A stretch of DNA of 64,000 nt from an uncultured Acidobacteriota bacterium (lineage in GTDB: Bacteria; Acidobacteriota; Terriglobia; Acidiferrales; UBA7541), in assembly GCA_963735525.1 (NCBI GenBank), contig CAVTLQ010000012.1, forward strand, positions 165,005 through 229,004, read 5' to 3'. Positions within the stretch are counted from its first letter, which is position 1, and each line of letters opens with the position of its first letter. The notes below the pieces were generated by a model that was not told the DNA's origin, ran no database searches, and saw only the letters and a list, made by a program, of their open reading frames with translations. Positions 1-64,000 of this stretch are shown piece after piece. A program made the translations under genes and the position numbers.

Positions 1-345
1 CAGCAGCGGCTCCCACGGCACAGCGTCCCGAGAGGGGGCCATTCTACTCCGAATTTTGATGCGGGAGCCAGCAGGTACGATATACACCCAGGAACGGCGG
101 TGGTTGCAAGAAGCCTGCGGGAAAATGCCCGAAAAGCACCCGGGAACGCCTAGCTTGGCAGTGCGGCGCCTTAATTCACAGCATTGTAACTTTCAATTTT
201 ACTTGTATTTATGCAGTCGCCATACTCTCGCCCAATTTGCACGAGCAGTCGAGGATATCCACAGTTCGTCGCTCGAATTGGGTGCCGGGATGTGGTACAC
301 ACGAGGCAATAGCCAGGTGGAATCTAGGAGAAGGGGTGGAGTGAA

Positions 346-3300
346 ATGAAAACGATGGTACGGCTCGTCCTTGTTAGCATGTGTCTTATTTGCTTGCTTA
401 CCTCGCCTGCGCAAGCACAGCAAACTCTCGGCTCAATCACTGGCACGGTAACCGATAGCTCCGGCGCAGTGATCCAGAGCGCAACCGTCAGGATTCACGA
501 CCTGGGCACGGGTTTGGAACAAACTGTCACTACCAAGACAGACGGCTCGTTCAATATTCCCGACCTCCAGATCGGTACATATAGCGTCACGTTTTCTCGC
601 GATGGATTCCGGACCGAGGTGCACTCGGAAATCATTGTGCAGGGGAGCCGCACGACAACGGTGAATGGGTCCTTGCAGCCTGGCTCAGTCACTTCCACGG
701 TCACCGTGACGGGCACACCGCTAATGAACCAGACGGACACCACCAACGGCTACGTGGTCGATCATTTCACGATTGAGGAGACGCCGCTGGGCACCGGCAG
801 CTTCACACAACTGGCGATTCTGAGTCCCGGCGTTCACGCGGATTTCCTGGGGGGTTCCGGCTCGAACTCCGGCCTTGGCAATCAGGCGATCTTCGCCAAC
901 GGAAACCGGGACACCAGCAATAGCTTCTCGTTGAATGGCACCAGCACGAACAACCTGTTTAACGGGAACTCTACCAGCCAGGTAGGAGAGAACCGCTTTG
1001 TCTTGAACACCGGTGAGAATTTCGGCTCGGGTGGCGGGATTCAGACCAGCACATCGGTGTATGCAGCGATCGGCCAGGCCCTGCCCACGCCCCCTCCCGA
1101 CGCCATCCAGGAAATCGCCGTGAATGCGTCGATGTATGACGCAACGCAGGGTAACAACAGCGGCGCCCACATCAGCGTGGTGACCAAATCGGGCACGAAC
1201 ACGACCCATGGCTCGGTCTGGGAGCAATTCCAGAACAGCGACATGAACGCCGCGCCGTTCTTCTACAACGCGTCGCCCGCGATCATCACCAAGGTTCCCT
1301 TCCTTAATCGAAACCAATTCGGCGCGACTCTTGGCGGGCCCATCAAGAAGGACAAGCTGTTCTACTTCGTCTCCTCCCAGGGGGTTCGTATCGCCGATGC
1401 GGAGTCTTCCATAAAGGACGCGACGGTGCCGCTGGGCCTGACCAACGACCGCAGCACGACCGGCATTATCAACATGATCCAGGCGAGCTACGGCACGACG
1501 ATCACCGCCGGCCAGATCAACCCGGCGGCGATGAACCTGTTGAATGCCAAGCTTCCGAACGGACAATTTCTGATTCCGAGCGCGCAAATCACCAACGCGA
1601 CGACGGCTACCGCGCTCGGGTACGATGCCGTGGTGCAAGGGCCCAACTCGCAGTCAAACTTCAATCAGGGAATTGCCAGTGTGGATTATGCAGCAAGCGC
1701 CAAGGATCATTTGTCGGTGAAGTATTACGTCCAGAACGATCCAACCACCAACCCGTTTGGCGCCGTGGGTTCCCTGCTCGGCTTCCCGCAGCAGCTTTCG
1801 GCGGGCAGCCAAGTAATTTCCGTCGGTAACACCGTTATCCTAGCTCCCAATCTAACTTGGGAGCAGCACGGCGGCTTCACGCGGCTGCGGGCTTACGCGA
1901 ACACGCAACAGGGCTTCAGCCCGAGTTCGATGGGCATCAGTCTGCTAGGTTCTGCGACGTTCCCCCAGTTCGATATCACTACTGCGGATCCGACCATTAG
2001 TTCCGGCCTGGAGTTCGGCCCCAGCACCAGCTTTGGCGACGCCGGTATGTTCCAGAATCAATGGGGAGGCGGGTCCACGATAAACCTGGTGCTAGGAAAG
2101 CAGACGATCAGTGTCGGCGGGCAATGGGACCACACGCAGCTGAATATCATCAACAACAACACCAACACGGACACGCTCGACTTCACGTCTTTCCTCACCT
2201 TTGTGCAAGGGCAGGTGCGTGATGGAAGTGCGTTCGCGGGTTCGGCGGACCGCTATTACCGGTCCGACACCGCGGGCCTGTTTGTGAACGATAGCTACAA
2301 GGTTCGCAGCAACCTGACAGTGAACGGCGGCCTGCGCTTGGATTTCGACGGGCCACTCTTGGAGAAGTATGGACGGCTGACCGGGTTCGACCCGAGCCTC
2401 TATGCGTACAATGCCGCCAGCGATACCATTACCAACTCCGGGCTGGAAATTGCGGGGAATAATCCGACGGCCGCCACTCCGGGCGTCAACGATACTTTGA
2501 TGAAAAACCACCAGTTCGGCTTCGCCCCGCGGTTCGGCGTGGCCTGGACACCGTTTACGAAACTGACGGTGCGCGCGGGTTACGGGATTTACTACGATCG
2601 TGGCGAGCTTTTCACCTACCTCTCGCCCAGTGCTGGATCCGGTTTTAACGGTCCGTTCGGCGTGACGCTGGCGCCGCCATTCGTGGAACCGGTCGCAGCT
2701 GCGCATAACGCGAGCCTTTCGGTGCCCTTCGGCACGGTTGCGCCGACGCCACCGACAGTCAGCGCCGCCGGTTTTCTGGCCTATTTGCCTAACCTGACAC
2801 AAACCGCATGTGGTTTTCCTGGATGCTGGCCGACGGGCAACCTGTTTGGTCCCTTCTTGTTTGGCGGTTATGACGTCCACAACAAATTGCCTTACACGCA
2901 GAACTGGACCTTCGACCTTCAATACCAGCTCTCCAACAACTGGATGTTCGAGGTCGGATATGTGGGCAACCACGGCACACATGAAGTGCTGCCCATTCCG
3001 TTCAACCAGCCGCTAATCGCCACGCCCACGCATCCGGTAAACGGCCAAATCTATTCCTATGGTGGCACGAGCCCGCTGAATCTGGATCTCGAGCCCATCT
3101 TCACGAACGAGTTTTCCGGGAACGCGCCGGTCCGCGTGCCTTATCCCGGCTATGACATGAATTCGGTGCTCTACGAGGCCGAAGGCATCTCCAACTACAG
3201 CGCTTTGCAGGTTCAGGTGCACAAGCGCTTTTCGTACGGACTGCAGTTGACCGGGTCGTATACCTGGTCACATTCTCTCGACGATCAGAGCGGGCTGGGA

Positions 3301-4023
3301 CTGTTCTTCACGGGGAACAATCCGCTGGTCCCGAAAGCCAGCTATGCGTCGTCGGACTTCGATCAGACGCACGTTTTTCTGGTGAACTACAGCTACACGA
3401 TTCCGAACCTGGTCAAGAGCAAGGCTCTGGGTGAGGCGGTCAATGGATGGATCATCGGCGGGCAGACCGTGGCGCAGAGCGGCCAGCCCTACAGCGTCTA
3501 TGACTATTCGGGTTCGGTGGGCAGCCTGTACTTCGGCACCCTTGACGAGATTGGGAACCCCATCGTGCCGCTTAAACCGGGCGTAAGCCCTTCGCAGGCG
3601 AAACTACAGGGTACCCTTGGCGTCAATGCGGGCCAGCCGGTGCTCAATGCCAACGACTTTGCACCGCAGTTTCTCGCGCCCGGCACGAGCGGAGTGCCTC
3701 CCTGCGACGCATCCGGGTGCGACGAGTTCGAGTCCCTTTACGGGACCTCGGGCCGGAACCTGTTTCGAGGTCCCTTCCAGGTGCGCTTCGATATGAGCCT
3801 GGCCAAGGAGTTCCCCATCAAGGAGCGCTTCCGGCTGCGCTTTGAAGCCGACGCGTTCAATGTGTTCAACCATCCCGATTTCGACACGCCGAACAACGAC
3901 GTGGACTTCTTCCCCAACTTCGTGGGTCCGCCATCGATTCCGCCCGCGGGCAGCCTGGGAGTGATTCAACACACCATTGGGAGCTCGCGGTTCCTGCAGT
4001 TGAGCCTGCACCTCGCCTTCTGA
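346..4023 (+). CDS. TonB-dependent receptor-like outer-membrane protein (Oar-like, N-terminal carboxypeptidase-regulatory-like domain)
   Basis: 1225 aa; signal peptide; GSITGTVTDSSGAVI N-domain; NRNQFGATLGGPIKKDKLFYF and FAPRFGVAW motifs typical of this family; C-terminal LSLHLAF beta-strand ending in Phe. Confidence 0.92.
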   Translation: MKTMVRLVLVSMCLICLLTSPAQAQQTLGSITGTVTDSSGAVIQSATVRIHDLGTGLEQTVTTKTDGSFNIPDLQIGTYSVTFSRDGFRTEVHSEIIVQGSRTTTVNGSLQPGSVTSTVTVTGTPLMNQTDTTNGYVVDHFTIEETPLGTGSFTQLAILSPGVHADFLGGSGSNSGLGNQAIFANGNRDTSNSFSLNGTSTNNLFNGNSTSQVGENRFVLNTGENFGSGGGIQTSTSVYAAIGQALPTPPPDAIQEIAVNASMYDATQGNNSGAHISVVTKSGTNTTHGSVWEQFQNSDMNAAPFFYNASPAIITKVPFLNRNQFGATLGGPIKKDKLFYFVSSQGVRIADAESSIKDATVPLGLTNDRSTTGIINMIQASYGTTITAGQINPAAMNLLNAKLPNGQFLIPSAQITNATTATALGYDAVVQGPNSQSNFNQGIASVDYAASAKDHLSVKYYVQNDPTTNPFGAVGSLLGFPQQLSAGSQVISVGNTVILAPNLTWEQHGGFTRLRAYANTQQGFSPSSMGISLLGSATFPQFDITTADPTISSGLEFGPSTSFGDAGMFQNQWGGGSTINLVLGKQTISVGGQWDHTQLNIINNNTNTDTLDFTSFLTFVQGQVRDGSAFAGSADRYYRSDTAGLFVNDSYKVRSNLTVNGGLRLDFDGPLLEKYGRLTGFDPSLYAYNAASDTITNSGLEIAGNNPTAATPGVNDTLMKNHQFGFAPRFGVAWTPFTKLTVRAGYGIYYDRGELFTYLSPSAGSGFNGPFGVTLAPPFVEPVAAAHNASLSVPFGTVAPTPPTVSAAGFLAYLPNLTQTACGFPGCWPTGNLFGPFLFGGYDVHNKLPYTQNWTFDLQYQLSNNWMFEVGYVGNHGTHEVLPIPFNQPLIATPTHPVNGQIYSYGGTSPLNLDLEPIFTNEFSGNAPVRVPYPGYDMNSVLYEAEGISNYSALQVQVHKRFSYGLQLTGSYTWSHSLDDQSGLGLFFTGNNPLVPKASYASSDFDQTHVFLVNYSYTIPNLVKSKALGEAVNGWIIGGQTVAQSGQPYSVYDYSGSVGSLYFGTLDEIGNPIVPLKPGVSPSQAKLQGTLGVNAGQPVLNANDFAPQFLAPGTSGVPPCDASGCDEFESLYGTSGRNLFRGPFQVRFDMSLAKEFPIKERFRLRFEADAFNVFNHPDFDTPNNDVDFFPNFVGPPSIPPAGSLGVIQHTIGSSRFLQLSLHLAF

Positions 4024-4057
4024 CGGCGCGAACGCTCGAGCTAGGATCGAGTGAACC

Positions 4058-4089
4058 TACGGGGTCGCTTCCGCGGCCCCGTATTTTTT
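4058..4089 (+). terminator. Rho-independent terminator
   Basis: TACGGGGTCGC-TTCC-GCGGCCCCGTA hairpin followed by TTTTTT, about 35 bp after the receptor stop codon. Confidence 0.85.
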
Positions 4090-4248
4090 GGGGGAGCGAG
4101 AAAAGAATACCCCTCAAAACCTTGCTTCTCCCCCTCGGCGATCGGGGAGCATTTCTTCTGCCAAGTTCGTCCAGACAACCGCAGCGGAGAATTCATCTTC
4201 GCCGCGCCGCTTTACAGATGCGCGCGCATTCATTACCCTAAACGGACT

Positions 4249-4692
4249 ATGTGGAATGTCGAAGAGCGGTTTTCACCAAAGGCCATCGAAGGTTTGGCGG
4301 CACTGGGCTTTGCCGTCGGCAGCACGCGCGGCGTGGTGCGCGTGGAGAAATACGGGTCGGGCGCGGAGTTTAGGAAAGGGACGGACGGCCTCTATCAAAT
4401 GACCATCCTTCCCACGATCATGCTCAAAGGCCAGTTCACGCGCCTGTGGGACGCCGGGTACCAGAAGTTTCTCCTCACCGACGACGGGCAGAAGCTGCCC
4501 GCGCTGGCGCAGCACTTGCATAATTTGCGCAAGTTCAACGAGGAGCTGCGCACCGCGCTGGGCGTGCCGACCTTTTACAATGAGGCGCTCGGCTCGGTGA
4601 GCCAAATCTCGGTCTACGATCGCGTCAAGGGCCGCAAGGGCGACGTGCCGGACGAGACCGTGGGCGCGCATTCGGATAGCGGCGGTCACTGA
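4249..4692 (+). CDS. hypothetical protein
   Basis: 3' part of ORF 4051-4692; ATG at 4249 chosen because the upstream part overlaps the terminator; genome-typical codon usage. Confidence 0.7.
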   Translation: MWNVEERFSPKAIEGLAALGFAVGSTRGVVRVEKYGSGAEFRKGTDGLYQMTILPTIMLKGQFTRLWDAGYQKFLLTDDGQKLPALAQHLHNLRKFNEELRTALGVPTFYNEALGSVSQISVYDRVKGRKGDVPDETVGAHSDSGGH

Positions 4693-4701
4693 TCGTCGTA
4701 A

Positions 4702-5013
4702 TTATCCGGCATCGCGGAGTTGCTTCCGGAATTGTGCGACATCCACGCGATGTTTCGCTGCTTTGCGCGTGCCGATGAAAATCACTGGAACATCCCATCC
4801 GTAGCGCTGGTTCAGAATCGGATCTTCGTCGATGTTGACCTCGCGCAGCGTCGCGCCAAACTCCAGCAACAACGGCGCAATGGCGGCTTTGGCCTCGTCG
4901 CAGAGATGACAGCCTGGGCGGGTATACAACGTCACGTCGCGCGGGCCGGCGGCCGAGAGCCGCTGATCCTCATTAAAATCCGGGCTAAGGGAGTTGCCGG
5001 GATGTTCGCTCAC
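4702..5013 (-). CDS. glutaredoxin-family protein (DUF836-like)
   Basis: VTLYTRPGCHLCDEA (CxxC) and RYGWDVPV; GTG start overlaps the upstream stop (GTGA). Confidence 0.85.
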   Translation of the reverse strand: MSEHPGNSLSPDFNEDQRLSAAGPRDVTLYTRPGCHLCDEAKAAIAPLLLEFGATLREVNIDEDPILNQRYGWDVPVIFIGTRKAAKHRVDVAQFRKQLRDAG

Positions 5014-5540
5014 GGTTTCGGATTCGAGTACTTCTGAAAAGGGCCGGAGTGCGGGTGGAACGCGCGGGCCCGATAAAGCTCGGCAATTTGGCGGAGATGC
5101 CCGAGGTCGTGCGAAGCCCACTCGTTGAGCATTTGCGACAGCGTGATGACGCCGAGTTCCGAGTGCTTCGCGGTACGAGCTCCCGCCGAGGCGGGTGCGC
5201 CCTTCAGGAGAGCGACAGCGGCCCGCCGCGCCGCTGCAAATCGCGCCAAATGCTCCGCCGCGGAACCCCGCGAGTAAGCACCCGCGTCCGACGGGCCCGG
5301 CTGCTCGTACTTCTGCAGTGCAGGCGAGTCTTCGGCGATGATGAGGCAGACCCGCTCGGAATACATTTTCTCGATGTCCGCAAGGTGCGCCAAAACTTCC
5401 GAGATAGACCAACGATCCGCTGCGGGCTTCCATTGCAGCAGATCGGGGGGCAAATCCCCAAGCAGCGTTTCGAGGACAATCGGCGTCTTTTCCAAGAGGG
5501 ACGCTGCGGGCTGAATGGCGGATGCGAGAGCCGTTTGCAC
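5010..5540 (-). CDS. DinB-superfamily protein
   Basis: WSISEVLAHLADIE and WASHDLGHLRQI His motifs; GGAGG RBS before GTG at 5540. Confidence 0.85.
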   Translation of the reverse strand: MQTALASAIQPAASLLEKTPIVLETLLGDLPPDLLQWKPAADRWSISEVLAHLADIEKMYSERVCLIIAEDSPALQKYEQPGPSDAGAYSRGSAAEHLARFAAARRAAVALLKGAPASAGARTAKHSELGVITLSQMLNEWASHDLGHLRQIAELYRARAFHPHSGPFQKYSNPKP

Positions 5541-5677
5541 GGAGCACCTCCGATCGGAGCTTTGATTGTAAGCCCGTCGCCCGGTCAAGGACACCGTGGC
5601 GCGTCTTGCCGCGGTGTCGCAGGGAGCGAAGAACCCGCGCATAATGAAGAGGCAGGACATCGAGAAAGGCGGAACGC

Positions 5678-6028
5678 ATGGCGAGAGTAGTGGCCTTGAT
5701 GGACGATTTATTCTTTCAGATGAAAGTGGCGGAGACCGCGAAGCACCTCGGCCTGGAGCTGAAGGTGGCTACCAACGGCGACGCGCTGATGGCGCTGCTC
5801 GCATCCGCGCCAAAGCTGGTGATCGTGGATCTGAACGCGCGCAGCCAGCCGATTCAAGCCGTTGAGCGCCTCCGCGCGGAAAAAAACGGCGCGCGCGTCG
5901 TGGCTTTCCTCTCGCACGTGCAGACCGAGCTGGCCGCACAGGCCCGCGCGGCCGGCTGCGACGAAGTGATGCCGCGATCGGCGTTTACGCAGAACCTGGC
6001 AGCGATTCTGTCGACGGCGAAAGACTAG
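5678..6028 (+). CDS. stand-alone receiver-domain-like protein
   Basis: 116 aa; MDD acidic pair, LVIVDL, ARAAGCDEVM; lacks the canonical KP motif. Confidence 0.7.
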   Translation: MARVVALMDDLFFQMKVAETAKHLGLELKVATNGDALMALLASAPKLVIVDLNARSQPIQAVERLRAEKNGARVVAFLSHVQTELAAQARAAGCDEVMPRSAFTQNLAAILSTAKD

Positions 6029-6029
6029 C

Positions 6030-6977
6030 GTGAGCTGGCTCTCCATGTTGGTGCACGCCCGGGTTCTTCTCGTGGCGTGCTCCATGTTGATGTTCGCAAA
6101 TGCCGGCACCGCCCAGGAGTCCAGCTCCCGACCAAACGCCACTCCCTCCAGCGTCGTCAACGGGCCGAGCGCCGCCCTGCGCGATGCACTGTCGGCGGCG
6201 TGTTCCCAAAGCGAGCGGAACTTCACAAAATTTCTGACCGCGCGCAACGTCGAAGCATTCGCCGGACTGACCCCGGCCGCTCGAGTGGCCCTGATGAAAC
6301 GCTTCGTGCTGTTGGACGAGCCGGGAAAAGCATCCCTGGTTACCAGTCCTTCCGGCAGGCCTATCGTGCGGTGCGAAACTCCCGGCGGCACTGCCGAGTT
6401 GCAAATCGGGGGCGCCGACGTCGGCGACAATCTCGCGTTCCTCCCCGTGGAGGTCCGCGATGCCAGCGACAACGTGGGCACCAACGTCATGCACGTGAAG
6501 ATGGGGTTGGTCCGCGAGAACGGCGAATGGAAGCTGCTCTCGGTCGGCCTGGTCCTTCTCGACTTGCCTTCGCTGGCCGCGGAATGGGATGCCGCGGAGA
6601 TCGAGGCCACCGAGCGAGCGGCCATCGAGGGGCTGAAAATGATCGGCGATGCCGTCGAAGCCTACCGCCGGGCGTATGCGCATCTTCCCGATTCGCTGGG
6701 AAGACTGGGGCCTCCCGCGCGCGGCGGGGTGAACGCGGATACCGCCGGCCTTCTGGATGCGGACGCCGCTTCCGGCGCAAAGAACGGCTACGTGTACCGC
6801 TATGTGATTGCCGGCGCCAGCGCGGTCGGCGCACCAGCGAAGTTCGAACTGGCGGCGACGCCACAGACTTACGGACGCACCGGGCGCCGCTCGTTTTTCC
6901 GCGACGCCGGCGGCGGCCTGCATGGCGCGGACCACCACGGCGCAGTGGGCGGCGAAGGCGACCCCAAGATTGAATGA
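6030..6977 (+). CDS. exported hypothetical protein with C-terminal pilin/DUF2950-like segment
   Basis: signal peptide; ERAAIEGLKMIGDAVEAY...SGAKNGYVYRY...ATPQTYGRTGRRSFF resembles acidobacterial pilin-like domains. Confidence 0.6.
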   Translation: MSWLSMLVHARVLLVACSMLMFANAGTAQESSSRPNATPSSVVNGPSAALRDALSAACSQSERNFTKFLTARNVEAFAGLTPAARVALMKRFVLLDEPGKASLVTSPSGRPIVRCETPGGTAELQIGGADVGDNLAFLPVEVRDASDNVGTNVMHVKMGLVRENGEWKLLSVGLVLLDLPSLAAEWDAAEIEATERAAIEGLKMIGDAVEAYRRAYAHLPDSLGRLGPPARGGVNADTAGLLDADAASGAKNGYVYRYVIAGASAVGAPAKFELAATPQTYGRTGRRSFFRDAGGGLHGADHHGAVGGEGDPKIE

Positions 6978-7155
6978 GCGTCCCCAACCATGGAGCGCCG
7001 GTTGACGAATTGTGTGGGCGCGCCTCGCTTCACACTTGCCCCGCGCCGCCCTCGATCACACAATAGGAAAGGGCATCTATCCACCCCGCGGCGATCTTTG
7101 CGGAGAAAAGCGCTCGCGACCCACCGGTCTCTCTCGGGCATAAGGAGACCTGCAC

Positions 7156-7485
7156 ATGTCAGATGTAATGGCTGATCGGCGTGAAGCGCCCCGCTATGCG
7201 CTGATCCTCGCGGCGGAAGTAGTCGAATTGGCCACTTCCGCGGTTTTGAGCGCCCGTTCTTCCGACGTCAGCCGCACCGGCTGCTATATCGACTCGCTCA
7301 ATCCCATCCCGGTCGGATCGCAAGTGAAGGTGCAGCTGCGCCGCGGAGACGTCGTCTTCGAAACCTCCGCGCGCGTCGTGTACGTATGCCCGGGACTCGG
7401 CATGGGCGTGCACTGGGGCACAAGTCCCGCGCCGGAAAAACTGGCGATCCTCGACCGCTGGCTCATGGACGCGGCCCGGAGCTAA
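7156..7485 (+). CDS. PilZ-domain (c-di-GMP-binding) protein
   Basis: RREAPR (RxxxR) and DVSRTGC (DxSxxG) motifs; AAGGAG RBS. Confidence 0.85.
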   Translation: MSDVMADRREAPRYALILAAEVVELATSAVLSARSSDVSRTGCYIDSLNPIPVGSQVKVQLRRGDVVFETSARVVYVCPGLGMGVHWGTSPAPEKLAILDRWLMDAARS

Positions 7486-7585
7486 ACCTAGCTGTTACGT
7501 TACTCGTCCCTTCAAGCTCTCCGGAACCTCGCACCGACGACATTTGTGCCCTGCTACACTTGACGCTACTATCGAACACTTCCTA

Positions 7586-8617
7586 ATGCGCCGCTCCACA
7601 CCCACACACGCCGCCCGTCTGTTGCTTGGCTTCGCGTTGCTGGCGTCTCTGCCGGCCGCGGCGCAGCCTCAAATCGATGCGCAAAATGGGCCGCTGCCGG
7701 TCTTCGAGCTTCACAGCGGATTCTGGATCAACCTGCATCACACGCTCTACGTGCAAGCGCGCCAGTCTCGCGACGGTCGAGGCGGTGTCTCCAGCACAAG
7801 CGCCACGACGCGTCGCACCGCCAGCGAACGCCTCGCCTGGGACGCCGCGGTCTCCTACTATCAGGCCAACTACGCCGACAAAGACCTGCTCTTCAATACC
7901 GAGCTGATCGAGCTCAAAAATCAGCTCGCTGATTTCGAGAGCTGCGACGAGCTCTCCGGCACCAAGCAAAAAACGTGCGACGCGGGCCTGCCCGCAAAAC
8001 TAACTAAAATCCTCGAAGCCGCCGCCCCCGTCTATCGCGCTCACGAGTGGCCCAGCCACGATCGCGCCAACCGCATCTGGATCGCCGGCGTCGCGCCACT
8101 GGTGCGCGAAAAAGGCCTCAGTCTGGCCGAGCGACTCTCGGAGGTCTATCAAGCGCGCTGGCCCAAGGAAAAGATTCGCGTCGATGTCACCGCCAATGCC
8201 AATTGGGCCGGCGCCTACACCACGCTCGATCCCTTGCGCGTAACCATTTCCAGCACCGACCCCAGAAATCAAGGCAGCGCCGCCCTCGAGGTCCTTTTCC
8301 ACGAGGCTTCCCACGGAATTGCCGAACCCGTTCAGCAAGCCATCATCCGTGAATGCCGCCAGCGCGAAAAAGCCATTCCCCGCGATCTGTGGCACGCGCT
8401 GATGTTCTACACCACCGGCGAAGTCATCAAGCCGGTCCTAAGCGCACAGAACGACGCCGACCAGGACACCGAATACACGCCCTACGCCGTCCGCGAACGG
8501 CTTTACCAACACGGCTGGGACGACTACCTAAAGCTGCTCACCCGCTTTTGGCAACCCTACCTGGACGGCAAAGCCAGCTTCGACGACGCTATTGCCCGCA
8601 TGGTCTCCGCTCTTTAG
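7586..8617 (+). CDS. exported protein with HExxH motif, possible zinc metallopeptidase
   Basis: signal peptide ending AAAQ; LFHEASH followed by a downstream DLWH. Confidence 0.65.
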   Translation: MRRSTPTHAARLLLGFALLASLPAAAQPQIDAQNGPLPVFELHSGFWINLHHTLYVQARQSRDGRGGVSSTSATTRRTASERLAWDAAVSYYQANYADKDLLFNTELIELKNQLADFESCDELSGTKQKTCDAGLPAKLTKILEAAAPVYRAHEWPSHDRANRIWIAGVAPLVREKGLSLAERLSEVYQARWPKEKIRVDVTANANWAGAYTTLDPLRVTISSTDPRNQGSAALEVLFHEASHGIAEPVQQAIIRECRQREKAIPRDLWHALMFYTTGEVIKPVLSAQNDADQDTEYTPYAVRERLYQHGWDDYLKLLTRFWQPYLDGKASFDDAIARMVSAL

Positions 8618-8680
8618 ATCTCTATCTCTGCGGCAAAGCCGCCGCTGCCCAATTTCGCGGCTTCTGCTAGTCTGACGGGC

Positions 8681-9290
8681 ATGAAATATCTCCTTGTTAG
8701 CCGTGACTGCCGCGGTGGCGGGAATGGCCGGGCTGGCCACCTTGCTGGCCGTGCCTCAGGCTGGCTCGGATGCGCGCGCACGCGAACTAATCCAAGCACT
8801 GAAGCTCGACGTATTGCCCAGAGAGTCGGAATATCTCGGGATTATCGGACGATCCGGGCAGATGGTGACCTTGGACGGCCGCACTCTGGCAGTGCAGAGC
8901 CAGAACTATTACATGCTCACGCGCGAACGGCCCATCAACTATCTCCATTGGCTCGCCCCGGACGATACCCACATCCTCATCGAGGGCGGCCCAGTGGACT
9001 ATTTCATCTTTCACGCCGACGGGCGCGCGGAAAAAGTTACGCTGGGTACGGACTTCCGTGCCGGGGAGCGGCCGGTGGTGGCGGTGCCAGGTGGTTGCTG
9101 GAAGGCGCTTCGGCTCCACGAAGGTGTCAGTTATGCATTGATGGCCAACACGCTTTCGCCGGAGTTTACTCCCGACCGCGTGAAGATTGGGGCCGGTGCC
9201 GGCTGGGTGAAGCGCTATGCGAGTTCCGCACCATGGGCGACGCCAGAAGCGTTGCGCGAACTGATCGGTCCGAATTGGATTCCGGAGTAG
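8681..9290 (+). CDS. cupin_5 (DUF985) family protein with signal-peptide-like N-terminus
   Basis: YYML...LHWL...GGPV...VVAVPGGCWKA...LSPEF; ATG 8681 (MKYL) joins the 8694 frame only with a 1-bp indel, otherwise TTG start at 8694. Confidence 0.75.
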
Positions 9291-9363
9291 CCCGTGTCAG
9301 TCTCTCTGGACGGCCCCAATCCATTCTCGCCCCTACCTTGTGAGCGCACGCGTGGTTTATCCC

Positions 9364-11649
9364 ATGGTTGGCACGCATAAACTCACCCCATTCGCGTGTG
9401 GCTCGCTCCTACTGTCGATTCTGCTCTTTTTTCTAAGCGCAGGCTCCGCGCGTGCTGAGAGCCCGAGCCTTACCGGCAAGGTGACGGACCCACAAGGAAA
9501 TGCCGTAGTGAATGCCACGGTGAGCCTCGTCGCTGATGATGGGAAAGCGGTGCAACAGAAAACCACCGGAAGCGATGGGCAGTTCACCTTTACCGGAATC
9601 CCTGCCGGCAAATACACACTGAAGCTAAATGTGGCCGGCTTTGACCCAGTGAATCAGTCACTCGTTGTCCGCGACGCCGAGACTTTGACAATGGACGTGC
9701 AACTGAAACTTGCGACAGCAAAAGAAGAAGTAAAGGTTTCGACCGATGTGGTGGATGTGAACGTCGTCACGCCCGATCCCGCGCAACGCTTGGTCATTCG
9801 CCAGGAAACGCTTGACGCGAATCCGGGGCGCCCCGGAGCGCCGGTGTCCATTCCGGGCCTGCCCATCGAAACCGCGTCCGGCGGGATCAAAGCGCCTCAG
9901 TACTTCGCGCCGGGCGTGGCGGGAGATCATGGAGAACCCATCGCCTCCTACATTCAAGTGGGAAGCTACCTTGTTTCCAACAACCTTTCCGCCAATGCGC
10001 ACGGAAACGGTTACGCGGATCCGAATATTCTGGTTCCGGAGGTCATTGGGAGCGTTCAGGTAGATGGGGGCGCTTTCAATGTGCGCGAAGGAAACCATTC
10101 GCAGAATCTTTCGGCGACGTACGGACTGCGCTCGCGGCTGGATCCGTTCATTACTCTAACGGGCGACTATCGTGACGTTGATCTCGTCGCGGGATGGAGC
10201 CCGGAAGGACCCGACGTCCGCTCCTGGATTGTGGTGCAAGCCTCGTATGGCAACGGTTTTCTGGATCGGCTCGAGCATCGCCAGCAATATAAAATAAATG
10301 GCTCTCGTGTATTTCAGTTCGGCAAACATGAGCTCGCGCTTTTTGGCATCGGATACTACGGCTTCTCCTTTGTGCCGGGCCTGACCCCCATCGATGTTCC
10401 TAACCTGCACGACACGATTGACCCTCGCCAGAAAGACCAGACTCATACGGGATTAATCACACTCAATGATGTTTGGCAGGTGACCAGTTCCCAGCAAATT
10501 CAGCTTTCCGGTTTTTTCCGAACCTACAATTTGGCGCTCTTTTCCAATTTTGGCGACGGGCTCGTCCTGCAGAGTGAGTTCCGCACCGTGACCGGGAGCA
10601 ATGCGACGTACACCAATAAGCTCAGCGATTCTCTCTCCCTGTTAGCCGGAGTGGATTACCAGCGTGATGCGCCTCGGCGAGACGATTTGGACCACTATGA
10701 CTCTTTCGACCCCACCGAACCCAACGTATACGGTCCATTCCAAAAAGTCTCAGCCAACAACATCACGATCGGCGATGTGTCACCCTACCTCGCGGTGGAG
10801 GGTCTGCTTGCCAGATATTTCCGCTACTACCTGGGATTTCGCCGCGATGAAATCGACTTCGACAATGACGATTTGTTGGTTCCCGCGCATTCGTTTCAGA
10901 ACTGGGTTGGAGTCAACAATCCCAAAGCTACGGTGTCCTTCCTTCCGAAGGAACACTCCTGGTTGCCCAACGTCTCTTTGAGCGCCGGGGAAGCGTTCTT
11001 CACCAACGACCCCAGGATCGGCACGGGGACGACCCAAGGCACGCTGGTGAGTCGTTCCCACTCCTATCAACTGGTGGCGAGCAAGACGCTCGCCGGAACG
11101 GACTTTCGCGTCACCTTGGGTCACGTCACCACGGAAGCCTCTCTCGCGAAAATCGATCCCGATACGGGGTTGCAGTTCGACGAAGGACCCGGGCGGTTGC
11201 GTTATCTTACGCTGGCAGCGCGCCACTACTTTGGCTTTGGCATGTTGCAGGCATCCTATTCGCAAGCGGACGCGCGTGACTTATCCGACGGCACGCCGAC
11301 GCCGGAAGCGCCGAGACTAATCGTGGATGCGCTCGCCACGTTCGATCATCTTCCGTTCCATCTGCGAGCGCGCAGCGAATTTGAATATGTGGGAGCCAAG
11401 CCCCTCGGCGATGGTTTCGTTGGCGTTCCGACTACGGAAGTCCGAGGAGCACTTCTGCGTTCCTTCCGGCGGGGGCGCATGGACCTTGGCGTGAACTTTT
11501 TGATCGCCAACGGTTATACCGGCCAAACCACCGAAGTGCTGGCGCTACCCGATGATCCCGCAGCGTTCGAACGGGCAGTAGGGGTGCGGCTGCCGTCCTA
11601 CGTCAGCGTTTCCTATACATACCGTTTTCAGCAGCGCCAGGCGCATTAG
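9364..11649 (+). CDS. TonB-dependent receptor
   Basis: signal peptide, carboxypeptidase-regulatory N-domain, plug with APQYFAPGVAGDHG and SANAHGNGYADPN, barrel ending SYTYRF; start uncertain (9340 or 9364). Confidence 0.85.
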   Translation: MVGTHKLTPFACGSLLLSILLFFLSAGSARAESPSLTGKVTDPQGNAVVNATVSLVADDGKAVQQKTTGSDGQFTFTGIPAGKYTLKLNVAGFDPVNQSLVVRDAETLTMDVQLKLATAKEEVKVSTDVVDVNVVTPDPAQRLVIRQETLDANPGRPGAPVSIPGLPIETASGGIKAPQYFAPGVAGDHGEPIASYIQVGSYLVSNNLSANAHGNGYADPNILVPEVIGSVQVDGGAFNVREGNHSQNLSATYGLRSRLDPFITLTGDYRDVDLVAGWSPEGPDVRSWIVVQASYGNGFLDRLEHRQQYKINGSRVFQFGKHELALFGIGYYGFSFVPGLTPIDVPNLHDTIDPRQKDQTHTGLITLNDVWQVTSSQQIQLSGFFRTYNLALFSNFGDGLVLQSEFRTVTGSNATYTNKLSDSLSLLAGVDYQRDAPRRDDLDHYDSFDPTEPNVYGPFQKVSANNITIGDVSPYLAVEGLLARYFRYYLGFRRDEIDFDNDDLLVPAHSFQNWVGVNNPKATVSFLPKEHSWLPNVSLSAGEAFFTNDPRIGTGTTQGTLVSRSHSYQLVASKTLAGTDFRVTLGHVTTEASLAKIDPDTGLQFDEGPGRLRYLTLAARHYFGFGMLQASYSQADARDLSDGTPTPEAPRLIVDALATFDHLPFHLRARSEFEYVGAKPLGDGFVGVPTTEVRGALLRSFRRGRMDLGVNFLIANGYTGQTTEVLALPDDPAAFERAVGVRLPSYVSVSYTYRFQQRQAH

Positions 11650-11754
11650 TCGATCTTCCTTGCCAGCGTGTCCGCTTAGGGCAAGCGCATCGTTGCGCCA
11701 CACCGTTTTCTGACCGCTCTGGATTCCTGGAACGACAAGGCGTATCTTTGCGGC

Positions 11755-11961
11755 ATGACTCTATCGGCTCGCAATCGTCTCGAAGGCAAGGTTGTTGAAC
11801 TCCAGTTCGGCGGCGTCATGGCCCACGTCGTCATCCGTGTCGGCAAGAATCTGATCGAGAGCGTGATCACCAAACGCAGCGCCGATGAAATGAAACTAAA
11901 GATCGGCGACACCGTGTCCGCCGTGATCAAATCCACTGAAGTGATGTTGGAAAAGAATTGA
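11755..11961 (+). CDS. TOBE-domain molybdate/tungstate-binding protein (Mop/molbindin)
   Basis: 68 aa; LSARNRLEGKV...SVIT...LKIGDTVSAVIKSTEV is the Mop signature. Confidence 0.92.
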   Translation: MTLSARNRLEGKVVELQFGGVMAHVVIRVGKNLIESVITKRSADEMKLKIGDTVSAVIKSTEVMLEKN

Positions 11962-12058
11962 GACTGACTTCGAACCCCCGTAGTCGCCCAACACGCTAGC
12001 CGGGTGCCGCACCCTCGGTGTCGGAGGGCGGGTCCTGGGGTTCTCTTTCTTCCCCTCA

Positions 12059-15000
12059 TCAAACAAGGCTTACATCAATGGTCGTCGCCTTCTCCAAATA
12101 CGCGCAAAACGCGTTCGCCAACTGCATCTGCCGGGGACTCTTACATTCCGGCTCAAACAGCTTCGGGCTGCCCACCACGATCACCGCGGTCATTGCCCGG
12201 GACGTCGCCACATTGAACCGGTTCAAGCTGTACAAGAACTCCATCCCCCGCGGCGCATCCTCCGGCGAAGACGTCGTCAGCGAATAAATCACGACCGCGG
12301 CCTCCTGCCCCTGAAATTTGTCGACTGTCCCCACGCGCGCGCCTGGCAATCTCTCGCAAAGGTCGGACACTTGCGCGTTGTAAGGCGCGACAATCAATAC
12401 GTCCTCCAACTTTACCTGCCTGCTTTCCGTCGCGTTTCGAAACCACGTCACTCCCGGCCTTAGCAAGCTCTCCACGATCTGCGAAATCTTCTCCACTTCT
12501 TCCGCTGACGAGTTCCGATTGCCCTCGTGCTGCACCGGCACAAACCAAATCCCGGCACCTTTCAGCCATGCATGTCCCTCCAAGACTCGTGGACGCGTGA
12601 CCGGGCGCGCTCCCAGTTTGCCTTCGTAGAAAATCTCCGACGTGAACTCACATACCTTGCTGTGCATTCTCCACGTTTCCGGCAGCAGTAACCCCATGTC
12701 GCCGGGGATCGTCTTTCGGCCATCGAGCAAGTGCTCGAGCGCCGACTTCTCGGCTCCGTCCGGATGGCTCCCCTTCAACGGCCGCTGCAGCTGTTGCGGA
12801 TCGCCGATCAGCACCAGCTTTCTCGCCGACCTCGCCGCTGCCAGCACATCTGCAAGCGCCATCTGCCCCGCTTCATCAATAAATAAGACATCCACGGCAT
12901 CGGCAAACTCGGGTCGCGCCCACATCCACACCGTTCCCGCGGCCACTTGAGCTCCGCCCTGCTGCAACGCGCGCAACGCATCTTCGTTGGTCTTTGCAAT
13001 CGTGATTTCCGCGGCCTGCGCGTCGTCTCCGTCCTCTTTCGCTTTCTGCACGCAGCGGAGGCCCGCCAGGCCCAGCTCATCCGCAACTTCCAGAACTTTC
13101 TCCAGCAGATGGCGAATCACCTTGTGGCTAAGCGCCGTAATCCCAACTTTCTTCCCCATCGATACCATGCGACAGATCATCCATGCTCCGGTGTGTGTCT
13201 TTCCCGCGCCGGGCGGACCTTGAATCGCGAACAGGGAATCGGTCAGCGCCGTCACGATTCGGCAAGCCGTTTCGACCGGTGTTTCGCCCGGAAGCGGCGC
13301 AACCTGCTCGCCTGCCGTAAGCCTCGGGCTTCTTCGCAGCAGGAGGTCACGGGCGGCACGATGCAAACCAGGCGAATCGATTTGGTTTTCCTCCACCCAT
13401 TCGCCGAGAGCGAATAGGGAACCGGCCAGCACTTCCCACTTTGGCCCGCGTCCATCGACAAAGATCGCCGTCGGATGCACGCCCGTGCTCTTGTTCGTCT
13501 TCTTGACTTCGATGGTCCGGCTCGGAGTGTCGATCTTCTCTACCTTGCCGATCGCGAGCTCGCCCTGGCACACTTTGTCGCCGCGCCGGATATCGGTTTC
13601 CTGCTTCGGAAAGGAGTACCGCTCGATAGGGAGCTTGCCCTCCAAACGCACCTGCCCGATGTGCTTCAACCCCGCCACTCCCTGACGCTCTTCCAGCAAG
13701 TCTTCGTCCTTAAGGTCGCGAAGTTTGTAGTATTCCCACCAGGTCGCTTTGTCCTCGCGCCGGTGCCAATCCAGCAGGGCAGCCAGGAGCCATCGCCCGT
13801 TGTCTGCCTCGCTCCGTTCTTTGGAATCTTCCGGAATGCCATTCGTCAATTTTTCCACCAGAACGGCCACGCGCTGCTGCCGTGCGTCCACGTCCTCCGG
13901 CGCCGCACCATCTTCGATCGCGGGCCTGGTAATGGGCACTCCGCGCTCAACTAATTTCGCCCGCTCTGCCTCCAGCCAGTCCCGCAACGCCGCCGTCGAA
14001 AAACAATCTTCTCCGTTGTATCCCTCCATCGATTCACGAAACTTTTCCGGCAACTCCTCGTCTTCCCATCCCAATTCCAGCCGGTGCTCCACATACCGCA
14101 TCGCCGCACGCGACTCCTCGGGCCGGACCTTCCTGTCGAACCCATAAAAAACCTCCAGCTTCTTCAGTGAGTACTCCTCGACGCTGGCCCGCACCGCTTG
14201 TTTGAACACCGCGTGCAGGTCCACGAACAAACCGGCGCGAAGCATGCTGTCGATTTCTTCCTCGCGAGTCGCGTACTTTCCCATCAGGTGTTTGAACGCC
14301 CCCGGTTCGTAGACCCCGAAGTGATACACATGCATCCCGGGAGATTTCTTCAGCCGCGCCATCACTTGATCTACGAACCATTCGAACCCGCTTTTTTCCT
14401 CCTTAACAGAGAAAGCCCATCGTTTCTCATAGTTCAGCTTGCCGTCCTCGCCGGCCGCGACAAACCCGAACAGGTACTGCTGCCCGCCTTCACCGGCAAA
14501 CGGATCACCCTCCAAATCCACAAACACATCCCCGCGCGAAGGCTCCGGCAGCCTAAAAAAACCGGTTCCGTCAACGATGCTCAGCAGCTCATACACCGGT
14601 TTCTTGAGCGAGCGGCCCTCTACCTGCACGCGCGCCTGCTCTCTAACCTTCTCCAGTCCTTCTGTTGACCCGTGCAATGGCTTCTGCTTCAGCGGAATCG
14701 GCAATACCGCCAGCTTCGCCATCGTCTCCGTATTCCAGTCTTCCAACTGGTTCCGCTGCTGCCGCCGTATTCCCGCCACCAACGACAAATGATCATCGGC
14801 CCTTCGCTGCTTGTCGCACTCGCGGAACCACCGGCACACATCGCAGTGCGGGCAAGGCTCCGGATAGATTTCCTCTAATCCCCCGTTTTCACACGACTTT
14901 TCTAGCCGCGTCTTCACGTATCGGTAGTAGGCTGCGTATTCCGCCACGCGGTAGCACTCGCCCTTGAACTCATTCCCGGGCGGCACCACCCACAGGAATT

Positions 15001-15502
15001 CCGGCAGGGTTTCCGGCGTTCCACCCTGCATCTCTCCCAGCAACTCCGAATAGAACGCCAGTTGCAGGATCGCCGTCGCCTTCGTCTCTCGCGCCAACTT
15101 GCAGTCGTACGCCTCGTACGACCAGTTCCCGAACCGGCTCGGCTTGTCCACTTTCCGCAGAACGTCCGGGCGTCCGAACCAGCGACCGCAACTTAGTGCG
15201 CCCTGCGCAATCACCTCGGCTCCGCTGGCCATGGCGCGTCGCGTTTCCTCCACAATCTGCGTCTCGTCCCCAGCGTTCGCCAAATTCAGCACTGCAAGCC
15301 CGCTCTTCTCCAGGTGCGCCAAATACCTCGCCTCATGCCGCAGACCCAGCTCGCGGATCACCGCAAGGTCCGGCGCTTCCCACTCGGGCGCCAAGCGTTT
15401 CCCCCGTGCCACGCTCAGCTCCAGACTTGTAAGATGATGACAAGCCAGATGGTTACTGACGTCCGTCGCCGCAAGCCGAATTTCTCCTGAAACAATTCGC
15501 AT
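12059..15502 (-). CDS. TM0106-family RecB/Cas4-like nuclease fused to RNase H-like domain and SF1 (Upf1-like) helicase
   Basis: GRPDVL...YDCKLA...QLAFY nuclease motifs, CPHCDVCRWFREC Cys cluster, DLEGD/YNGEDC exonuclease-like motifs, GPPGAGKT, DEAGQ, GDPQQL, TVDKFQGQE, NVATSRA. Confidence 0.9.
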   Translation of the reverse strand: MRIVSGEIRLAATDVSNHLACHHLTSLELSVARGKRLAPEWEAPDLAVIRELGLRHEARYLAHLEKSGLAVLNLANAGDETQIVEETRRAMASGAEVIAQGALSCGRWFGRPDVLRKVDKPSRFGNWSYEAYDCKLARETKATAILQLAFYSELLGEMQGGTPETLPEFLWVVPPGNEFKGECYRVAEYAAYYRYVKTRLEKSCENGGLEEIYPEPCPHCDVCRWFRECDKQRRADDHLSLVAGIRRQQRNQLEDWNTETMAKLAVLPIPLKQKPLHGSTEGLEKVREQARVQVEGRSLKKPVYELLSIVDGTGFFRLPEPSRGDVFVDLEGDPFAGEGGQQYLFGFVAAGEDGKLNYEKRWAFSVKEEKSGFEWFVDQVMARLKKSPGMHVYHFGVYEPGAFKHLMGKYATREEEIDSMLRAGLFVDLHAVFKQAVRASVEEYSLKKLEVFYGFDRKVRPEESRAAMRYVEHRLELGWEDEELPEKFRESMEGYNGEDCFSTAALRDWLEAERAKLVERGVPITRPAIEDGAAPEDVDARQQRVAVLVEKLTNGIPEDSKERSEADNGRWLLAALLDWHRREDKATWWEYYKLRDLKDEDLLEERQGVAGLKHIGQVRLEGKLPIERYSFPKQETDIRRGDKVCQGELAIGKVEKIDTPSRTIEVKKTNKSTGVHPTAIFVDGRGPKWEVLAGSLFALGEWVEENQIDSPGLHRAARDLLLRRSPRLTAGEQVAPLPGETPVETACRIVTALTDSLFAIQGPPGAGKTHTGAWMICRMVSMGKKVGITALSHKVIRHLLEKVLEVADELGLAGLRCVQKAKEDGDDAQAAEITIAKTNEDALRALQQGGAQVAAGTVWMWARPEFADAVDVLFIDEAGQMALADVLAAARSARKLVLIGDPQQLQRPLKGSHPDGAEKSALEHLLDGRKTIPGDMGLLLPETWRMHSKVCEFTSEIFYEGKLGARPVTRPRVLEGHAWLKGAGIWFVPVQHEGNRNSSAEEVEKISQIVESLLRPGVTWFRNATESRQVKLEDVLIVAPYNAQVSDLCERLPGARVGTVDKFQGQEAAVVIYSLTTSSPEDAPRGMEFLYSLNRFNVATSRAMTAVIVVGSPKLFEPECKSPRQMQLANAFCAYLEKATTIDVSLV

Positions 15503-15951
15503 GATCCAAGCCTAACCCCCGCGAACGTTCGGCGGGGAGTTATTCGCAGATTGACGAATCTGATTGGACGGCACGATGGTGGTGCGTGGCTAACCAAGGT
15601 CCAACCGAGATTGCGACACACCCGGGATGGCAGTCCCAAAAGCGAATCCCAAGCGAAACCTATCCGTATTTTCGGTCGCAGGCTGCTCAAACCCCACTAC
15701 TCGGTACCCGCTGTCTTCGGACTATTTGTCGCAGACAAAGGATATGCTAGGCTCTCCCTGCGGAAAGAAGCCCCGGCCACGTGCGGCGCGAGTCCTGGTG
15801 CCGCAAGCGACCTCTCCCTCTTGTTTCCAGACTGCGCCTCCCGCGGAGGCCTCTCTGCAGAAACCGCTAAGGCCAGGGCGCGTCACCCGCTGCGCGGTTG
15901 TGCAAAGAGCCGGCTGCTTTTGCGGCCGAATAAAACGGAGCGACTACGGCT

Positions 15952-16827
15952 ATGTCAGGTACCACAGCGACCTCCAAAACCGCCCAGCAGCCCCTGGAGA
16001 TCAGGCTCGCGCACTCTCCCGACTCCGACGACGCCTTCATGTTTTACGCCCTGGCAACGCACAAGCTCTCGACTCCCGGCTACAAATACACCCACGTTCT
16101 TTCCGACATCCAAACGCTCAATGACGCGGCTCTCGCTGAAACCTACGACGTTACCGCCGTCAGCTTCGCCGCTTATCCGTTCCTCCGCGACAAATACATT
16201 CTGCTCGACTGCGGCGCCAGCTTCGGCGAAAACTACGGCCCTATCGTCGTTTCTTCCAAATCGATGCGCCCGCACGAACTCGCCGGCAAGCGCATCGGCG
16301 TCCCTGGCCTGCGCACCACCGCGTATCTCACCCTAAAACTCTTTGAGCCCAACTTTGAAGCCATTGTGATGCCCTTCGATAAAATTCTCGACGCCGTGCA
16401 GAACGAAACCGTGGAAGCCGGCCTGCTGATCCACGAAGGCCAGCTTCTGTTTCCGCAGCTTGGCCTGCACCGCGTCCTCGACCTCGGCGCTTGGTGGCAC
16501 GACCGCACCAAACTCCCGCTGCCGCTAGGCGGAAACGCCGTGCGGCGCGCGCTGGGCCCTGAGCTCGGCCAGCAAATCGCCAAGACAATTCGCGGCAGCG
16601 TCGAGTACGGCCTCGAACACCGCGAAGAAGCCCTCAACTACGCCATGCAGTTCGCTCGCGACATGGAAACAGAGGTCGCCGACCGCTTCGTCGGCATGTA
16701 CGTCAACAAGTGGACCGTCGGCTACGGCGAGCGCGGCAGACGCGCGGTCACCGAGCTGATCGATCAAGGAACCAAGGCCGGCCTGCTGCCGGAGCCCGCC
16801 ACGGTCGAATTCCTAAGCGAAAACTAA
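15952..16827 (+). CDS. mqnD: 1,4-dihydroxy-6-naphthoate synthase (futalosine menaquinone pathway), MqnA/MqnD family
   Basis: AHSPDSDDAFMFYAL, GASFGENYGP, LLIHEGQL, LPLPLGG, MYVN motifs. Confidence 0.85.
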   Translation: MSGTTATSKTAQQPLEIRLAHSPDSDDAFMFYALATHKLSTPGYKYTHVLSDIQTLNDAALAETYDVTAVSFAAYPFLRDKYILLDCGASFGENYGPIVVSSKSMRPHELAGKRIGVPGLRTTAYLTLKLFEPNFEAIVMPFDKILDAVQNETVEAGLLIHEGQLLFPQLGLHRVLDLGAWWHDRTKLPLPLGGNAVRRALGPELGQQIAKTIRGSVEYGLEHREEALNYAMQFARDMETEVADRFVGMYVNKWTVGYGERGRRAVTELIDQGTKAGLLPEPATVEFLSEN

Positions 16828-16863
16828 TCAGGTAACGCGCCTAGTTTTTCCGCCGCGAAATCC

Positions 16864-16890
16864 TAAAGTTTTTCGCCGATCTGCCGATAT
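16864..16890 (+). promoter_or_regulatory. sigma28 (FliA)-type promoter
   Basis: TAAAGTTT-N11-GCCGATAT versus the established consensus TAAAGTTT-N11-GCCGATAA (15/16 match, exact spacing). Confidence 0.85.
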
Positions 16891-17016
16891 CCATCTTGCA
16901 TAGCACCGGGTGTCGCGAATGGCAGCCTACGGCAAGGCCGTTCTCCCTCCCAATTCCCATTCGCGCTTGGGGGTTTGGTTCTCAGCGCTACGCACCCGCC
17001 TCCGCGGAGGTGACGC

Positions 17017-17772
17017 ATGGCACTCACAGGTCTTGTCAGTCTCACGCAACAGCTTTTGAATCAGACGGCGGCGGCAACGCAAGCCGCCCAGACTCCGCAG
17101 ACGCCTGTAAGCGCGGCGGCGACCACAACCAGCTCCCCAGCACCAGAGGATCAGTTCGTGTCGTCCACGCAAAATGATTCGGCGGCGGTGAACGCCGAGG
17201 CGGCGGGGCTTTTTACGGTCGCTCAATTCAGTTTGTTCACGGCGGCCGCCGATTCCCTGCTGGCGCAAGCCGCGCCCGCACAAGGCGATGCGACAAGCCA
17301 GACTGCTCCGGCGGCAGCGGCGCAGGTCGCTGCCGCGGCGGCGCAAACCGCTAAAGCGGCGAACGTGAACACCGGTAACGCGAACACCCCCGCCGCGGCA
17401 ACACCATTGCCGCAGACCGTGGCTGCGCCAGCGCCAACGGCAACTGCGTCCACCGTGAGCACCACGAACGCCACACAGGCCGGAATAGCCAACGTCGAAG
17501 CCCAGCTGCAAACCTTGAATAACACGCTGGCGGCCTTGGGCCTGAACGAGACCGACATTAAAGAGGTCGATCAAATCGCGAGCCTGATCAACGATTTCAG
17601 CCCGACAGCCTTCACCAGCCTGGCATACGAGCTCGAAGCGCTCGCGCAGAACCCCGCGCAACAAACCGCGGCAACTTCGGTGAACACCACCGCGCAAGCT
17701 CCGGCGACCGCGGCCGGTAGTACGGCGGAAACGTCCGCGAATGCCTCCCACGCCCCAGCGGCTTTGGCTTGA
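17017..17772 (+). CDS. Ala/Thr/Gln-rich low-complexity hypothetical protein
   Basis: GGAGGTG RBS; 251 aa; no Sec signal peptide; one helical island QLQTLNNTLAALGL...AYELEALA. Confidence 0.75.
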   Translation: MALTGLVSLTQQLLNQTAAATQAAQTPQTPVSAAATTTSSPAPEDQFVSSTQNDSAAVNAEAAGLFTVAQFSLFTAAADSLLAQAAPAQGDATSQTAPAAAAQVAAAAAQTAKAANVNTGNANTPAAATPLPQTVAAPAPTATASTVSTTNATQAGIANVEAQLQTLNNTLAALGLNETDIKEVDQIASLINDFSPTAFTSLAYELEALAQNPAQQTAATSVNTTAQAPATAAGSTAETSANASHAPAALA

Positions 17773-17810
17773 CCGTAGCTGCAGAAATCACTTAGTGTCA
17801 TTCCCCTGTA

Positions 17811-19634
17811 ATGAAGCCTCTGACCGCAACGTGGATGTCTGCCTTGAGTTTGGCCGTGGCTGTGCACGCGGCGTTGTCCTTGGCAGCAGGCGCCGTAGCT
17901 CACGCACAAACGACCGCCGAATATCGCCAACGCGCGGAACAACCTGAGAATTGGCCCCAGCAAGCGGTGCGCGCAGTGCACGGCATGGTTGCCACCGACG
18001 AGGAACTCGGCTCCCGCGCGGGCGTGGAGATCTTGAAGCGCGGAGGAAACGCGGTGGACGCCGGCGTCGCCGTGGCCTTCGCCCTCGCCGTTGTGGAGCC
18101 CGCCGCGGGCAACATCGGCGGTGGCGGATTCATGCTGGTTCGGCTGGCGAATGGAGAAGCCACCTTCCTCGACTATCGCGAGACGGCGCCAGGCAAAGCC
18201 ACGCGAGACATGTACATCGGGCCCGACGGCAAGCTCGACCTGGAGGCCTCGCTGATCGGTTACCGTTCGGTGGCGGTCCCCGGAACGGTCTCGGGACTCG
18301 AACTCGCGCTGAAGACCTACGGCACCATGAAACTCGCGGACGTGATGGCGCCCGCGATCGGCCTGGCGGAACAAGGCTTCCCTGTCAGCGAAAAACTCGC
18401 CGAAGAGTTGCAGCGGGAGCGGCCGAAGTTGCAACGCTTCTCTGTCAGCCGCCGGATTTTCCTGAACGACGGCAAGCTCTTTCAAGCGGGAGACACGCTG
18501 CGCCAGCCGGAGTTGGCCGCGACGCTGAAACGCATCGCGAAAAATGGCGCCGCGGAGTTTTATCGCGGCGAGACTGCGCGAAAACTCGTAGCTGATATGG
18601 CTTGGTCGGACGGAACGATCACGCTCGACGACCTGGCGCACTACACGCCAAAAATTCGCAAAGTACTGCAGGCACAATACGAAAACGACGGGCACACCTG
18701 GGAGGTTGTGACCTCGCCGCCGCCCAGCTCCGGCGGCGTTGCGGTCATCGAAGCTCTCAACATGCTGAAGGGTGTGCCGCTGAAGGGCTGGGACGACGTG
18801 GAAAGCGTGCACATGGTGACAGAAACGATGCGCCGCGTTTTCGCGGACCGCGCCGCGTATCTGGCGGATCCCGACTTCGCCAGCGTGCCGGTGGCCGGCC
18901 TGACCGATCCCTGCTACGCCAGGGAACTCGCCGCCACGATCGATCCGCAACATGCGGCGTCCAGCAAGACGCTGCACGCGGGAACGCCGCACACCTGCGC
19001 GGCGGCTGCGGCGAGCAACGGCGCGCCGGAAGCGATCGTCAGCCTGGGTGAAGGGCCGCACACGACGCACTTCTCCGTCGTGGACGCCGCGGGAAACGCC
19101 GTGGCCAGCACCTACACGCTCAACAACAGTTACGGCTCGCACGTCACGAGCAGTGCGGGATTTCTGCTGAATGACGAAATGGATGATTTCACAACGCAGC
19201 CCGGCGTGCCGAACGCGCTGTTCGGCTTGATCCAGTCTGACGCGAATGCGATCGCCCCCAACCACCGCCCGCTAAGCTCGATGACGCCGACGATTTTGCT
19301 GCGCGACGGCAAGCTGAGTTTCGTCACCGGCTCGCCTGGCGGGCCGACGATCATCTCCGCGACGTTGCTGAGCGTGCTCAACTGGATGCGGCTGGGAATG
19401 GACGCGCAAGCGGCCATCAACGCGCCGCGCTTTCACCACCAATGGCTGCCCGATCAAATCGTGATCGAGCAGATGTTCCCGGAGAGCATGGAGCAGGCCC
19501 TGCAAGCCCGCGGATTCGCCGTCAAGCGCCGCAGCCATATCGGCCTAGTGAACGCCATCGGCATCGACCCGCATACCGGCGACCGCCTGGGCGCCGCCGA
19601 CCCCCGCGACAGCGGCTCCGCCGTGGGCTACTGA
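17811..19634 (+). CDS. ggt: gamma-glutamyltransferase
   Basis: GGNAVDA, NIGGGGF, HTTHFSVVD (nucleophile Thr), LNDEMDDF, RPLSSMTP, GSPGG; signal peptide. Confidence 0.96.
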   Translation: MKPLTATWMSALSLAVAVHAALSLAAGAVAHAQTTAEYRQRAEQPENWPQQAVRAVHGMVATDEELGSRAGVEILKRGGNAVDAGVAVAFALAVVEPAAGNIGGGGFMLVRLANGEATFLDYRETAPGKATRDMYIGPDGKLDLEASLIGYRSVAVPGTVSGLELALKTYGTMKLADVMAPAIGLAEQGFPVSEKLAEELQRERPKLQRFSVSRRIFLNDGKLFQAGDTLRQPELAATLKRIAKNGAAEFYRGETARKLVADMAWSDGTITLDDLAHYTPKIRKVLQAQYENDGHTWEVVTSPPPSSGGVAVIEALNMLKGVPLKGWDDVESVHMVTETMRRVFADRAAYLADPDFASVPVAGLTDPCYARELAATIDPQHAASSKTLHAGTPHTCAAAAASNGAPEAIVSLGEGPHTTHFSVVDAAGNAVASTYTLNNSYGSHVTSSAGFLLNDEMDDFTTQPGVPNALFGLIQSDANAIAPNHRPLSSMTPTILLRDGKLSFVTGSPGGPTIISATLLSVLNWMRLGMDAQAAINAPRFHHQWLPDQIVIEQMFPESMEQALQARGFAVKRRSHIGLVNAIGIDPHTGDRLGAADPRDSGSAVGY

Positions 19635-19685
19635 CTGGCCGCTGGTTTCCGGAGACCACCCGCCGCCTTCTAACAGCGGAATCTC

Positions 19686-20159
19686 CTAAGGCAAATCCCT
19701 TAACAGATGCCGGAGGACTTCGGGGACAACATAGAAGCTGGTGGTTTGGAGGCGTTCTACGGTAGTTCGCAGATTCAGCAATCCAAGGACAGCAGCCTCC
19801 CGGAGCACACCCAGGGTTCCCATGACGGGGATGCCGCGCTCCCGGGCATATCGGCGTCCCTCCCGGTCATCAACAATCAATTGGTCGGCATGAAGTTCCT
19901 CCGCAAGCACGATTGCATCCCGCTCTCCAGCGTCCAGCTTGGCCATGGACGCATCGGGCGCAGTGAGGGGTGTACGCACTTCAAGCCATGCGGGCGGTTG
20001 GTTGATCCAGGCCCGAACGACCTCGGGTCCAGATGACCGGAGAAGTTCCTCACGGACCATCCCTGGAATCACGACCGTGCCATACATTTTTCTGAGGACA
20101 TCAATCTCTTCGATGAGAATCAGATAGTTGATAGGGGAAGTGTCGGCGACGACGATCAT
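19686..20159 (-). CDS. PIN-domain protein, DUF3368 family (putative toxin)
   Basis: IVVADTSPI, LDAGERDAI, LIVDDREGR, GTLGVL. Confidence 0.88.
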   Translation of the reverse strand: MIVVADTSPINYLILIEEIDVLRKMYGTVVIPGMVREELLRSSGPEVVRAWINQPPAWLEVRTPLTAPDASMAKLDAGERDAIVLAEELHADQLIVDDREGRRYARERGIPVMGTLGVLREAAVLGLLNLRTTVERLQTTSFYVVPEVLRHLLRDLP

Positions 20160-20171
20160 CCCAAGAGACGC

Positions 20172-20462
20172 TCAGTCGGAAGGTCGAGAATCTTGGGGCT
20201 TCGGTCGCACGCTGCGGGCAGTTACCTGGTCTTGATCTAGATCGGAAACATCATAATGAAGGTAGACGCCATGCTCTTTCAAAAAGGCGTGTACTTCCAT
20301 TCTCGTTTCAAAGCCCAGCATCTGGCGAAGCGCGGACTCAGAAAGTAGTTCTGTGCGGTAGCCCTCGAGAGCCAACGCTTCAAGCGCGACCCGGGCCGGA
20401 TCCTTGCCTTCCGACGCTACCTGACGAGCAAGTTCGTCCGGAATATTGATCGTAATTTCCAC
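20172..20462 (-). CDS. UPF0175-family protein (putative antitoxin)
   Basis: ITINIPDELA...ALALEGYR...LGFETRMEVHAFLKEHGV; immediately upstream of the PIN gene. Confidence 0.85.
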   Translation of the reverse strand: MEITINIPDELARQVASEGKDPARVALEALALEGYRTELLSESALRQMLGFETRMEVHAFLKEHGVYLHYDVSDLDQDQVTARSVRPKPQDSRPSD

Positions 20463-20543
20463 GTTCACAGAGTAACACGAACTAGCGTGGCGGGGATGTA
20501 GCAAGCACTGCGGGCACGCGCATTCGCCGTTAAGCGCCGCGCT

Positions 20544-22496
20544 TCAGCCCTTGATGGCGGCTCGAATCTTGGGCGGACCTGCCACGGCCGCTTTCAAGTC
20601 TGCGTTGGTGTCAAGGGTGTCCAGCACCGCGCGGGTCACGTTGTCGTCGATTTCCGACGCTCGACGGATGTCGACGGGATAGCGGACGACGAATTCGAGT
20701 CCGGAATCCGTGAACTGTAGTTTGGATTCCGGAACCGGGGCTTTGAGCTGGACCTCAAGGCGCCGCTCGATACCGCCAAGCTGGCTCTCGATGACGTTGC
20801 GATATTTCTCGTAAACGGCGACGACAACGCTCGAGACTTTGTCCTGCACAAGCTTATAGTTGCTTCCGGGAGCGAGCGAAACGGCGACTTCGTGCCAGGC
20901 GTACTCCGTGCCCGGAATTTGCTTGAACAGCGGAGTGGCAGCCTGAAACAGGACGGAGTTCGAGAACATGACGACGCGGCCGGTGGGGTAGAGCTCGATG
21001 CCGGTGCCGGCCAGCTCCATGAGGTACAGGCGCACCAGGCCGATGTCGATGACGTCGCCGGTGACGCCCGCGACGCTGATGCGATCGCCAACGCGAATTC
21101 CATAGCGCCCAATCACGAAGAAATAGGCCGCGATCGACAGCAAAATCGCCTGCAAGCCGACGGCAATGCCGGCGGTGACAAATCCCGCGAAAGTCGCCAG
21201 GGAGCTGAACTCGCTCACGAATCCCATGATCAAGACGACGCCGACGAGAAAACCCATCACGAAGCGCCGCATCAGGAGAAATTGGCGGCGGCGCCGCGGG
21301 TCATGGACGTAACGGAAGGTAAGCCTGCGCCAGACTTCGGAGAGCACGAAGACCCCACCTAACGCGAGCGCGATCCCGATCACGCGCATCAGCAATGTCC
21401 GCAATTCATACTGAGACTCGAGCAAGATCGATTTGCGCCATTCCAGAAAATTGGAGTGGCTCTGCTCGAGGACCACGATTTCCTGGCTCAGGGGCAGCGT
21501 TGCAGCGGACAATTCCTTGAATTTCGCCGTGATGGCTTGAAATTCCTGCGTGGTGTTTTGTGATGATCCGGCGGCGGGGGTCTGCGCCAGATTGGCGAGA
21601 TCGCGGCCTCGCTGAATGGTTGCAACCAAAGTGTCTCGGAGCGGTTTGCGAAGGCCGTCCGCGGTAGCGCGCATTTTCCAGGTTTCATCGGCGATTTGAT
21701 CGATTTCGTGCATGCTTTGCATCTCATCGAACAAAGCCAACGATTGACCGATCAAACCGGAGGATGTGGAAATCGTGAGGGTCTTTGCGCTGGCTGGCGC
21801 AGCCGCCAGCTTCTTACCCGTTTCGTCGCCCACCACTTCTGGCACCGACCGGGCGAGTTCGTTAATGCTGCCTTCCAAACCTTCGGCTCCATCGGTTGTG
21901 CCTCCCACGAAGGAAGCCATCTTTTGAATGGTCTCTTGGAGCGCTTTGTCCAGCGACAACAGGCCCTGAAGTCTTTCGCGTTGCGAGAGCAAATCCTTCT
22001 GCTTGCTCCTTGGCGCTGTGGCCATCTGCTTGTTAACGATGTCTAGTTTCGATTGCGTGTCGTCGATCTGCGCTGCGATTTTGGCCGCCGTCTGGGTGAG
22101 ATTTTGCTGTTGGCTGGGTTGCCCGTCGGAAGGCGGAGTAGTGTTGGCATTACTGGCCTTCTCCGTTGCGCTGATGATATTCGCTTCAGCTCTCGCCGAC
22201 TGAAATGCCAGGCGCACGGCCTCCGCGGCCAGAGTTCTGGCATTGTCCTGATAGATCGCGTCGCTGGGCAAGCCCACCGATTTGATTTTGGTCGTTGCAT
22301 CGCGGTACCAGGTTATGACCGCATTCAGATGATGCAGGACGGGATCGCGATCCAGTTGCACCGGGCCTTGACCTCTCAGCGTTTGCACGCTGAGCGCAAG
22401 CAGCGCGATTGCGGCACAGCCGAGGAGGCAGTTGCGAAACGGCTTGCGAAGCGCGAGCAGATATCCGTGCATAAACGTGCGCGCGTTACCCTGCAT
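20544..22496 (-). CDS. mechanosensitive ion channel, MscS family, with large periplasmic N-domain
   Basis: signal peptide, coiled-coil region, three TM helices, IRVGDRISVAGVTGDVIDIG. Confidence 0.9.
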   Translation of the reverse strand: MQGNARTFMHGYLLALRKPFRNCLLGCAAIALLALSVQTLRGQGPVQLDRDPVLHHLNAVITWYRDATTKIKSVGLPSDAIYQDNARTLAAEAVRLAFQSARAEANIISATEKASNANTTPPSDGQPSQQQNLTQTAAKIAAQIDDTQSKLDIVNKQMATAPRSKQKDLLSQRERLQGLLSLDKALQETIQKMASFVGGTTDGAEGLEGSINELARSVPEVVGDETGKKLAAAPASAKTLTISTSSGLIGQSLALFDEMQSMHEIDQIADETWKMRATADGLRKPLRDTLVATIQRGRDLANLAQTPAAGSSQNTTQEFQAITAKFKELSAATLPLSQEIVVLEQSHSNFLEWRKSILLESQYELRTLLMRVIGIALALGGVFVLSEVWRRLTFRYVHDPRRRRQFLLMRRFVMGFLVGVVLIMGFVSEFSSLATFAGFVTAGIAVGLQAILLSIAAYFFVIGRYGIRVGDRISVAGVTGDVIDIGLVRLYLMELAGTGIELYPTGRVVMFSNSVLFQAATPLFKQIPGTEYAWHEVAVSLAPGSNYKLVQDKVSSVVVAVYEKYRNVIESQLGGIERRLEVQLKAPVPESKLQFTDSGLEFVVRYPVDIRRASEIDDNVTRAVLDTLDTNADLKAAVAGPPKIRAAIKG

Positions 22497-22681
22497 CTCT
22501 TTCTCCGAACTGATTGTAACTGCTGAGGCGCGTTGACCGTGCGGCTAAATGCGCTTAGATAAGACGCTCGAAGCGGTGAAAAGGGTTGAGCGGCAACGGG
22601 GATTTTCTGATCTCGCACACTCCCGGTGACGAGGACATCGCCGTTGCCCGAAACTCGTGGATAATACTTGGAGACAAATCT

Positions 22682-23542
22682 ATGCCACGTCTCCTCTCAA
22701 CGTACCTTTTTATCTCCCGAAAGCTGACTCGTGAACTGATCGGGCAAATCGCCGCCGCCGGTTTCCATGGCGTGGAGATTTTCTGTTCCCGCGCGCACTT
22801 CGACTACACCAACAAAGCTGAAGTCCGCGAGATGGCCCGGACGCTGGCCGATCATCGTATTTCGCTGGCCTCCCTGCATGCCCCCACCAGCCGCGACCTC
22901 AGCGCCACCCGCGAAGGCGGCCAGCCGCTCTCGATCTGCGAAGTGGAGCGCATCCGCCGCATCGAGGCCATGGACGAGCTGCGGCGCGCCCTCGATGTGG
23001 CCGACGATCTACCATTCTCGAGAATGATTTTCCACATGGGCGGGCCGCGCGAGACCCACGATCTGCGCAAGCGCGACGCCGCGTTTAGCACCCTGGAACA
23101 CCTGATGTTGCACGCCCGGCATGCCGGCGTAACCATCTGCATTGAGAACACCACCAGCGAAATGGGCGATCCCGCCTACCTGCGCGCGTTCGTCGACGAG
23201 ACCCGGCTCACTGGCCTGCGCTTCAACTTCGATATCGGACACGCGCACCTGGCCGATGGGCCCGAAGAGGAGCGCATCGAAAAGAGCTTCGCACCTTTGC
23301 GCGACTTGGTCGCCGGCGTGCACCTCCACGACAATCATGGCGAGAAAGACGAACACTTGCCACCCTATGACGGCTCCATCGACTGGCCGGCTGCGACAAA
23401 AACACTGAAGAGCGCGCCGGACGCGAATTTGCCGTTGGTGCTGGAGCTGAAGGAGAAGATCGGCCCCGACGCACCCAGCGCCCCGGAGCAGTTGGACACC
23501 GCGCGCAAATCGATGGACCGTTTCGAAGAGGCGTGGGGCTAG
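22682..23542 (+). CDS. sugar-phosphate isomerase/epimerase (xylose-isomerase-like TIM barrel)
   Basis: GFHGVEI, SLHAP, ICIEN, FDIGHAH, VHLHDNHG. Confidence 0.88.
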   Translation: MPRLLSTYLFISRKLTRELIGQIAAAGFHGVEIFCSRAHFDYTNKAEVREMARTLADHRISLASLHAPTSRDLSATREGGQPLSICEVERIRRIEAMDELRRALDVADDLPFSRMIFHMGGPRETHDLRKRDAAFSTLEHLMLHARHAGVTICIENTTSEMGDPAYLRAFVDETRLTGLRFNFDIGHAHLADGPEEERIEKSFAPLRDLVAGVHLHDNHGEKDEHLPPYDGSIDWPAATKTLKSAPDANLPLVLELKEKIGPDAPSAPEQLDTARKSMDRFEEAWG

Positions 23543-23588
23543 TCCGCAAAACGCCGTAGACGGCTCGTCTCACGCACAGGCCGCCGGA

Positions 23589-24857
23589 CTATTGCGCGCA
23601 GCCAAAATTCGGATCCCAGTAGCCAGACGGGCAGGGCGCAGAATAAGAATAAGAAGATTGAGAATTATCGTTCGAGCCCAAGGCCTGAAGACCTGAATCG
23701 AGCAAATTCAAGCCGACGAATCCCAAGCTAGGCCAGCCGACGCCCCCGAGATTTAAGGCCAAGCCAAACAAATCTCCCAGCAGCCAGAAATCCCCGCCAT
23801 CGAGCCAGTTCCCTCGCCCAAAACCTGGTGACCCAAACGCAAAGCCTCGCGAATCCGCAAAACCCCCCGGCCCGAACCGCGAAAACGAGGAACGTCGAAA
23901 TCCAGAGCCAGCGAAGCGCGAGCCGCCGAAACTCGCCTGTCCGCGGTTCGAAGCGAAATACGATGTATTGGCCCAGGATGAGTTTTCACGGCCGGACAAA
24001 CTTCCCAACGTAGACGCGCGGCTGCCGGGTGGCCGATTCGAACCAAAGGAAGAAGCACGCGTCACCGCGCTTTCTGAACCAGAGCCGCGGCCACCCGGAC
24101 GCCAATTTCCCGCGCCTCCCGCAACCGAGCGAATGCCCGGCGGGCGATTCGAATCCATCGTGGACGCGCGCCTCGACGCAGTAAACCCGTTCGCTGCGTT
24201 TCGCTGCGACCCACCGGCGGAATCCCGCTGACGTCCCGGAGGCCGGTTCGAGTCGAACGAAGGTGAGCGCCTCGACGCGCTCTCCCCCGCCGGCCCGCCA
24301 CCACCAGCCGCTCTCGCCGAGCCCCATCCCCTGGTCGCGGGCCGATTTGCATCGAATCTTGAGCTACTTGAGCTAAATGAGGAGGATACTCGTGCCGGCG
24401 CCGCCGTGCGTCCACCTCCCCAACTGCTGCGACTAGACCCACTCCCCGAACTCCACCGATCGCTCGAAGTCCGGCTGGAGGAAGTCCAGCGGCTTCCGCC
24501 GAATCCTGAATCCCGGTAGGAGTTAGAGGCAAATCCTCGCGAGGAACCCCCGCGCGACATTCCGCTCGTCATCCCACTGGCACGCCGCGACGTGCCCGAA
24601 AATCCGCCGCGAGCACTGCCGCCTCCATGGTGTGAGCTGCCGCCACTTCCGTGGAACAAACCGCCTCCATGCGATCCGCCACCGCCGTGAAAACCGCCGC
24701 CACCGCGGGAGTGACCTCCGCCATGTGAGCCGCCGCCGTGCGAGTGTCCGCCTCCGTGAGAAGTATGTCCCCCACGCGATCCCGCCGCGAACCCTGGCCC
24801 GCATGCAACCGCTAACGCGGCGGACGCAAGCATAATTCTCAACACAGGCTTGAGCAT
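23589..24857 (-). CDS. exported Gly/Ser/Arg-rich low-complexity protein
   Basis: signal peptide, GGxHGG repeats, four F/M-x-x-NRP(PG) repeats, hydrophobic C-terminal segment and [12 protein letters not shown]; GGAAGG RBS-like sequence upstream. Confidence 0.7.
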
Positions 24858-25237
24858 TTCCTTACCTTCCGGGCAATTACCCCCGCTGCCGAACAGAAGA
24901 CCAGGCGGCCAAAAAGGGACTGGGTGAACTCCCTCTCCGAATCTCCAGTACTAACACAAGCTGCCTTCCACACAGTGATCGTATTGTCGCAGCACGTCAA
25001 CAGCCTAAGAACGCGATGGACAACTCGCTGAAAGGAAAAACCTTACCTTTCCCGCCGACGCAAACGCCTGCCAGATCCTTCCGACACCGGCGCCCGTCCC
25101 ATACAGCCGCGGCCTTCGCCGAGCGCTCGGCACACGTGACTCTGCAGCGGCGTTGTAGCCCGCTGCTGCCAACCGCGATATCCTATGGAGTTGTGAAGCG
25201 GGCGGCGTCAGTCGCGGTCCGCCCGGAGGATGGAATA

Positions 25238-26617
25238 ATGTCGGTTTCCAAAACCCTGCGCGCTCCCGAGACGCAGACTGCACAGCACGGCCTAAGCCAT
25301 GACGCGAAAGGTGCGATGACCACGATCACCATTGAAGACGCCGGAAAATACGACGGCCAGGAAGTCACCCTCCGCGGCTGGCTCTACAACCTCCGCGAAT
25401 CCGGAAAGCTGTTGTTTCCGATTTTCCGCGACGGCACCGGAATCATCCAAGGCGTGGTCGCGCTAAAGGAAAATCCCGAAGCCTTCGACGCGCTCAAGGG
25501 CCTCACGCAGGAATCGAGTGTAATCGTCAGCGGTAAAATTCGCGCCGAGCAACGCGCGCCAGGCGGCTTCGAAATCGGCGTCACGAAAATCGTCGTGGTG
25601 CAAAAAGTGTCCGAGAGCCAGCCGTATCCCATCCAACTGAAAGAGCACGGTGTGGATTTTCTGTTGGATCACCGTCACCTGTGGATGCGCACCCCGCGCC
25701 AAGCCGCGATCCTGCGCATCCGCGCCGAAGCCGAGCGCGCCGCCCGCAACTACATGGACAGCCAGGGCTACACACTGACCGACGCGCCGATGTTCACGCC
25801 CGCCGCGTGCGAAGGCACCTCCACTCTGTTCGAAGTCAACTACATCGACGACCAGAAGGCCTACCTGACCCAGAGCGGCCAGCTCTATCTCGAAGCGACC
25901 GCCATGGCCCTCGGCAAGGTTTACACCTTCGGCCCGACCTTTCGCGCCGAAAAATCCAAAACGCGCCGCCACCTCACCGAATTCTGGATGCTCGAGCCCG
26001 AAGCCGCCTACACCGACCTGAACGACATGATGGCGCTTGGCGAAGGACTGGTCAGCGCGATCGTGCAATCCGTGCTGAAAAACAAATCCCGCGAACTGGA
26101 GACGCTGAAGCGCGACACAAAAAAACTCGAAAACGTGAAGCCGCCATTTCCCCGCATCACCTACGAAGACGCCATCCATGTGCTCCAGAAGCACGGCAAT
26201 CCCGCGAAGTTCGGCGACGACATCGGCGGCGACGAGGAAACCATCGTTTCCAATGAATTCGATCGACCCGTGATGGTGCACCGCTACCCCGCAGCCATCA
26301 AAGCCTTCTACATGCAGCCCGACTCCGAGCGCCCCGATCTCGCCCTCGCCTTCGACATGCTCGCGCCCGAAGGCTACGGCGAAATCATCGGCGGCAGCCA
26401 GCGCATCCACGATTACGATCTGCTGGTGAAGCGCCTGCGCGAACACAACCTCCCGGAAGACGCCTTCCAGTGGTACCTCGACCTGCGCCGCTACGGCAGC
26501 GTGCCCCATTCCGGCTTCGGCATGGGCTTGGAGCGCACCGTCGCCTGGATTTGCGGCGCCGAGCACATCCGCGAAGTCATCCCCTTCCCGCGCATGCTCT
26601 ACCGCGTGTATCCTTAG
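25238..26617 (+). CDS. asnS: asparagine--tRNA ligase
   Basis: [11 protein letters not shown] fold, [44 protein letters not shown]; start 25238 (GGAGGA RBS) or 25316. Confidence 0.96.
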
Positions 26618-26845
26618 TGCGGGGTAGTTGGCATCACTTAGCAATTCTCGTTCGCATTTCGATCCCCGCGAGTCTGTCCTTATCGTCAGGCATGACTCCG
26701 CGGATTGCTGAACACCAAATGTACCTGCAACTGTAGCGGCCGCTTTCTGAAGCGGGCGCCTTTTCTTCGCGCATACGAGTCATGGACCGCAATCTACCCC
26801 ACTCCGGCTTCGGCATGGGCTTGGAGCGCACCGTCGCGTGGATTT
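26504..26845 (+). repeat. 49-bp direct repeat of the asnS 3' region (26504-26552 and 26797-26845)
   Basis: CCCCA(T/C)TCCGGCTTCGGCATGGGCTTGGAGCGCACCGTCGC(C/G)TGGATTT, 47/49 identical. Confidence 0.95.
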
Positions 26846-26853
26846 CTGCGCTT

Positions 26854-26888
26854 CACGGGTCACGGAACACGAATCACGAGACACGAAA
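26854..26888 (+). repeat. heptamer tandem repeat (CACGNNN)x5
   Basis: CACGGGT CACGGAA CACGAAT CACGAGA CACGAAA ending 3 bp before the arginase ATG. Confidence 0.85.
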
Positions 26889-26891
26889 TTT

Positions 26892-27803
26892 ATGCTGCAA
26901 AAAGTTCGCATCATCGGCGTCCCCATGGATCTCGGCCAAAGCCGCCGCGGCGTGGACATGGGCCCATCCGCCCTGCGCGTCGCCGGCCTCATGGCGCGCA
27001 TCAAGCAGCTCGGTCTTCACGTCGAGGACATTGGAAACATTTCCGTCAAGCAACCGGAAGAAATGTCCTACGGAGAAAAGCGCGCCAAGTACCTGGCGGA
27101 AATCGCTGAGACCTGCCACGACCTCGCCGTAATCGTCGAAAAATCCGTCGAGGAAGGTTTCTTGCCGCTGGTGCTCGGCGGCGATCACTCCGTCGCCTCA
27201 GGTGTTGCCGCCGGCGTCTCGACGTTCTACCGCAAGCAGAAAAAAGAAATCGGCTACATCTGGCTGGACGCCCACGGCGACATGAATACGCCCGAATCAT
27301 CGCCCTCCGGCAACGTCCACGGAATGCCGCTGGCCGTCATCATGGGCTACGGCGCGCCCGAGCTCGTTGACCTGATGGGCTTCAAGCCCAAGGCCGAGCC
27401 CAGCAACATCGTTATCGTGGGCGCGCGCGATCTCGACGCCCAGGAACGCAAAATTGTAAAAAAATCCGGCGTGCATGTCTTCACCATGCGCGATATCGAC
27501 GAGCGCGGCATGCGCGAAGTGATGTCCGACGCCCTCAAATACGCGATGGACGACACCGCCGGAGTTTCCGTCAGCCTGGACATGGATTTCGTGGACCCCT
27601 CCGACGCCCCCGGCGTTGGCACGCCCGTGCGCGGCGGCGTAACCTATCGCGAAGCCCATCTCGCCATGGAGATGATCGCCGACAGCGAAGCCATGGTGTC
27701 GATGGAAATCGTCGAGATCAATCCCGTCATCGACGAGCACAACCGCACCGCCCTGCTCGGCGTAGAACTCGTCCTCTCCGGCCTCGGCAAGAGAATCCTG
27801 TAA
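26892..27803 (+). CDS. rocF: arginase
   Basis: LGGDHS, WLDAHGDMNT, SGNVHGMP, SLDMDFVDP, GVGTPVRGG, VEINP. Confidence 0.95.
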   Translation: MLQKVRIIGVPMDLGQSRRGVDMGPSALRVAGLMARIKQLGLHVEDIGNISVKQPEEMSYGEKRAKYLAEIAETCHDLAVIVEKSVEEGFLPLVLGGDHSVASGVAAGVSTFYRKQKKEIGYIWLDAHGDMNTPESSPSGNVHGMPLAVIMGYGAPELVDLMGFKPKAEPSNIVIVGARDLDAQERKIVKKSGVHVFTMRDIDERGMREVMSDALKYAMDDTAGVSVSLDMDFVDPSDAPGVGTPVRGGVTYREAHLAMEMIADSEAMVSMEIVEINPVIDEHNRTALLGVELVLSGLGKRIL

Positions 27804-28107
27804 AGTCCCCGCAACCTCCGCAGCGCCGTGCCCTCCATCGCACAGCAAGGCCTTGAGCTTGGCATGTTCTCGCCACGCACGAACCGCCATGCACCCGTAG
27901 GGACGCAGCCCGCCGCGGCGGGCGCCCCGGCTTGCCCGGACTCCACACGCGAAGCCACTCTCAGCGATTGCCACACAGACTCTCCGCTTTACTTTAACTC
28001 GCGCGCAGCGCCTGCCGCCGTTAGCAATTGACAGCAACCTGCGCGGAATTTGTGACTGCGATCGACCTGAACGGTAAACTGGAAACGGTCGACTCCGATA
28101 CTCCGCC

Positions 28108-28142
28108 CACGGATCACGGGCCACGGAACGCGGGTCACGTCC
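28108..28142 (+). repeat. heptamer tandem repeat (CACGNNN)x5
   Basis: CACGGAT CACGGGC CACGGAA CGCGGGT CACGTCC just before the ddl ATG. Confidence 0.8.
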
Positions 28143-28147
28143 TAAAA

Positions 28148-29278
28148 ATGGCCATTCCTCACAAACGTCTCCGCGTCGGCGTCCTTTTTGGCGGGCGCTC
28201 CGGCGAGCATGAAGTCTCCCTCGCTTCCGCCGCTTCCGTGATTCGCGGACTCGATCCCGAAAAATATGAAGCGGTGCCCATCGGCATCACCAAGGAAGGC
28301 CACTGGCGCATCGGTGCAGGCGCGCAAAAGATGCTGCCGGAGGTGCTGCGCGGCGGCCAAGCGGTGATGATGACGGCCGACCCGACCGACGCAGCGCTGG
28401 TGCCGCTCAGTGGCGGCGGCAGCGGTCAACGCCTCGATGTGATCTTTCCCGTGATGCACGGCACGTTCGGCGAAGACGGCACCATCCAGGGACTGCTGGA
28501 CCTTGCGGGGTTCCCGTTCGTGGGCGCGGGCGTGCTTGGCTCCGCCATCGGCATGGACAAAGACGTGGCGAAGAAACTGTTGCAGGCGGCGAAAATCCCC
28601 GTCGTGCCATGGATCACCGTGCACCGCCACGAGTGGGAGAAGAACCCGAAACAAATTCAGCGGGCGGTGGAGAAGAAATTCAAGTACCCGGTGTTCGTGA
28701 AGCCGGCGACCCTGGGGTCGTCGGTGGGCATGACCAAAGTGCATTCGCGGGCGGAGTTGGCGCCGGCGCTGAATCTTGCGGCGGAATTTGCGATGAAGAT
28801 TCTCGTCGAGCGGGCGATGGTAGCGCGCGAAATCGAAGTTTCGGTGCTGGGGAACCACGACCCGAAGGCGTCCATTCCCGGGGAGATCGTGCCGCATCGC
28901 GAGTTCTACGACTACACCGCCAAGTATCTCGAAGACGGCACACAGTTGCTGATTCCCGCGAAACTCAAGCCCGCGCAAGTGAAACAAATCCAGTCGCTGG
29001 CGGTAGCCGCGTTTCGCGCGCTGGAATTGAGCGGCATGGCGCGCGTGGATTTTTTCCTGGAGAAACGCGGCGGAAAACTTTTCCTCAACGAGGTGAACAC
29101 CATTCCCGGCTTCACGTCGATCAGCATGTATCCCAAGCTCTGGGAAGCCAGCGGAATTCCCTTCCGTGAGCTGATCGACCGGCTGATCGCGCTGGCGCTC
29201 GAACAGCACGCGGAAAAGGCGCGCACGAAATACGAAATCGAGCTGCCGGAAGGCGCGGCGGGCGCGCTGCAGGGCTGA
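28148..29278 (+). CDS. ddl: D-alanine--D-alanine ligase
   Basis: [50 protein letters not shown]. Confidence 0.97.
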
Positions 29279-29390
29279 GCTTCGCAGTCAACCGGGGCAG
29301 AACGCCTCATCAGACGTTGCTTCGTCGCCATCGATTCTGCTGCTCGCCACTCAAGACCGAAAAACGGGATGATGCTGGGTTGGTTGCCGA

Positions 29391-29425
29391 GTAGGGGCGC
29401 CCGCCGCGGCGGGCTGCGCCCCTAC
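29391..29425. repeat. GTAG-type REP-like palindrome (related copies near 27897, 32291, 39919, 39972, 59857)
   Basis: GTAGGGGCGC-CCGCCGCGGCGGG-CTGCGCCCCTAC; the copy at 27897-27928 shares the GCCCGCCGCGGCGGGC core. Confidence 0.8.
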
Positions 29426-29613
29426 TAGCAACCAACGATCCGTTTCGTTCCGTGCCTTCATCGGTTGCCAACATGGGCTGTGCGCTGGCGTTTTCACTGA
29501 AATCATTTACTCTCGGGCGTGAATTTTGTTACGTTCTCTAGTGCCGCAGAGCAGCGCGTTCGGCGCGTGGCTCCAGCGGCTGCTCTGACGCTCGCAGGGC
29601 AGGAGAACTCTGG

Positions 29614-30066
29614 ATGTCACTTCTCGAACCGCCTCCCGACACATCAAGCAAATCACGGCCCATGGCTTTCACGGTTGCGGCGCTCGCGCTGATTGCGATC
29701 GTCGGACTCTGGTGGATTTTCCGTTTTTATCCGGAGAAACGAGCGGCGGAGCGTTTCTTCGATGCGGTGGTCGCCGGAGACATGGCCAAGGCTTACGAAC
29801 TTTGGAAGCCGCTGCCAACTTACAAGATGGATGACTTCGTGGCCGATTGGGGGCCGACCGGGTACTACGGACCGGTGAAGAGTTACAAGATCATGCGCGA
29901 AGACTCGCCGCACGGCTCGAACGCAGTGCAAATCGCCGTGGCGATCAGTCCGTACGCGCCGATGCCGAGTGCCACCGATCCGGCGGATGCAGATAAGAGC
30001 CGCAAGACGCGGGTGGTGGCGGTGTGGGTCGTGTCGGGCGATAAGTCGTTCACGTTCCCACCATAG
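29614..30066 (+). CDS. hypothetical membrane-anchored protein
   Basis: AGGAG RBS, one N-terminal TM helix, 150 aa. Confidence 0.75.
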   Translation: MSLLEPPPDTSSKSRPMAFTVAALALIAIVGLWWIFRFYPEKRAAERFFDAVVAGDMAKAYELWKPLPTYKMDDFVADWGPTGYYGPVKSYKIMREDSPHGSNAVQIAVAISPYAPMPSATDPADADKSRKTRVVAVWVVSGDKSFTFPP

Positions 30067-30067
30067 A

Positions 30068-30285
30068 TTCCGTGGCCCGTGCCTCGTGACCCGTGTCCCG
30101 TGATTCGTAAGTTCGCGAGGCGAGCGGATTCCCTGCCCCGCGGCTCGTGGCCCGTGTGCCGTGATTCGTGAGCCGATCGCTAGCTTCTTTTCTTTTTCCC
30201 CACTCATTCGCTCCTGTGGAACGATCAGGGATCAGGGCCGTGGCTTGCTTCACGGGTCACGGTTCACGGGCCACGGATCACGGTC
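30068..30285. repeat. three heptamer arrays in opposite orientations between convergent genes
   Basis: (NNNCGTG)x6 at 30068-30109, x5 at 30136-30170, and (CACGGNN)x5 at 30251-30285. Confidence 0.85.
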
Positions 30286-30286
30286 C

Positions 30287-31360
30287 TCAGGCGATATCCT
30301 CGAGGGCGTGCAGCAGCTCTTGAGGGCTCACGCAGGCGGTGCCGAGTTTGCTGACGACGACGCCGGCGGCGGTGTTGGCGAGCGTGGCGGCGTCGGGTAG
30401 GGACGCGCCGGCGGCAGCGGCGAGGGCCAGCACACTGAGAACGGTGTCGCCAGCGCCGGTGACGTCGAAGACCTGGCGGCCGGTGGCGGCGCGATCGATG
30501 CCGGGCTGGCCGACGCGGGCGTAAGTGACCTCGAAGCCCGTGGCGGGAATGTGCAAGTGGCGCGGCGAGGTTTCCTCGAAGAGGCTCATGCCTTTCTCGC
30601 CTTGGGTGATCAGGACGGCGCCGCAGCCGAAGTGGGCGAGGAGCGCGCGGCCCGCTTCTTCCACAGATTTTTCGTCCGACAGAGAATGCGAGACGAACAG
30701 CGCTGCTTCCTTGGCGTTGCAAACGATGGCTTTGGCGCCGCGATAGGCGTAGAGGCGGGATCTCTTCGGCCCAACAAATACGGGGACTTGCAGGCGGTGG
30801 CAGGCGCTGAGGACGCGGTCGGCAAACGCGTCGCTGATGAGGCCCTTATCGTAGTCGGACAGGACCAGCGCGTCGAGACGCTTGAGCGCGGCGACCAGCG
30901 CGCGCAACAGGCGGCCCTCGATTTCCGGGTTGAGCGGCTCGCGGCGTTCGCGATCGACGCGAACGATATGCTGGTGGCGGGCAATGATGCGGGTCTTGAC
31001 GGTGGTGACGCGCTTGGGGTCGGCGAGAACGCCTTTGTCGCCGATGTTTGCCGCGCGAAGGCACTGGCGCAGTGCGTTGCCTGCTTCGTCGCCGCCTCGT
31101 GCATCACCAATCACGCCAAAGACTTCCACGCGCGCGCCGAGCGCGGCGAGATTCGCGGCGACGTTGCCCGCGCCGCCGAGGCATTCGCTTTGCTCGACGA
31201 AATCGACGACGGGGACGGCGGCTTCCGGGGAGAGCCGCGAGGCGGTGCCCCAGAGGTAGCGGTCCAGCATGAGGTCGCCGACAACGCCGATGCGCTTGCC
31301 ACGCAGGCGCGGGACGAGACGCTTTAGGCGGGAGACGGAGTCAGTGGGAGCGGTGGGCAT
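30287..31360 (-). CDS. rfaE1: D-glycero-beta-D-manno-heptose-7-phosphate kinase (RfaE/HldE domain I, PfkB family)
   Basis: GDLMLDRYLWG, RLSPEAAVPVV, GGAGNVAAN, LSDYDKG, VFDVTGAGDTV. Confidence 0.92.
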   Translation of the reverse strand: MPTAPTDSVSRLKRLVPRLRGKRIGVVGDLMLDRYLWGTASRLSPEAAVPVVDFVEQSECLGGAGNVAANLAALGARVEVFGVIGDARGGDEAGNALRQCLRAANIGDKGVLADPKRVTTVKTRIIARHQHIVRVDRERREPLNPEIEGRLLRALVAALKRLDALVLSDYDKGLISDAFADRVLSACHRLQVPVFVGPKRSRLYAYRGAKAIVCNAKEAALFVSHSLSDEKSVEEAGRALLAHFGCGAVLITQGEKGMSLFEETSPRHLHIPATGFEVTYARVGQPGIDRAATGRQVFDVTGAGDTVLSVLALAAAAGASLPDAATLANTAAGVVVSKLGTACVSPQELLHALEDIA

Positions 31361-31387
31361 GGCGGATTCTTGCGGGTTGGGCGCGCG

Positions 31388-31561
31388 TCATTCTTTGTCG
31401 ATGGTGGCCTCGTCCACGAGCATGACGGGAATTTCGTCGCGCACGGGATAGACGCGGCGGCAGGACTGGCATTTCAGGCCGGAGTTGTCTGGCGTTGGCT
31501 TGACCGGCGCCTTGCAGGCCGGGCAAACAAGAATGTCGAGCAGGTCTTGAGGGATTGGCAT
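31388..31561 (-). CDS. Trm112-family protein (57 aa, below the ORF-track cut-off)
   Basis: translated by hand: MPIPQDLLDILVCPACKAPVKPTPDNSGLKCQSCRRVYPVRDEIPVMLVDEATIDKE. Confidence 0.92.
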   Translation of the reverse strand: MPIPQDLLDILVCPACKAPVKPTPDNSGLKCQSCRRVYPVRDEIPVMLVDEATIDKE

Positions 31562-31735
31562 AGTTGGCTCCGAGGTAGCGAATGGGAACTGTAACAGAGG
31601 GGGGAGAGGAGAGTCGACAGTCGACGGTTGAAAGTTGGGCGGAGGGAGAAGAGTAGCGCCTTCCTACTGCGATCACCTGCAAAGGGTCGCTCCGTCTGCG
31701 AGGGGCTGGATTCAACACGTTTCGGTCGTAGGAAG

Positions 31736-31800
31736 ACAGACTTTTTGAGGGTCCCTTCGTTCCTCAGGGCAAGCAGGGTAAACAGGAGTGTCTGTGCCAC
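31736..31800 (-). repeat. nested composite REP-like element, copy 1
   Basis: 43-bp core at 31752-31794 is the exact reverse complement of 55091-55133. Confidence 0.9.
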
Positions 31801-32248
31801 CCCCCTCCCCCCCACCTTTTTTGGAAGTGCGGATTCTAAAGGAGTTGCGGGGAGAAATCGTGTAAGTGTTGAATCGGTTAGACTTGAAGTCGTTTGTTTT
31901 CAGTGCGGTCTCTTGTAGCTCGGAAGTGCGGATTCTAATAGGGTTAAAGTCGTTTGTTTTGATACAGATTCGTGAAGTTTTGTAAGTGCGGATTCTAAAG
32001 GAGTTGCGGGCGGGGATGCTTGGAAATCCGGATTCTAAAGAGGTTAGTGGGCGATTGGGTCTGGGAGAGTGGGTAGGTGCAGTAATGAGGTAATGAGGTA
32101 AAGAAGTAAGGAAGTAATGAGGTGAGAAGAGGAATCGGGAAGAGGTTTGGAGCGCGGACATAGAGGACCTTTCCAGCGTCCTCCGCGCTTGGACAATAAT
32201 GAGGGAGATAACACATGAGGTACGACTCAGTCAAGACAATTCTAGGGG
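31801..32248 (-). repeat. non-coding box-array module, copy 1
   Basis: 22-bp boxes (plus strand AAGTGCGGATTCTAAAGGAGTT and variants) at 31825, 31864, 31924, 31984, 32024; octamer array 32082-32121; TTGACT-N17-TTATCT on the minus strand at 32234-32206. Confidence 0.85.
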
Positions 32249-32502
32249 CTTTCCAGCTGGGCGGCAAGAGGTGTGCCGGGGTTGACGCCGAGTGGGGCAA
32301 GCCCGCGCCCTACAGGGATGAGGAGGAGGGCTTGCGGCACGGCTAAAAGCCGTGCCCTCCCGACAACCAGGCTGTGCCACGGGGGCTTTTTTCGGCAGGC
32401 GGTGGAGGGGTGCCCTGACGGTTTGGGGTGGATGGGCGTCAGAAGCTGGTGGGTTGGGGAACCGGCGGGGGCTCCCCTTCGTAGTGTAGTGAGGGGTGCA
32501 GC

Positions 32503-35061
32503 ATGCAAAGCCTGGCGGGGAATTTTCGGTACGCGTTGCGACAGTTCCGGATGGCGCCTGTTTTTACGGCGGCGGCGGTACTTACGCTGGCCTTGGGAAT
32601 CGGGGGAACCACGGCGATATTCACGTTGATCCATGCGGTGATGCTGAGGTCGCTGCCGGTGGCCGATCCGGGGAGGCTGTACCGGGTGGGAGAAGGCGAC
32701 GAATGCTGCGTGGAGGGGGGTCCCCAGGACGAGTGGGGGATGGTTTCGTACGCCTTGTACGAGCGGCTGAAGACGGAAACGCCGGAATTTGAACAAGTTG
32801 CAGCGTTCCAAGCAGGACGCTGGCGGATGGCGGTACGCCGCCAAGGCACGGAAAGTGTCGCCAGACCGTTGCGCGCCGAGTATGTCAGCGGGACTTACTT
32901 CTCCCTGCTTGGAGTGGGCGTGCTTGGCGGACGCGTGTTCACACCGGAGGATGACAAGCCCTCCGCCCCGCCAGCCCTGGTCCTGAGCCATCGCGCTTGG
33001 CAGACCATCTATGCCGGCGATCCCTCCGTGGTGGGCGCGACGTTCATCGTCGAAGGTCATCCGTTTACCGCGATCGGTGTCGCCCCAGCCGGCTTCTTCG
33101 GCGAAACCCTGCAAAGCGACCCGCCCGATTTGTGGGTTCCTCTCCAACAAGAACCCATGATCGCCGGAGAAGGCTCCTTGCTGCATCAGTCGATCTCCGC
33201 GTGGCTGCGGATGATGGGCCGGTTGAAGCCGGGAGCAACGACTGCGGGAATGTCTCCGCGGCTGACCGGAGTGTTGCGGCAGTGGTTACTAAACGATTCG
33301 GGATATCCCCCGAACTGGATGTCGGACGTTGAGAGATTGTTGCCCAAGCAAGTGCTCAACGTCGTTCCGGCCGGAGCAGGCATAGCGGTGATGAAAGAGG
33401 AGTACGGCAGGAGCCTGCAAATTCTGATGGCCGTATGCGGTCTGGTGCTGCTGATCGCGTGCGCCAATGTGGCCAACCTGCTGCTGGCCCGGGCGGTCGG
33501 GCGGCGCGGGCAAACCGCGGTGCGGCTGGCGATCGGAGCAACGCCGAGGCAAATCATTACCGAGGCGCTGACCGAGAGCGTGCTGCTGGCGATTGGCGGC
33601 GGAATCGCGGGGCTTGTGGTGGCCATGGCGGCGGCTAAGCTGCTGCTGGCGTTGGCCTTCCACGACGCGCACTTTTTGCCGATCAGCACGGCGCCGTCGC
33701 TGCTGGTGCTGGGCTTTGCGTTTGTTCTGTCGCTGCTGACGGGAATTATTTTCGGGGCCGCGCCGGCGTGGTTCGCGACGCGGACGGACCCGGCGGAGGC
33801 ACTGCGGGGATCGGGCCGCGGCACCAGCGACCGATCTACATTCGCGCGCAAGGCGCTGCTGGTGGTACAGGCGACTTTGTCGGTGGTGCTTGTCGCCGGG
33901 GCCACCATGCTGGGCCGAAGCCTGAACAAGCTCGAGCATCAGGACTTTGGGTACCAGGTCAAGGGACGCATTGAGGTTGACCTGCATAACCCGCCGGCAA
34001 GCTATACGCTTGCGCAACTGATGGCGCTGTACCGGCGAATGGAAGAAGAGCTCAATCACATGCCCGGCGTGCAGGGAGCCGGTTTGGCGATGTACAACCC
34101 GCTCACCGACAACTGGGGCGAGCTGATCATGGTGGCGGGCCATCCTCCCGGCAAGATGGATGAGGAATCCGGCGCGTCGTGGGACCGCGTGAGCGCCAAC
34201 TATTTGCAGAACTGGGGCATGCCGATCTTGCGCGGGCGATATTTCACCGCTGCGGACACGGAAACCACCGAGCCGGTGGCGATCGTCAATGAGGCCTTTG
34301 TGAAGCGCTTCTTCAAGAGCGACGAGGATCCGATGGATCGGCACTTCGGTCTGGATGTGCCCGAGCTGGCCAACACGTTCCGCATCGTGGGCGTGGTGCG
34401 AGACGCCAAATTCGCGGGCTGGGGACTGCAGCGCCCCGCGCGGCCGATGTTCTATGTGCCGCTGGCTCAAAACGTGGCGTATACAAACGAGTTGATGAAG
34501 AAACTGGAACTGCGCTCGCATTTCATCCAGGGAATCATGCTGGTGACAAATCTGTCGCCCGGCGTGTTGGAGCCGCAGTTGAACCGGTTGCTGGCGGAAA
34601 TCGATCCCAACTTGACGATGACCAGCGTGCGGAGCATGCAGCAACAGGTGGAACTTTCCTTCGATCAGGAGCGCGCCGTAGCCAGCCTGGCCGGCTTGTT
34701 CGGGGTCGTGGCGCTGGTGCTGGCGGCGATCGGTTTGTACGGCGTGACGGCGTACAGCGTTGCGCAGCGGACCAACGAGATCGGCATCCGCATGGCGCTG
34801 GGCGCGGATCGGACGCGCGTGATGCAACTGGTGCTTAGCGGGGCGTTCCGGCGCGTGGTGATCGGGTTGATCTTGGGGCTGCCACTGGCCGTCGGAGCTG
34901 GGCGGTTGATCGCGGCGCAACTTTACGGCGTTTCGTCTTGGGATCCACTGGCACTGGGCCTGGCTGCGGGGGCGCTGGCGATTTGCTCTTTTTTCGCGGC
35001 GATCATCCCGGCGAACCGGGCGGCGTCGATTTCGCCAGTGGAAGCTTTGCGGATTGAGTGA
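32503..35061 (+). CDS. ABC transporter permease, duplicated MacB/FtsX type (acidobacterial ADOP family)
   Basis: FRYALRQF...LTLALGIGGTTAIF, LLIACANVANLLLAR, QRTNEIGIRMALGA, ISPVEALRIE; no ATPase gene adjacent. Confidence 0.93.
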   Translation: MQSLAGNFRYALRQFRMAPVFTAAAVLTLALGIGGTTAIFTLIHAVMLRSLPVADPGRLYRVGEGDECCVEGGPQDEWGMVSYALYERLKTETPEFEQVAAFQAGRWRMAVRRQGTESVARPLRAEYVSGTYFSLLGVGVLGGRVFTPEDDKPSAPPALVLSHRAWQTIYAGDPSVVGATFIVEGHPFTAIGVAPAGFFGETLQSDPPDLWVPLQQEPMIAGEGSLLHQSISAWLRMMGRLKPGATTAGMSPRLTGVLRQWLLNDSGYPPNWMSDVERLLPKQVLNVVPAGAGIAVMKEEYGRSLQILMAVCGLVLLIACANVANLLLARAVGRRGQTAVRLAIGATPRQIITEALTESVLLAIGGGIAGLVVAMAAAKLLLALAFHDAHFLPISTAPSLLVLGFAFVLSLLTGIIFGAAPAWFATRTDPAEALRGSGRGTSDRSTFARKALLVVQATLSVVLVAGATMLGRSLNKLEHQDFGYQVKGRIEVDLHNPPASYTLAQLMALYRRMEEELNHMPGVQGAGLAMYNPLTDNWGELIMVAGHPPGKMDEESGASWDRVSANYLQNWGMPILRGRYFTAADTETTEPVAIVNEAFVKRFFKSDEDPMDRHFGLDVPELANTFRIVGVVRDAKFAGWGLQRPARPMFYVPLAQNVAYTNELMKKLELRSHFIQGIMLVTNLSPGVLEPQLNRLLAEIDPNLTMTSVRSMQQQVELSFDQERAVASLAGLFGVVALVLAAIGLYGVTAYSVAQRTNEIGIRMALGADRTRVMQLVLSGAFRRVVIGLILGLPLAVGAGRLIAAQLYGVSSWDPLALGLAAGALAICSFFAAIIPANRAASISPVEALRIE

Positions 35062-35136
35062 GCTAGGGCGTGCGGGGGTTTGGGCGCTGGCCGTCGGGTT
35101 GGTTAAAGGCGGCGCCAAGGCACCGCACTCCAAGTG

Positions 35137-36168
35137 CTATTTGGCCTGGGCGATGGTCTGGTAGGCCTTGGTGATGTTGGCGATGACGCTTTGGGAGAAG
35201 TTGGGGTCGAACTGAGCGGCGTATTTGGCGATGAGCACCTTGGAGACTTGCTTTTGGGCGTCTTCGAGGGTGGCGCCGGCGGAATAGGATTGCGCGGTTT
35301 CGTCGAGCAGATCGCGGAAGTATTGTTTCCAGAGCTCGAACTTCTGTTTGCCTTGCATGACGTCGCCGTGGCCGCCGAGGGCTTGGGTGAAGTCGAGCTT
35401 TTCGGCGGCGTCGAGGGTTTGAATCCAATCATAGGGATAACTGTCACCCATGAAGGGCGTCCAGCCGTGGAGGGCGTCGCCACAGACCAGGATTTTTTCT
35501 TTGGGGAGATAGACCCAGACGTCGCCGTTGGTGTGGGCGTTGCCGAGCCAAAGGATTTCGACGGTTCGGGTCTTGCGGTAGAGGATGAGGCTGCGATCGA
35601 AGGTCATCGTGGGCAAGGTGAATTGCATGCTTTTTAGCTCGGCGAGATAGGCTTCGGCTTGCTGCAGATTATTTTGGATTTCGTCTTTCTGCTTGGGGTC
35701 GGTGGCTTTCGCAAGGTCGGCTTTCAGCTTATCGATCTCGGCGGGCATGGTGGCGATTTCGTGCTTCACGCGGGGGATGCCACGCTCTTCGATATTGGCG
35801 CGCGTGGCCGCCGAGGAAATAATTTCGACGCCGGCGGGCCAAGAACTTGGGTAAGCCTGGTTTCCCTGATAGTGATCCCAATGAAAATGCGTATTAACGA
35901 CGTAACGGACCGGCTTGTCGGTGAGCTTCTTGATTTGCTCGATGAGAGCGCGAGCGGCGGAAGGTTTGGAGTGGGTGTCGACGACGAGAACGCTGTCGCC
36001 GAGGAGGATGATTGCGGCGTTGCAGTTTACTTTGTAGGCGGGCTTGGCGATCGCGGCGTAGACACCGTCGGCGATGGGCTTGATGTCGAAGAGATCTTCG
36101 GCGGCGCAGTTCGCGGAGAGGCTCGCGGAGAAGGTCAATAGCCCGGCTAGGCAGAGTAGGCGTTTCAT
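35137..36168 (-). CDS. exported MBL-fold metallo-hydrolase
   Basis: signal peptide MKRLLCLAGLL; NTHFHWDHYQGN, AHTNGD, GGHG. Confidence 0.9.
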   Translation of the reverse strand: MKRLLCLAGLLTFSASLSANCAAEDLFDIKPIADGVYAAIAKPAYKVNCNAAIILLGDSVLVVDTHSKPSAARALIEQIKKLTDKPVRYVVNTHFHWDHYQGNQAYPSSWPAGVEIISSAATRANIEERGIPRVKHEIATMPAEIDKLKADLAKATDPKQKDEIQNNLQQAEAYLAELKSMQFTLPTMTFDRSLILYRKTRTVEILWLGNAHTNGDVWVYLPKEKILVCGDALHGWTPFMGDSYPYDWIQTLDAAEKLDFTQALGGHGDVMQGKQKFELWKQYFRDLLDETAQSYSAGATLEDAQKQVSKVLIAKYAAQFDPNFSQSVIANITKAYQTIAQAK

Positions 36169-36256
36169 TGGCGCTCCTGTTTTTACGTGCGTTTTGCTGC
36201 GCAGGCTACTACTGGAGACTAGGGCGCGTAAAGAAAAAAGCCCGCCGAGACGCAGA

Positions 36257-36805
36257 TCAAGCAGGGCCGGCCGCGCGACCGCGGCGCACAAGCCAAGCTG
36301 TAGCGGCAAGTAGAGCGGATGGAAACCAAATCCAGAGGAGTTCGCTTCGGAGAACCGCAAGACCGCGAGCGGAGAAGAAACGCCCAACACCGATCGGCGA
36401 GACGCGAATAGGAGTCCAAGGGAGGAAGTAACGTAGGTTATCGAACGGAGAAAAAAAGGCGACCCCCAGACCGCCGTCAGTCATCGCATCCAGCAAACCG
36501 TGACTTGCGGTGGCGAGAAAGAAGTAGATCCATAAGTAGAATTTGCTAAGACCGGCGACATCACCACGAGATCCCAGGATCAAGGCGACGCTAGCCAGTA
36601 GTGCGGCGAAAACGAGGGAGTGCGTGAAGCCACGATGCCCCCAGAAGTCGCCGTAGGAAATCCCGAAGCGGAAGCCGATCACGTCCAGATCGGGAATTAC
36701 AGAGCAGAGGGCACCAATCAGCAGGACCCGTTTGGGAACGCCGGGGCGATAAAAGCATGCTCCAATTGCGAGAGCTGCGGCAGCGTGTGAGAAGACAGAA
36801 GCCAT
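36257..36805 (-). CDS. membrane metal-dependent hydrolase (YdjM/YbcI family)
   Basis: SH, PDLD, HRGFTHS, SHGLLDAMTDGG. Confidence 0.9.
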   Translation of the reverse strand: MASVFSHAAAALAIGACFYRPGVPKRVLLIGALCSVIPDLDVIGFRFGISYGDFWGHRGFTHSLVFAALLASVALILGSRGDVAGLSKFYLWIYFFLATASHGLLDAMTDGGLGVAFFSPFDNLRYFLPWTPIRVSPIGVGRFFSARGLAVLRSELLWIWFPSALLAATAWLVRRGRAAGPA

Positions 36806-36985
36806 CTTCGCGAGTCAAAGGTCCTCCACAAAATACCTGCGTCCCGAGCGATTCTCAACAAGTTTGGGAGATTGTCGTTCACATGTTTTCTGCGGTTGGC
36901 GTAGTATCTTGCGGCGGCGCGCGTCTCTGTTGGGTGAAGCAAAGACAGCGCGAGTAGGAACGGCGAAACGCTAGGCGGAGGGATC

Positions 36986-37861
36986 ATGCGAGTAAGACGA
37001 GAGTTGGGTTTGGTGTTGCTGCTGGGGTTGTGGGTGGTGCCGGCATGCGGCCAGATGACGGCGGCGATGCCGGAGGAGAAGAGCATCCCGGTGTTTGGGC
37101 AGACCATTCACTATTGGGATGTGGGGTCGGGGCCGGTGGTGGTGCTGGTGCACGGGCTGGGGAGCCGCAAAGAGGGCGACTGGGGACGCGCGGTGGTGGT
37201 GCTTAAGCAGAAGTACCGCGTGGTGGCGCTGGACCAGATCGGGTTCGGGCAGTCGGACAAGCCGTTGATGGATTACAGCATTCAGACGTACGTGGATTTC
37301 TTGAACGAGTTTTTGCACCAACTGAAAATCGAGAAGGCCAGTTTGGTGGGCGAATCGCTGGGTGGGTGGATTTCGGCGCTGTATTCGTTGGAGACATCGA
37401 GCGACGCGCACATGGTGCCCGTAGAGAAATTGGTGCTGGTGGATGCGGCCGGACTGCAACAGAGCAAGCCCATACCGGATTTGAATCCGAGCACGCTGGC
37501 CGCCGAGAAGAACTTGCTGCAGGTGGTATTTTACGATTCGAGCTGGGCGACCGACGAGGTGGTGAGGAACAGCCTTGCCGAACGGATTCGGGCGAACATC
37601 AGCTATACGGTGCGGAGCATTCTGAACAACCCTGTGCTGCCGTCGGAAAGACTGGACGGAAGGCTGGGCGGGATTCACGTGCCGACACTAGTGGTGTGGG
37701 GGAAGCAGGATGCGTTGCTGCCGATCGAGTCTGGGGAGCGCTACTCGAAGGAAATCGCGGGAGCGAAGCTGGTGAGCTTCGATAAATGCGGGCACGTACC
37801 GCCGGTGGAGAAGACGGCGGAGTTTGTGTCGGCGGTGACGGGGTTTTTGGATGGGAGATAG
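36986..37861 (+). CDS. exported alpha/beta hydrolase
   Basis: LVHGLG, DQIGFGQSDKP, GESLGG nucleophile elbow, WGKQD, CGH. Confidence 0.9.
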   Translation: MRVRRELGLVLLLGLWVVPACGQMTAAMPEEKSIPVFGQTIHYWDVGSGPVVVLVHGLGSRKEGDWGRAVVVLKQKYRVVALDQIGFGQSDKPLMDYSIQTYVDFLNEFLHQLKIEKASLVGESLGGWISALYSLETSSDAHMVPVEKLVLVDAAGLQQSKPIPDLNPSTLAAEKNLLQVVFYDSSWATDEVVRNSLAERIRANISYTVRSILNNPVLPSERLDGRLGGIHVPTLVVWGKQDALLPIESGERYSKEIAGAKLVSFDKCGHVPPVEKTAEFVSAVTGFLDGR

Positions 37862-37921
37862 CCGGAAGTGAGTAGTGCGAAGAGGAGTTGTTCGCGGCGT
37901 GGCCTGCATATCTGTGCCTGC

Positions 37922-39847
37922 ATGAAAAATTCAAGGCTAATGTGCGGATTTAGGTGGGTCTTGCTTGCCTTCGGCGTGTTGGCGCTGGCCTCCTTCGCAG
38001 GTGCGCAATCGGCGGCGGACGCGGGGTGGCCGAACTATGGGAATGATGGAGGTGGTTCGCGATATTCGGCGCTGACGCAGATCGATCGCGGCAACGTCGG
38101 GCAACTGCGGGTGGCGTGGACGTACCGCACCGGGGCGCTGGATGTAAAGACCGAGCTGAATCAGAAGGCGGCGTTTGAAGCTACGCCGATTCTGGTCGAG
38201 GGAAAGCTTTTCCTCAGCACGCCGTACGACCACGTGATTGCGCTGGATCCCCGCTCGGGAGAAAAACTTTGGGAGTTCGATCCCAAGCTTGATCTCTCTC
38301 ATGGCTACTCGGAAGTTACGTCGCGCGGAGTTTCGGCTTGGCGCGATGGCCGGGCGAAGGTGGCGCAGGCGTGTGCGCTGCGGATTTTTATCGGCACGCT
38401 GGATGCGCGGCTGATCGCTCTTGACGGGCAGACGGGAAAACCTTGCGCGGGCTTTGGTTCACAAGAGGGAGCTAAAGGGGGCGCGCAAGGACAGGTCGAT
38501 CTCACGCGGGACGTCGAGCTGCGGGATGTGGGCGACTATCAAGTGACCTCGGCGACCTCAATCGCCGGCGATCTGGTGATCGTGGGCTCATCGATTGGAG
38601 ATAACCGCGCGGTGGAACTCGAGCGCGGAATTGTGCGGGCGTTTGACGCGCGAACGGGCAAAGTGCGCTGGACCTGGGATCCGATTCCGTGGGCGAAGGA
38701 TACGAAACCGCGGACAGGCGCGGGCAATGCGTGGTCGACCATTTCCGTGGATGCGGAGCGCGATCTGGTGTTCGTGCCGACCGGAAGCGCCAGCCCGGAC
38801 TATTTCGGCGGGTTTCGCAAGGGTGACGACAAATGGGCGGACTCGGTAGTGGCGTTGCGGGCATCGACCGGAGAGTTCGTGTGGGGCTTCCAGGTGGTGC
38901 ATCACGATTTGTGGGACTACGACGTGGCCTCGCAGCCCGCGCTTTTCACGTGGAAAGACAAGACTCCAGCCATCGCGATCACGACAAAAATGGGACGCGT
39001 GTTCGTGTTGAACCGGGTGAATGGAAAGCCACTGTTTCCCGTGGAGGAACAGGCCGTGTCCAAGAGCGATATTCCGGGCGAGGAAGCGTGGCCGACACAG
39101 CCGTCCGGCATTTCGCTCGTGCCTGAGGGTCTAAAGCCCGGCGATGCGTGGGGTTTCACTCCCGAGGAAAAGCAGTGGTGCGAAGACAGGATTAAGGCTT
39201 CGCGGTCGGAAGGAATCTTCACTCCACCGAGTTTGCAAGGGACGCTGGTCTTCCCCGGAAATGCGGGCGGCGTGAATTGGAGCAGCTCCGCGTTTGATCC
39301 GCAGCGGCATCTGCTGATCATGAATACGAATCATCTGGCAATGTGGGTGAAATTGATCGAGCGGGACAAATTGGCGAGCGTGTATGCGGAGAGAGAGCAA
39401 AACCGCATGACGGGCGAGTTTGCGCGGCAAACGGGCGCGCCGTACGGGATGTATCGGGAACCGTTCTTGTCCGCGAAAGGTACGCCTTGTACAGCGCCAC
39501 CTTGGGGAACGACAGCGGCGTTGGATCTTTTTACCGGAAAGAAAGTATGGGATGTGCCGCTGGGCAGTTATTCGACGGCGCTGCAAACGGGCACTGTGAA
39601 CTTCGGAGGGCCCATCGTCACGGCGGGAGGTGTGGTCTTCACGGCTGCGGCGACGGATAACTACTTGCGGGCGTTTGACGTTGACACCGGAAAAGAGATT
39701 TGGAAGTTCGAGCTGCCGGCGAGCGGGCAGGCTACTCCTATGACTTACGGCGTGAACGGGAAGCAATACCTGGTGATTGCGGCGGGTGGACACGGGAAGT
39801 TGGGCACCAAGCAAGGGGATTACGTTTTGGCGTTTACGTTGCCGTAG
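37922..39847 (+). CDS. PQQ-dependent dehydrogenase (glucose/quinate/shikimate family, soluble periplasmic type)
   Basis: WPNYG...RYSALTQI, FEATP, HHDLWDYD, GGVNW, QATPMTY; signal peptide rather than the 5-TM anchor. Confidence 0.92.
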   Translation: MKNSRLMCGFRWVLLAFGVLALASFAGAQSAADAGWPNYGNDGGGSRYSALTQIDRGNVGQLRVAWTYRTGALDVKTELNQKAAFEATPILVEGKLFLSTPYDHVIALDPRSGEKLWEFDPKLDLSHGYSEVTSRGVSAWRDGRAKVAQACALRIFIGTLDARLIALDGQTGKPCAGFGSQEGAKGGAQGQVDLTRDVELRDVGDYQVTSATSIAGDLVIVGSSIGDNRAVELERGIVRAFDARTGKVRWTWDPIPWAKDTKPRTGAGNAWSTISVDAERDLVFVPTGSASPDYFGGFRKGDDKWADSVVALRASTGEFVWGFQVVHHDLWDYDVASQPALFTWKDKTPAIAITTKMGRVFVLNRVNGKPLFPVEEQAVSKSDIPGEEAWPTQPSGISLVPEGLKPGDAWGFTPEEKQWCEDRIKASRSEGIFTPPSLQGTLVFPGNAGGVNWSSSAFDPQRHLLIMNTNHLAMWVKLIERDKLASVYAEREQNRMTGEFARQTGAPYGMYREPFLSAKGTPCTAPPWGTTAALDLFTGKKVWDVPLGSYSTALQTGTVNFGGPIVTAGGVVFTAAATDNYLRAFDVDTGKEIWKFELPASGQATPMTYGVNGKQYLVIAAGGHGKLGTKQGDYVLAFTLP

Positions 39848-39866
39848 CGCTTCGCAAGTGCGCGCG

Positions 39867-39896
39867 AAAGCGCCCGCTTCGGAAAGCGGCCGCTAC
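39867..39896 (-). repeat. GTAG REP-like element, second copy at 26733-26763 (+)
   Basis: reverse complement GTAGCGGCCGCTTTCCGAAGCGGGCGCTTT versus GTAGCGGCCGCTTTCTGAAGCGGGCGCCTTT. Confidence 0.85.
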
Positions 39897-39993
39897 AGCG
39901 CGGTTTTCGTGCGTCAGGGCTGGGACGCGCTAAAGCGCGCCCCTACATTGACTAGCTTAGGCCTGGGCGTTTGAGGCGCAGCAGGCTGCGCCC

Positions 39994-40884
39994 CTACAGG
40001 CCTTTGGTGGCGCGGAAGGCGCGGACGACGGCGGGGACGTCGCGTTGGTTGGCGTCGACTTCGGCGTTGAGGTGGCGCATTTCGTCGGCGGAGATTTTGC
40101 CGGCGAGATCGGCCAGGGCCGGCCGGAGTTGGGGAAACTTGGCCAGGGCGTCGCGGCGGACGATGGGGACGGCGTCGTAGGGCGGAAAATAGTGGCGGTC
40201 GTCGGCTAGCGCGACGAGGTGCAGAGCGTCGATGAGGCCGTCGGTGGAATTGCCGGCTACGATGTCGACCTTTTTGTCGATCAGCGCGCGGTAGATCAGG
40301 CCCAGATCCATGACGCTGGGCTGTGAGGCGAAGCGGAGACCGTAGCGCTCGCTCCAGCCGCGAAAGCCGTCGGGACGCTCGAGGAATTCGTAGCCGACGC
40401 CGGCGCGCCAGCGCGGGGCCAGCGCGACAATGTCGGAGATGTTGCGCACGTGAAATTGTTGCGCGTCATCGCCGCGAATGACCATGGCGAAGGTGTTCTC
40501 AAATCCGAGTGGCTCGGTGACTTCGAAGTTGAAGCGGCCGGCGTAGCCTTGCTTGACGCGCTGGTAGACGGAGTTGGAATCGCCGCCAGGGGCTTCGTTG
40601 AGGACGGCGGTCAGCGCGGTGCCGGTGTATTCGACGTAGAGATCGAGCTGGCCGGCCTGGAGGGCTTTCTGGCAGAGGAGGGTGCCGCCCAGATTGGTCT
40701 TGCGCTCAACGTGGATGCCGGTGCGGGCCTCGATGTGTTGGGCGAGGAGTTCGGCGAGGATGACTTGCTCGGTGAAGAATTTGGAGCCGATGATGATTTT
40801 GGGTTGGGAATGGCGGCAGCCCGCAAGGCAGAGGAGGTTAAGGAGGTAGAGGACGTATAGGAGATAAAGGAGAGGGCGGCGCAT
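39994..40884 (-). CDS. betaine/osmoprotectant-family ABC transporter substrate-binding lipoprotein
   Basis: LAGC lipobox; IGSKFFTEQ, YVEYTGT, GFENTF, EFLERPDG, DDRHYFPPY. Confidence 0.92.
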   Translation of the reverse strand: MRRPLLYLLYVLYLLNLLCLAGCRHSQPKIIIGSKFFTEQVILAELLAQHIEARTGIHVERKTNLGGTLLCQKALQAGQLDLYVEYTGTALTAVLNEAPGGDSNSVYQRVKQGYAGRFNFEVTEPLGFENTFAMVIRGDDAQQFHVRNISDIVALAPRWRAGVGYEFLERPDGFRGWSERYGLRFASQPSVMDLGLIYRALIDKKVDIVAGNSTDGLIDALHLVALADDRHYFPPYDAVPIVRRDALAKFPQLRPALADLAGKISADEMRHLNAEVDANQRDVPAVVRAFRATKGL

Positions 40885-40995
40885 TGTGAACAGTGAATGT
40901 CTCACGGTAGAGGAAGTAAAGGAAGTCAAGGAGGTAAAGGAAAGGGCGCGGCGCATCGGGATCAGGCAGGCGCAGAGGAGCGCGGAGAAGAAAAT

Positions 40996-41628
40996 TCAGA
41001 CGACTTCGAGGCGGCGCTCGACCCAGCCAAGGAGGATGTCGGCGAAAATGGCGAGGAGTGCGGCGGGGACGGCGCCGGCGAGGATGACGGCGTCACTGAC
41101 CATGGCGACGCCGCGGAAGATGAATGTGCCGAGGCCGCCGGCGCCGATGGCGGCGGCGATAGTGGCGACGCCGATGGTGATGACAGTGGCCGTGCGAACG
41201 CCGGCCAGAATGAAGGCCAGTGCCAGCGGGAGGCGCACGCGGTACAGGATTTGCATCTCGGTCATGCCCATCGCTTCGGCGGCTTGGAGAACGGCGGGAT
41301 CGATGCCGGTGAGACCCACGTAGGTGTTTCGCAGGATGGGGAGCAGGGCATACAGAACGAGGGCGACGATTGCCGTGCGCCGGCCGATGCCGCCAATGAA
41401 GGGGATGGGGATCAGGAAGCCGAAGAGCGCCAGGCTGGGGATGGTCTGAAATACGCTGGCGACGCCGAGGGCGATGTTGCGCAACGCGGGTCGTTGGACG
41501 ATGAGCATGCCCAGCGGCACGCCGATGGCGATTGCAAAGGCCATGGCGACGACGACGAGCGTCACGTGCGACAACGTGGCCTCGAGAATTTCCTCGCGAT
41601 GATCGAGAAAAAATGTCCAGGGGCTCAT
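40996..41628 (-). CDS. betaine-family ABC transporter permease
   Basis: FQTIPSLAL, LYALLPILRNT, AAEAMGM (EAA loop), IGAGGLG. Confidence 0.92.
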   Translation of the reverse strand: MSPWTFFLDHREEILEATLSHVTLVVVAMAFAIAIGVPLGMLIVQRPALRNIALGVASVFQTIPSLALFGFLIPIPFIGGIGRRTAIVALVLYALLPILRNTYVGLTGIDPAVLQAAEAMGMTEMQILYRVRLPLALAFILAGVRTATVITIGVATIAAAIGAGGLGTFIFRGVAMVSDAVILAGAVPAALLAIFADILLGWVERRLEVV

Positions 41629-41636
41629 GCCGGCAC

Positions 41637-42407
41637 TCAAGGGAGCGACCCCAACGAGGCAGCGAACGCCTGCACCTCGGGATGATCGATGCGGAGGAAC
41701 TCCTGCGGCGATGCGGTGGAAACGATGCGGCCCGCTTGAAGCAAAACGATTCGGGTGGCGAGGAGGAGAGCTTCGCGGAGATCGTGGGTGACGAACACGA
41801 TGGTTTTGGCGAGACGGCCGGCAAGCGTGATGAACTCGCGTTGCAGCTCCGCGCGGGTAATTGGGTCGAGCGCACCGAAAGGCTCGTCCATCAACAGAAT
41901 CGGCGGGTCCGCCGCAAGGGCCCGCGCGACGCCGACGCGCTGACGCTGGCCGCCGGAGAGTTCGTGAGGGCGGCGCGCAGAGAATTTGCCGGGATCGAGT
42001 CCGACGAGGGTGAGGAGCTCGGCCACGCGGGCAGCGATGCGGCTGGGGTCCCATTTTTCGAGGGAGGGCACCAGGCCGACGTTTTCAGCAACGGTGAAAT
42101 GGGGGAAAAGCCCCGCTTCCTGAATAACGTATCCGATGCTTCGGCGGAGACGGATGGGGTCCCATTCGGCTGTGGAGCGGCCCTCCACAGATACCTGCCC
42201 AATTGTTGGCAGCAGGAGGCGATTGATCAGCCTCAACAGCGTGGTTTTGCCGCTGCCGCTGCGGCCGAGAAGAACCAGGGTCTCGCCGCAGCAAATCGAC
42301 AAGGAAATACCGGCGACTAAGGCGTGAGAGGAGCTACGGTTAACACTGTATGTTACGTCTTGAAACTCAATGGTACTTTCGGCCAGTGTACCAGTCTTGG
42401 CATTCAT
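41637..42407 (-). CDS. betaine-family ABC transporter ATP-binding protein (no CBS domains)
   Basis: GRSGSGKTT, LSGGQRQRVGVARAL, LMDEPFGALD, FVTHD. Confidence 0.94.
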   Translation of the reverse strand: MNAKTGTLAESTIEFQDVTYSVNRSSSHALVAGISLSICCGETLVLLGRSGSGKTTLLRLINRLLLPTIGQVSVEGRSTAEWDPIRLRRSIGYVIQEAGLFPHFTVAENVGLVPSLEKWDPSRIAARVAELLTLVGLDPGKFSARRPHELSGGQRQRVGVARALAADPPILLMDEPFGALDPITRAELQREFITLAGRLAKTIVFVTHDLREALLLATRIVLLQAGRIVSTASPQEFLRIDHPEVQAFAASLGSLP

Positions 42408-42524
42408 TTCGATTGACAGCTCCGCGCGCCGGGGGGACCATCATACTTCGCTCTGCCACCCCGGCGCTGAAATTTGGCGCATCCTTAAGACGGAAGCGGC
42501 ATCAAACGGGAAGGGGAACACCGC

Positions 42525-43856
42525 ATGGGAGCTATTGGTAGCGCGGTCCGCATCCGTCACAGCCTGCACACCCGCGTGGCGGAGGCACGTTCACGCACCG
42601 ACGAGGCATTCGCCATCGTTCGGGATGAGGCCATGTACGACCGGCCTATCGCGGAACGCCATCGCATCATTTTTTACCTGGGGCACGTTGAGGCGTTCGA
42701 TTGGAACCTGCTGGCCGAACGCGCCTTCGGGCTTCGTTCTTTCCACCCATCCTTCGACAAGCTGTTTGCGTTTGGGATCGACCCCATCGGCGGCGGTTTG
42801 CCGATGGACAAGCCGGCGGATTGGCCTGCGCGCGAAGAAATTCAGGAATACAACCAGCGGCTCCGCGAAGAGCTCGATCGAGCGATCACGAGGGCGTTGG
42901 CTCAGCCGTCCGAGGGGCACCCGCTGCTGAGGCAGATGCTGGAAGTAGCGATCGAGCATCGCCTGATGCACGCCGAGACGCTGGCGTACATGCTGCATCA
43001 CCTGCCCGCCGATCGAAAAATTGTTCCGACGCATGAACCGCTATGGAGAACGCCGCGGGCGAAATCGCATCTGGTGGAGATCTTCGGGGGACGCGCGACC
43101 CTCGGGCTGCAGCGCGCGCAGGGGGACGAATTCGGGTGGGACAACGAGATGGACCCGCACGAAGTGTTCGTCCCGGAGTTCGCGATCGACAACTACAATG
43201 CAACCAATCGCGATTTTCTCCTGTTCGTCCAGTCTGGTGGATATGAAAACGCCTCGCTTTGGAGCGATGAGGCGTGGGCCTGGAAGAAAAAAGAAGGCAT
43301 CGCGCATCCCACTTTCTGGCGCCGCGTCGGCAATCTATGGATGTATCGAACCATGTTCGGCGAGATGCGCTTGCCGCTGGACTGGCCCGCTTACGTCAGC
43401 CATGCGGAAGCCACCGCGTATGCGAAGTGGCTGGGGCGCAAACTGCCGACGGAAGAACAATTTCATCGAGCGGCCTACGCCACATCGGACGAGGCTGTGG
43501 AGCGCCACTATCCGTGGGGCGATGAGGCGCCGGACGAGCGTTACGGCAACTTCGATTTCGCGCACTGGGACCCGAGTCCCGTAGGATCGTATCCGCTCGG
43601 AGCGAGCGCGTTCGGCGTTCATGATATTGTCGGCAACGGCTGGGAATGGACGCGCACGGAGTTCAGCGCGTTTCCTGGCTTTACGCCTATGCCGTTTTAT
43701 CCTGGATACTCGGCCAATTTTTTCGATGGTAAGCACTACGTGATGAAAGGCGGCTCACCCCGCACAGCCGCGTGCATGCTGCGACGTTCGTTTCGAAACT
43801 GGTTCCAACCTCATTATCCGTACGTGTATGCTACGTTTCGCTGTGTTGAGGACTAA
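42525..43856 (+). CDS. egtB: iron-dependent sulfoxide synthase (EgtB/OvoA family; DinB_2 plus FGE-sulfatase domains)
   Basis: RHRIIFYLGH, EHRLMHAET (HxxxHxE), FGWDNE, LPTEEQF, GNGWEWT, YPGYSANFFDG; adjacent to egtD. Confidence 0.85.
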   Translation: MGAIGSAVRIRHSLHTRVAEARSRTDEAFAIVRDEAMYDRPIAERHRIIFYLGHVEAFDWNLLAERAFGLRSFHPSFDKLFAFGIDPIGGGLPMDKPADWPAREEIQEYNQRLREELDRAITRALAQPSEGHPLLRQMLEVAIEHRLMHAETLAYMLHHLPADRKIVPTHEPLWRTPRAKSHLVEIFGGRATLGLQRAQGDEFGWDNEMDPHEVFVPEFAIDNYNATNRDFLLFVQSGGYENASLWSDEAWAWKKKEGIAHPTFWRRVGNLWMYRTMFGEMRLPLDWPAYVSHAEATAYAKWLGRKLPTEEQFHRAAYATSDEAVERHYPWGDEAPDERYGNFDFAHWDPSPVGSYPLGASAFGVHDIVGNGWEWTRTEFSAFPGFTPMPFYPGYSANFFDGKHYVMKGGSPRTAACMLRRSFRNWFQPHYPYVYATFRCVED

Positions 43857-43881
43857 TTAAAGAGTAGGCTTGGGAGCTGCC

Positions 43882-44850
43882 ATGCTGACCTATTCCCTTC
43901 CCGCGCGACACGTGTCCGATTTCGCCGACGCGGTCCGCGAGGGTTTGACGAAGCCCGGACAAAAAGAACTCCCGTCGAAATATCTGTACGACGAGGTGGG
44001 CTCCGCGTTGTTCGAGACCATTTGCGTTCTGCCAGAATATGGCCTGACGCGAGCCGACGCCCGGCTGCTGCAAAAACACTCGAGAGAGATCGTCGCCCGC
44101 TTGCCGTCTCCGATCCATGTAGCCGAGCTTGGAAGCGGCAGCGGCAAGAAGACGCGTTGGATCCTGGAAGCGCTCTCACTCCGGCAGAGAACCTACTACT
44201 ATCCGATTGAAATCTCATCGTCCGCCCTGGCCGCGTGCCAAAAGGAGCTCGGCCAGATTGATCTGGTGAGCATCGTGGGTTACGAAAAGCCGTACCTGGA
44301 GGGGTTGCAGGCGGTCGCGCAAAGGCGAGATGCCGGAGAGCATCTGCTGGTTTTGTTTCTAGGGAGCACCATCGGCAATTTCGACCGCCAGGCCAGCGAA
44401 GTTTTTCTGCGCGAGGTTCGAGAGATCCTGCAAGACGGCGACGCTTTGCTGCTGGGCACGGACCTCGAAAAGAAGGTCGAGGATCAGCTGTTGGCGTATG
44501 ACGACCCGGCCGGCGTCACCTCGGCATTTAATTTGAACTTGCTGGCACGCATCAATCGGGAGTTAGGGGCGAATTTCGATCTTACTTGTTTTCGGCACGA
44601 AGCCCGCTGGAACGCGGCAGAGCGGCGGATTGAGATGCATCTGCGCTCCACCCGCCGGCAATGCGTGACGATTTCCGCGGCGGGCTTGCGCGTGATGTTG
44701 GACGAGGGCGAGACCATCTGGACGGAAAGCTCCCACAAATACCGGCTGGAGAACGTTGTCAACATGGCCGAGCGCACCGGTTTTCGCTGCGACGGACAGT
44801 GGATCGACGAAGAGTGGCCCTTCGCGCAGAACTTGTTGGTTAGCGCGTAG
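43882..44850 (+). CDS. egtD: L-histidine N-alpha-methyltransferase
   Basis: KELPSKYLYDEVGSALFE, ELGSGSGKKT, FLGSTIGNF, AYDDPAGVTSAFNLN, RIEMHL, TESSHKY. Confidence 0.95.
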   Translation: MLTYSLPARHVSDFADAVREGLTKPGQKELPSKYLYDEVGSALFETICVLPEYGLTRADARLLQKHSREIVARLPSPIHVAELGSGSGKKTRWILEALSLRQRTYYYPIEISSSALAACQKELGQIDLVSIVGYEKPYLEGLQAVAQRRDAGEHLLVLFLGSTIGNFDRQASEVFLREVREILQDGDALLLGTDLEKKVEDQLLAYDDPAGVTSAFNLNLLARINRELGANFDLTCFRHEARWNAAERRIEMHLRSTRRQCVTISAAGLRVMLDEGETIWTESSHKYRLENVVNMAERTGFRCDGQWIDEEWPFAQNLLVSA

Positions 44851-44857
44851 CCGATCG

Positions 44858-46993
44858 TCAGATTGCCTCGACTCGCCAAACCAACTGACCTCTCCAGGTT
44901 TTCTCCACGGACAAATCCGGATACCACACCGCGAGTATTTGCGAGCCTTGGTAGACGCGCTCAAATCCTTCTTCCGATTCCGAAACCGTTTCGATCGGCG
45001 CAATCCAAAACTGCTGTGCGGCAGGGGCATGAAGCGCGATGCGCAGGCGCTGCCAGCCGTCTTCCATGCGCAGAATGGGACCCGGCAACGCGCCGCTGAA
45101 GCGGAGATTCTGCGGGCCGCCCTGCGTCTCGAAGAATCGATCGGGTTCCGTGGGGGCAAGCAGATTCACGACGGATTCCAGGCCGATGGCGAGAGGCTTT
45201 TCCAGCGGCGCCTTGAGCTGCATTCGGACTTCGCAAGCGACTTCGCAGCCATGTGGCGCAGGACCGAAGGAAAAGTGCTTGGTGACAAAGAGCTCGACGC
45301 CGGCAGCTGAAGGGCTGCCCTGCCACGCGAGCACGCCCTCGCGCGTGAGTTCGGCATTCTGCGTCTCCCAGTCGTCGGCGGCAAACTCGCCGCCGGCGAA
45401 TCCCGGGTCTTCTTGGAGCTCGAGCGCTTCGTAGTCGGCATGAGTACGCGCGGGATCGAAGAGTAGAAGACGAAAGGCATGGCGCGGCCAGCGGTCGTAG
45501 CGGAGAAAGCGCTCCAGGCCGGCCTCTTTCACGCGGGTTTGTTCGTAGGCGGCGGCCGTGGAGGTCGCAGGGCGATAGTTCGGATCGCGCAGGCGGGCGT
45601 GATAGGCCTCGGGCCGCCGCAAGATCGAGTTGATCAGCGTGGATGCGGTGGGGCGGAAATCGAGCGCTGCGAGGGTGCCGCCGTCGGACGGTTTTACAAG
45701 CGCTTGATACCCAGGCGCGGTGAACAGCAGCTCATCGACTCCGTCGCCATCGTAGTCGAGCGATTCGACTCGGTACGTCAACGCCGCCGGGGTGTGGCTG
45801 TCTCCGATGGCCTCGGCGCGAATCAGATTCCGCCAGAGCTCGGTGCGCAGGTGCGGCGCGTACAGCCCGCCGAAGATGCCATGCCAGTACGCATCGTTGC
45901 ATTGCGCGCGGAGAAGCAAATCGCGAGCGTTCTTGAGCTCATCGGCAGCTTTGGAACCTCCGCGGCGCTTGGGAACGGCGGCGAGTCGCGCGGAAACGCG
46001 AAGCATCTTTTTGTGGAGCAGATTGGATTCCGCGTACTTTCGAAAGAAGCCGCGCCACGGACTGCCGCGAAGAAACGACAGGACCTCGGACCGCGAATCG
46101 AACTCTTTCAATAGGGCGCTGTAGCGCTGGCGGGTCGGCGTGGGAAGCGCCCACTCCATCATTTCGGTGTAAGAAGCGGTGGGCAAATCGGCTCGACCGA
46201 ACGGAATGTGGCTCGCCAGATACTCGGTTGGAGCGCAAACGTTCAGCCACGAGGCATTTTCTTCCAGGGCTGCGAAAAGGTTGTCGAGCCAGCCTTTCTT
46301 ATAACAAAGCTCAAAGGTGCCGGGCCATCCGCCAAATTTTTCCATGTCGTCGCCCATGGCGGCGATGCCGTCGGGATGAGCTTCGGCGGTTTCGCGCAAG
46401 TTGGTGATAACCTTTTCCACCGTTTCCCACGGAATGAGATAGCGCAGCGATTTTTGCCCCGGAATGATGCGGATGGTTTGGCCCTGGTCTTCCGCGATGT
46501 AGTCGCGGAAGAGCTCTGCCTGCTCAAAACCCGCGGAGAGAAAGTGGATGTCGTCCAGCACCGTGTACCGGACGCCGGCCTGTGCGAGCACGGACGCGAG
46601 TTGCGGCTCCCAGACGCGCTCCGCGAGCCACGCTCCAGCCGGGCGGTGATCGAAATGGTGCTCGAGGTAATCCGCGAGCCGGGCGATCTGCTCTTGCTGG
46701 TCCGCGGGAGGAATGGAAATCAGGATCGGCTCATAGAATCCGCCGCCAACAAGCTCGACCTGGCCATTCTTCACCAGAGTCTTGAGCCGCTCGAAATACT
46801 CGGGATGATGTTCTTCTATCCAGGCGAGCAACGGGCCCGAGTAGTGAAGGCCCATGTGAATGCTGGGATGTTTTTCGAGCACCTCGAGAAACGGCGAGTA
46901 GCAATGTGCGTACGATTGCTCGAGGACGTGACCAAAGTTACCGCAGGGCTGATGCGCGTGAACGAGCAGAACTACATGGAGCTTTGGAGGCAC
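44858..46993 (-). CDS. GH57 alpha-amylase/4-alpha-glucanotransferase
   Basis: HAHQP, GGGFYEPIL, WLAERVWEP (nucleophile Glu), GDDMEKFG, QCNDAYWHG; start approximate. Confidence 0.92.
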   Translation of the reverse strand: MPPKLHVVLLVHAHQPCGNFGHVLEQSYAHCYSPFLEVLEKHPSIHMGLHYSGPLLAWIEEHHPEYFERLKTLVKNGQVELVGGGFYEPILISIPPADQQEQIARLADYLEHHFDHRPAGAWLAERVWEPQLASVLAQAGVRYTVLDDIHFLSAGFEQAELFRDYIAEDQGQTIRIIPGQKSLRYLIPWETVEKVITNLRETAEAHPDGIAAMGDDMEKFGGWPGTFELCYKKGWLDNLFAALEENASWLNVCAPTEYLASHIPFGRADLPTASYTEMMEWALPTPTRQRYSALLKEFDSRSEVLSFLRGSPWRGFFRKYAESNLLHKKMLRVSARLAAVPKRRGGSKAADELKNARDLLLRAQCNDAYWHGIFGGLYAPHLRTELWRNLIRAEAIGDSHTPAALTYRVESLDYDGDGVDELLFTAPGYQALVKPSDGGTLAALDFRPTASTLINSILRRPEAYHARLRDPNYRPATSTAAAYEQTRVKEAGLERFLRYDRWPRHAFRLLLFDPARTHADYEALELQEDPGFAGGEFAADDWETQNAELTREGVLAWQGSPSAAGVELFVTKHFSFGPAPHGCEVACEVRMQLKAPLEKPLAIGLESVVNLLAPTEPDRFFETQGGPQNLRFSGALPGPILRMEDGWQRLRIALHAPAAQQFWIAPIETVSESEEGFERVYQGSQILAVWYPDLSVEKTWRGQLVWRVEAI

Positions 46994-47114
46994 GGGGACG
47001 GGTCTGTCTCCTCGCAGACAGCATATAGCGTGCGGCGCGAAGTTGTAACCCGCCGAACGAGCTGAGGTGCGCGAATCGCGCACTCCTGTTGGATGCGCCG
47101 AAGCGTGGATCGAT

Positions 47115-48923
47115 CTACGGTGCTGTGTGTTTGAGGACCCAACTGGAAATGGCCGACAGCGCGTCGGGTGCGAAGGTTTCTTCAATCGCGCGGGTCTCCG
47201 CGGGCACACCCATGTAGCAATGCTGGAAAGCATGGTTCAGGCCGGGCAACTCGACGATCTGGAAGTCTTTGTTGCCTCCGTCTTCCAGTGCTTTCTTGAG
47301 GAGTGGCAGATTTTCCTTGGGCGGCACCTGCAGGTCTTTCTCTCCACTCAAGGCGAGGACGGGACACTTCGTCTTTTGCAGAGCCGGCGCAGGATCGTAG
47401 TCCAGGAAGTAGCGAAACCACGGCGAGCTGGTCCAATGAATTTGCCGCTGCAGGACGCCAGAAGGCATGGCCGGCCCCAACCCGCTCACTTTGATGAGAT
47501 CGTCGAGCTTGTTTTCCAGGACTGCGCGGTCTTTCTCCTGACGCACCAGCATGTACGCTTGACGGTCGAAATCGAGGCTCTTGGCCACCTGCTCGTCCGT
47601 CATTCCCGCGGCTCTGGCGATCAAATCCGACTGCAGCAGCAGAGTCTCGGCTCCTTTCGTTGCCGGTCCCGCGAGCAGGACAATCCACGCGACCTCGCTT
47701 GAGCGCGATGCGATCATCGGCGCGATCACGCCTCCCTCGCTATGCCCGATGATGCCGATTTTTCGCGCATCGATCTCTTTGCGGCTCTTCAGAAAAACCA
47801 GGGCGGCTTCGGCATCGCCGGCGAAATCGGCCGTGGTGGCATTTTCGTAGTCGCCGGTGGACTTGCCGATGCCGCGCTTGTCGTAGCGAAACACCGCGAT
47901 GCCCTTGCGCGTGAGGTGGTCCGCCAGGATCAAGAAAGGGCGATGGCCGGAGTCGGCTTCGTCGCGGTCGAGGGGACCCGAACCCGTCAGCAGAATCGCC
48001 GCGGGAAATGGTCCGGGACCCCGCGGGAGCGTAAGGGTTCCGGAAAGCGAGATGGCCGCCGGTGCATTGGCGAAAGTGAGTTCTACCTCCTTGTAGGGAT
48101 AGGGTTTCACGGGAGTTTGCGGGCGGCGCAACTCAGGGATTTGATCGGAGCGCTTGAAATTGATGACCGAAGTGCTGCCGCTCTGCTGCAGGGTGCCGGA
48201 AATTACATTTCCTGCGGCGTTCAAGACGCCGTCGTAAACGCCCTGTACCGCAGACAGATCAAAATGAATCGCAGATTCCTTCTCGCTGACGTTTGTCGCG
48301 GGAAATCCGTTGATGCCCTGGTCGATGCTGTCCAGCGTGGCGATCAGTTGGCCTTGCGCATCGTGCGATATGTGAAGTTGCAGACGGAAGCGCATGCCGT
48401 GCGTATCGAGGATGCCTTGCCAAACTCCTTCGGCAGCGGCGACCGCGCCGGGTGGTTTCTTTGCGCTGCCAACGTGCGCCTGACGCTGGAAGACCAGCGG
48501 AAGGCTGGCTCCTCCCTGCGACCATGTTCCTTCGATGGTGTGGTAGTCGGCGGAAACCTTGCCTTCGAACGAGGCGTTGACGGAAGGCACCTCAATCTTG
48601 ATCGTCGACCCGGTTCGCGTGAGCGAAGAAGCTTCGATGCCGTACACGCCCTGATCGAGACTGTCGAGCGTGGCCCTCAGCGAGTCACGATCACCCTTGG
48701 TGACGTGAAGGACCAAATGAAGCACCGTGTCGCCGGCTTGCAGTGTGCCTGCCCAGGTGCCCTCGAGCGTCAGCGCATGCACCTGCGCGACGCGCGGTGG
48801 TGGCGCTTGCGCCTGGGCCGCGGCACACGGGCGCGCGGCAAAGCTTGCGCAAAAAAACAATATTGTCATTCTGAGGGCATCCGACAAGGATGCCCGAAGA
48901 ATCTCAACTTCAACTATTCCCAC
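47115..48923 (-). CDS. exported alpha/beta hydrolase with two N-terminal repeat domains
   Basis: GSGPLDRDE, RYDKRG, GHSEGG, GEKDLQV, GLNHAFQ; repeated GTW/GVW...LDSxDQG domains; start 48923 (GTG) or 48869 (ATG). Confidence 0.9.
   Translation of the reverse strand: MGIVEVEILRASLSDALRMTILFFCASFAARPCAAAQAQAPPPRVAQVHALTLEGTWAGTLQAGDTVLHLVLHVTKGDRDSLRATLDSLDQGVYGIEASSLTRTGSTIKIEVPSVNASFEGKVSADYHTIEGTWSQGGASLPLVFQRQAHVGSAKKPPGAVAAAEGVWQGILDTHGMRFRLQLHISHDAQGQLIATLDSIDQGINGFPATNVSEKESAIHFDLSAVQGVYDGVLNAAGNVISGTLQQSGSTSVINFKRSDQIPELRRPQTPVKPYPYKEVELTFANAPAAISLSGTLTLPRGPGPFPAAILLTGSGPLDRDEADSGHRPFLILADHLTRKGIAVFRYDKRGIGKSTGDYENATTADFAGDAEAALVFLKSRKEIDARKIGIIGHSEGGVIAPMIASRSSEVAWIVLLAGPATKGAETLLLQSDLIARAAGMTDEQVAKSLDFDRQAYMLVRQEKDRAVLENKLDDLIKVSGLGPAMPSGVLQRQIHWTSSPWFRYFLDYDPAPALQKTKCPVLALSGEKDLQVPPKENLPLLKKALEDGGNKDFQIVELPGLNHAFQHCYMGVPAETRAIEETFAPDALSAISSWVLKHTAP
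48865..48906. repeat. palindromic element overlapping the hydrolase 5' end
   Basis: GTCATTCTGAG-GGCATCC-GACAA-GGATGCC-CGAAGAATCTC hairpin. Confidence 0.7.
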
Positions 48924-49060
48924 TTAATATTTATACCTTCCGCCGGACAGCTTCAAATGTCTGCTCCAAATCAGTTTTCCGCAGCCTGTTAGAATTTTAG
49001 ATGATCGAACGCCACGGCGAGTTGGAAGCGAGCGCGGCACGATCGGCAGCTTAAGCCGCG

Positions 49061-49095
49061 AAAAAAACAACGCGGCACGCCAAAAGCGTGCCGCG
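49061..49095 (-). terminator. Rho-independent terminator after ferredoxin
   Basis: perfect 10-bp stem CGCGGCACGC/GCGTGCCGCG followed on the minus strand by TTGTTTTTTT. Confidence 0.85.
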
Positions 49096-49137
49096 CAAGT
49101 CCTGCCAAGCCTGCTTTTCCCGCCGAATTCGCTCGAA

Positions 49138-49401
49138 CTACTTCTTCGTGTAAAACTCGGCGTTCACCGGCGTGTAGCTCGACCACTTCTCCGGCAGATC
49201 TTCGAGCGCAAAGATCGCCGTCACCGGGCACACCGGCACGCAGGCGCCGCAATCGATGCATTCCGCGGGATTGATGAAGAGATGCTTCACGCCCTCAAAC
49301 TCCGGCTCGTCCTTGCGCGGGTGGATGCAGTCCACCGGGCAGACGTCCACGCAGGCGGTGTCTTTTGTACCGATGCACGGCTCGGCAATTACATATGCCA
49401 T
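49138..49401 (-). CDS. dicluster ferredoxin (FdxA-like)
   Basis: MAYVIAEPCIGTKDTACVDVCPVDCI and ECIDCGACVPVCP. Confidence 0.95.
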   Translation of the reverse strand: MAYVIAEPCIGTKDTACVDVCPVDCIHPRKDEPEFEGVKHLFINPAECIDCGACVPVCPVTAIFALEDLPEKWSSYTPVNAEFYTKK

Positions 49402-49594
49402 TCCAGGTCTCCTTTTTCCAACCACTGTTCGGACCGCAGACCGGTGGCTCCAAGGCAGATGGCGCGACCCGCGGAAATTTCCCTTATATCACGGCCCTGT
49501 CAGGAGCAACAAGCAGCTTGCTGAATTGTACGCGGAGGGAATGGGTTTCTCAACTTCGATGGGTGCGGATAGAATGGTAGGGGAAGGAACCTTT

Positions 49595-50134
49595 ATGAGA
49601 ATCGGGATTTGTCCAGTCGCGCTTATCTTGCTGGCTGCCGCATCGGCGCTGGCGGCGCCGCAAAGCACTCCGCCGCACGATCCGCAATTGATCGACGCTC
49701 AGGGCTATCAAAGATTGGTCGACCAATACCACGGGAAGCCCGTCTTGATCACCTTTTGGGCTACCTGGTGCGAGCCCTGCCGCGACGAATACCCCATGCT
49801 CAACCAACTGGCAAAGCAATATGCGCCGGAGGGCTTGCGCGTTGTCGGCGTCAATCTCGATCAAGACGGCGACTTGATCCTGATGCGGCGTTTCATCGCG
49901 CGATACAAACCGGTCTTCCCGAACTACCGCAAGAAAGCCGGGGGCGAGGCGCCGTTCGTCGAGGTTGTCCTGCCCGGCTGGCATGGCGAGATTCCGGCAT
50001 CCTTCTTCTACGCCAAGGACGGCCGCCAGATCGGCCACCTGGTCGGCGCCAACACCCGCGAGACGTACGAAGCGGCGATTCGCTCTCTGCTGGCTTCGGA
50101 TGCAAGCGCCGCCGCTGCGCCGCCAGCCAAGTAA
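49595..50134 (+). CDS. TlpA-family disulfide reductase
   Basis: signal peptide; FWATWCEPCRDEYP. Confidence 0.9.
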   Translation: MRIGICPVALILLAAASALAAPQSTPPHDPQLIDAQGYQRLVDQYHGKPVLITFWATWCEPCRDEYPMLNQLAKQYAPEGLRVVGVNLDQDGDLILMRRFIARYKPVFPNYRKKAGGEAPFVEVVLPGWHGEIPASFFYAKDGRQIGHLVGANTRETYEAAIRSLLASDASAAAAPPAK

Positions 50135-50175
50135 AATTCCGGCGATTCCTGCGCATTTTTCTTCCGAGGTGTCCG

Positions 50176-50890
50176 ATGCTCGACATGAAGGGAAACAAGG
50201 TCACGTATTTCGGCCACAGCGCGTTTTCGCTCACCACGCCTACCGGCCAGGTTGCGCTGATCGACCCGTGGGTTATGACGAATCCCGCGTGCCCCGAGGC
50301 CTTGAAGAAGGTGCCGCGGCTCGACGTGGTCTTTTTGTCTCATGCGCATTCCGATCATCTTGGAGATTTACTGGAGCTTGCCAAGCAGCATAAGCCCCAG
50401 ATTGTCGCGAGCTTTGAAACCTGCCTGTGGCTGGAAAGCAAGGGTTTTGAGAATGAAACCAATCCGATGGGCAAGGGTGGCTCGCAGAAAGTCGGCGCTT
50501 TTGAAGTCACCATGACGCACGCGTTCCATTCCAATTCCATTTTCGAGCACGGCCACGTTCTGTACGCCGGCGAGCCCGCAGGGCTGGTGATTCACATGCC
50601 TGGAGGCTTCACGCTCTATCACGCCGGCGACACGGCCGCTTTTCGGCGATATGAAGTTGATCGGCGAGCTGTACAAACCCGACGTCGCCTTGTTGCCCAT
50701 CGGCGACCGCTACACCATGGGGCCGCGGGAAGCTGCCTATGCGATTCGGCTTCTCGGAGTGAAGCACGTCGTCCCGATGCACTATGCGACCTTCCCTTTT
50801 CTGACTGGGACTCCCGATGCTTTGCGAGCCGAAAGCCGGGACATTGCAGGCTTGCACATCCACGCACTGAAGCCAGGAGAAAGTCTGTGA
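50176..50890 (+). CDS. metal-dependent hydrolase, MBL fold (UPF0173-like); apparent frameshift near 50641
   Basis: YFGHSAF, SHAHSDH, YHAGDT in one frame, continuing as FGDMKLIG...LPIGDRYTMGP...VPMHY in another. Confidence 0.88.
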
Positions 50891-51543
50891 TCCGAACTGA
50901 AAATCTTCGCAGCGGGTACATTCAAGACGACGTCGAAGAGTATCTGTACGAACTTCTTCCCAAGCGGGATGCGGTGATCGATGAAATCGAAGACTATGCG
51001 GCGAAGAACCGCGTGCCGATCATCGGCCCGGCGGTGGCTCGGCTCTTGACCTTGCTGGTGCAAGTTTCCGGCGCCAAGCGCATCTTCGAGATGGGATCCG
51101 CGATCGGCTATTCAACGATCTGGCTCGCGCGAGCTGTTGGGCCGAAAGGCGAAGTCTTTTACACCGACGGCAGTCCGGAAAATGCGCGTCGCGCGCAAGA
51201 CTACTTCCGCAGGGCGGGCATAGCCAAGCGCGTTCGCGTCCAAGTGGGAGACGCGCTCGCCGCGCTCACGAAAACACCTGGCAAATTTGATTTGATTTTC
51301 AACGATGTCGACAAGCACCAGTATCCGGATGCGTTGCGCGCGGCTTTGCCGAAGCTGAAGCGCGGCGGGTTGCTCGTCACCGACAATACGCTATGGTCAG
51401 GCAAGGCGGCGCGCCCGGCGGCGGCGGACGACATCCACACGCGCGGCGTGCAGGAATTCAACCGCCTCGTTTACGCCTCAAAGGATCTCTACCCGGTATT
51501 GCTCCCGCTCCGCGACGGCGTCACCGTATGCCGCAAGCTGTAA
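50887..51543 (+). CDS. O-methyltransferase (caffeoyl-CoA OMT-like family)
   Basis: VPIIGPAV, EMGSAIGYSTIWLA, FDLIFND, DNTLW, PLRDG; GTGA overlap with the upstream gene. Confidence 0.9.
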   Translation: MIRTENLRSGYIQDDVEEYLYELLPKRDAVIDEIEDYAAKNRVPIIGPAVARLLTLLVQVSGAKRIFEMGSAIGYSTIWLARAVGPKGEVFYTDGSPENARRAQDYFRRAGIAKRVRVQVGDALAALTKTPGKFDLIFNDVDKHQYPDALRAALPKLKRGGLLVTDNTLWSGKAARPAAADDIHTRGVQEFNRLVYASKDLYPVLLPLRDGVTVCRKL

Positions 51544-51634
51544 CGTTTTTGTTTTTGGGTCGCGAGCAACCTCGCACCTAGGTCGGCCAATCTTACCTCC
51601 GACCGAATGGCCTCGATGTGGGAATGGCAAGACC

Positions 51635-53014
51635 ATGACAACAGCTTCTGTGTCAGCGGCAAAAACTGCGGCGCGGCGTCCACCAGGGCCCAAGGGTAAT
51701 TTCCTGCTAGGCAGTTTGGGCGCGGTGTCCCGCGACTGGCTGGAGTTTTATGCCCGCTGTGCGAAAGAATACGGCGACATCGTCTATCTTCGATACCTGC
51801 ACGTTCCCATTTGTCTGCTGATGCACCCGCGCGACATCGAATATGTGCTGGCGACCAATCCTGGCAATTTCACCAAATCCGCGGATTATCGCGCCCTCTC
51901 CCGCGTTCTCGGCAAAGGATTGCTGACCAGCGAAGGAAAATTCTGGCAGCGGCAGCGCAGTCTTATCCAACCCGCTTTCCGACGCGAAAGCATTCTGTCG
52001 TACGCTCCCGTGATGACCGGCGCGGCCCGCCGCATGATCGATGCTTGGCGTGACACCGAGTCGCGTAACATCCACGACGACCTGATGCGCGTGACACTCG
52101 AGATTGTCGCGCAGTGCCTTTACGGCGCTCAGGTCGTCGACGCCGCCGCGCGAGTCGGCAAGGCCATGCACGTTGTAATGGAAAGATTCATCACCGACGC
52201 GGGCCAAGCTCTTCTTTTCCCTTTCGACATTCCCGATTTTCTAGCTTCCAAGCGGCGGCGTGCCGTCGGTGAGCTGAACAACGTCATCGACGGCATTATT
52301 CGCGAGCGGCGCAACTCCAATCAGCCGCGCGCCGACCTGCTGTCCGCGCTTCTCCAAGCGCGTGACGCAGAAGGCCGGCCCATGAGCGACGCGCAATTGC
52401 GCGATGAAGTTATGACCCTTTTTCTCGCCGGCCACGAGACCACCGCGATTGCCCTCTCTTGGACCTGCTTCCTGTTGGCTCAGAACCCCCACATCGAATC
52501 CCGGCTCGTCGAAGAATTGCGCTCCGTTCTGGGCAATCGCGAACCCACGCCCGAGGATCTTCCGCGTTTGCGTTACACCGAAATGGTACTCAAGGAAGCG
52601 ATGCGTCTTTATCCCGCGGTGTGGGGCATTGGCCGCAGGGCGATCGCGGACTGCGAAATTGGCGGCTACCGGGTGCCGGCGGGCACCAACATCTTCATCT
52701 TTCAATGGCTGACACACCGCGACGCGCGGTTTTTCCCCGATCCGGAGACATTTGATCCAGAGCGCTGGCGCGAAGATCCAGGTCGCTCCGGGAAGATTCC
52801 GCGGTTCGCTTACTTCCCTTTTGGAGGAGGGCCCAGGGTTTGTGTGGGCGCGTCATTTGCGATGATCGAGGCCACCCTGCTGCTCGCCACGATCCTGCAG
52901 CGGGTTCATCTGGACCTTGTGCCCGGCCATCCGGTGGAAATCTTCGCTTCGGTCACGCTGCGCCCAAAACATGGCATCGGCGTCATCGTCCGGCGTCGCG
53001 CTCCGCTGGCGTAA
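51635..53014 (+). CDS. cytochrome P450
   Basis: LAGHETT I-helix, EAMR (ExxR), FDPERW, FPFGGGPRVCVG heme motif. Confidence 0.97.
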   Translation: MTTASVSAAKTAARRPPGPKGNFLLGSLGAVSRDWLEFYARCAKEYGDIVYLRYLHVPICLLMHPRDIEYVLATNPGNFTKSADYRALSRVLGKGLLTSEGKFWQRQRSLIQPAFRRESILSYAPVMTGAARRMIDAWRDTESRNIHDDLMRVTLEIVAQCLYGAQVVDAAARVGKAMHVVMERFITDAGQALLFPFDIPDFLASKRRRAVGELNNVIDGIIRERRNSNQPRADLLSALLQARDAEGRPMSDAQLRDEVMTLFLAGHETTAIALSWTCFLLAQNPHIESRLVEELRSVLGNREPTPEDLPRLRYTEMVLKEAMRLYPAVWGIGRRAIADCEIGGYRVPAGTNIFIFQWLTHRDARFFPDPETFDPERWREDPGRSGKIPRFAYFPFGGGPRVCVGASFAMIEATLLLATILQRVHLDLVPGHPVEIFASVTLRPKHGIGVIVRRRAPLA

Positions 53015-53026
53015 CGACCGGCTGCG

Positions 53027-53938
53027 TCACTGCCGGAAGAAATTTCTCAGCAGGAATCCGACGTTTGCAGGCCGCTCCGCCAGCCGCCGCATGAAATACG
53101 GAAACCAGTCGCCCCCGTAGGGAATGTAGACGCGAACGCGGAACCCGCCCTTCACCAGCCGCCTCTGCAAATCGGTGCGCACGCCGTACAGCATCTGGAA
53201 TTCGAAATCGTCCTTCGAGATTCCCTTCGCCGCCGCCCACCGAATCGTTTCTCCGATCATATGCGGGTCGTGCGTCGCGATGCCGTGGTAGAAGCCGCTG
53301 GGAAGCAGCATCTGCATCAGCCGCACAAAGTTGCCGTCCACATCCCGCTTTCGCTCAAACGCGACTTCCGCCGACTCCTTGTACGCGCCCTTGCAAAGGC
53401 GAATCCGGCAGCCATACGCGAGCAGCTCCTGAACATCGCGCTCGCTCCGGTAAAGATACGCTTGAATTACCGTTCCCACCGCTGGGCTACGTGCCCGAAT
53501 GCGTTTCACCAGCTCCACGGTGCGATCCGTATACAGCGATCCTTCCATATCCACACGCAGAAAATTTTCGTAGCCCGCGGCCCGCTCGACCACGGAAAGC
53601 ACCAGGCCTTCGCAGAATTCCGCGCTCAGGTCCAGGCCCAGCTGCGTGAGCTTGCAGGAAACGTTGGCGTACAGCTTTTCCTTGGCGATGCGTTCGAAGA
53701 TCTCCAGGTAGGAGTCGCGGGCGCGCTGCGCGTCGGCTGTAGTGGAAACATTCTCGCCCAGATAGTCCAGGCTCGCCAGCATTCCGTGGTCGTTGCACAC
53801 GCGGGCGGCGGAGATCGCTTCGTCCAGCGTTTCCCCGGCCACGAATCGCCGCGCCATGCGCCGCGTGGTGCCGTTTGAGGTCACCCACTGCGCAAAGCCG
53901 GGGCTTTCCGAAAGTCTCAGCAGAGTCGTACGGAGCAT
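53027..53938 (-). CDS. monofunctional proline dehydrogenase
   Basis: RFVAGE, LDYLGE, RVDME, RLCKGAY, IATHD, EFQMLYG, YFMRRLAERPAN. Confidence 0.95.
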   Translation of the reverse strand: MLRTTLLRLSESPGFAQWVTSNGTTRRMARRFVAGETLDEAISAARVCNDHGMLASLDYLGENVSTTADAQRARDSYLEIFERIAKEKLYANVSCKLTQLGLDLSAEFCEGLVLSVVERAAGYENFLRVDMEGSLYTDRTVELVKRIRARSPAVGTVIQAYLYRSERDVQELLAYGCRIRLCKGAYKESAEVAFERKRDVDGNFVRLMQMLLPSGFYHGIATHDPHMIGETIRWAAAKGISKDDFEFQMLYGVRTDLQRRLVKGGFRVRVYIPYGGDWFPYFMRRLAERPANVGFLLRNFFRQ

Positions 53939-53981
53939 GGAAGTTGATTATGCCCGCACGCCACGCTGCCGCCTAGCGTGC

Positions 53982-54905
53982 CTACTGGTGATTGTGCTCT
54001 TCCAGGAACTTTTCCGCGTCCAGTGCCGCCATGCAACCCGAGCCGGCCGCCGTGACCGCCTGCCGATAACGATGATCTTGCACATCCCCGGCCACGAACA
54101 CCCCTGGCACGTGCGTCACGCTTCCGTGCTTCGCGATCAGGTAGCCGTTCGTATCCATTTCCAGCTTCCCCTTGAATACCGTCGTATTCGGATCGTGCCC
54201 GATGGCCACAAACACGCCGTGCAGCGCAATCTCCTTGGTTTCGCCGGACTCCGGGTTCCGCACACGCACGGCCTCCACCAGCCCGTTGCTGGCCACGATC
54301 TCTTCCACCACGGCCGGGGTCACCAGTTCTACTTTCTCATTGGCCTTCACGCGGTCGATCATGATCTTCGAGGCGCGAAACTCTTTCCGCCGGTGAATCA
54401 GATACACGCGGCTCGCGTATCGCGAAAGAAAGTTGGCTTCTTCCATCGCCGAGTCGCCGCCGCCGACCACCGCGAGGGCTTTGCCGCGAAAGAAATACCC
54501 ATCGCAGGTCGCGCACGTCGAGACGCCGTGGCCGATCAATTCCCGCTCGTTCGGCAGGCCCAGCAATCGCGCCGACGCCCCTGCCGCCACGATCAACGTC
54601 TTCGCTTCATACGTATCGTTTCCCGCCACAATCTTGAACGGCCGCTGCCTAAGATCGACTTCGGAGATGACGCCGGACTTGAACTCGGTCCCGAATTTCT
54701 GCGCCTGCTTGCGCATGTTCTCAATCAACTCGGGTCCCATGATGCCATCCGGGAAGCCGGGGAAATTCTCCACGTGCGTTGTCAGGGAAAGCTGGCCGCC
54801 CGGCTCGTGGCCGTCGATGACCAGCGGCGTCAGATTGGCACGCGCGGCGTAGATGGCGGCGGTGAGTCCCGCGCAGCCACTGCCGATGATGACTACATTG
54901 TGCAT
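53982..54905 (-). CDS. trxB: thioredoxin-disulfide reductase
   Basis: IIGSGCAGLTAA, VENFPGF, STCATCDG, GGGDSAMEEA, GDVQDHRYRQAVTAAG. Confidence 0.96.
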   Translation of the reverse strand: MHNVVIIGSGCAGLTAAIYAARANLTPLVIDGHEPGGQLSLTTHVENFPGFPDGIMGPELIENMRKQAQKFGTEFKSGVISEVDLRQRPFKIVAGNDTYEAKTLIVAAGASARLLGLPNERELIGHGVSTCATCDGYFFRGKALAVVGGGDSAMEEANFLSRYASRVYLIHRRKEFRASKIMIDRVKANEKVELVTPAVVEEIVASNGLVEAVRVRNPESGETKEIALHGVFVAIGHDPNTTVFKGKLEMDTNGYLIAKHGSVTHVPGVFVAGDVQDHRYRQAVTAAGSGCMAALDAEKFLEEHNHQ

Positions 54906-55084
54906 TCGAATGCTCCTTGCTATTGGATTCGCCAGCGTGCCCTGCCGGTGCAGCGAAGACCGGTATTGTAGCATCCTCGCCCGCGCGCCTCGTGCACCGC
55001 ACCCGGCCAAATTGGAGAGCCCATTCGACTTAGTCCGCGTTGACCCGCCGCCATCCCCCCGCGATACAATCGCACTGGCCCTAG

Positions 55085-55151
55085 GTAGCTCAGACACTCC
55101 TGTTTACCCTGCTTGCCCTGAGGAACGAAGGGAGCTTCGAAGGGTCTGTGC
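55085..55151 (+). repeat. nested composite REP-like element, copy 2
   Basis: GTAGCTCAGACACTCCTG-TTTACCCTG-CTTGCCCTGAGGAACGAAGGG-AGCTTCGAAGGG-TCTGTGC. Confidence 0.88.
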
Positions 55152-55223
55152 CCGCCGCAACGCAGGCAACCAGCTGCCAGCGTGACACCTCAGTTTCGCC
55201 GGGCGCTCGGAAGGAACCAAAAA

Positions 55224-55744
55224 ATGGACCCACGCTATCCAATCGGACCATTCGCAATGCCAGCGCGGAAGTCACTCCCGCCCGCCGCCGCCAAGCCATC
55301 GACGAAATCGCAGCCACGCCCGCCAAGCTCCGCGCCGCCGTGAAAGGCCTGAACGACGCGCAGCTCGACACCCCCTACCGCGAAGGCGGCTGGACCGTCC
55401 GCCAAGTCGTGCACCACGTCCCCGACAGCCACATGAACGCCTACATCCGCTTGCGTCTCGCTCTCACCGAAGAAAAGCCCACGATCCGCCGTACGAAGAA
55501 GCCCGCTGGGCGGAGCTCGCCGACTGCCAAACTCCCGATCGAAGTCTCGCAGACGCTTCTCGACTCCGTGCACACCCGCTGGGATAGCGTCTGGCGCTCC
55601 ATGAAGCCCGAACACTTTGCTCGCCCCCTCATCCACCCCGACCACGGCGAGCGCACCATCGATTGGCTGCTCTTCGTCTACGAATGGCACGGCAAACATC
55701 ACACCGCCCACATCACCGAACTTCGCAAACAAAAAAACTGGTAA
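55224..55744 (+). CDS. YfiT/BstA-type DinB-family thiol transferase; apparent indels near 55263 and 55488-55525
   Basis: MDPRYPIG start in another frame; QLDTPYREGGWTVRQVVHHVPDSHMN; PYEEARWAELAD recovered by a frame change; YEWHGKHH. Confidence 0.88.
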
Positions 55745-55890
55745 CATTCCGCCGGACGCGGTCGCCTGCGGCCGGTGGAAGCCCCAGACTTGAAGTCCGG
55801 GAAGCGGGCGCTGCGGCCCGCGGAAAGGCCCTAGTTATGTAGGACGCCGCGGCCTCCGCCCGGCGGAAGCCCCAGACTCGAAGACTTCTG

Positions 55891-56250
55891 GTGCCGGCGA
55901 TCGCGAACGGCCAAGGCCCCTTTCAATTCGCTCTCGATACCGGCGCCTCCAGAACAATGCTGTCTTCTCAGCTAGCTGGGCAGCTGGCCGTCGCAACCAC
56001 CGACGACAGTCCCGTGACCGGAGGCGGCGGCCAAATCCAGATTCTAGCCGGGACACTGAGTTCCCTCGCCGTTGGAGACGCTGAAGTCCGCGACCTTGCC
56101 ATCGGCGCCGGCGAGTTTCTAAATATGCTCAGCGCCGCCGTTGGGGCAAAACTGGACGGCATCATTGGCTATAACTTCCTCAATCAGTTTAGAGTCACAA
56201 TAAATTATCCTCGCAGCACGCTTGACCTTATGCCGGCTGTGTTTTCCTAA
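55891..56250 (+). pseudogene. retropepsin-like aspartyl protease, probably 5'-truncated
   Basis: ALDTGAS and LDGIIGYNFL motifs; begins abruptly after a palindrome cluster, no RBS seen. Confidence 0.6.
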
Positions 56251-56268
56251 ATTCGGTCTACCACTCCA

Positions 56269-57021
56269 ATGCCACAAACACAAACCTGGGATCCCGACCG
56301 CTACGCCCGCAACGCCCGCTTCGTCTCCGATCTCGGCGCGCCCGTCGTCGAACTCCTCGCTCCTCGCGCAGGCGAGCGCATCCTCGATCTCGGCTGCGGC
56401 GACGGCGCGCTCACGGCGAAACTCGCCGCAATGGGATGCCACGTCATCGGCGTCGACGCCAGCGCCGCCCAAATCGAAGCCGCGCGCAAGCTCGGCCTCG
56501 ACGCCCACACCATGGACGCCGAAAATCTCCGCTTCGACCACGAATTCGACGCCGTCTTCAGCAACGCCGCGCTGCACTGGATGCGCCATCCGGACAAAGT
56601 CATCGCCGGCGTCCATCGCGCGCTGAAATCGAACGGCCGCTTCGTCGCGGAATTCGGCGGCCACGGCTGCGTCGCCAAGATCAAGACGGCGTTAGTCGAC
56701 GCCCTCAATCGCCGCGGCATCGATGGAGAAGCCGCCAGCCCCTGGTACTTCCCCACCGTCGAAGACTACTCGCAGCGCCTTACCAACGGCGGCTTCGCGG
56801 TCACCTACATCGCTCTGATACCCCGCCCAACTCCGCTGCCCGGAGACGTAACCTCCTGGCTCGAAACCTTCGCCGAAAGCTTCACCGCACCGTTGCCCGC
56901 CGCCGACCGCCCCGCCTTCCTCGCCGAAGTACAAGAAGCCTTGCGCCCTCAACTCTGCGACGCCCAAGGCCATTGGACCGCCGACTACATCCGCCTCCGC
57001 TTCTCCGCCACAAAGTGCTAA
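56269..57021 (+). CDS. class I SAM-dependent methyltransferase
   Basis: ILDLGCGDG, FDAVFSNAALHW, ADYIRLRF. Confidence 0.92.
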   Translation: MPQTQTWDPDRYARNARFVSDLGAPVVELLAPRAGERILDLGCGDGALTAKLAAMGCHVIGVDASAAQIEAARKLGLDAHTMDAENLRFDHEFDAVFSNAALHWMRHPDKVIAGVHRALKSNGRFVAEFGGHGCVAKIKTALVDALNRRGIDGEAASPWYFPTVEDYSQRLTNGGFAVTYIALIPRPTPLPGDVTSWLETFAESFTAPLPAADRPAFLAEVQEALRPQLCDAQGHWTADYIRLRFSATKC

Positions 57022-57220
57022 ACCGTCGCCGTAGCAACGCGACGACCCGACCCATTACCTCCTGCCTCCTTCCTTCCTCGCTTCTTTCCGCGCCCCAGAC
57101 TGCCCCAAATATCAAAACTCGTTCTCACTCTGTTTTTGCTGCGTTCGTCGGAACCTAACATCATGAAACGGCGGCCATCGTCCTATACTGCTTCGGCCGC
57201 CAGGACGGCTCACTAGCCCA

Positions 57221-58018
57221 ATGCTCGCTCGCATCTGCGCCGCAATACCGGTTCTCCTCTTGGCCGCACTGGCGCCGCTCCATGGTCAAGATCAGCCTGC
57301 GACGCCGGACACCCCCGCACCGATCGCAACGGATCGGCCGTCAGTGACCAACTCCAGCATTGTCGTCCCTCCCGGCGCTCTTCAGGCGGAGAATGGCTTC
57401 CTCGAAACCAGCAGCCAGGGGCAGAGCATCACCGATGGCCCGGAGACCCTATTGCGCCTCGGTGTCGCCACCCGAACAGAGTTGCGCTTCACCGTGCCCG
57501 ACTACTACCGCAACCTGACCGCCGGAGGGGGCCTCGGCTCGGGATTTGGCGACTTGGCCATCGGCGTAAAGGAACAGCTTGGCCCCACGCCAGGTGGATT
57601 CAATGTGTCCGCGACACTGTTCCTCAGTTGCCCCACCGGCGCCGCTGGCGTGTCCAGCGGCGGGTACGATCCAGGGCTGCAGGTGGCCTGGTCCCGCAGT
57701 CTGTCTTCCAAATGGACGCTGGCCGGAATGCTCTCGCTGTACGGGCCCACCCAAGACCACACGCGAAATCTGACCGGCGAATCCACGCTCCTTTTAGATC
57801 GCCAATTGACAGGGCCCTGGGATGCGTTTGTCGAGTACGTGGGTGACTTCCCCGAACGTGGCGGGACGCGTCAGTTGCTGCACTTCGGAACAGCCCTAAA
57901 GCTCGCCAAAGGCCATCAGCTCGACTTCCACGTCGGCGTGGGCCTATCGTCCGCCGCGGTAGATCGTTTCATCGGCATCGGCTACTCCTTCCGATTTCAA
58001 GCGTTCCACCGCGAGTAA
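57221..58018 (+). CDS. outer-membrane beta-barrel 'transporter' (MetA/phenol-degradation-like family)
   Basis: signal peptide; IATDRP, LLRLG, SGFGDLAIGVK, GIGYSFRF. Confidence 0.8.
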   Translation: MLARICAAIPVLLLAALAPLHGQDQPATPDTPAPIATDRPSVTNSSIVVPPGALQAENGFLETSSQGQSITDGPETLLRLGVATRTELRFTVPDYYRNLTAGGGLGSGFGDLAIGVKEQLGPTPGGFNVSATLFLSCPTGAAGVSSGGYDPGLQVAWSRSLSSKWTLAGMLSLYGPTQDHTRNLTGESTLLLDRQLTGPWDAFVEYVGDFPERGGTRQLLHFGTALKLAKGHQLDFHVGVGLSSAAVDRFIGIGYSFRFQAFHRE

Positions 58019-58197
58019 CGCCCTCCGGAACACCACTTAATTGATTAAATCTGTAATACGTCACTCCCACCGTACCGCTCGATTTGCGCCTCGTTCTTCT
58101 CTGCGATCCCTCAGCGTCCTCTGCGCCTGCCTGCCGCAGGCCGGTCTCTGCGGTTAGTTTTCCCTCCTCGATTACCGCGTAAATTCCTCAATCCACA

Positions 58198-58670
58198 CCC
58201 TTTAGATTTTCCTTGACAAATGTTAACTAGTATGGTATGTTATCCATGTCGACTTGCAGTGCACTATCTAGGCGGCATCCTCAGCTTTCCCGTCGGGCCG
58301 TTCCCCAGATCGTCCACGCAACTTCTGTAGGTTCGGAGCATTACGGCACAGGCGGCGAAAGCCCCATGGATTCACACGGCCACAACACCTGCTGCGCGCA
58401 GGCCATCGGCTCCTCAACGTTCCAACGTGCAAACCTGCCAACCTGCAAACATGCCTTAAGTCCTTTAGAATCCACTCTTACAAGAAATGCTCGCACCTGC
58501 CCCAATTCTCGACAAATAACTCCTTTAGAATCAAAAGGCGAGTTTGCTAAGTGCTTTAGATCTCACTCTTACGAAAAAAGCGCCTGTAACTCCTTTATTT
58601 CTCACTCTTACAAAATCATTGGACTTAAAGTCCCATCGAATCACACTCTTACGAAAAAAGGTGGAGGGAG
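58198..58670 (+). repeat. non-coding box-array module, copy 2
   Basis: boxes AAGTCCTTTAGAATCCACTCTT and variants at 58458, 58518, 58549, 58588, 58628; octamer array 58415-58454; ends CTTACGAAAAAAGGTGGAGGG. Confidence 0.85.
58213..58241 (+). promoter_or_regulatory. sigma70-type promoter heading module copy 2
   Basis: TTGACA-N17-TATGTT with TG extended -10, in an AT-rich patch. Confidence 0.75.
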
Positions 58671-58750
58671 CGTGAACGGTTTTTGTCCTCTACTTCCTCT
58701 ACCTCCTTCACGTCTTGCTCCCTTACTTCATCATTTCTCTTGAGGAAACC

Positions 58751-59257
58751 ATGACCAAACAAACGCAAGACCAATCTCGCTGTCAGCACCATGACGTTCT
58801 GAACCGCCGCTGCCGTATGCCTCGCATCGACACCCACCCCGCCTTCTGCTATACCCACTCCAAGGCTGAGCGCGAAGTCCGTGATGCCGAATTCCGCCGC
58901 AACAGGCGTGCTACCTACACGGGCAACTTCTACACCGCCACGGACGTGAACCAAGCTCTCGGCGCCGTTTTCACCTTGCTTGCCCAAGACCGCATCCCCG
59001 CCCGTGAAGCCGCCGTTCTCGCCTCCATCTCCCGGCTGCTTCTGCAATCCATCGAGGGCGTCAGGTACGAAGTCCAGGTTGCCCTTGGCTTTGTGGCTAT
59101 GAGGACCTGGTCCGCAACGTCATCAATCCTCCCCAAAGGAATCTCCCAGCTGCCTCGAACCCTTCCGGCAAAGCCTCGCCGGAAGCTGCTGCTCCCGTCG
59201 AAGCATCCGTCTCGCGCCCCACAACTGGCGCGACCCACGAACCCTCGTGTACGATGA
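58751..59257 (+). CDS. uncharacterised protein with N-terminal C-x9-C-x11-C-x2-H putative zinc finger
   Basis: GAGG RBS; [27 protein letters not shown] then helical [39 protein letters not shown]; true end may be 59286 via an indel near 59095. Confidence 0.7.
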
Positions 59258-59282
59258 ACCCCAGCCATTCCAAGGAGAGTTC

Positions 59283-59811
59283 ATGACACGACCCGCAGGA
59301 ACGTATGCCGTTTTTGAAACCTCGCAGGGCAACATTGTCATCCGCTTGCTCGAGAAGGAAGCGCCAAAGACCGTCGCCAACTTCGTTGGCTTGGCCGAGG
59401 GCGCGAAGGAATTCACCGACGAACGCACCGGCCAGAAGCAAAAGAAAAACTATTACGACGGCTTGACCTTTCATCGCGTAATTCCGGATTTCATGATTCA
59501 GGGCGGATGCCCGCGCGGCGATGGCCGCGGCGGACCCGGCTACACCTTCCCCGACGAGTTTCATCCGTCGCTCAAGCACTCCAAAGCCGGCAAGCTCTCC
59601 ATGGCCAACGCCGGACCCGGCACCAACGGCAGCCAGTTTTTCATCACCGTGGCGGCCACCCCCTGGCTCGACAACAAGCACACCATTTTCGGCGAAGTGG
59701 TCGAAGGCCAGGACGTCGCGGACAAAATTTCCAAGCTGCCTCGCGACGCAAGCGATCGGCCCGCGCACTCCGGTGACGCTGCAAAAAGTCCGCATCGAGC
59801 GCATCGCTTAA
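59283..59811 (+). CDS. cyclophilin-type peptidyl-prolyl isomerase; apparent frameshift near 59760
   Basis: [50 protein letters not shown]; C-terminus [15 protein letters not shown] in a shifted frame. Confidence 0.93.
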
Positions 59812-60027
59812 GGCCGCACCACGATGTCGGCCTCGCCGCCGGTCGCGTCACGCAATGTAGGCGCTGGGCTTCAGCCCGGCGTCCGCAGCCAGTCGCTGTA
59901 GCCGCCCTCTTTTACCCTGAGCGGAAACGCGAAGGGTCAGAGGGCGGGGTTTAGAGGAGGCTCCAAGCACCATCAACACGACGTGCAAATGTTCCGAGAG
60001 TCGCCGACACCGGCATGGTGAAAGCCA

Positions 60028-60387
60028 ATGCTGACGCCACAAAACCTGCTTCGCATCGTCATCGAAATGATCTTCGTCTTGCTCGGCGGACTCGTCGTGT
60101 GGCTCGGCTTGACCGGCCAAATCTTCTTCGACCGCCGCAGGCTGCCGTGGCTGATCCTCAGCATGGCCTTGATTCTCTGGGGCCTGCGCGCGCTCTACAA
60201 GCCCGGGCGCTGGTGGTCCCGCTGGGAGGACTGGACGCGCGGTCTCTCCCTCACGCTTTTGGGCGTCGTGATGCTGGCGATTTCGCGCGTGCCCTTTCTC
60301 TGGGTGGGCCGCTTGTTCGCCGTCGCCGGGCTGCTTCTGGTTATGCGCGGATTGATCGGTTCGTTCCTGGTGATGCGACCGCGGTAG
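60028..60387 (+). CDS. small integral membrane protein (four TM helices)
   Basis: 119 aa, four hydrophobic segments. Confidence 0.75.
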   Translation: MLTPQNLLRIVIEMIFVLLGGLVVWLGLTGQIFFDRRRLPWLILSMALILWGLRALYKPGRWWSRWEDWTRGLSLTLLGVVMLAISRVPFLWVGRLFAVAGLLLVMRGLIGSFLVMRPR

Positions 60388-60494
60388 CCTCCGCGTCAAA
60401 GTCGCGTTACGGGGATTCCCCTATGGACTGGCGGCCCGCGTTATATGGCAGATAATCCGCGCCACGAAAGTTGCACATCAAGGAGGAGATGCGC

Positions 60495-60934
60495 ATGCTG
60501 AAGGAATTTAAAGCATTTGTAATGCGCGGCAACGTATTGGACCTGGCGGTTGGCGTGATCATTGGCGCGGCCTTCGGCAGAGATCGTTTCGTCACTGGTT
60601 GCGGATGTGCTCATGCCGCCGATCGGAAAGGTCGTCGGTAACGTTGATTTTTCCGGTCTGTTTATCAACCTGAGCGAAACGCACTATGCCACGATCGCCG
60701 ACGCCAAGGCCGCCGGCGCACCGACGCTGAACTATGGCGTCTTTCTGAACAGCTGTGATCGATTTCCTGATCGTGGCGTTCTGCGTGTTTATCGTGATCC
60801 AGTTGGTGAATCACTGGATCAAGAAGCCTGCCCCGGCGCGGCCGCCCACGACCAAAGATTGCCCGCAGTGCGCGATGACGATTCCGATCCAGGCGAAGCG
60901 TTGCGGCCATTGCACGTCGCAGCTCGCCGCATAG
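60495..60934 (+). CDS. mscL: large-conductance mechanosensitive channel; apparent indels near 60579 and 60752
   Basis: [62 protein letters not shown]-terminal CPQC...CGHC; AGGAGG RBS. Confidence 0.92.
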
Positions 60935-60961
60935 GCAGCACGGACTACGTTTGCGCCGGCG

Positions 60962-63230
60962 CTACGAATTCGGCTTGCGCTTTTTCGAGTTTGTTTCCAG
61001 GTGCGCGCGCAGGCGGCCGACCACTGCGTCTTCCTGCCCTTCGTCGATTTCTTTCTGCACTTCTTCGAGCGCGAAGTGCACCACGTCGTGATGATGCAGC
61101 TCTTCCGGCGCCAGCACTTCGCTGAAGCGCAGCCACAGACGGTGCAGAAGATGAACTTCGTTGGCGGTTAGATTCGGCGCGTGCGGCCCAAGGACTTTGT
61201 AGATCTTGTCCCCGTTGGGCAGGTGAATTTCTAGATTGAACTGCGGCTTCTGGTCGCCGAGCTTTTCCCAGGCCTCGCCGATTAGCCGAGCCTGCTCTTC
61301 GGTCGATTCCCTCGCGGAGTGGCCAAGAATAATCGTGCTCGATTGCAACGACGTTGCGGCTCGCAGAATGCCGTCCCAGATATCGCTGGCGGCGACCACC
61401 GCGAGGCGCACGGACTTGCCGCGCTTTTCCGCCAGGGACAGCGTTTGCGAAAAGAGCTGCTGCTCGATGCTGCCAAAAAGCTGGTCGGCGTCGAGCTCGT
61501 TTTCTCCGGATGCGGAGCGCCGCAACAAGCGCACGTGGAGAACCACGACGTCGCGGCGCCCGGGTTTGACGCGGTCGAGCACGTTGCCGAGATGGTAGAG
61601 CGCGTGAATATTGCTGACCGGCACGATGATATTGCCGGGACGCGCGCCCACGGACTGGGGAGTCAGTTCGCTTTCCGCTTCCAGGTGGAACTGATCCATC
61701 TCGACGTGCTTGGTGTTGCCGCGGCGGTGATGCGTGTACTTTTCGGAGAGCGTAAAAATCACGAAGAGCACGATGGAAAAAGTGACGCCGGCAATGGTGG
61801 CGTCCTTTTTCGTGAACAGGTTTACGACCGCGATTCCAAACAGGACCAGGGTGATCAAACCGAGACCCAGCGGGATTTCCACGCCGAACATCGTGAAGTT
61901 GAGCGGCACGCGATACTCGCGGTCGCCCGGATGCGTGTAACGCAAAACCAGCACCGCCGCGCCCTTCATCGCGAAGCTCCAGATGACGCCGAAAGCGTAG
62001 AGGTTCGCAAGGAAAGTGACGTCGCCGCGGCTGATGATGATCGTGAGGATCTGCAGCGCAGCGATGATATTGATGATGCGGTGAGACGTGCCGAAGCGGC
62101 GATGCGGCTGCCGGAACCAATCCGCGAGCACGCCATCTTCGGAGACCCGGTTCAGGACGCCGTTGGATCCCACGATGGCGGTGTTCACGGCGCCCGCCAG
62201 AATCATGGTGCCAACCACGACCACAAAACCGTGGAAGATAAGCCGCATCAGGAACGGGCCTTCCAGACTCATGGCCAGGCCGCCGATGAGGTTTTCGAGA
62301 TAGTTCTGGCGGACACCGTCGGGAATGATCATCACCGCGAAAAACGACACCAGCGAGGTGAACACCAGGCTGTAGATGAAGATGACCAGCCCGGCCTTTT
62401 TCAGGTTCGGGAGTTTCGGGTGCTCGATTTCGCGGTAGACCTGCGCGAGCGATTCTTCGCCGCTCATGGCCAGAACGGAATGGCCGAGTCCGATGAACAC
62501 AGCGAGCAAACCCGCGAAATGGGCAAAGTGGACGCCGTAGAGCCAGCCCATGGCGTTGGGTCCAAGGGTGAGATTGCGCGGGTGCGGAATGGGAGGAAGG
62601 GCCGGGTGGCGCAGCCATATGGTGTACAGACACCAAACGATCAAAATCCCCACCATTACGGTGGTGACCTGCATGATGCGCATGGCCTTTTGGCTGGATT
62701 CGGGGACGCCCTTGATGTTGTACCACCAGAAATAGAGCGGTTACGACGATGGCGAAGACGGCCGCTCCCGCGCCGGGCGCAATGTGCAGGGGAACATGGA
62801 TGTAGTCGAACGTTTCGTTGAACAGGCCAACCAGATACTGACCGGCGGACACACCGCTGATCGGGCCGGTCAGGATGTAGTCGAACATCAGCGCGGAAAC
62901 GCTAAACTTGGCAAGCGTGCCGCCCATCGCTTCTTTGACCACGCGATAGACGCCGCCGCGGACGAACATGCTGCAGCTCTCGACGTAAATGGCGCGCACG
63001 GCGTAGGAAAACAGCATGATGCCGAGGATGAACCACGGCGCGGCTTTGCCGATGTAGCCTTCGGCCTCACCACCTGCGTAGTACGCGGACGAGGCCAGAT
63101 CGTTCAGCACGATGGCGGCGGCGCGCCAGAAAGAGATGAAGCTGAGGAGCGCCGTGGTGGCTACGATGACGCGGGGGATGCCGTTGCCGCGGCTGCGCGC
63201 GGCAGCAGGGTTGGTGGGAGTGCTGCTCAT
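60962..63230 (-). CDS. APC-family permease with C-terminal cytoplasmic domain; apparent frameshift near 62740
   Basis: N-part ([21 protein letters not shown]) in ORF 60945-63230; C-part ([10 protein letters not shown] helices, soluble domain) in ORF 60962-62683. Confidence 0.88.
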
Positions 63231-63384
63231 CTAGGAGTGATGTTGACCTTGTTGACCTGCGAACTAAAATGCTCGCATTTTTCGGACGCGAAGTCTAGCG
63301 GGCGAGGCCAGCTCGGAGGCGTAGCGGAACGATATTCTTCCGCGGTGTGGGACAACCGCGGGCGCTTGCGGCTAAGCGGCTCGG

Positions 63385-64000
63385 TCAGCTGGGCCAGAGG
63401 AAGGCGTAGCCGTAGTGGGAAGGGACGCTGATGGATTGGGTGGCGCCGTCGGTTGGGATGTTGACGGTTTGAGTGGCGTCGATCAGTTCGTGCCAGGTGC
63501 CGGCTTTGGGGAAGGGGATGGTGATTGTTGCGGAGGTGTCGGCGAAATTCAGCAGAACCATGACGAATTGCTCGGGGGTGGAGGGCGTGGCCGCGGCGTG
63601 GCGGTGGTAGGCGATGATCTGGGTGCCTTGCAGGGATTGCAGGTAATAGAAATACGAATCGCGGCTGCGGAGTGCCGGATAGGTTCGGCGCAGAAAACCA
63701 AGACGGCGATACAGGCGTATTAGGGGCGTGCCGAACTCGTCGTAGAAAAATTCCCAGTGGGTGTCGCGGCGCAGGCCGATGCGGGCGGAACCTCCGCCGG
63801 GGAGATTGTAGTAGTCGGCGAATTCCTGACCCTGCCAGAGCATGGGCACACCTTGCAGTGTGTAGAGCGCGATGGCGAACGGCTGAAGCTTGTAGAAATG
63901 GCTGCGATCGCCGGGCGGAAAAAATCCGTCGCCTTGGGTGCCGGCAAAGACGATGAGCTGGCTGTGATCGTGCGTTTCCAGGTATTGAAACGGGGCGACG
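63385..64000 (-). CDS. alpha-amylase-family (GH13) glycoside hydrolase, C-terminal part, runs off the window
   Basis: YLETHDH, GVPMLWQGQEF, LRRTYPAL, VLLNF, FPKAGTWHELI. Confidence 0.8.
   Translation of the reverse strand, partial: VAPFQYLETHDHSQLIVFAGTQGDGFFPPGDRSHFYKLQPFAIALYTLQGVPMLWQGQEFADYYNLPGGGSARIGLRRDTHWEFFYDEFGTPLIRLYRRLGFLRRTYPALRSRDSYFYYLQSLQGTQIIAYHRHAAATPSTPEQFVMVLLNFADTSATITIPFPKAGTWHELIDATQTVNIPTDGATQSISVPSHYGYAFLWPS

What the first reader, a model, noticed from the sequence alone, without database searches (positions are those of the whole stretch)
31801..32248. Second, diverged, gene-less copy of the same non-coding module
Read on the minus strand, this region has the same order as the 58-kb module. 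It starts CCCCTAGAATTGTCTTGAC (compare CCCTTTAGATTTTCCTTGAC) with a promoter-like TTGACT-N17-TTATCT. It then has a different octamer microsatellite (CTCATTAC/TTCCTTAC x5) and five boxes AACTCCTTTAGAATCCGCACTT (periods 40, 60, 60, 39). Two back-to-back inverted boxes (GACTTGAAGTC, GGGTTAAAGTC) are present, and it ends CTTCCAAAAAAGGTGGGGGG. The spacers and microsatellite are unrelated between the two copies, while boxes, termini and order are kept. That points to selection on architecture rather than a recent duplication. Two copies in 64 kb suggest a dispersed multi-copy family; this one has no zinc-finger gene and could be a non-autonomous or trans-served member (inference).
Basis: partly seen in the sequence, partly recalled or inferred. 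Interest (0 to 1): 0.78.

Follow-up and report, generated by a model that had tools for sequence, protein, structure and literature searches.

The report
Translated repeat cassettes in soil Acidobacteria
This stretch is one of dozens of scattered copies of an apparently undescribed repeat element in a soil Acidobacterium, with its own promoter, a stop-free reading frame whose protein sequence seems not to matter, an array of likely DNA protein-binding boxes and a guanine-run end, and it likely spreads and swaps parts by recombination.

Summary
The window copy is one of 18 dispersed copies of this box lattice in the genome (14 spaced exactly 40/60/60/39), among about 50 related elements.

Most copies start with ATG/GTG exactly 5 nt after the -10 box and read without a stop through all boxes and the G-run (69 of 78 pooled, 13.9 expected). 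The peptide is not what is conserved: leader pN/pS is 0.95, boxes are fixed at nucleotide level, and two frames are used. The RNA has no conserved fold.

Copies come and go: empty in 10 close relatives at this site and at a thiC site, and a different array sits behind the same promoter at an ispG site. A minority carry an unnamed CCCH zinc-finger gene. The family is almost confined to one Acidobacteriota genus (0-166 boxes per genome); no terminal repeats or target duplication were found at this copy.

Best reading: a selfish cassette family in which translation likely keeps transcription running to a G6AG6 tract that makes copies recombinogenic. No expression or binding data exist.

The parts
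32206..32234 (-). sigma70-type promoter: -35 TTGACT, 17 nt, -10 TTATCT
   Evidence: same geometry in 15 of the other 17 copies
31712..32200 (-). open frame through leader, all boxes and G-tract: ATT at the leaderless position (5 nt after -10; ATG/GTG in sister copies), in-frame ATG at 32161; 162/149 codons
   Evidence: no Pfam hit
32082..32121 (-). five octamer low-complexity repeats in the variable leader (not part of the conserved core)
   Evidence: leaders differ between copies
32024..32045 (-). box 1 (22 bp), read in a different frame from boxes 2-5
31984..32005 (-). box 2, exact consensus
31947..31960 (-). inverted half-box back to back with box 3
   Evidence: conserved
31924..31945 (-). 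box 3
31887..31900 (-). inverted half-box back to back with box 4
   Evidence: conserved
31864..31885 (-). box 4 (most degenerate)
31825..31846 (-). box 5, exact consensus
31800..31822 (-). A-run plus interrupted G-tract (G2-T-G7-A-G6) on the non-template strand: right end of the element
   Evidence: an interrupted G-tract ends 18 of 18 copies
58213..58743 (+). related element of another array type: promoter 58213-58241, leaderless ATG 58246, 165-codon open frame through its boxes and G-end (58654-58668)
58751..59257 (+). CCCH zinc-finger / helical-hairpin gene of the family, starting 8 nt after the leaderless frame stops

Best explanation
It is one copy of a dispersed, modular repeat family of Acidobacteriota that is gained, lost and swapped between sites, and it likely works at DNA level: its promoter would make an unstructured, C-rich transcript that is likely translated only to keep RNA polymerase running across the boxes to the G-tract, which would then form an R-loop or hybrid G-quadruplex and make the copy recombinogenic. 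Shown: copy number, architecture, frame selection without peptide selection, absence of RNA structure, empty sites, an array swap behind an orthologous promoter, genome-specific array types, and a zinc-finger gene inside a minority of copies. Inferred: transcription and translation themselves; protection from Rho; protein binding to the boxes (the finger protein in trans, a host IHF/HU-type protein, or both); the G-tract structure; and RecA-type gene conversion as the copying route.
For: Frame: ATG/GTG/TTG exactly 5 nt after a -10 box found without using the start codon in 51 of 69 scored modules; 43 of 51 open through last box and G-run, other frames 0 and 1 of 51; 11 of 14 in an independent complete chromosome; pooled 69 of 78 versus 13.9 expected, 44 different leader lengths. 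Not the peptide: pN/pS 0.95, differences 107/101/98 by codon position; 22 synonymous versus 70 non-synonymous variants in conserved array codons, with AGA fixed although it is 3.5% of Arg codons; both stop-free frames of the box are used. Not a folded RNA. C/G about 2 in leader and array. Turnover: no module before Trm112 in 10 of the 11 closest loci (88-96% aa), a different type in the 11th; thiC site about 190 bp and empty in G311 against about 770 bp here, same flanks; ispG site in G268 has the same promoter with the 58-kb array type; at shared sites arrays resemble same-genome paralogs (0.81, 0.64-0.87) more than the ortholog (0.64, 0.59) in 2 of 4 cases; a 1.37-kb finger element at two unrelated sites of G049 at 97-99% identity; 0-166 boxes and 0-13 finger genes per genome within the genus. 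No regulon: downstream gene on the same strand in 9 of 17, unrelated functions. G-tract length and interruption resemble mitochondrial CSB2 (G5AG7-G6AG9; PMC5027508 passages); transcription into a G4 initiates gene conversion at Neisseria pilE (PMC13463697 passages).
Against: No expression, ribosome or binding data. 9 of 78 leaderless frames are closed, including G001 and G268 copies, and several array types in G073 have no leaderless start (8 of 22 scored), so translation is not universal. The window copy has ATT, not ATG, at the leaderless position. In the five ungapped close pairs pN is equal to or somewhat below pS, so weak protein selection is not excluded; most other pairs align poorly. 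Ortholog-versus-paralog identity was uninformative in 2 of 4 cases. Sequences are related, so the counts are not independent tests. The G-tract has only two long runs, is shorter or absent in some copies, and CSB2 termination was shown for single-subunit polymerases, not bacterial RNA polymerase. pilE needs a fixed orientation to the fork, whereas these copies show none (23 of 46). No mobilising enzyme was identified.
Confidence: 0.5

Rival explanations
1. Host-serving nucleoid arrays: the boxes are phased sites for an IHF/HU-type protein, spread about one element per 100 kb to organise the chromosome, with transcription switching occupancy.
For: Even scatter on a complete chromosome; 39-40 bp period near an IHF footprint (recalled); the same 22-mer lies after an HNH gene and G-run before terminase genes in phage locus L285 and next to arm-like repeats at the end of L015 (gene and site names recognised from memory); exact E. 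coli IHF consensus in 4 of 51 modules versus 0.9 expected; 4 HU/IHF genes in the genome; a few solitary boxes without a G-run in intergenic DNA.
Against: Many near-complete genomes of the same genus have 0-1 boxes of this type; sites are not conserved between relatives; the dominant half-site has a 3-nt, not 4-nt, spacer (49 versus 4); it does not explain frame selection.
Confidence: 0.17
2. Cargo moved by REP-associated tyrosine transposases (RAYT): the cassette is copied between REP hairpins like a REPIN/BIME, and the promoter and frame are accessory.
For: GTAG-foot hairpins flank 8 of 18 copies versus 7% of random windows; 5 Y1 transposase genes in the genome, one beside the C15 copy; a Y1-type gene between duplicated REPs inside one G049 copy (family recognised from memory).
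Against: 10 of 18 copies had no such hairpin; the control was random, mostly coding DNA rather than intergenic DNA; paralog homology ends at CCGT-type left ends and at the G-tract or GTTAAC, not at REP feet.
Confidence: 0.14
3. A family of small basic repeat proteins (N-P-F-R-I-R-T repeats) is the functional product, and the DNA is homogenised by gene conversion.
For: Strong selection for an open frame; last box in the FRIRT frame in 43 of 51; pN at or slightly below pS in ungapped pairs.
Against: Box 1 and whole array types use the other frame; rare codons are fixed and non-synonymous variants outnumber synonymous ones; C-termini run on into unrelated flanks, giving lengths from about 40 to over 400 codons.
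Confidence: 0.1
4. Dispersed phage-derived packaging (cos/pac) sites with a small-terminase-like finger gene, feeding transduction.
For: Box plus G-run between HNH and terminase genes in one phage contig.
Against: There the G-run lies on the opposite side and strand relative to the box; no match in 50,697 phage records; no full module end in IMG/VR; no finger relative in viral contigs (close relatives only); no significant structural match to terminases.
Confidence: 0.05
5. A structured non-coding RNA family.
For: Own promoter, conserved blocks, sharp right end.
Against: Sense consensus fold -0.07 kcal/mol, mean z +0.18, no compensatory pairs in 14 gapless copies; no Rfam hit to E=1; translated-frame signature.
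Confidence: 0.04

Closest known systems
Streptococcal BOX elements (PMC3049150, passages read)
   Same: Small interspersed, modular repeat with a variable number of internal units; can form transcribed open reading frames.
   Different: BOX folds into stem-loops and is co-transcribed with neighbours; this element has its own promoter, a frame selected from a leaderless start, no fold, a G-tract end and an optional finger gene.
MITEs such as Neisseria Correia elements (definition from PMC3049150; promoter and IHF site of Correia recalled)
   Same: Short, multi-copy, non-autonomous, patchy, carries promoter-like and IHF-like sequence.
   Different: No terminal inverted repeats or target duplication found at this copy, no base-paired structure; copies are about 71% identical and mosaic.
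E. coli BIME-1/RIB elements (REP plus IHF site; seen only as passages and a reference title in PMC6006769)
   Same: Dispersed IHF-like sites, often beside REP hairpins.
   Different: Arrays of up to five boxes, own promoter and frame, no fixed REP pair, not tied to 3' ends of genes.
Neisseria pilE gar-G4 locus (PMC13463697, passages read)
   Same: Works-like analogy: a promoter transcribes into a G-rich non-template tract, and gene conversion occurs among homologous copies.
   Different: One locus, four-tract G4, untranslated small RNA, orientation-dependent; here dozens of loci, a two-run tract, a translated frame and no fork bias.
Mitochondrial CSB2 (PMC5027508, passages read)
   Same: Interrupted G-tract of the same size downstream of a promoter.
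   Different: Single-subunit polymerase and replication priming; nothing here shows origin activity.
Mcm10 / WRC / DUF5763 CCCH zinc fingers
   Same: C-x9-C-x11-C-x2-H finger (WRC is C-x9-C-x10-C-x2-H and binds dsDNA; bioRxiv 10.1101/2025.01.03.631214, passages read).
   Different: Only weak hits (zf-primase in 25 of 135 members, best E 1.2e-4); joined to a helical hairpin with no significant structural match.

Membership tests
MITE | terminal inverted repeats | tested here: not met
   No inverted match over 8 nt between the flanking ends of the window copy; paralog ends are unlike each other.
MITE | target site duplication | tested here: inconclusive
   Only a 9-nt direct repeat belonging to flanking REP-like repeats; none at the G049 duplicate; the empty thiC allele is too diverged to place breakpoints.
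MITE | highly base-paired transcript | tested here: not met
Bacterial small interspersed repeat (broad class) | many intergenic copies, patchy between relatives, empty sites | tested here: met
REPIN/BIME (RAYT-mobilised) | ends defined by REP hairpins with a tetranucleotide foot | tested here: inconclusive
   REP-like hairpins near 8 of 18 copies; homology ends are not at them.
IHF binding site (E. coli consensus WATCAR-N4-TTR, recalled) | consensus with 4-nt spacer | tested here: not met
   0 exact matches in the 18 copies of this type; 4 of 51 modules overall; dominant spacer is 3 nt.
IHF binding site | binding and bending by IHF/HU | not testable with these tools
   needs EMSA or ChIP
Structured ncRNA (Rfam) | covarying secondary structure or family match | tested here: not met
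CRISPR/TIGR-like guide array | unique spacers between repeats | tested here: not met
   Spacers are partly conserved by position across copies and two contain inverted half-boxes; no effector gene among the flanking genes scanned.
KOPS (GGGNAGGG, recalled) | polarity along replichores | tested here: not met
   23 of 46 co-oriented in G073, origin taken at dnaA.
Leader/attenuator of a regulon | co-oriented, functionally related downstream genes | tested here: not met
   9 of 17 same strand, unrelated families; the sequence just upstream of Trm112 is shared with module-free relatives.
pilE-type G4 recombination initiator / CSB2-type terminator | transcription-dependent R-loop and G4 at the tract | not testable with these tools
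   sequence resemblance only
Terminase small subunit | fold match and position before a large terminase | tested here: inconclusive
   No significant fold match; none of the four in-genome paralog loci read showed a terminase gene.
Mcm10/WRC/DUF5763-type finger | invariant CCCH with x9/x10-11/x2 spacing | tested here: met
   C11, C21, C33, H36 invariant in 135 sequences; family-level hits are weak.

The most novel reading that the evidence does not exclude
A new class of bacterial selfish element with no transposase and no inverted ends: it hires ribosomes on a meaningless leaderless frame to carry transcription past Rho to a CSB2-like G-tract, whose R-loop or hybrid G-quadruplex starts gene conversion that copies and swaps cassettes across the chromosome, with an Mcm10-like zinc-finger protein from a few master copies binding the box arrays in trans.
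Probability: 0.25. Interest if true: 0.9.

Novelty: new variant of a known kind. Interest (0 to 1): 0.7.

Why it matters
It is a large repeat family, not found in the libraries and paper searches run here, in an abundant soil lineage, with a finger-protein family of 2,646 clusters at 50% identity and no name. It gives a clean natural case of selection for translation itself rather than for a protein. It may also show a transposase-free route by which small bacterial repeats spread and homogenise, a long-standing gap for interspersed repeats without inverted ends. In practice these frames will be annotated as hypothetical proteins, and near-identical copies appear to break assemblies (many G064 boxes lie within 50 bases of contig ends).

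Tried and rejected
Rfam: nothing at gathering scores in the whole window or at E=1 in 31500-32500. No tRNA in the window. RNA structure rejected.

Phage and plasmid DNA: none in phages; 12 plasmid records with short matches to the octamer or spacer only. IMG/VR scans: 19 hits to a 16-mer, of which only L015 had module context; 2 contigs for the 22-mer; 0 for two other patterns; no finger relative.

Fold searches of the finger model (pLDDT 82): best Z 6.4 on generic helical hairpins, no Foldseek hit at E 0.001. PHROGs, NCBIfam and PDB sequence searches gave nothing consistent. Homodimer prediction returned 'no answer' and is not used either way.

Sequencing runs: no RNA holder listed; one DNA run with share 0.07, uninformative when laid.

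Replichore/KOPS bias rejected (GC skew in the own genome too patchy to use). Regulon or leader role rejected. No box was seen in the region upstream of dnaA. Retro-mobility was considered (one RT gene) but is disfavoured because duplicated units include sequence up to about 100 bp upstream of the predicted start site.

An exact empty allele of the window site could not be found because the upstream gene differs among the relatives read. My first promoter regex missed many copies and was replaced by a hand-set matrix, which misplaces the window copy's -10 by one base and scores it closed; with TTATCT as -10 it is open.

Literature: 8 searches found no description of this family; the library lacks most subscription papers, and no supplements were read. 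Earlier scan notes: nothing on this locus.

Full report
1. Observation. Two of five boxes equal the quoted 22-mer. The genome (5.9 Mb, 24 contigs) has 85 hits within four mismatches in 27 clusters; a 3-Mb Markov simulation has none. Eighteen clusters share the lattice: 14 are 40/60/60/39, two 40/59/60/39, and two lack a box. Mean identity is 0.71. All 18 end in an A-rich run and an interrupted G-tract, 9 of them G6AG6. Other array types with the same kind of end bring a hand-curated total to 51. The 58-kb module is one of those other types.

2. It is not gene-less. An open frame runs from ATT 32200 (or ATG 32161) to 31712 across leader, boxes and G-tract. In 15 of the other 17 copies an ATG or GTG lies exactly 5 nt after the -10 box, and all 15 read through, including both copies with a 59-bp spacer. 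Of the remaining two, one follows a finger gene and in one no convincing promoter or start was found. Among 89 modules examined (18 own, 71), 69 had a promoter score of 10 or more from a matrix that does not contain the start codon. Of these, 51 had ATG/GTG/TTG at +5 and 43 were open, against 0 and 1 for the other frames and 5 of 18 for those without a start. In a complete chromosome (G073; 51 loci fetched, 45 with a recognised end, 22 scored) 14 had the start and 11 were open. Pooled and de-duplicated, 69 of 78 are open against 13.9 expected from shuffled leaders in random frame, over 44 leader lengths. These sequences are related, so this is not 78 independent trials.

3. The peptide is not what is kept. 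In 15 gapless copies, conserved array codons show 22 synonymous and 70 non-synonymous variants and no codon-position pattern. AGA and ACT are fixed although they make up 3.5% of Arg and 10.7% of Thr codons. Box 1 is read in another frame than boxes 2-5; the 69-bp type uses that other frame for its last box, and the 58-kb copy mixes frames. Leaders in 33 pairs give pN/pS 0.95. Most of those alignments are gappy, and the five ungapped pairs have pN equal to or a little below pS. The sense RNA has no consensus fold (-0.07 kcal/mol, z +0.18) and is C-rich (C/G about 2), the composition of a Rho loading site (established knowledge). Inverted half-boxes and whole inverted boxes in other types point to sites on double-stranded DNA (inference).

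4. Range and turnover. Of 112 pattern hits in GTDB genomes, the 80 listed are titled Ca. Acidiferrum/Acidoferrum, uncultured Acidobacteriota and a few others. Within the genus, box counts run from 0 to 166 in 61 genomes, with genome-specific variants. In a phylum-wide draw only 1 of 150 other genomes had more than four. Before Trm112, 10 of the 11 closest loci with enough upstream sequence have no module and the 11th has a different type; the window's type was found only in itself among 42 loci; G001 has yet another type there. At thiC, G311 has the same two flanking genes about 190 bp apart with no module. At ispG, G268 has the same flanks and promoter but the 58-kb array type, a cassette swap, although its frame is closed. 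Four outside loci share a downstream gene with an own copy and all differ in array; in two the array is clearly closer to same-genome paralogs, in two the test was uninformative. G049 holds a finger element at two unrelated sites (1,150 bp at 98.7% plus 225 bp at 96.9%) without duplication, one copy appearing to carry the last codons of the other's flanking gene. Paralog homology often starts at a CCGT-type left end 75-110 bp before the start and stops at the G-tract or at GTTAAC, found within one mismatch after 29 of 57 outside ends but exactly after only 2 of 18 own copies. Neighbours are unrelated and orientation is random to the next gene (9 of 17) and to the fork (23 of 46).

5. The finger gene. 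The family has 2,646 clusters at E 0.001 or better, invariant C-x9-C-x11-C-x2-H and a predicted helical hairpin. The only recurrent hit is the Mcm10 primase finger, weakly (25 of 135; PDB 7y01 E 0.2); Atlas neighbours are unnamed Acidobacteriota clusters, then DUF5763 and WRC. The genome has 6 hits, 4 of them inside promoter-box-G-tract elements. In other genomes 16 of the 24 finger loci visible (30 scanned, output cut) had boxes alongside. 26 of 27 box-rich genomes have the gene, as do 16 of 27 box-poor ones. Binding of the finger to the boxes is inferred only.

6. What binds the boxes. They resemble the IHF consensus (recalled) but fail it: 4 exact sites in 51 modules (0.9 expected, shuffle maximum 4), none in this type, and a dominant 3-nt spacer. 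The exact 22-mer of a sister type occurs after an HNH gene and G-run, before terminase genes, in one phage contig, and the window-type box occurs beside arm-like repeats at the end of another (names recognised from memory, not scanned). These are places where phages use host bending proteins, so a host factor remains likely alongside or instead of the finger.

7. Mechanism. I commit to this: promoter, then a translated but sequence-free frame that shields a C-rich RNA from Rho, polymerase crossing protein-bound boxes, an R-loop or hybrid G-quadruplex at the G-tract, and recombination with other copies that homogenises, swaps and occasionally copies cassettes. Precedents are CSB2 (PMC5027508, passages) and pilE (PMC13463697, passages). 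Only the architecture, frame selection, lack of fold and turnover are shown; the rest is inference (confidence 0.5 overall, about 0.25 for the full G-tract and finger version). Rivals are nucleoid arrays, RAYT cargo, repeat proteins, packaging sites and structured RNA.

8. Comparison and novelty. It belongs to the broad class of bacterial interspersed repeats and is nearest to BOX elements (PMC3049150, passages), but fails two of the MITE criteria given there and is inconclusive on the third. Rfam, Pfam, NCBIfam, PHROGs and eight paper searches gave no description; other papers in those listings were seen only as titles and abstract starts. PMC6006769 and bioRxiv 10.1101/2025.01.03.631214 were read as passages. 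I rate it a new variant of a known kind, interest 0.7.

Noticed in passing
window 58751-59257 (+): The finger gene's C-terminal part departs from its closest homologues after about residue 113 and resembles them in another frame, so it looks frameshifted (real or an assembly error).
   Followed up: no
window 59247-59954 (+): The cyclophilin frame runs about 60 codons past the Pfam domain (22-174 of 235); possible frameshift near 59760.
   Followed up: no
window 31561-32503 and loci L288-L299, L369-L373: The position just upstream of the Trm112-pfkB pair holds several different unrelated genes across close relatives: an insertion or rearrangement hot spot independent of the module.
   Followed up: partly
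G000:C4:65100-65200, C13:111700-111800, C15:453900-454050, C23:477600-477750 (approximate): Several elements of another type begin with a promoter followed after about 20 nt by a GC hairpin and U-run, i.e. a predicted tiny terminated RNA of about 45 nt rather than a leaderless frame.
   Followed up: no
G000:C10:405600-405900, C15:453700-454000, C17:28800-29100, C19:49150-49600: Different array types are stacked in tandem behind one promoter.
   Followed up: partly
L285:2050-2100: Phage contig with HNH gene, G-run, exact box, then small and large terminase-like genes.
   Followed up: partly
L015:2930-3100: End of a 45-kb viral contig: direct repeats resembling integrase arm sites followed by two boxes and a G-rich end.
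   Followed up: partly
L199:6590-7370 (G049); G000:C15:330217-330480: Y1 (RAYT-like) transposase genes inserted within or beside elements, in G049 between duplicated REP hairpins.
   Followed up: partly
L084, L175: Insertion-sequence-like genes have cut off the left part of an element (families not scanned).
   Followed up: no
L271, L272, L275: Distant finger homologues in another family of the class are also preceded by box-like sites, two with exact IHF-consensus spacing, and a G-run.
   Followed up: partly
G000:C17:141419-142048: Single reverse transcriptase gene, open frame 441 aa.
   Followed up: no
window 31745-31800 and 32290-32380 (-): Nested REP-like hairpin repeats flank the element on both sides.
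   Followed up: partly
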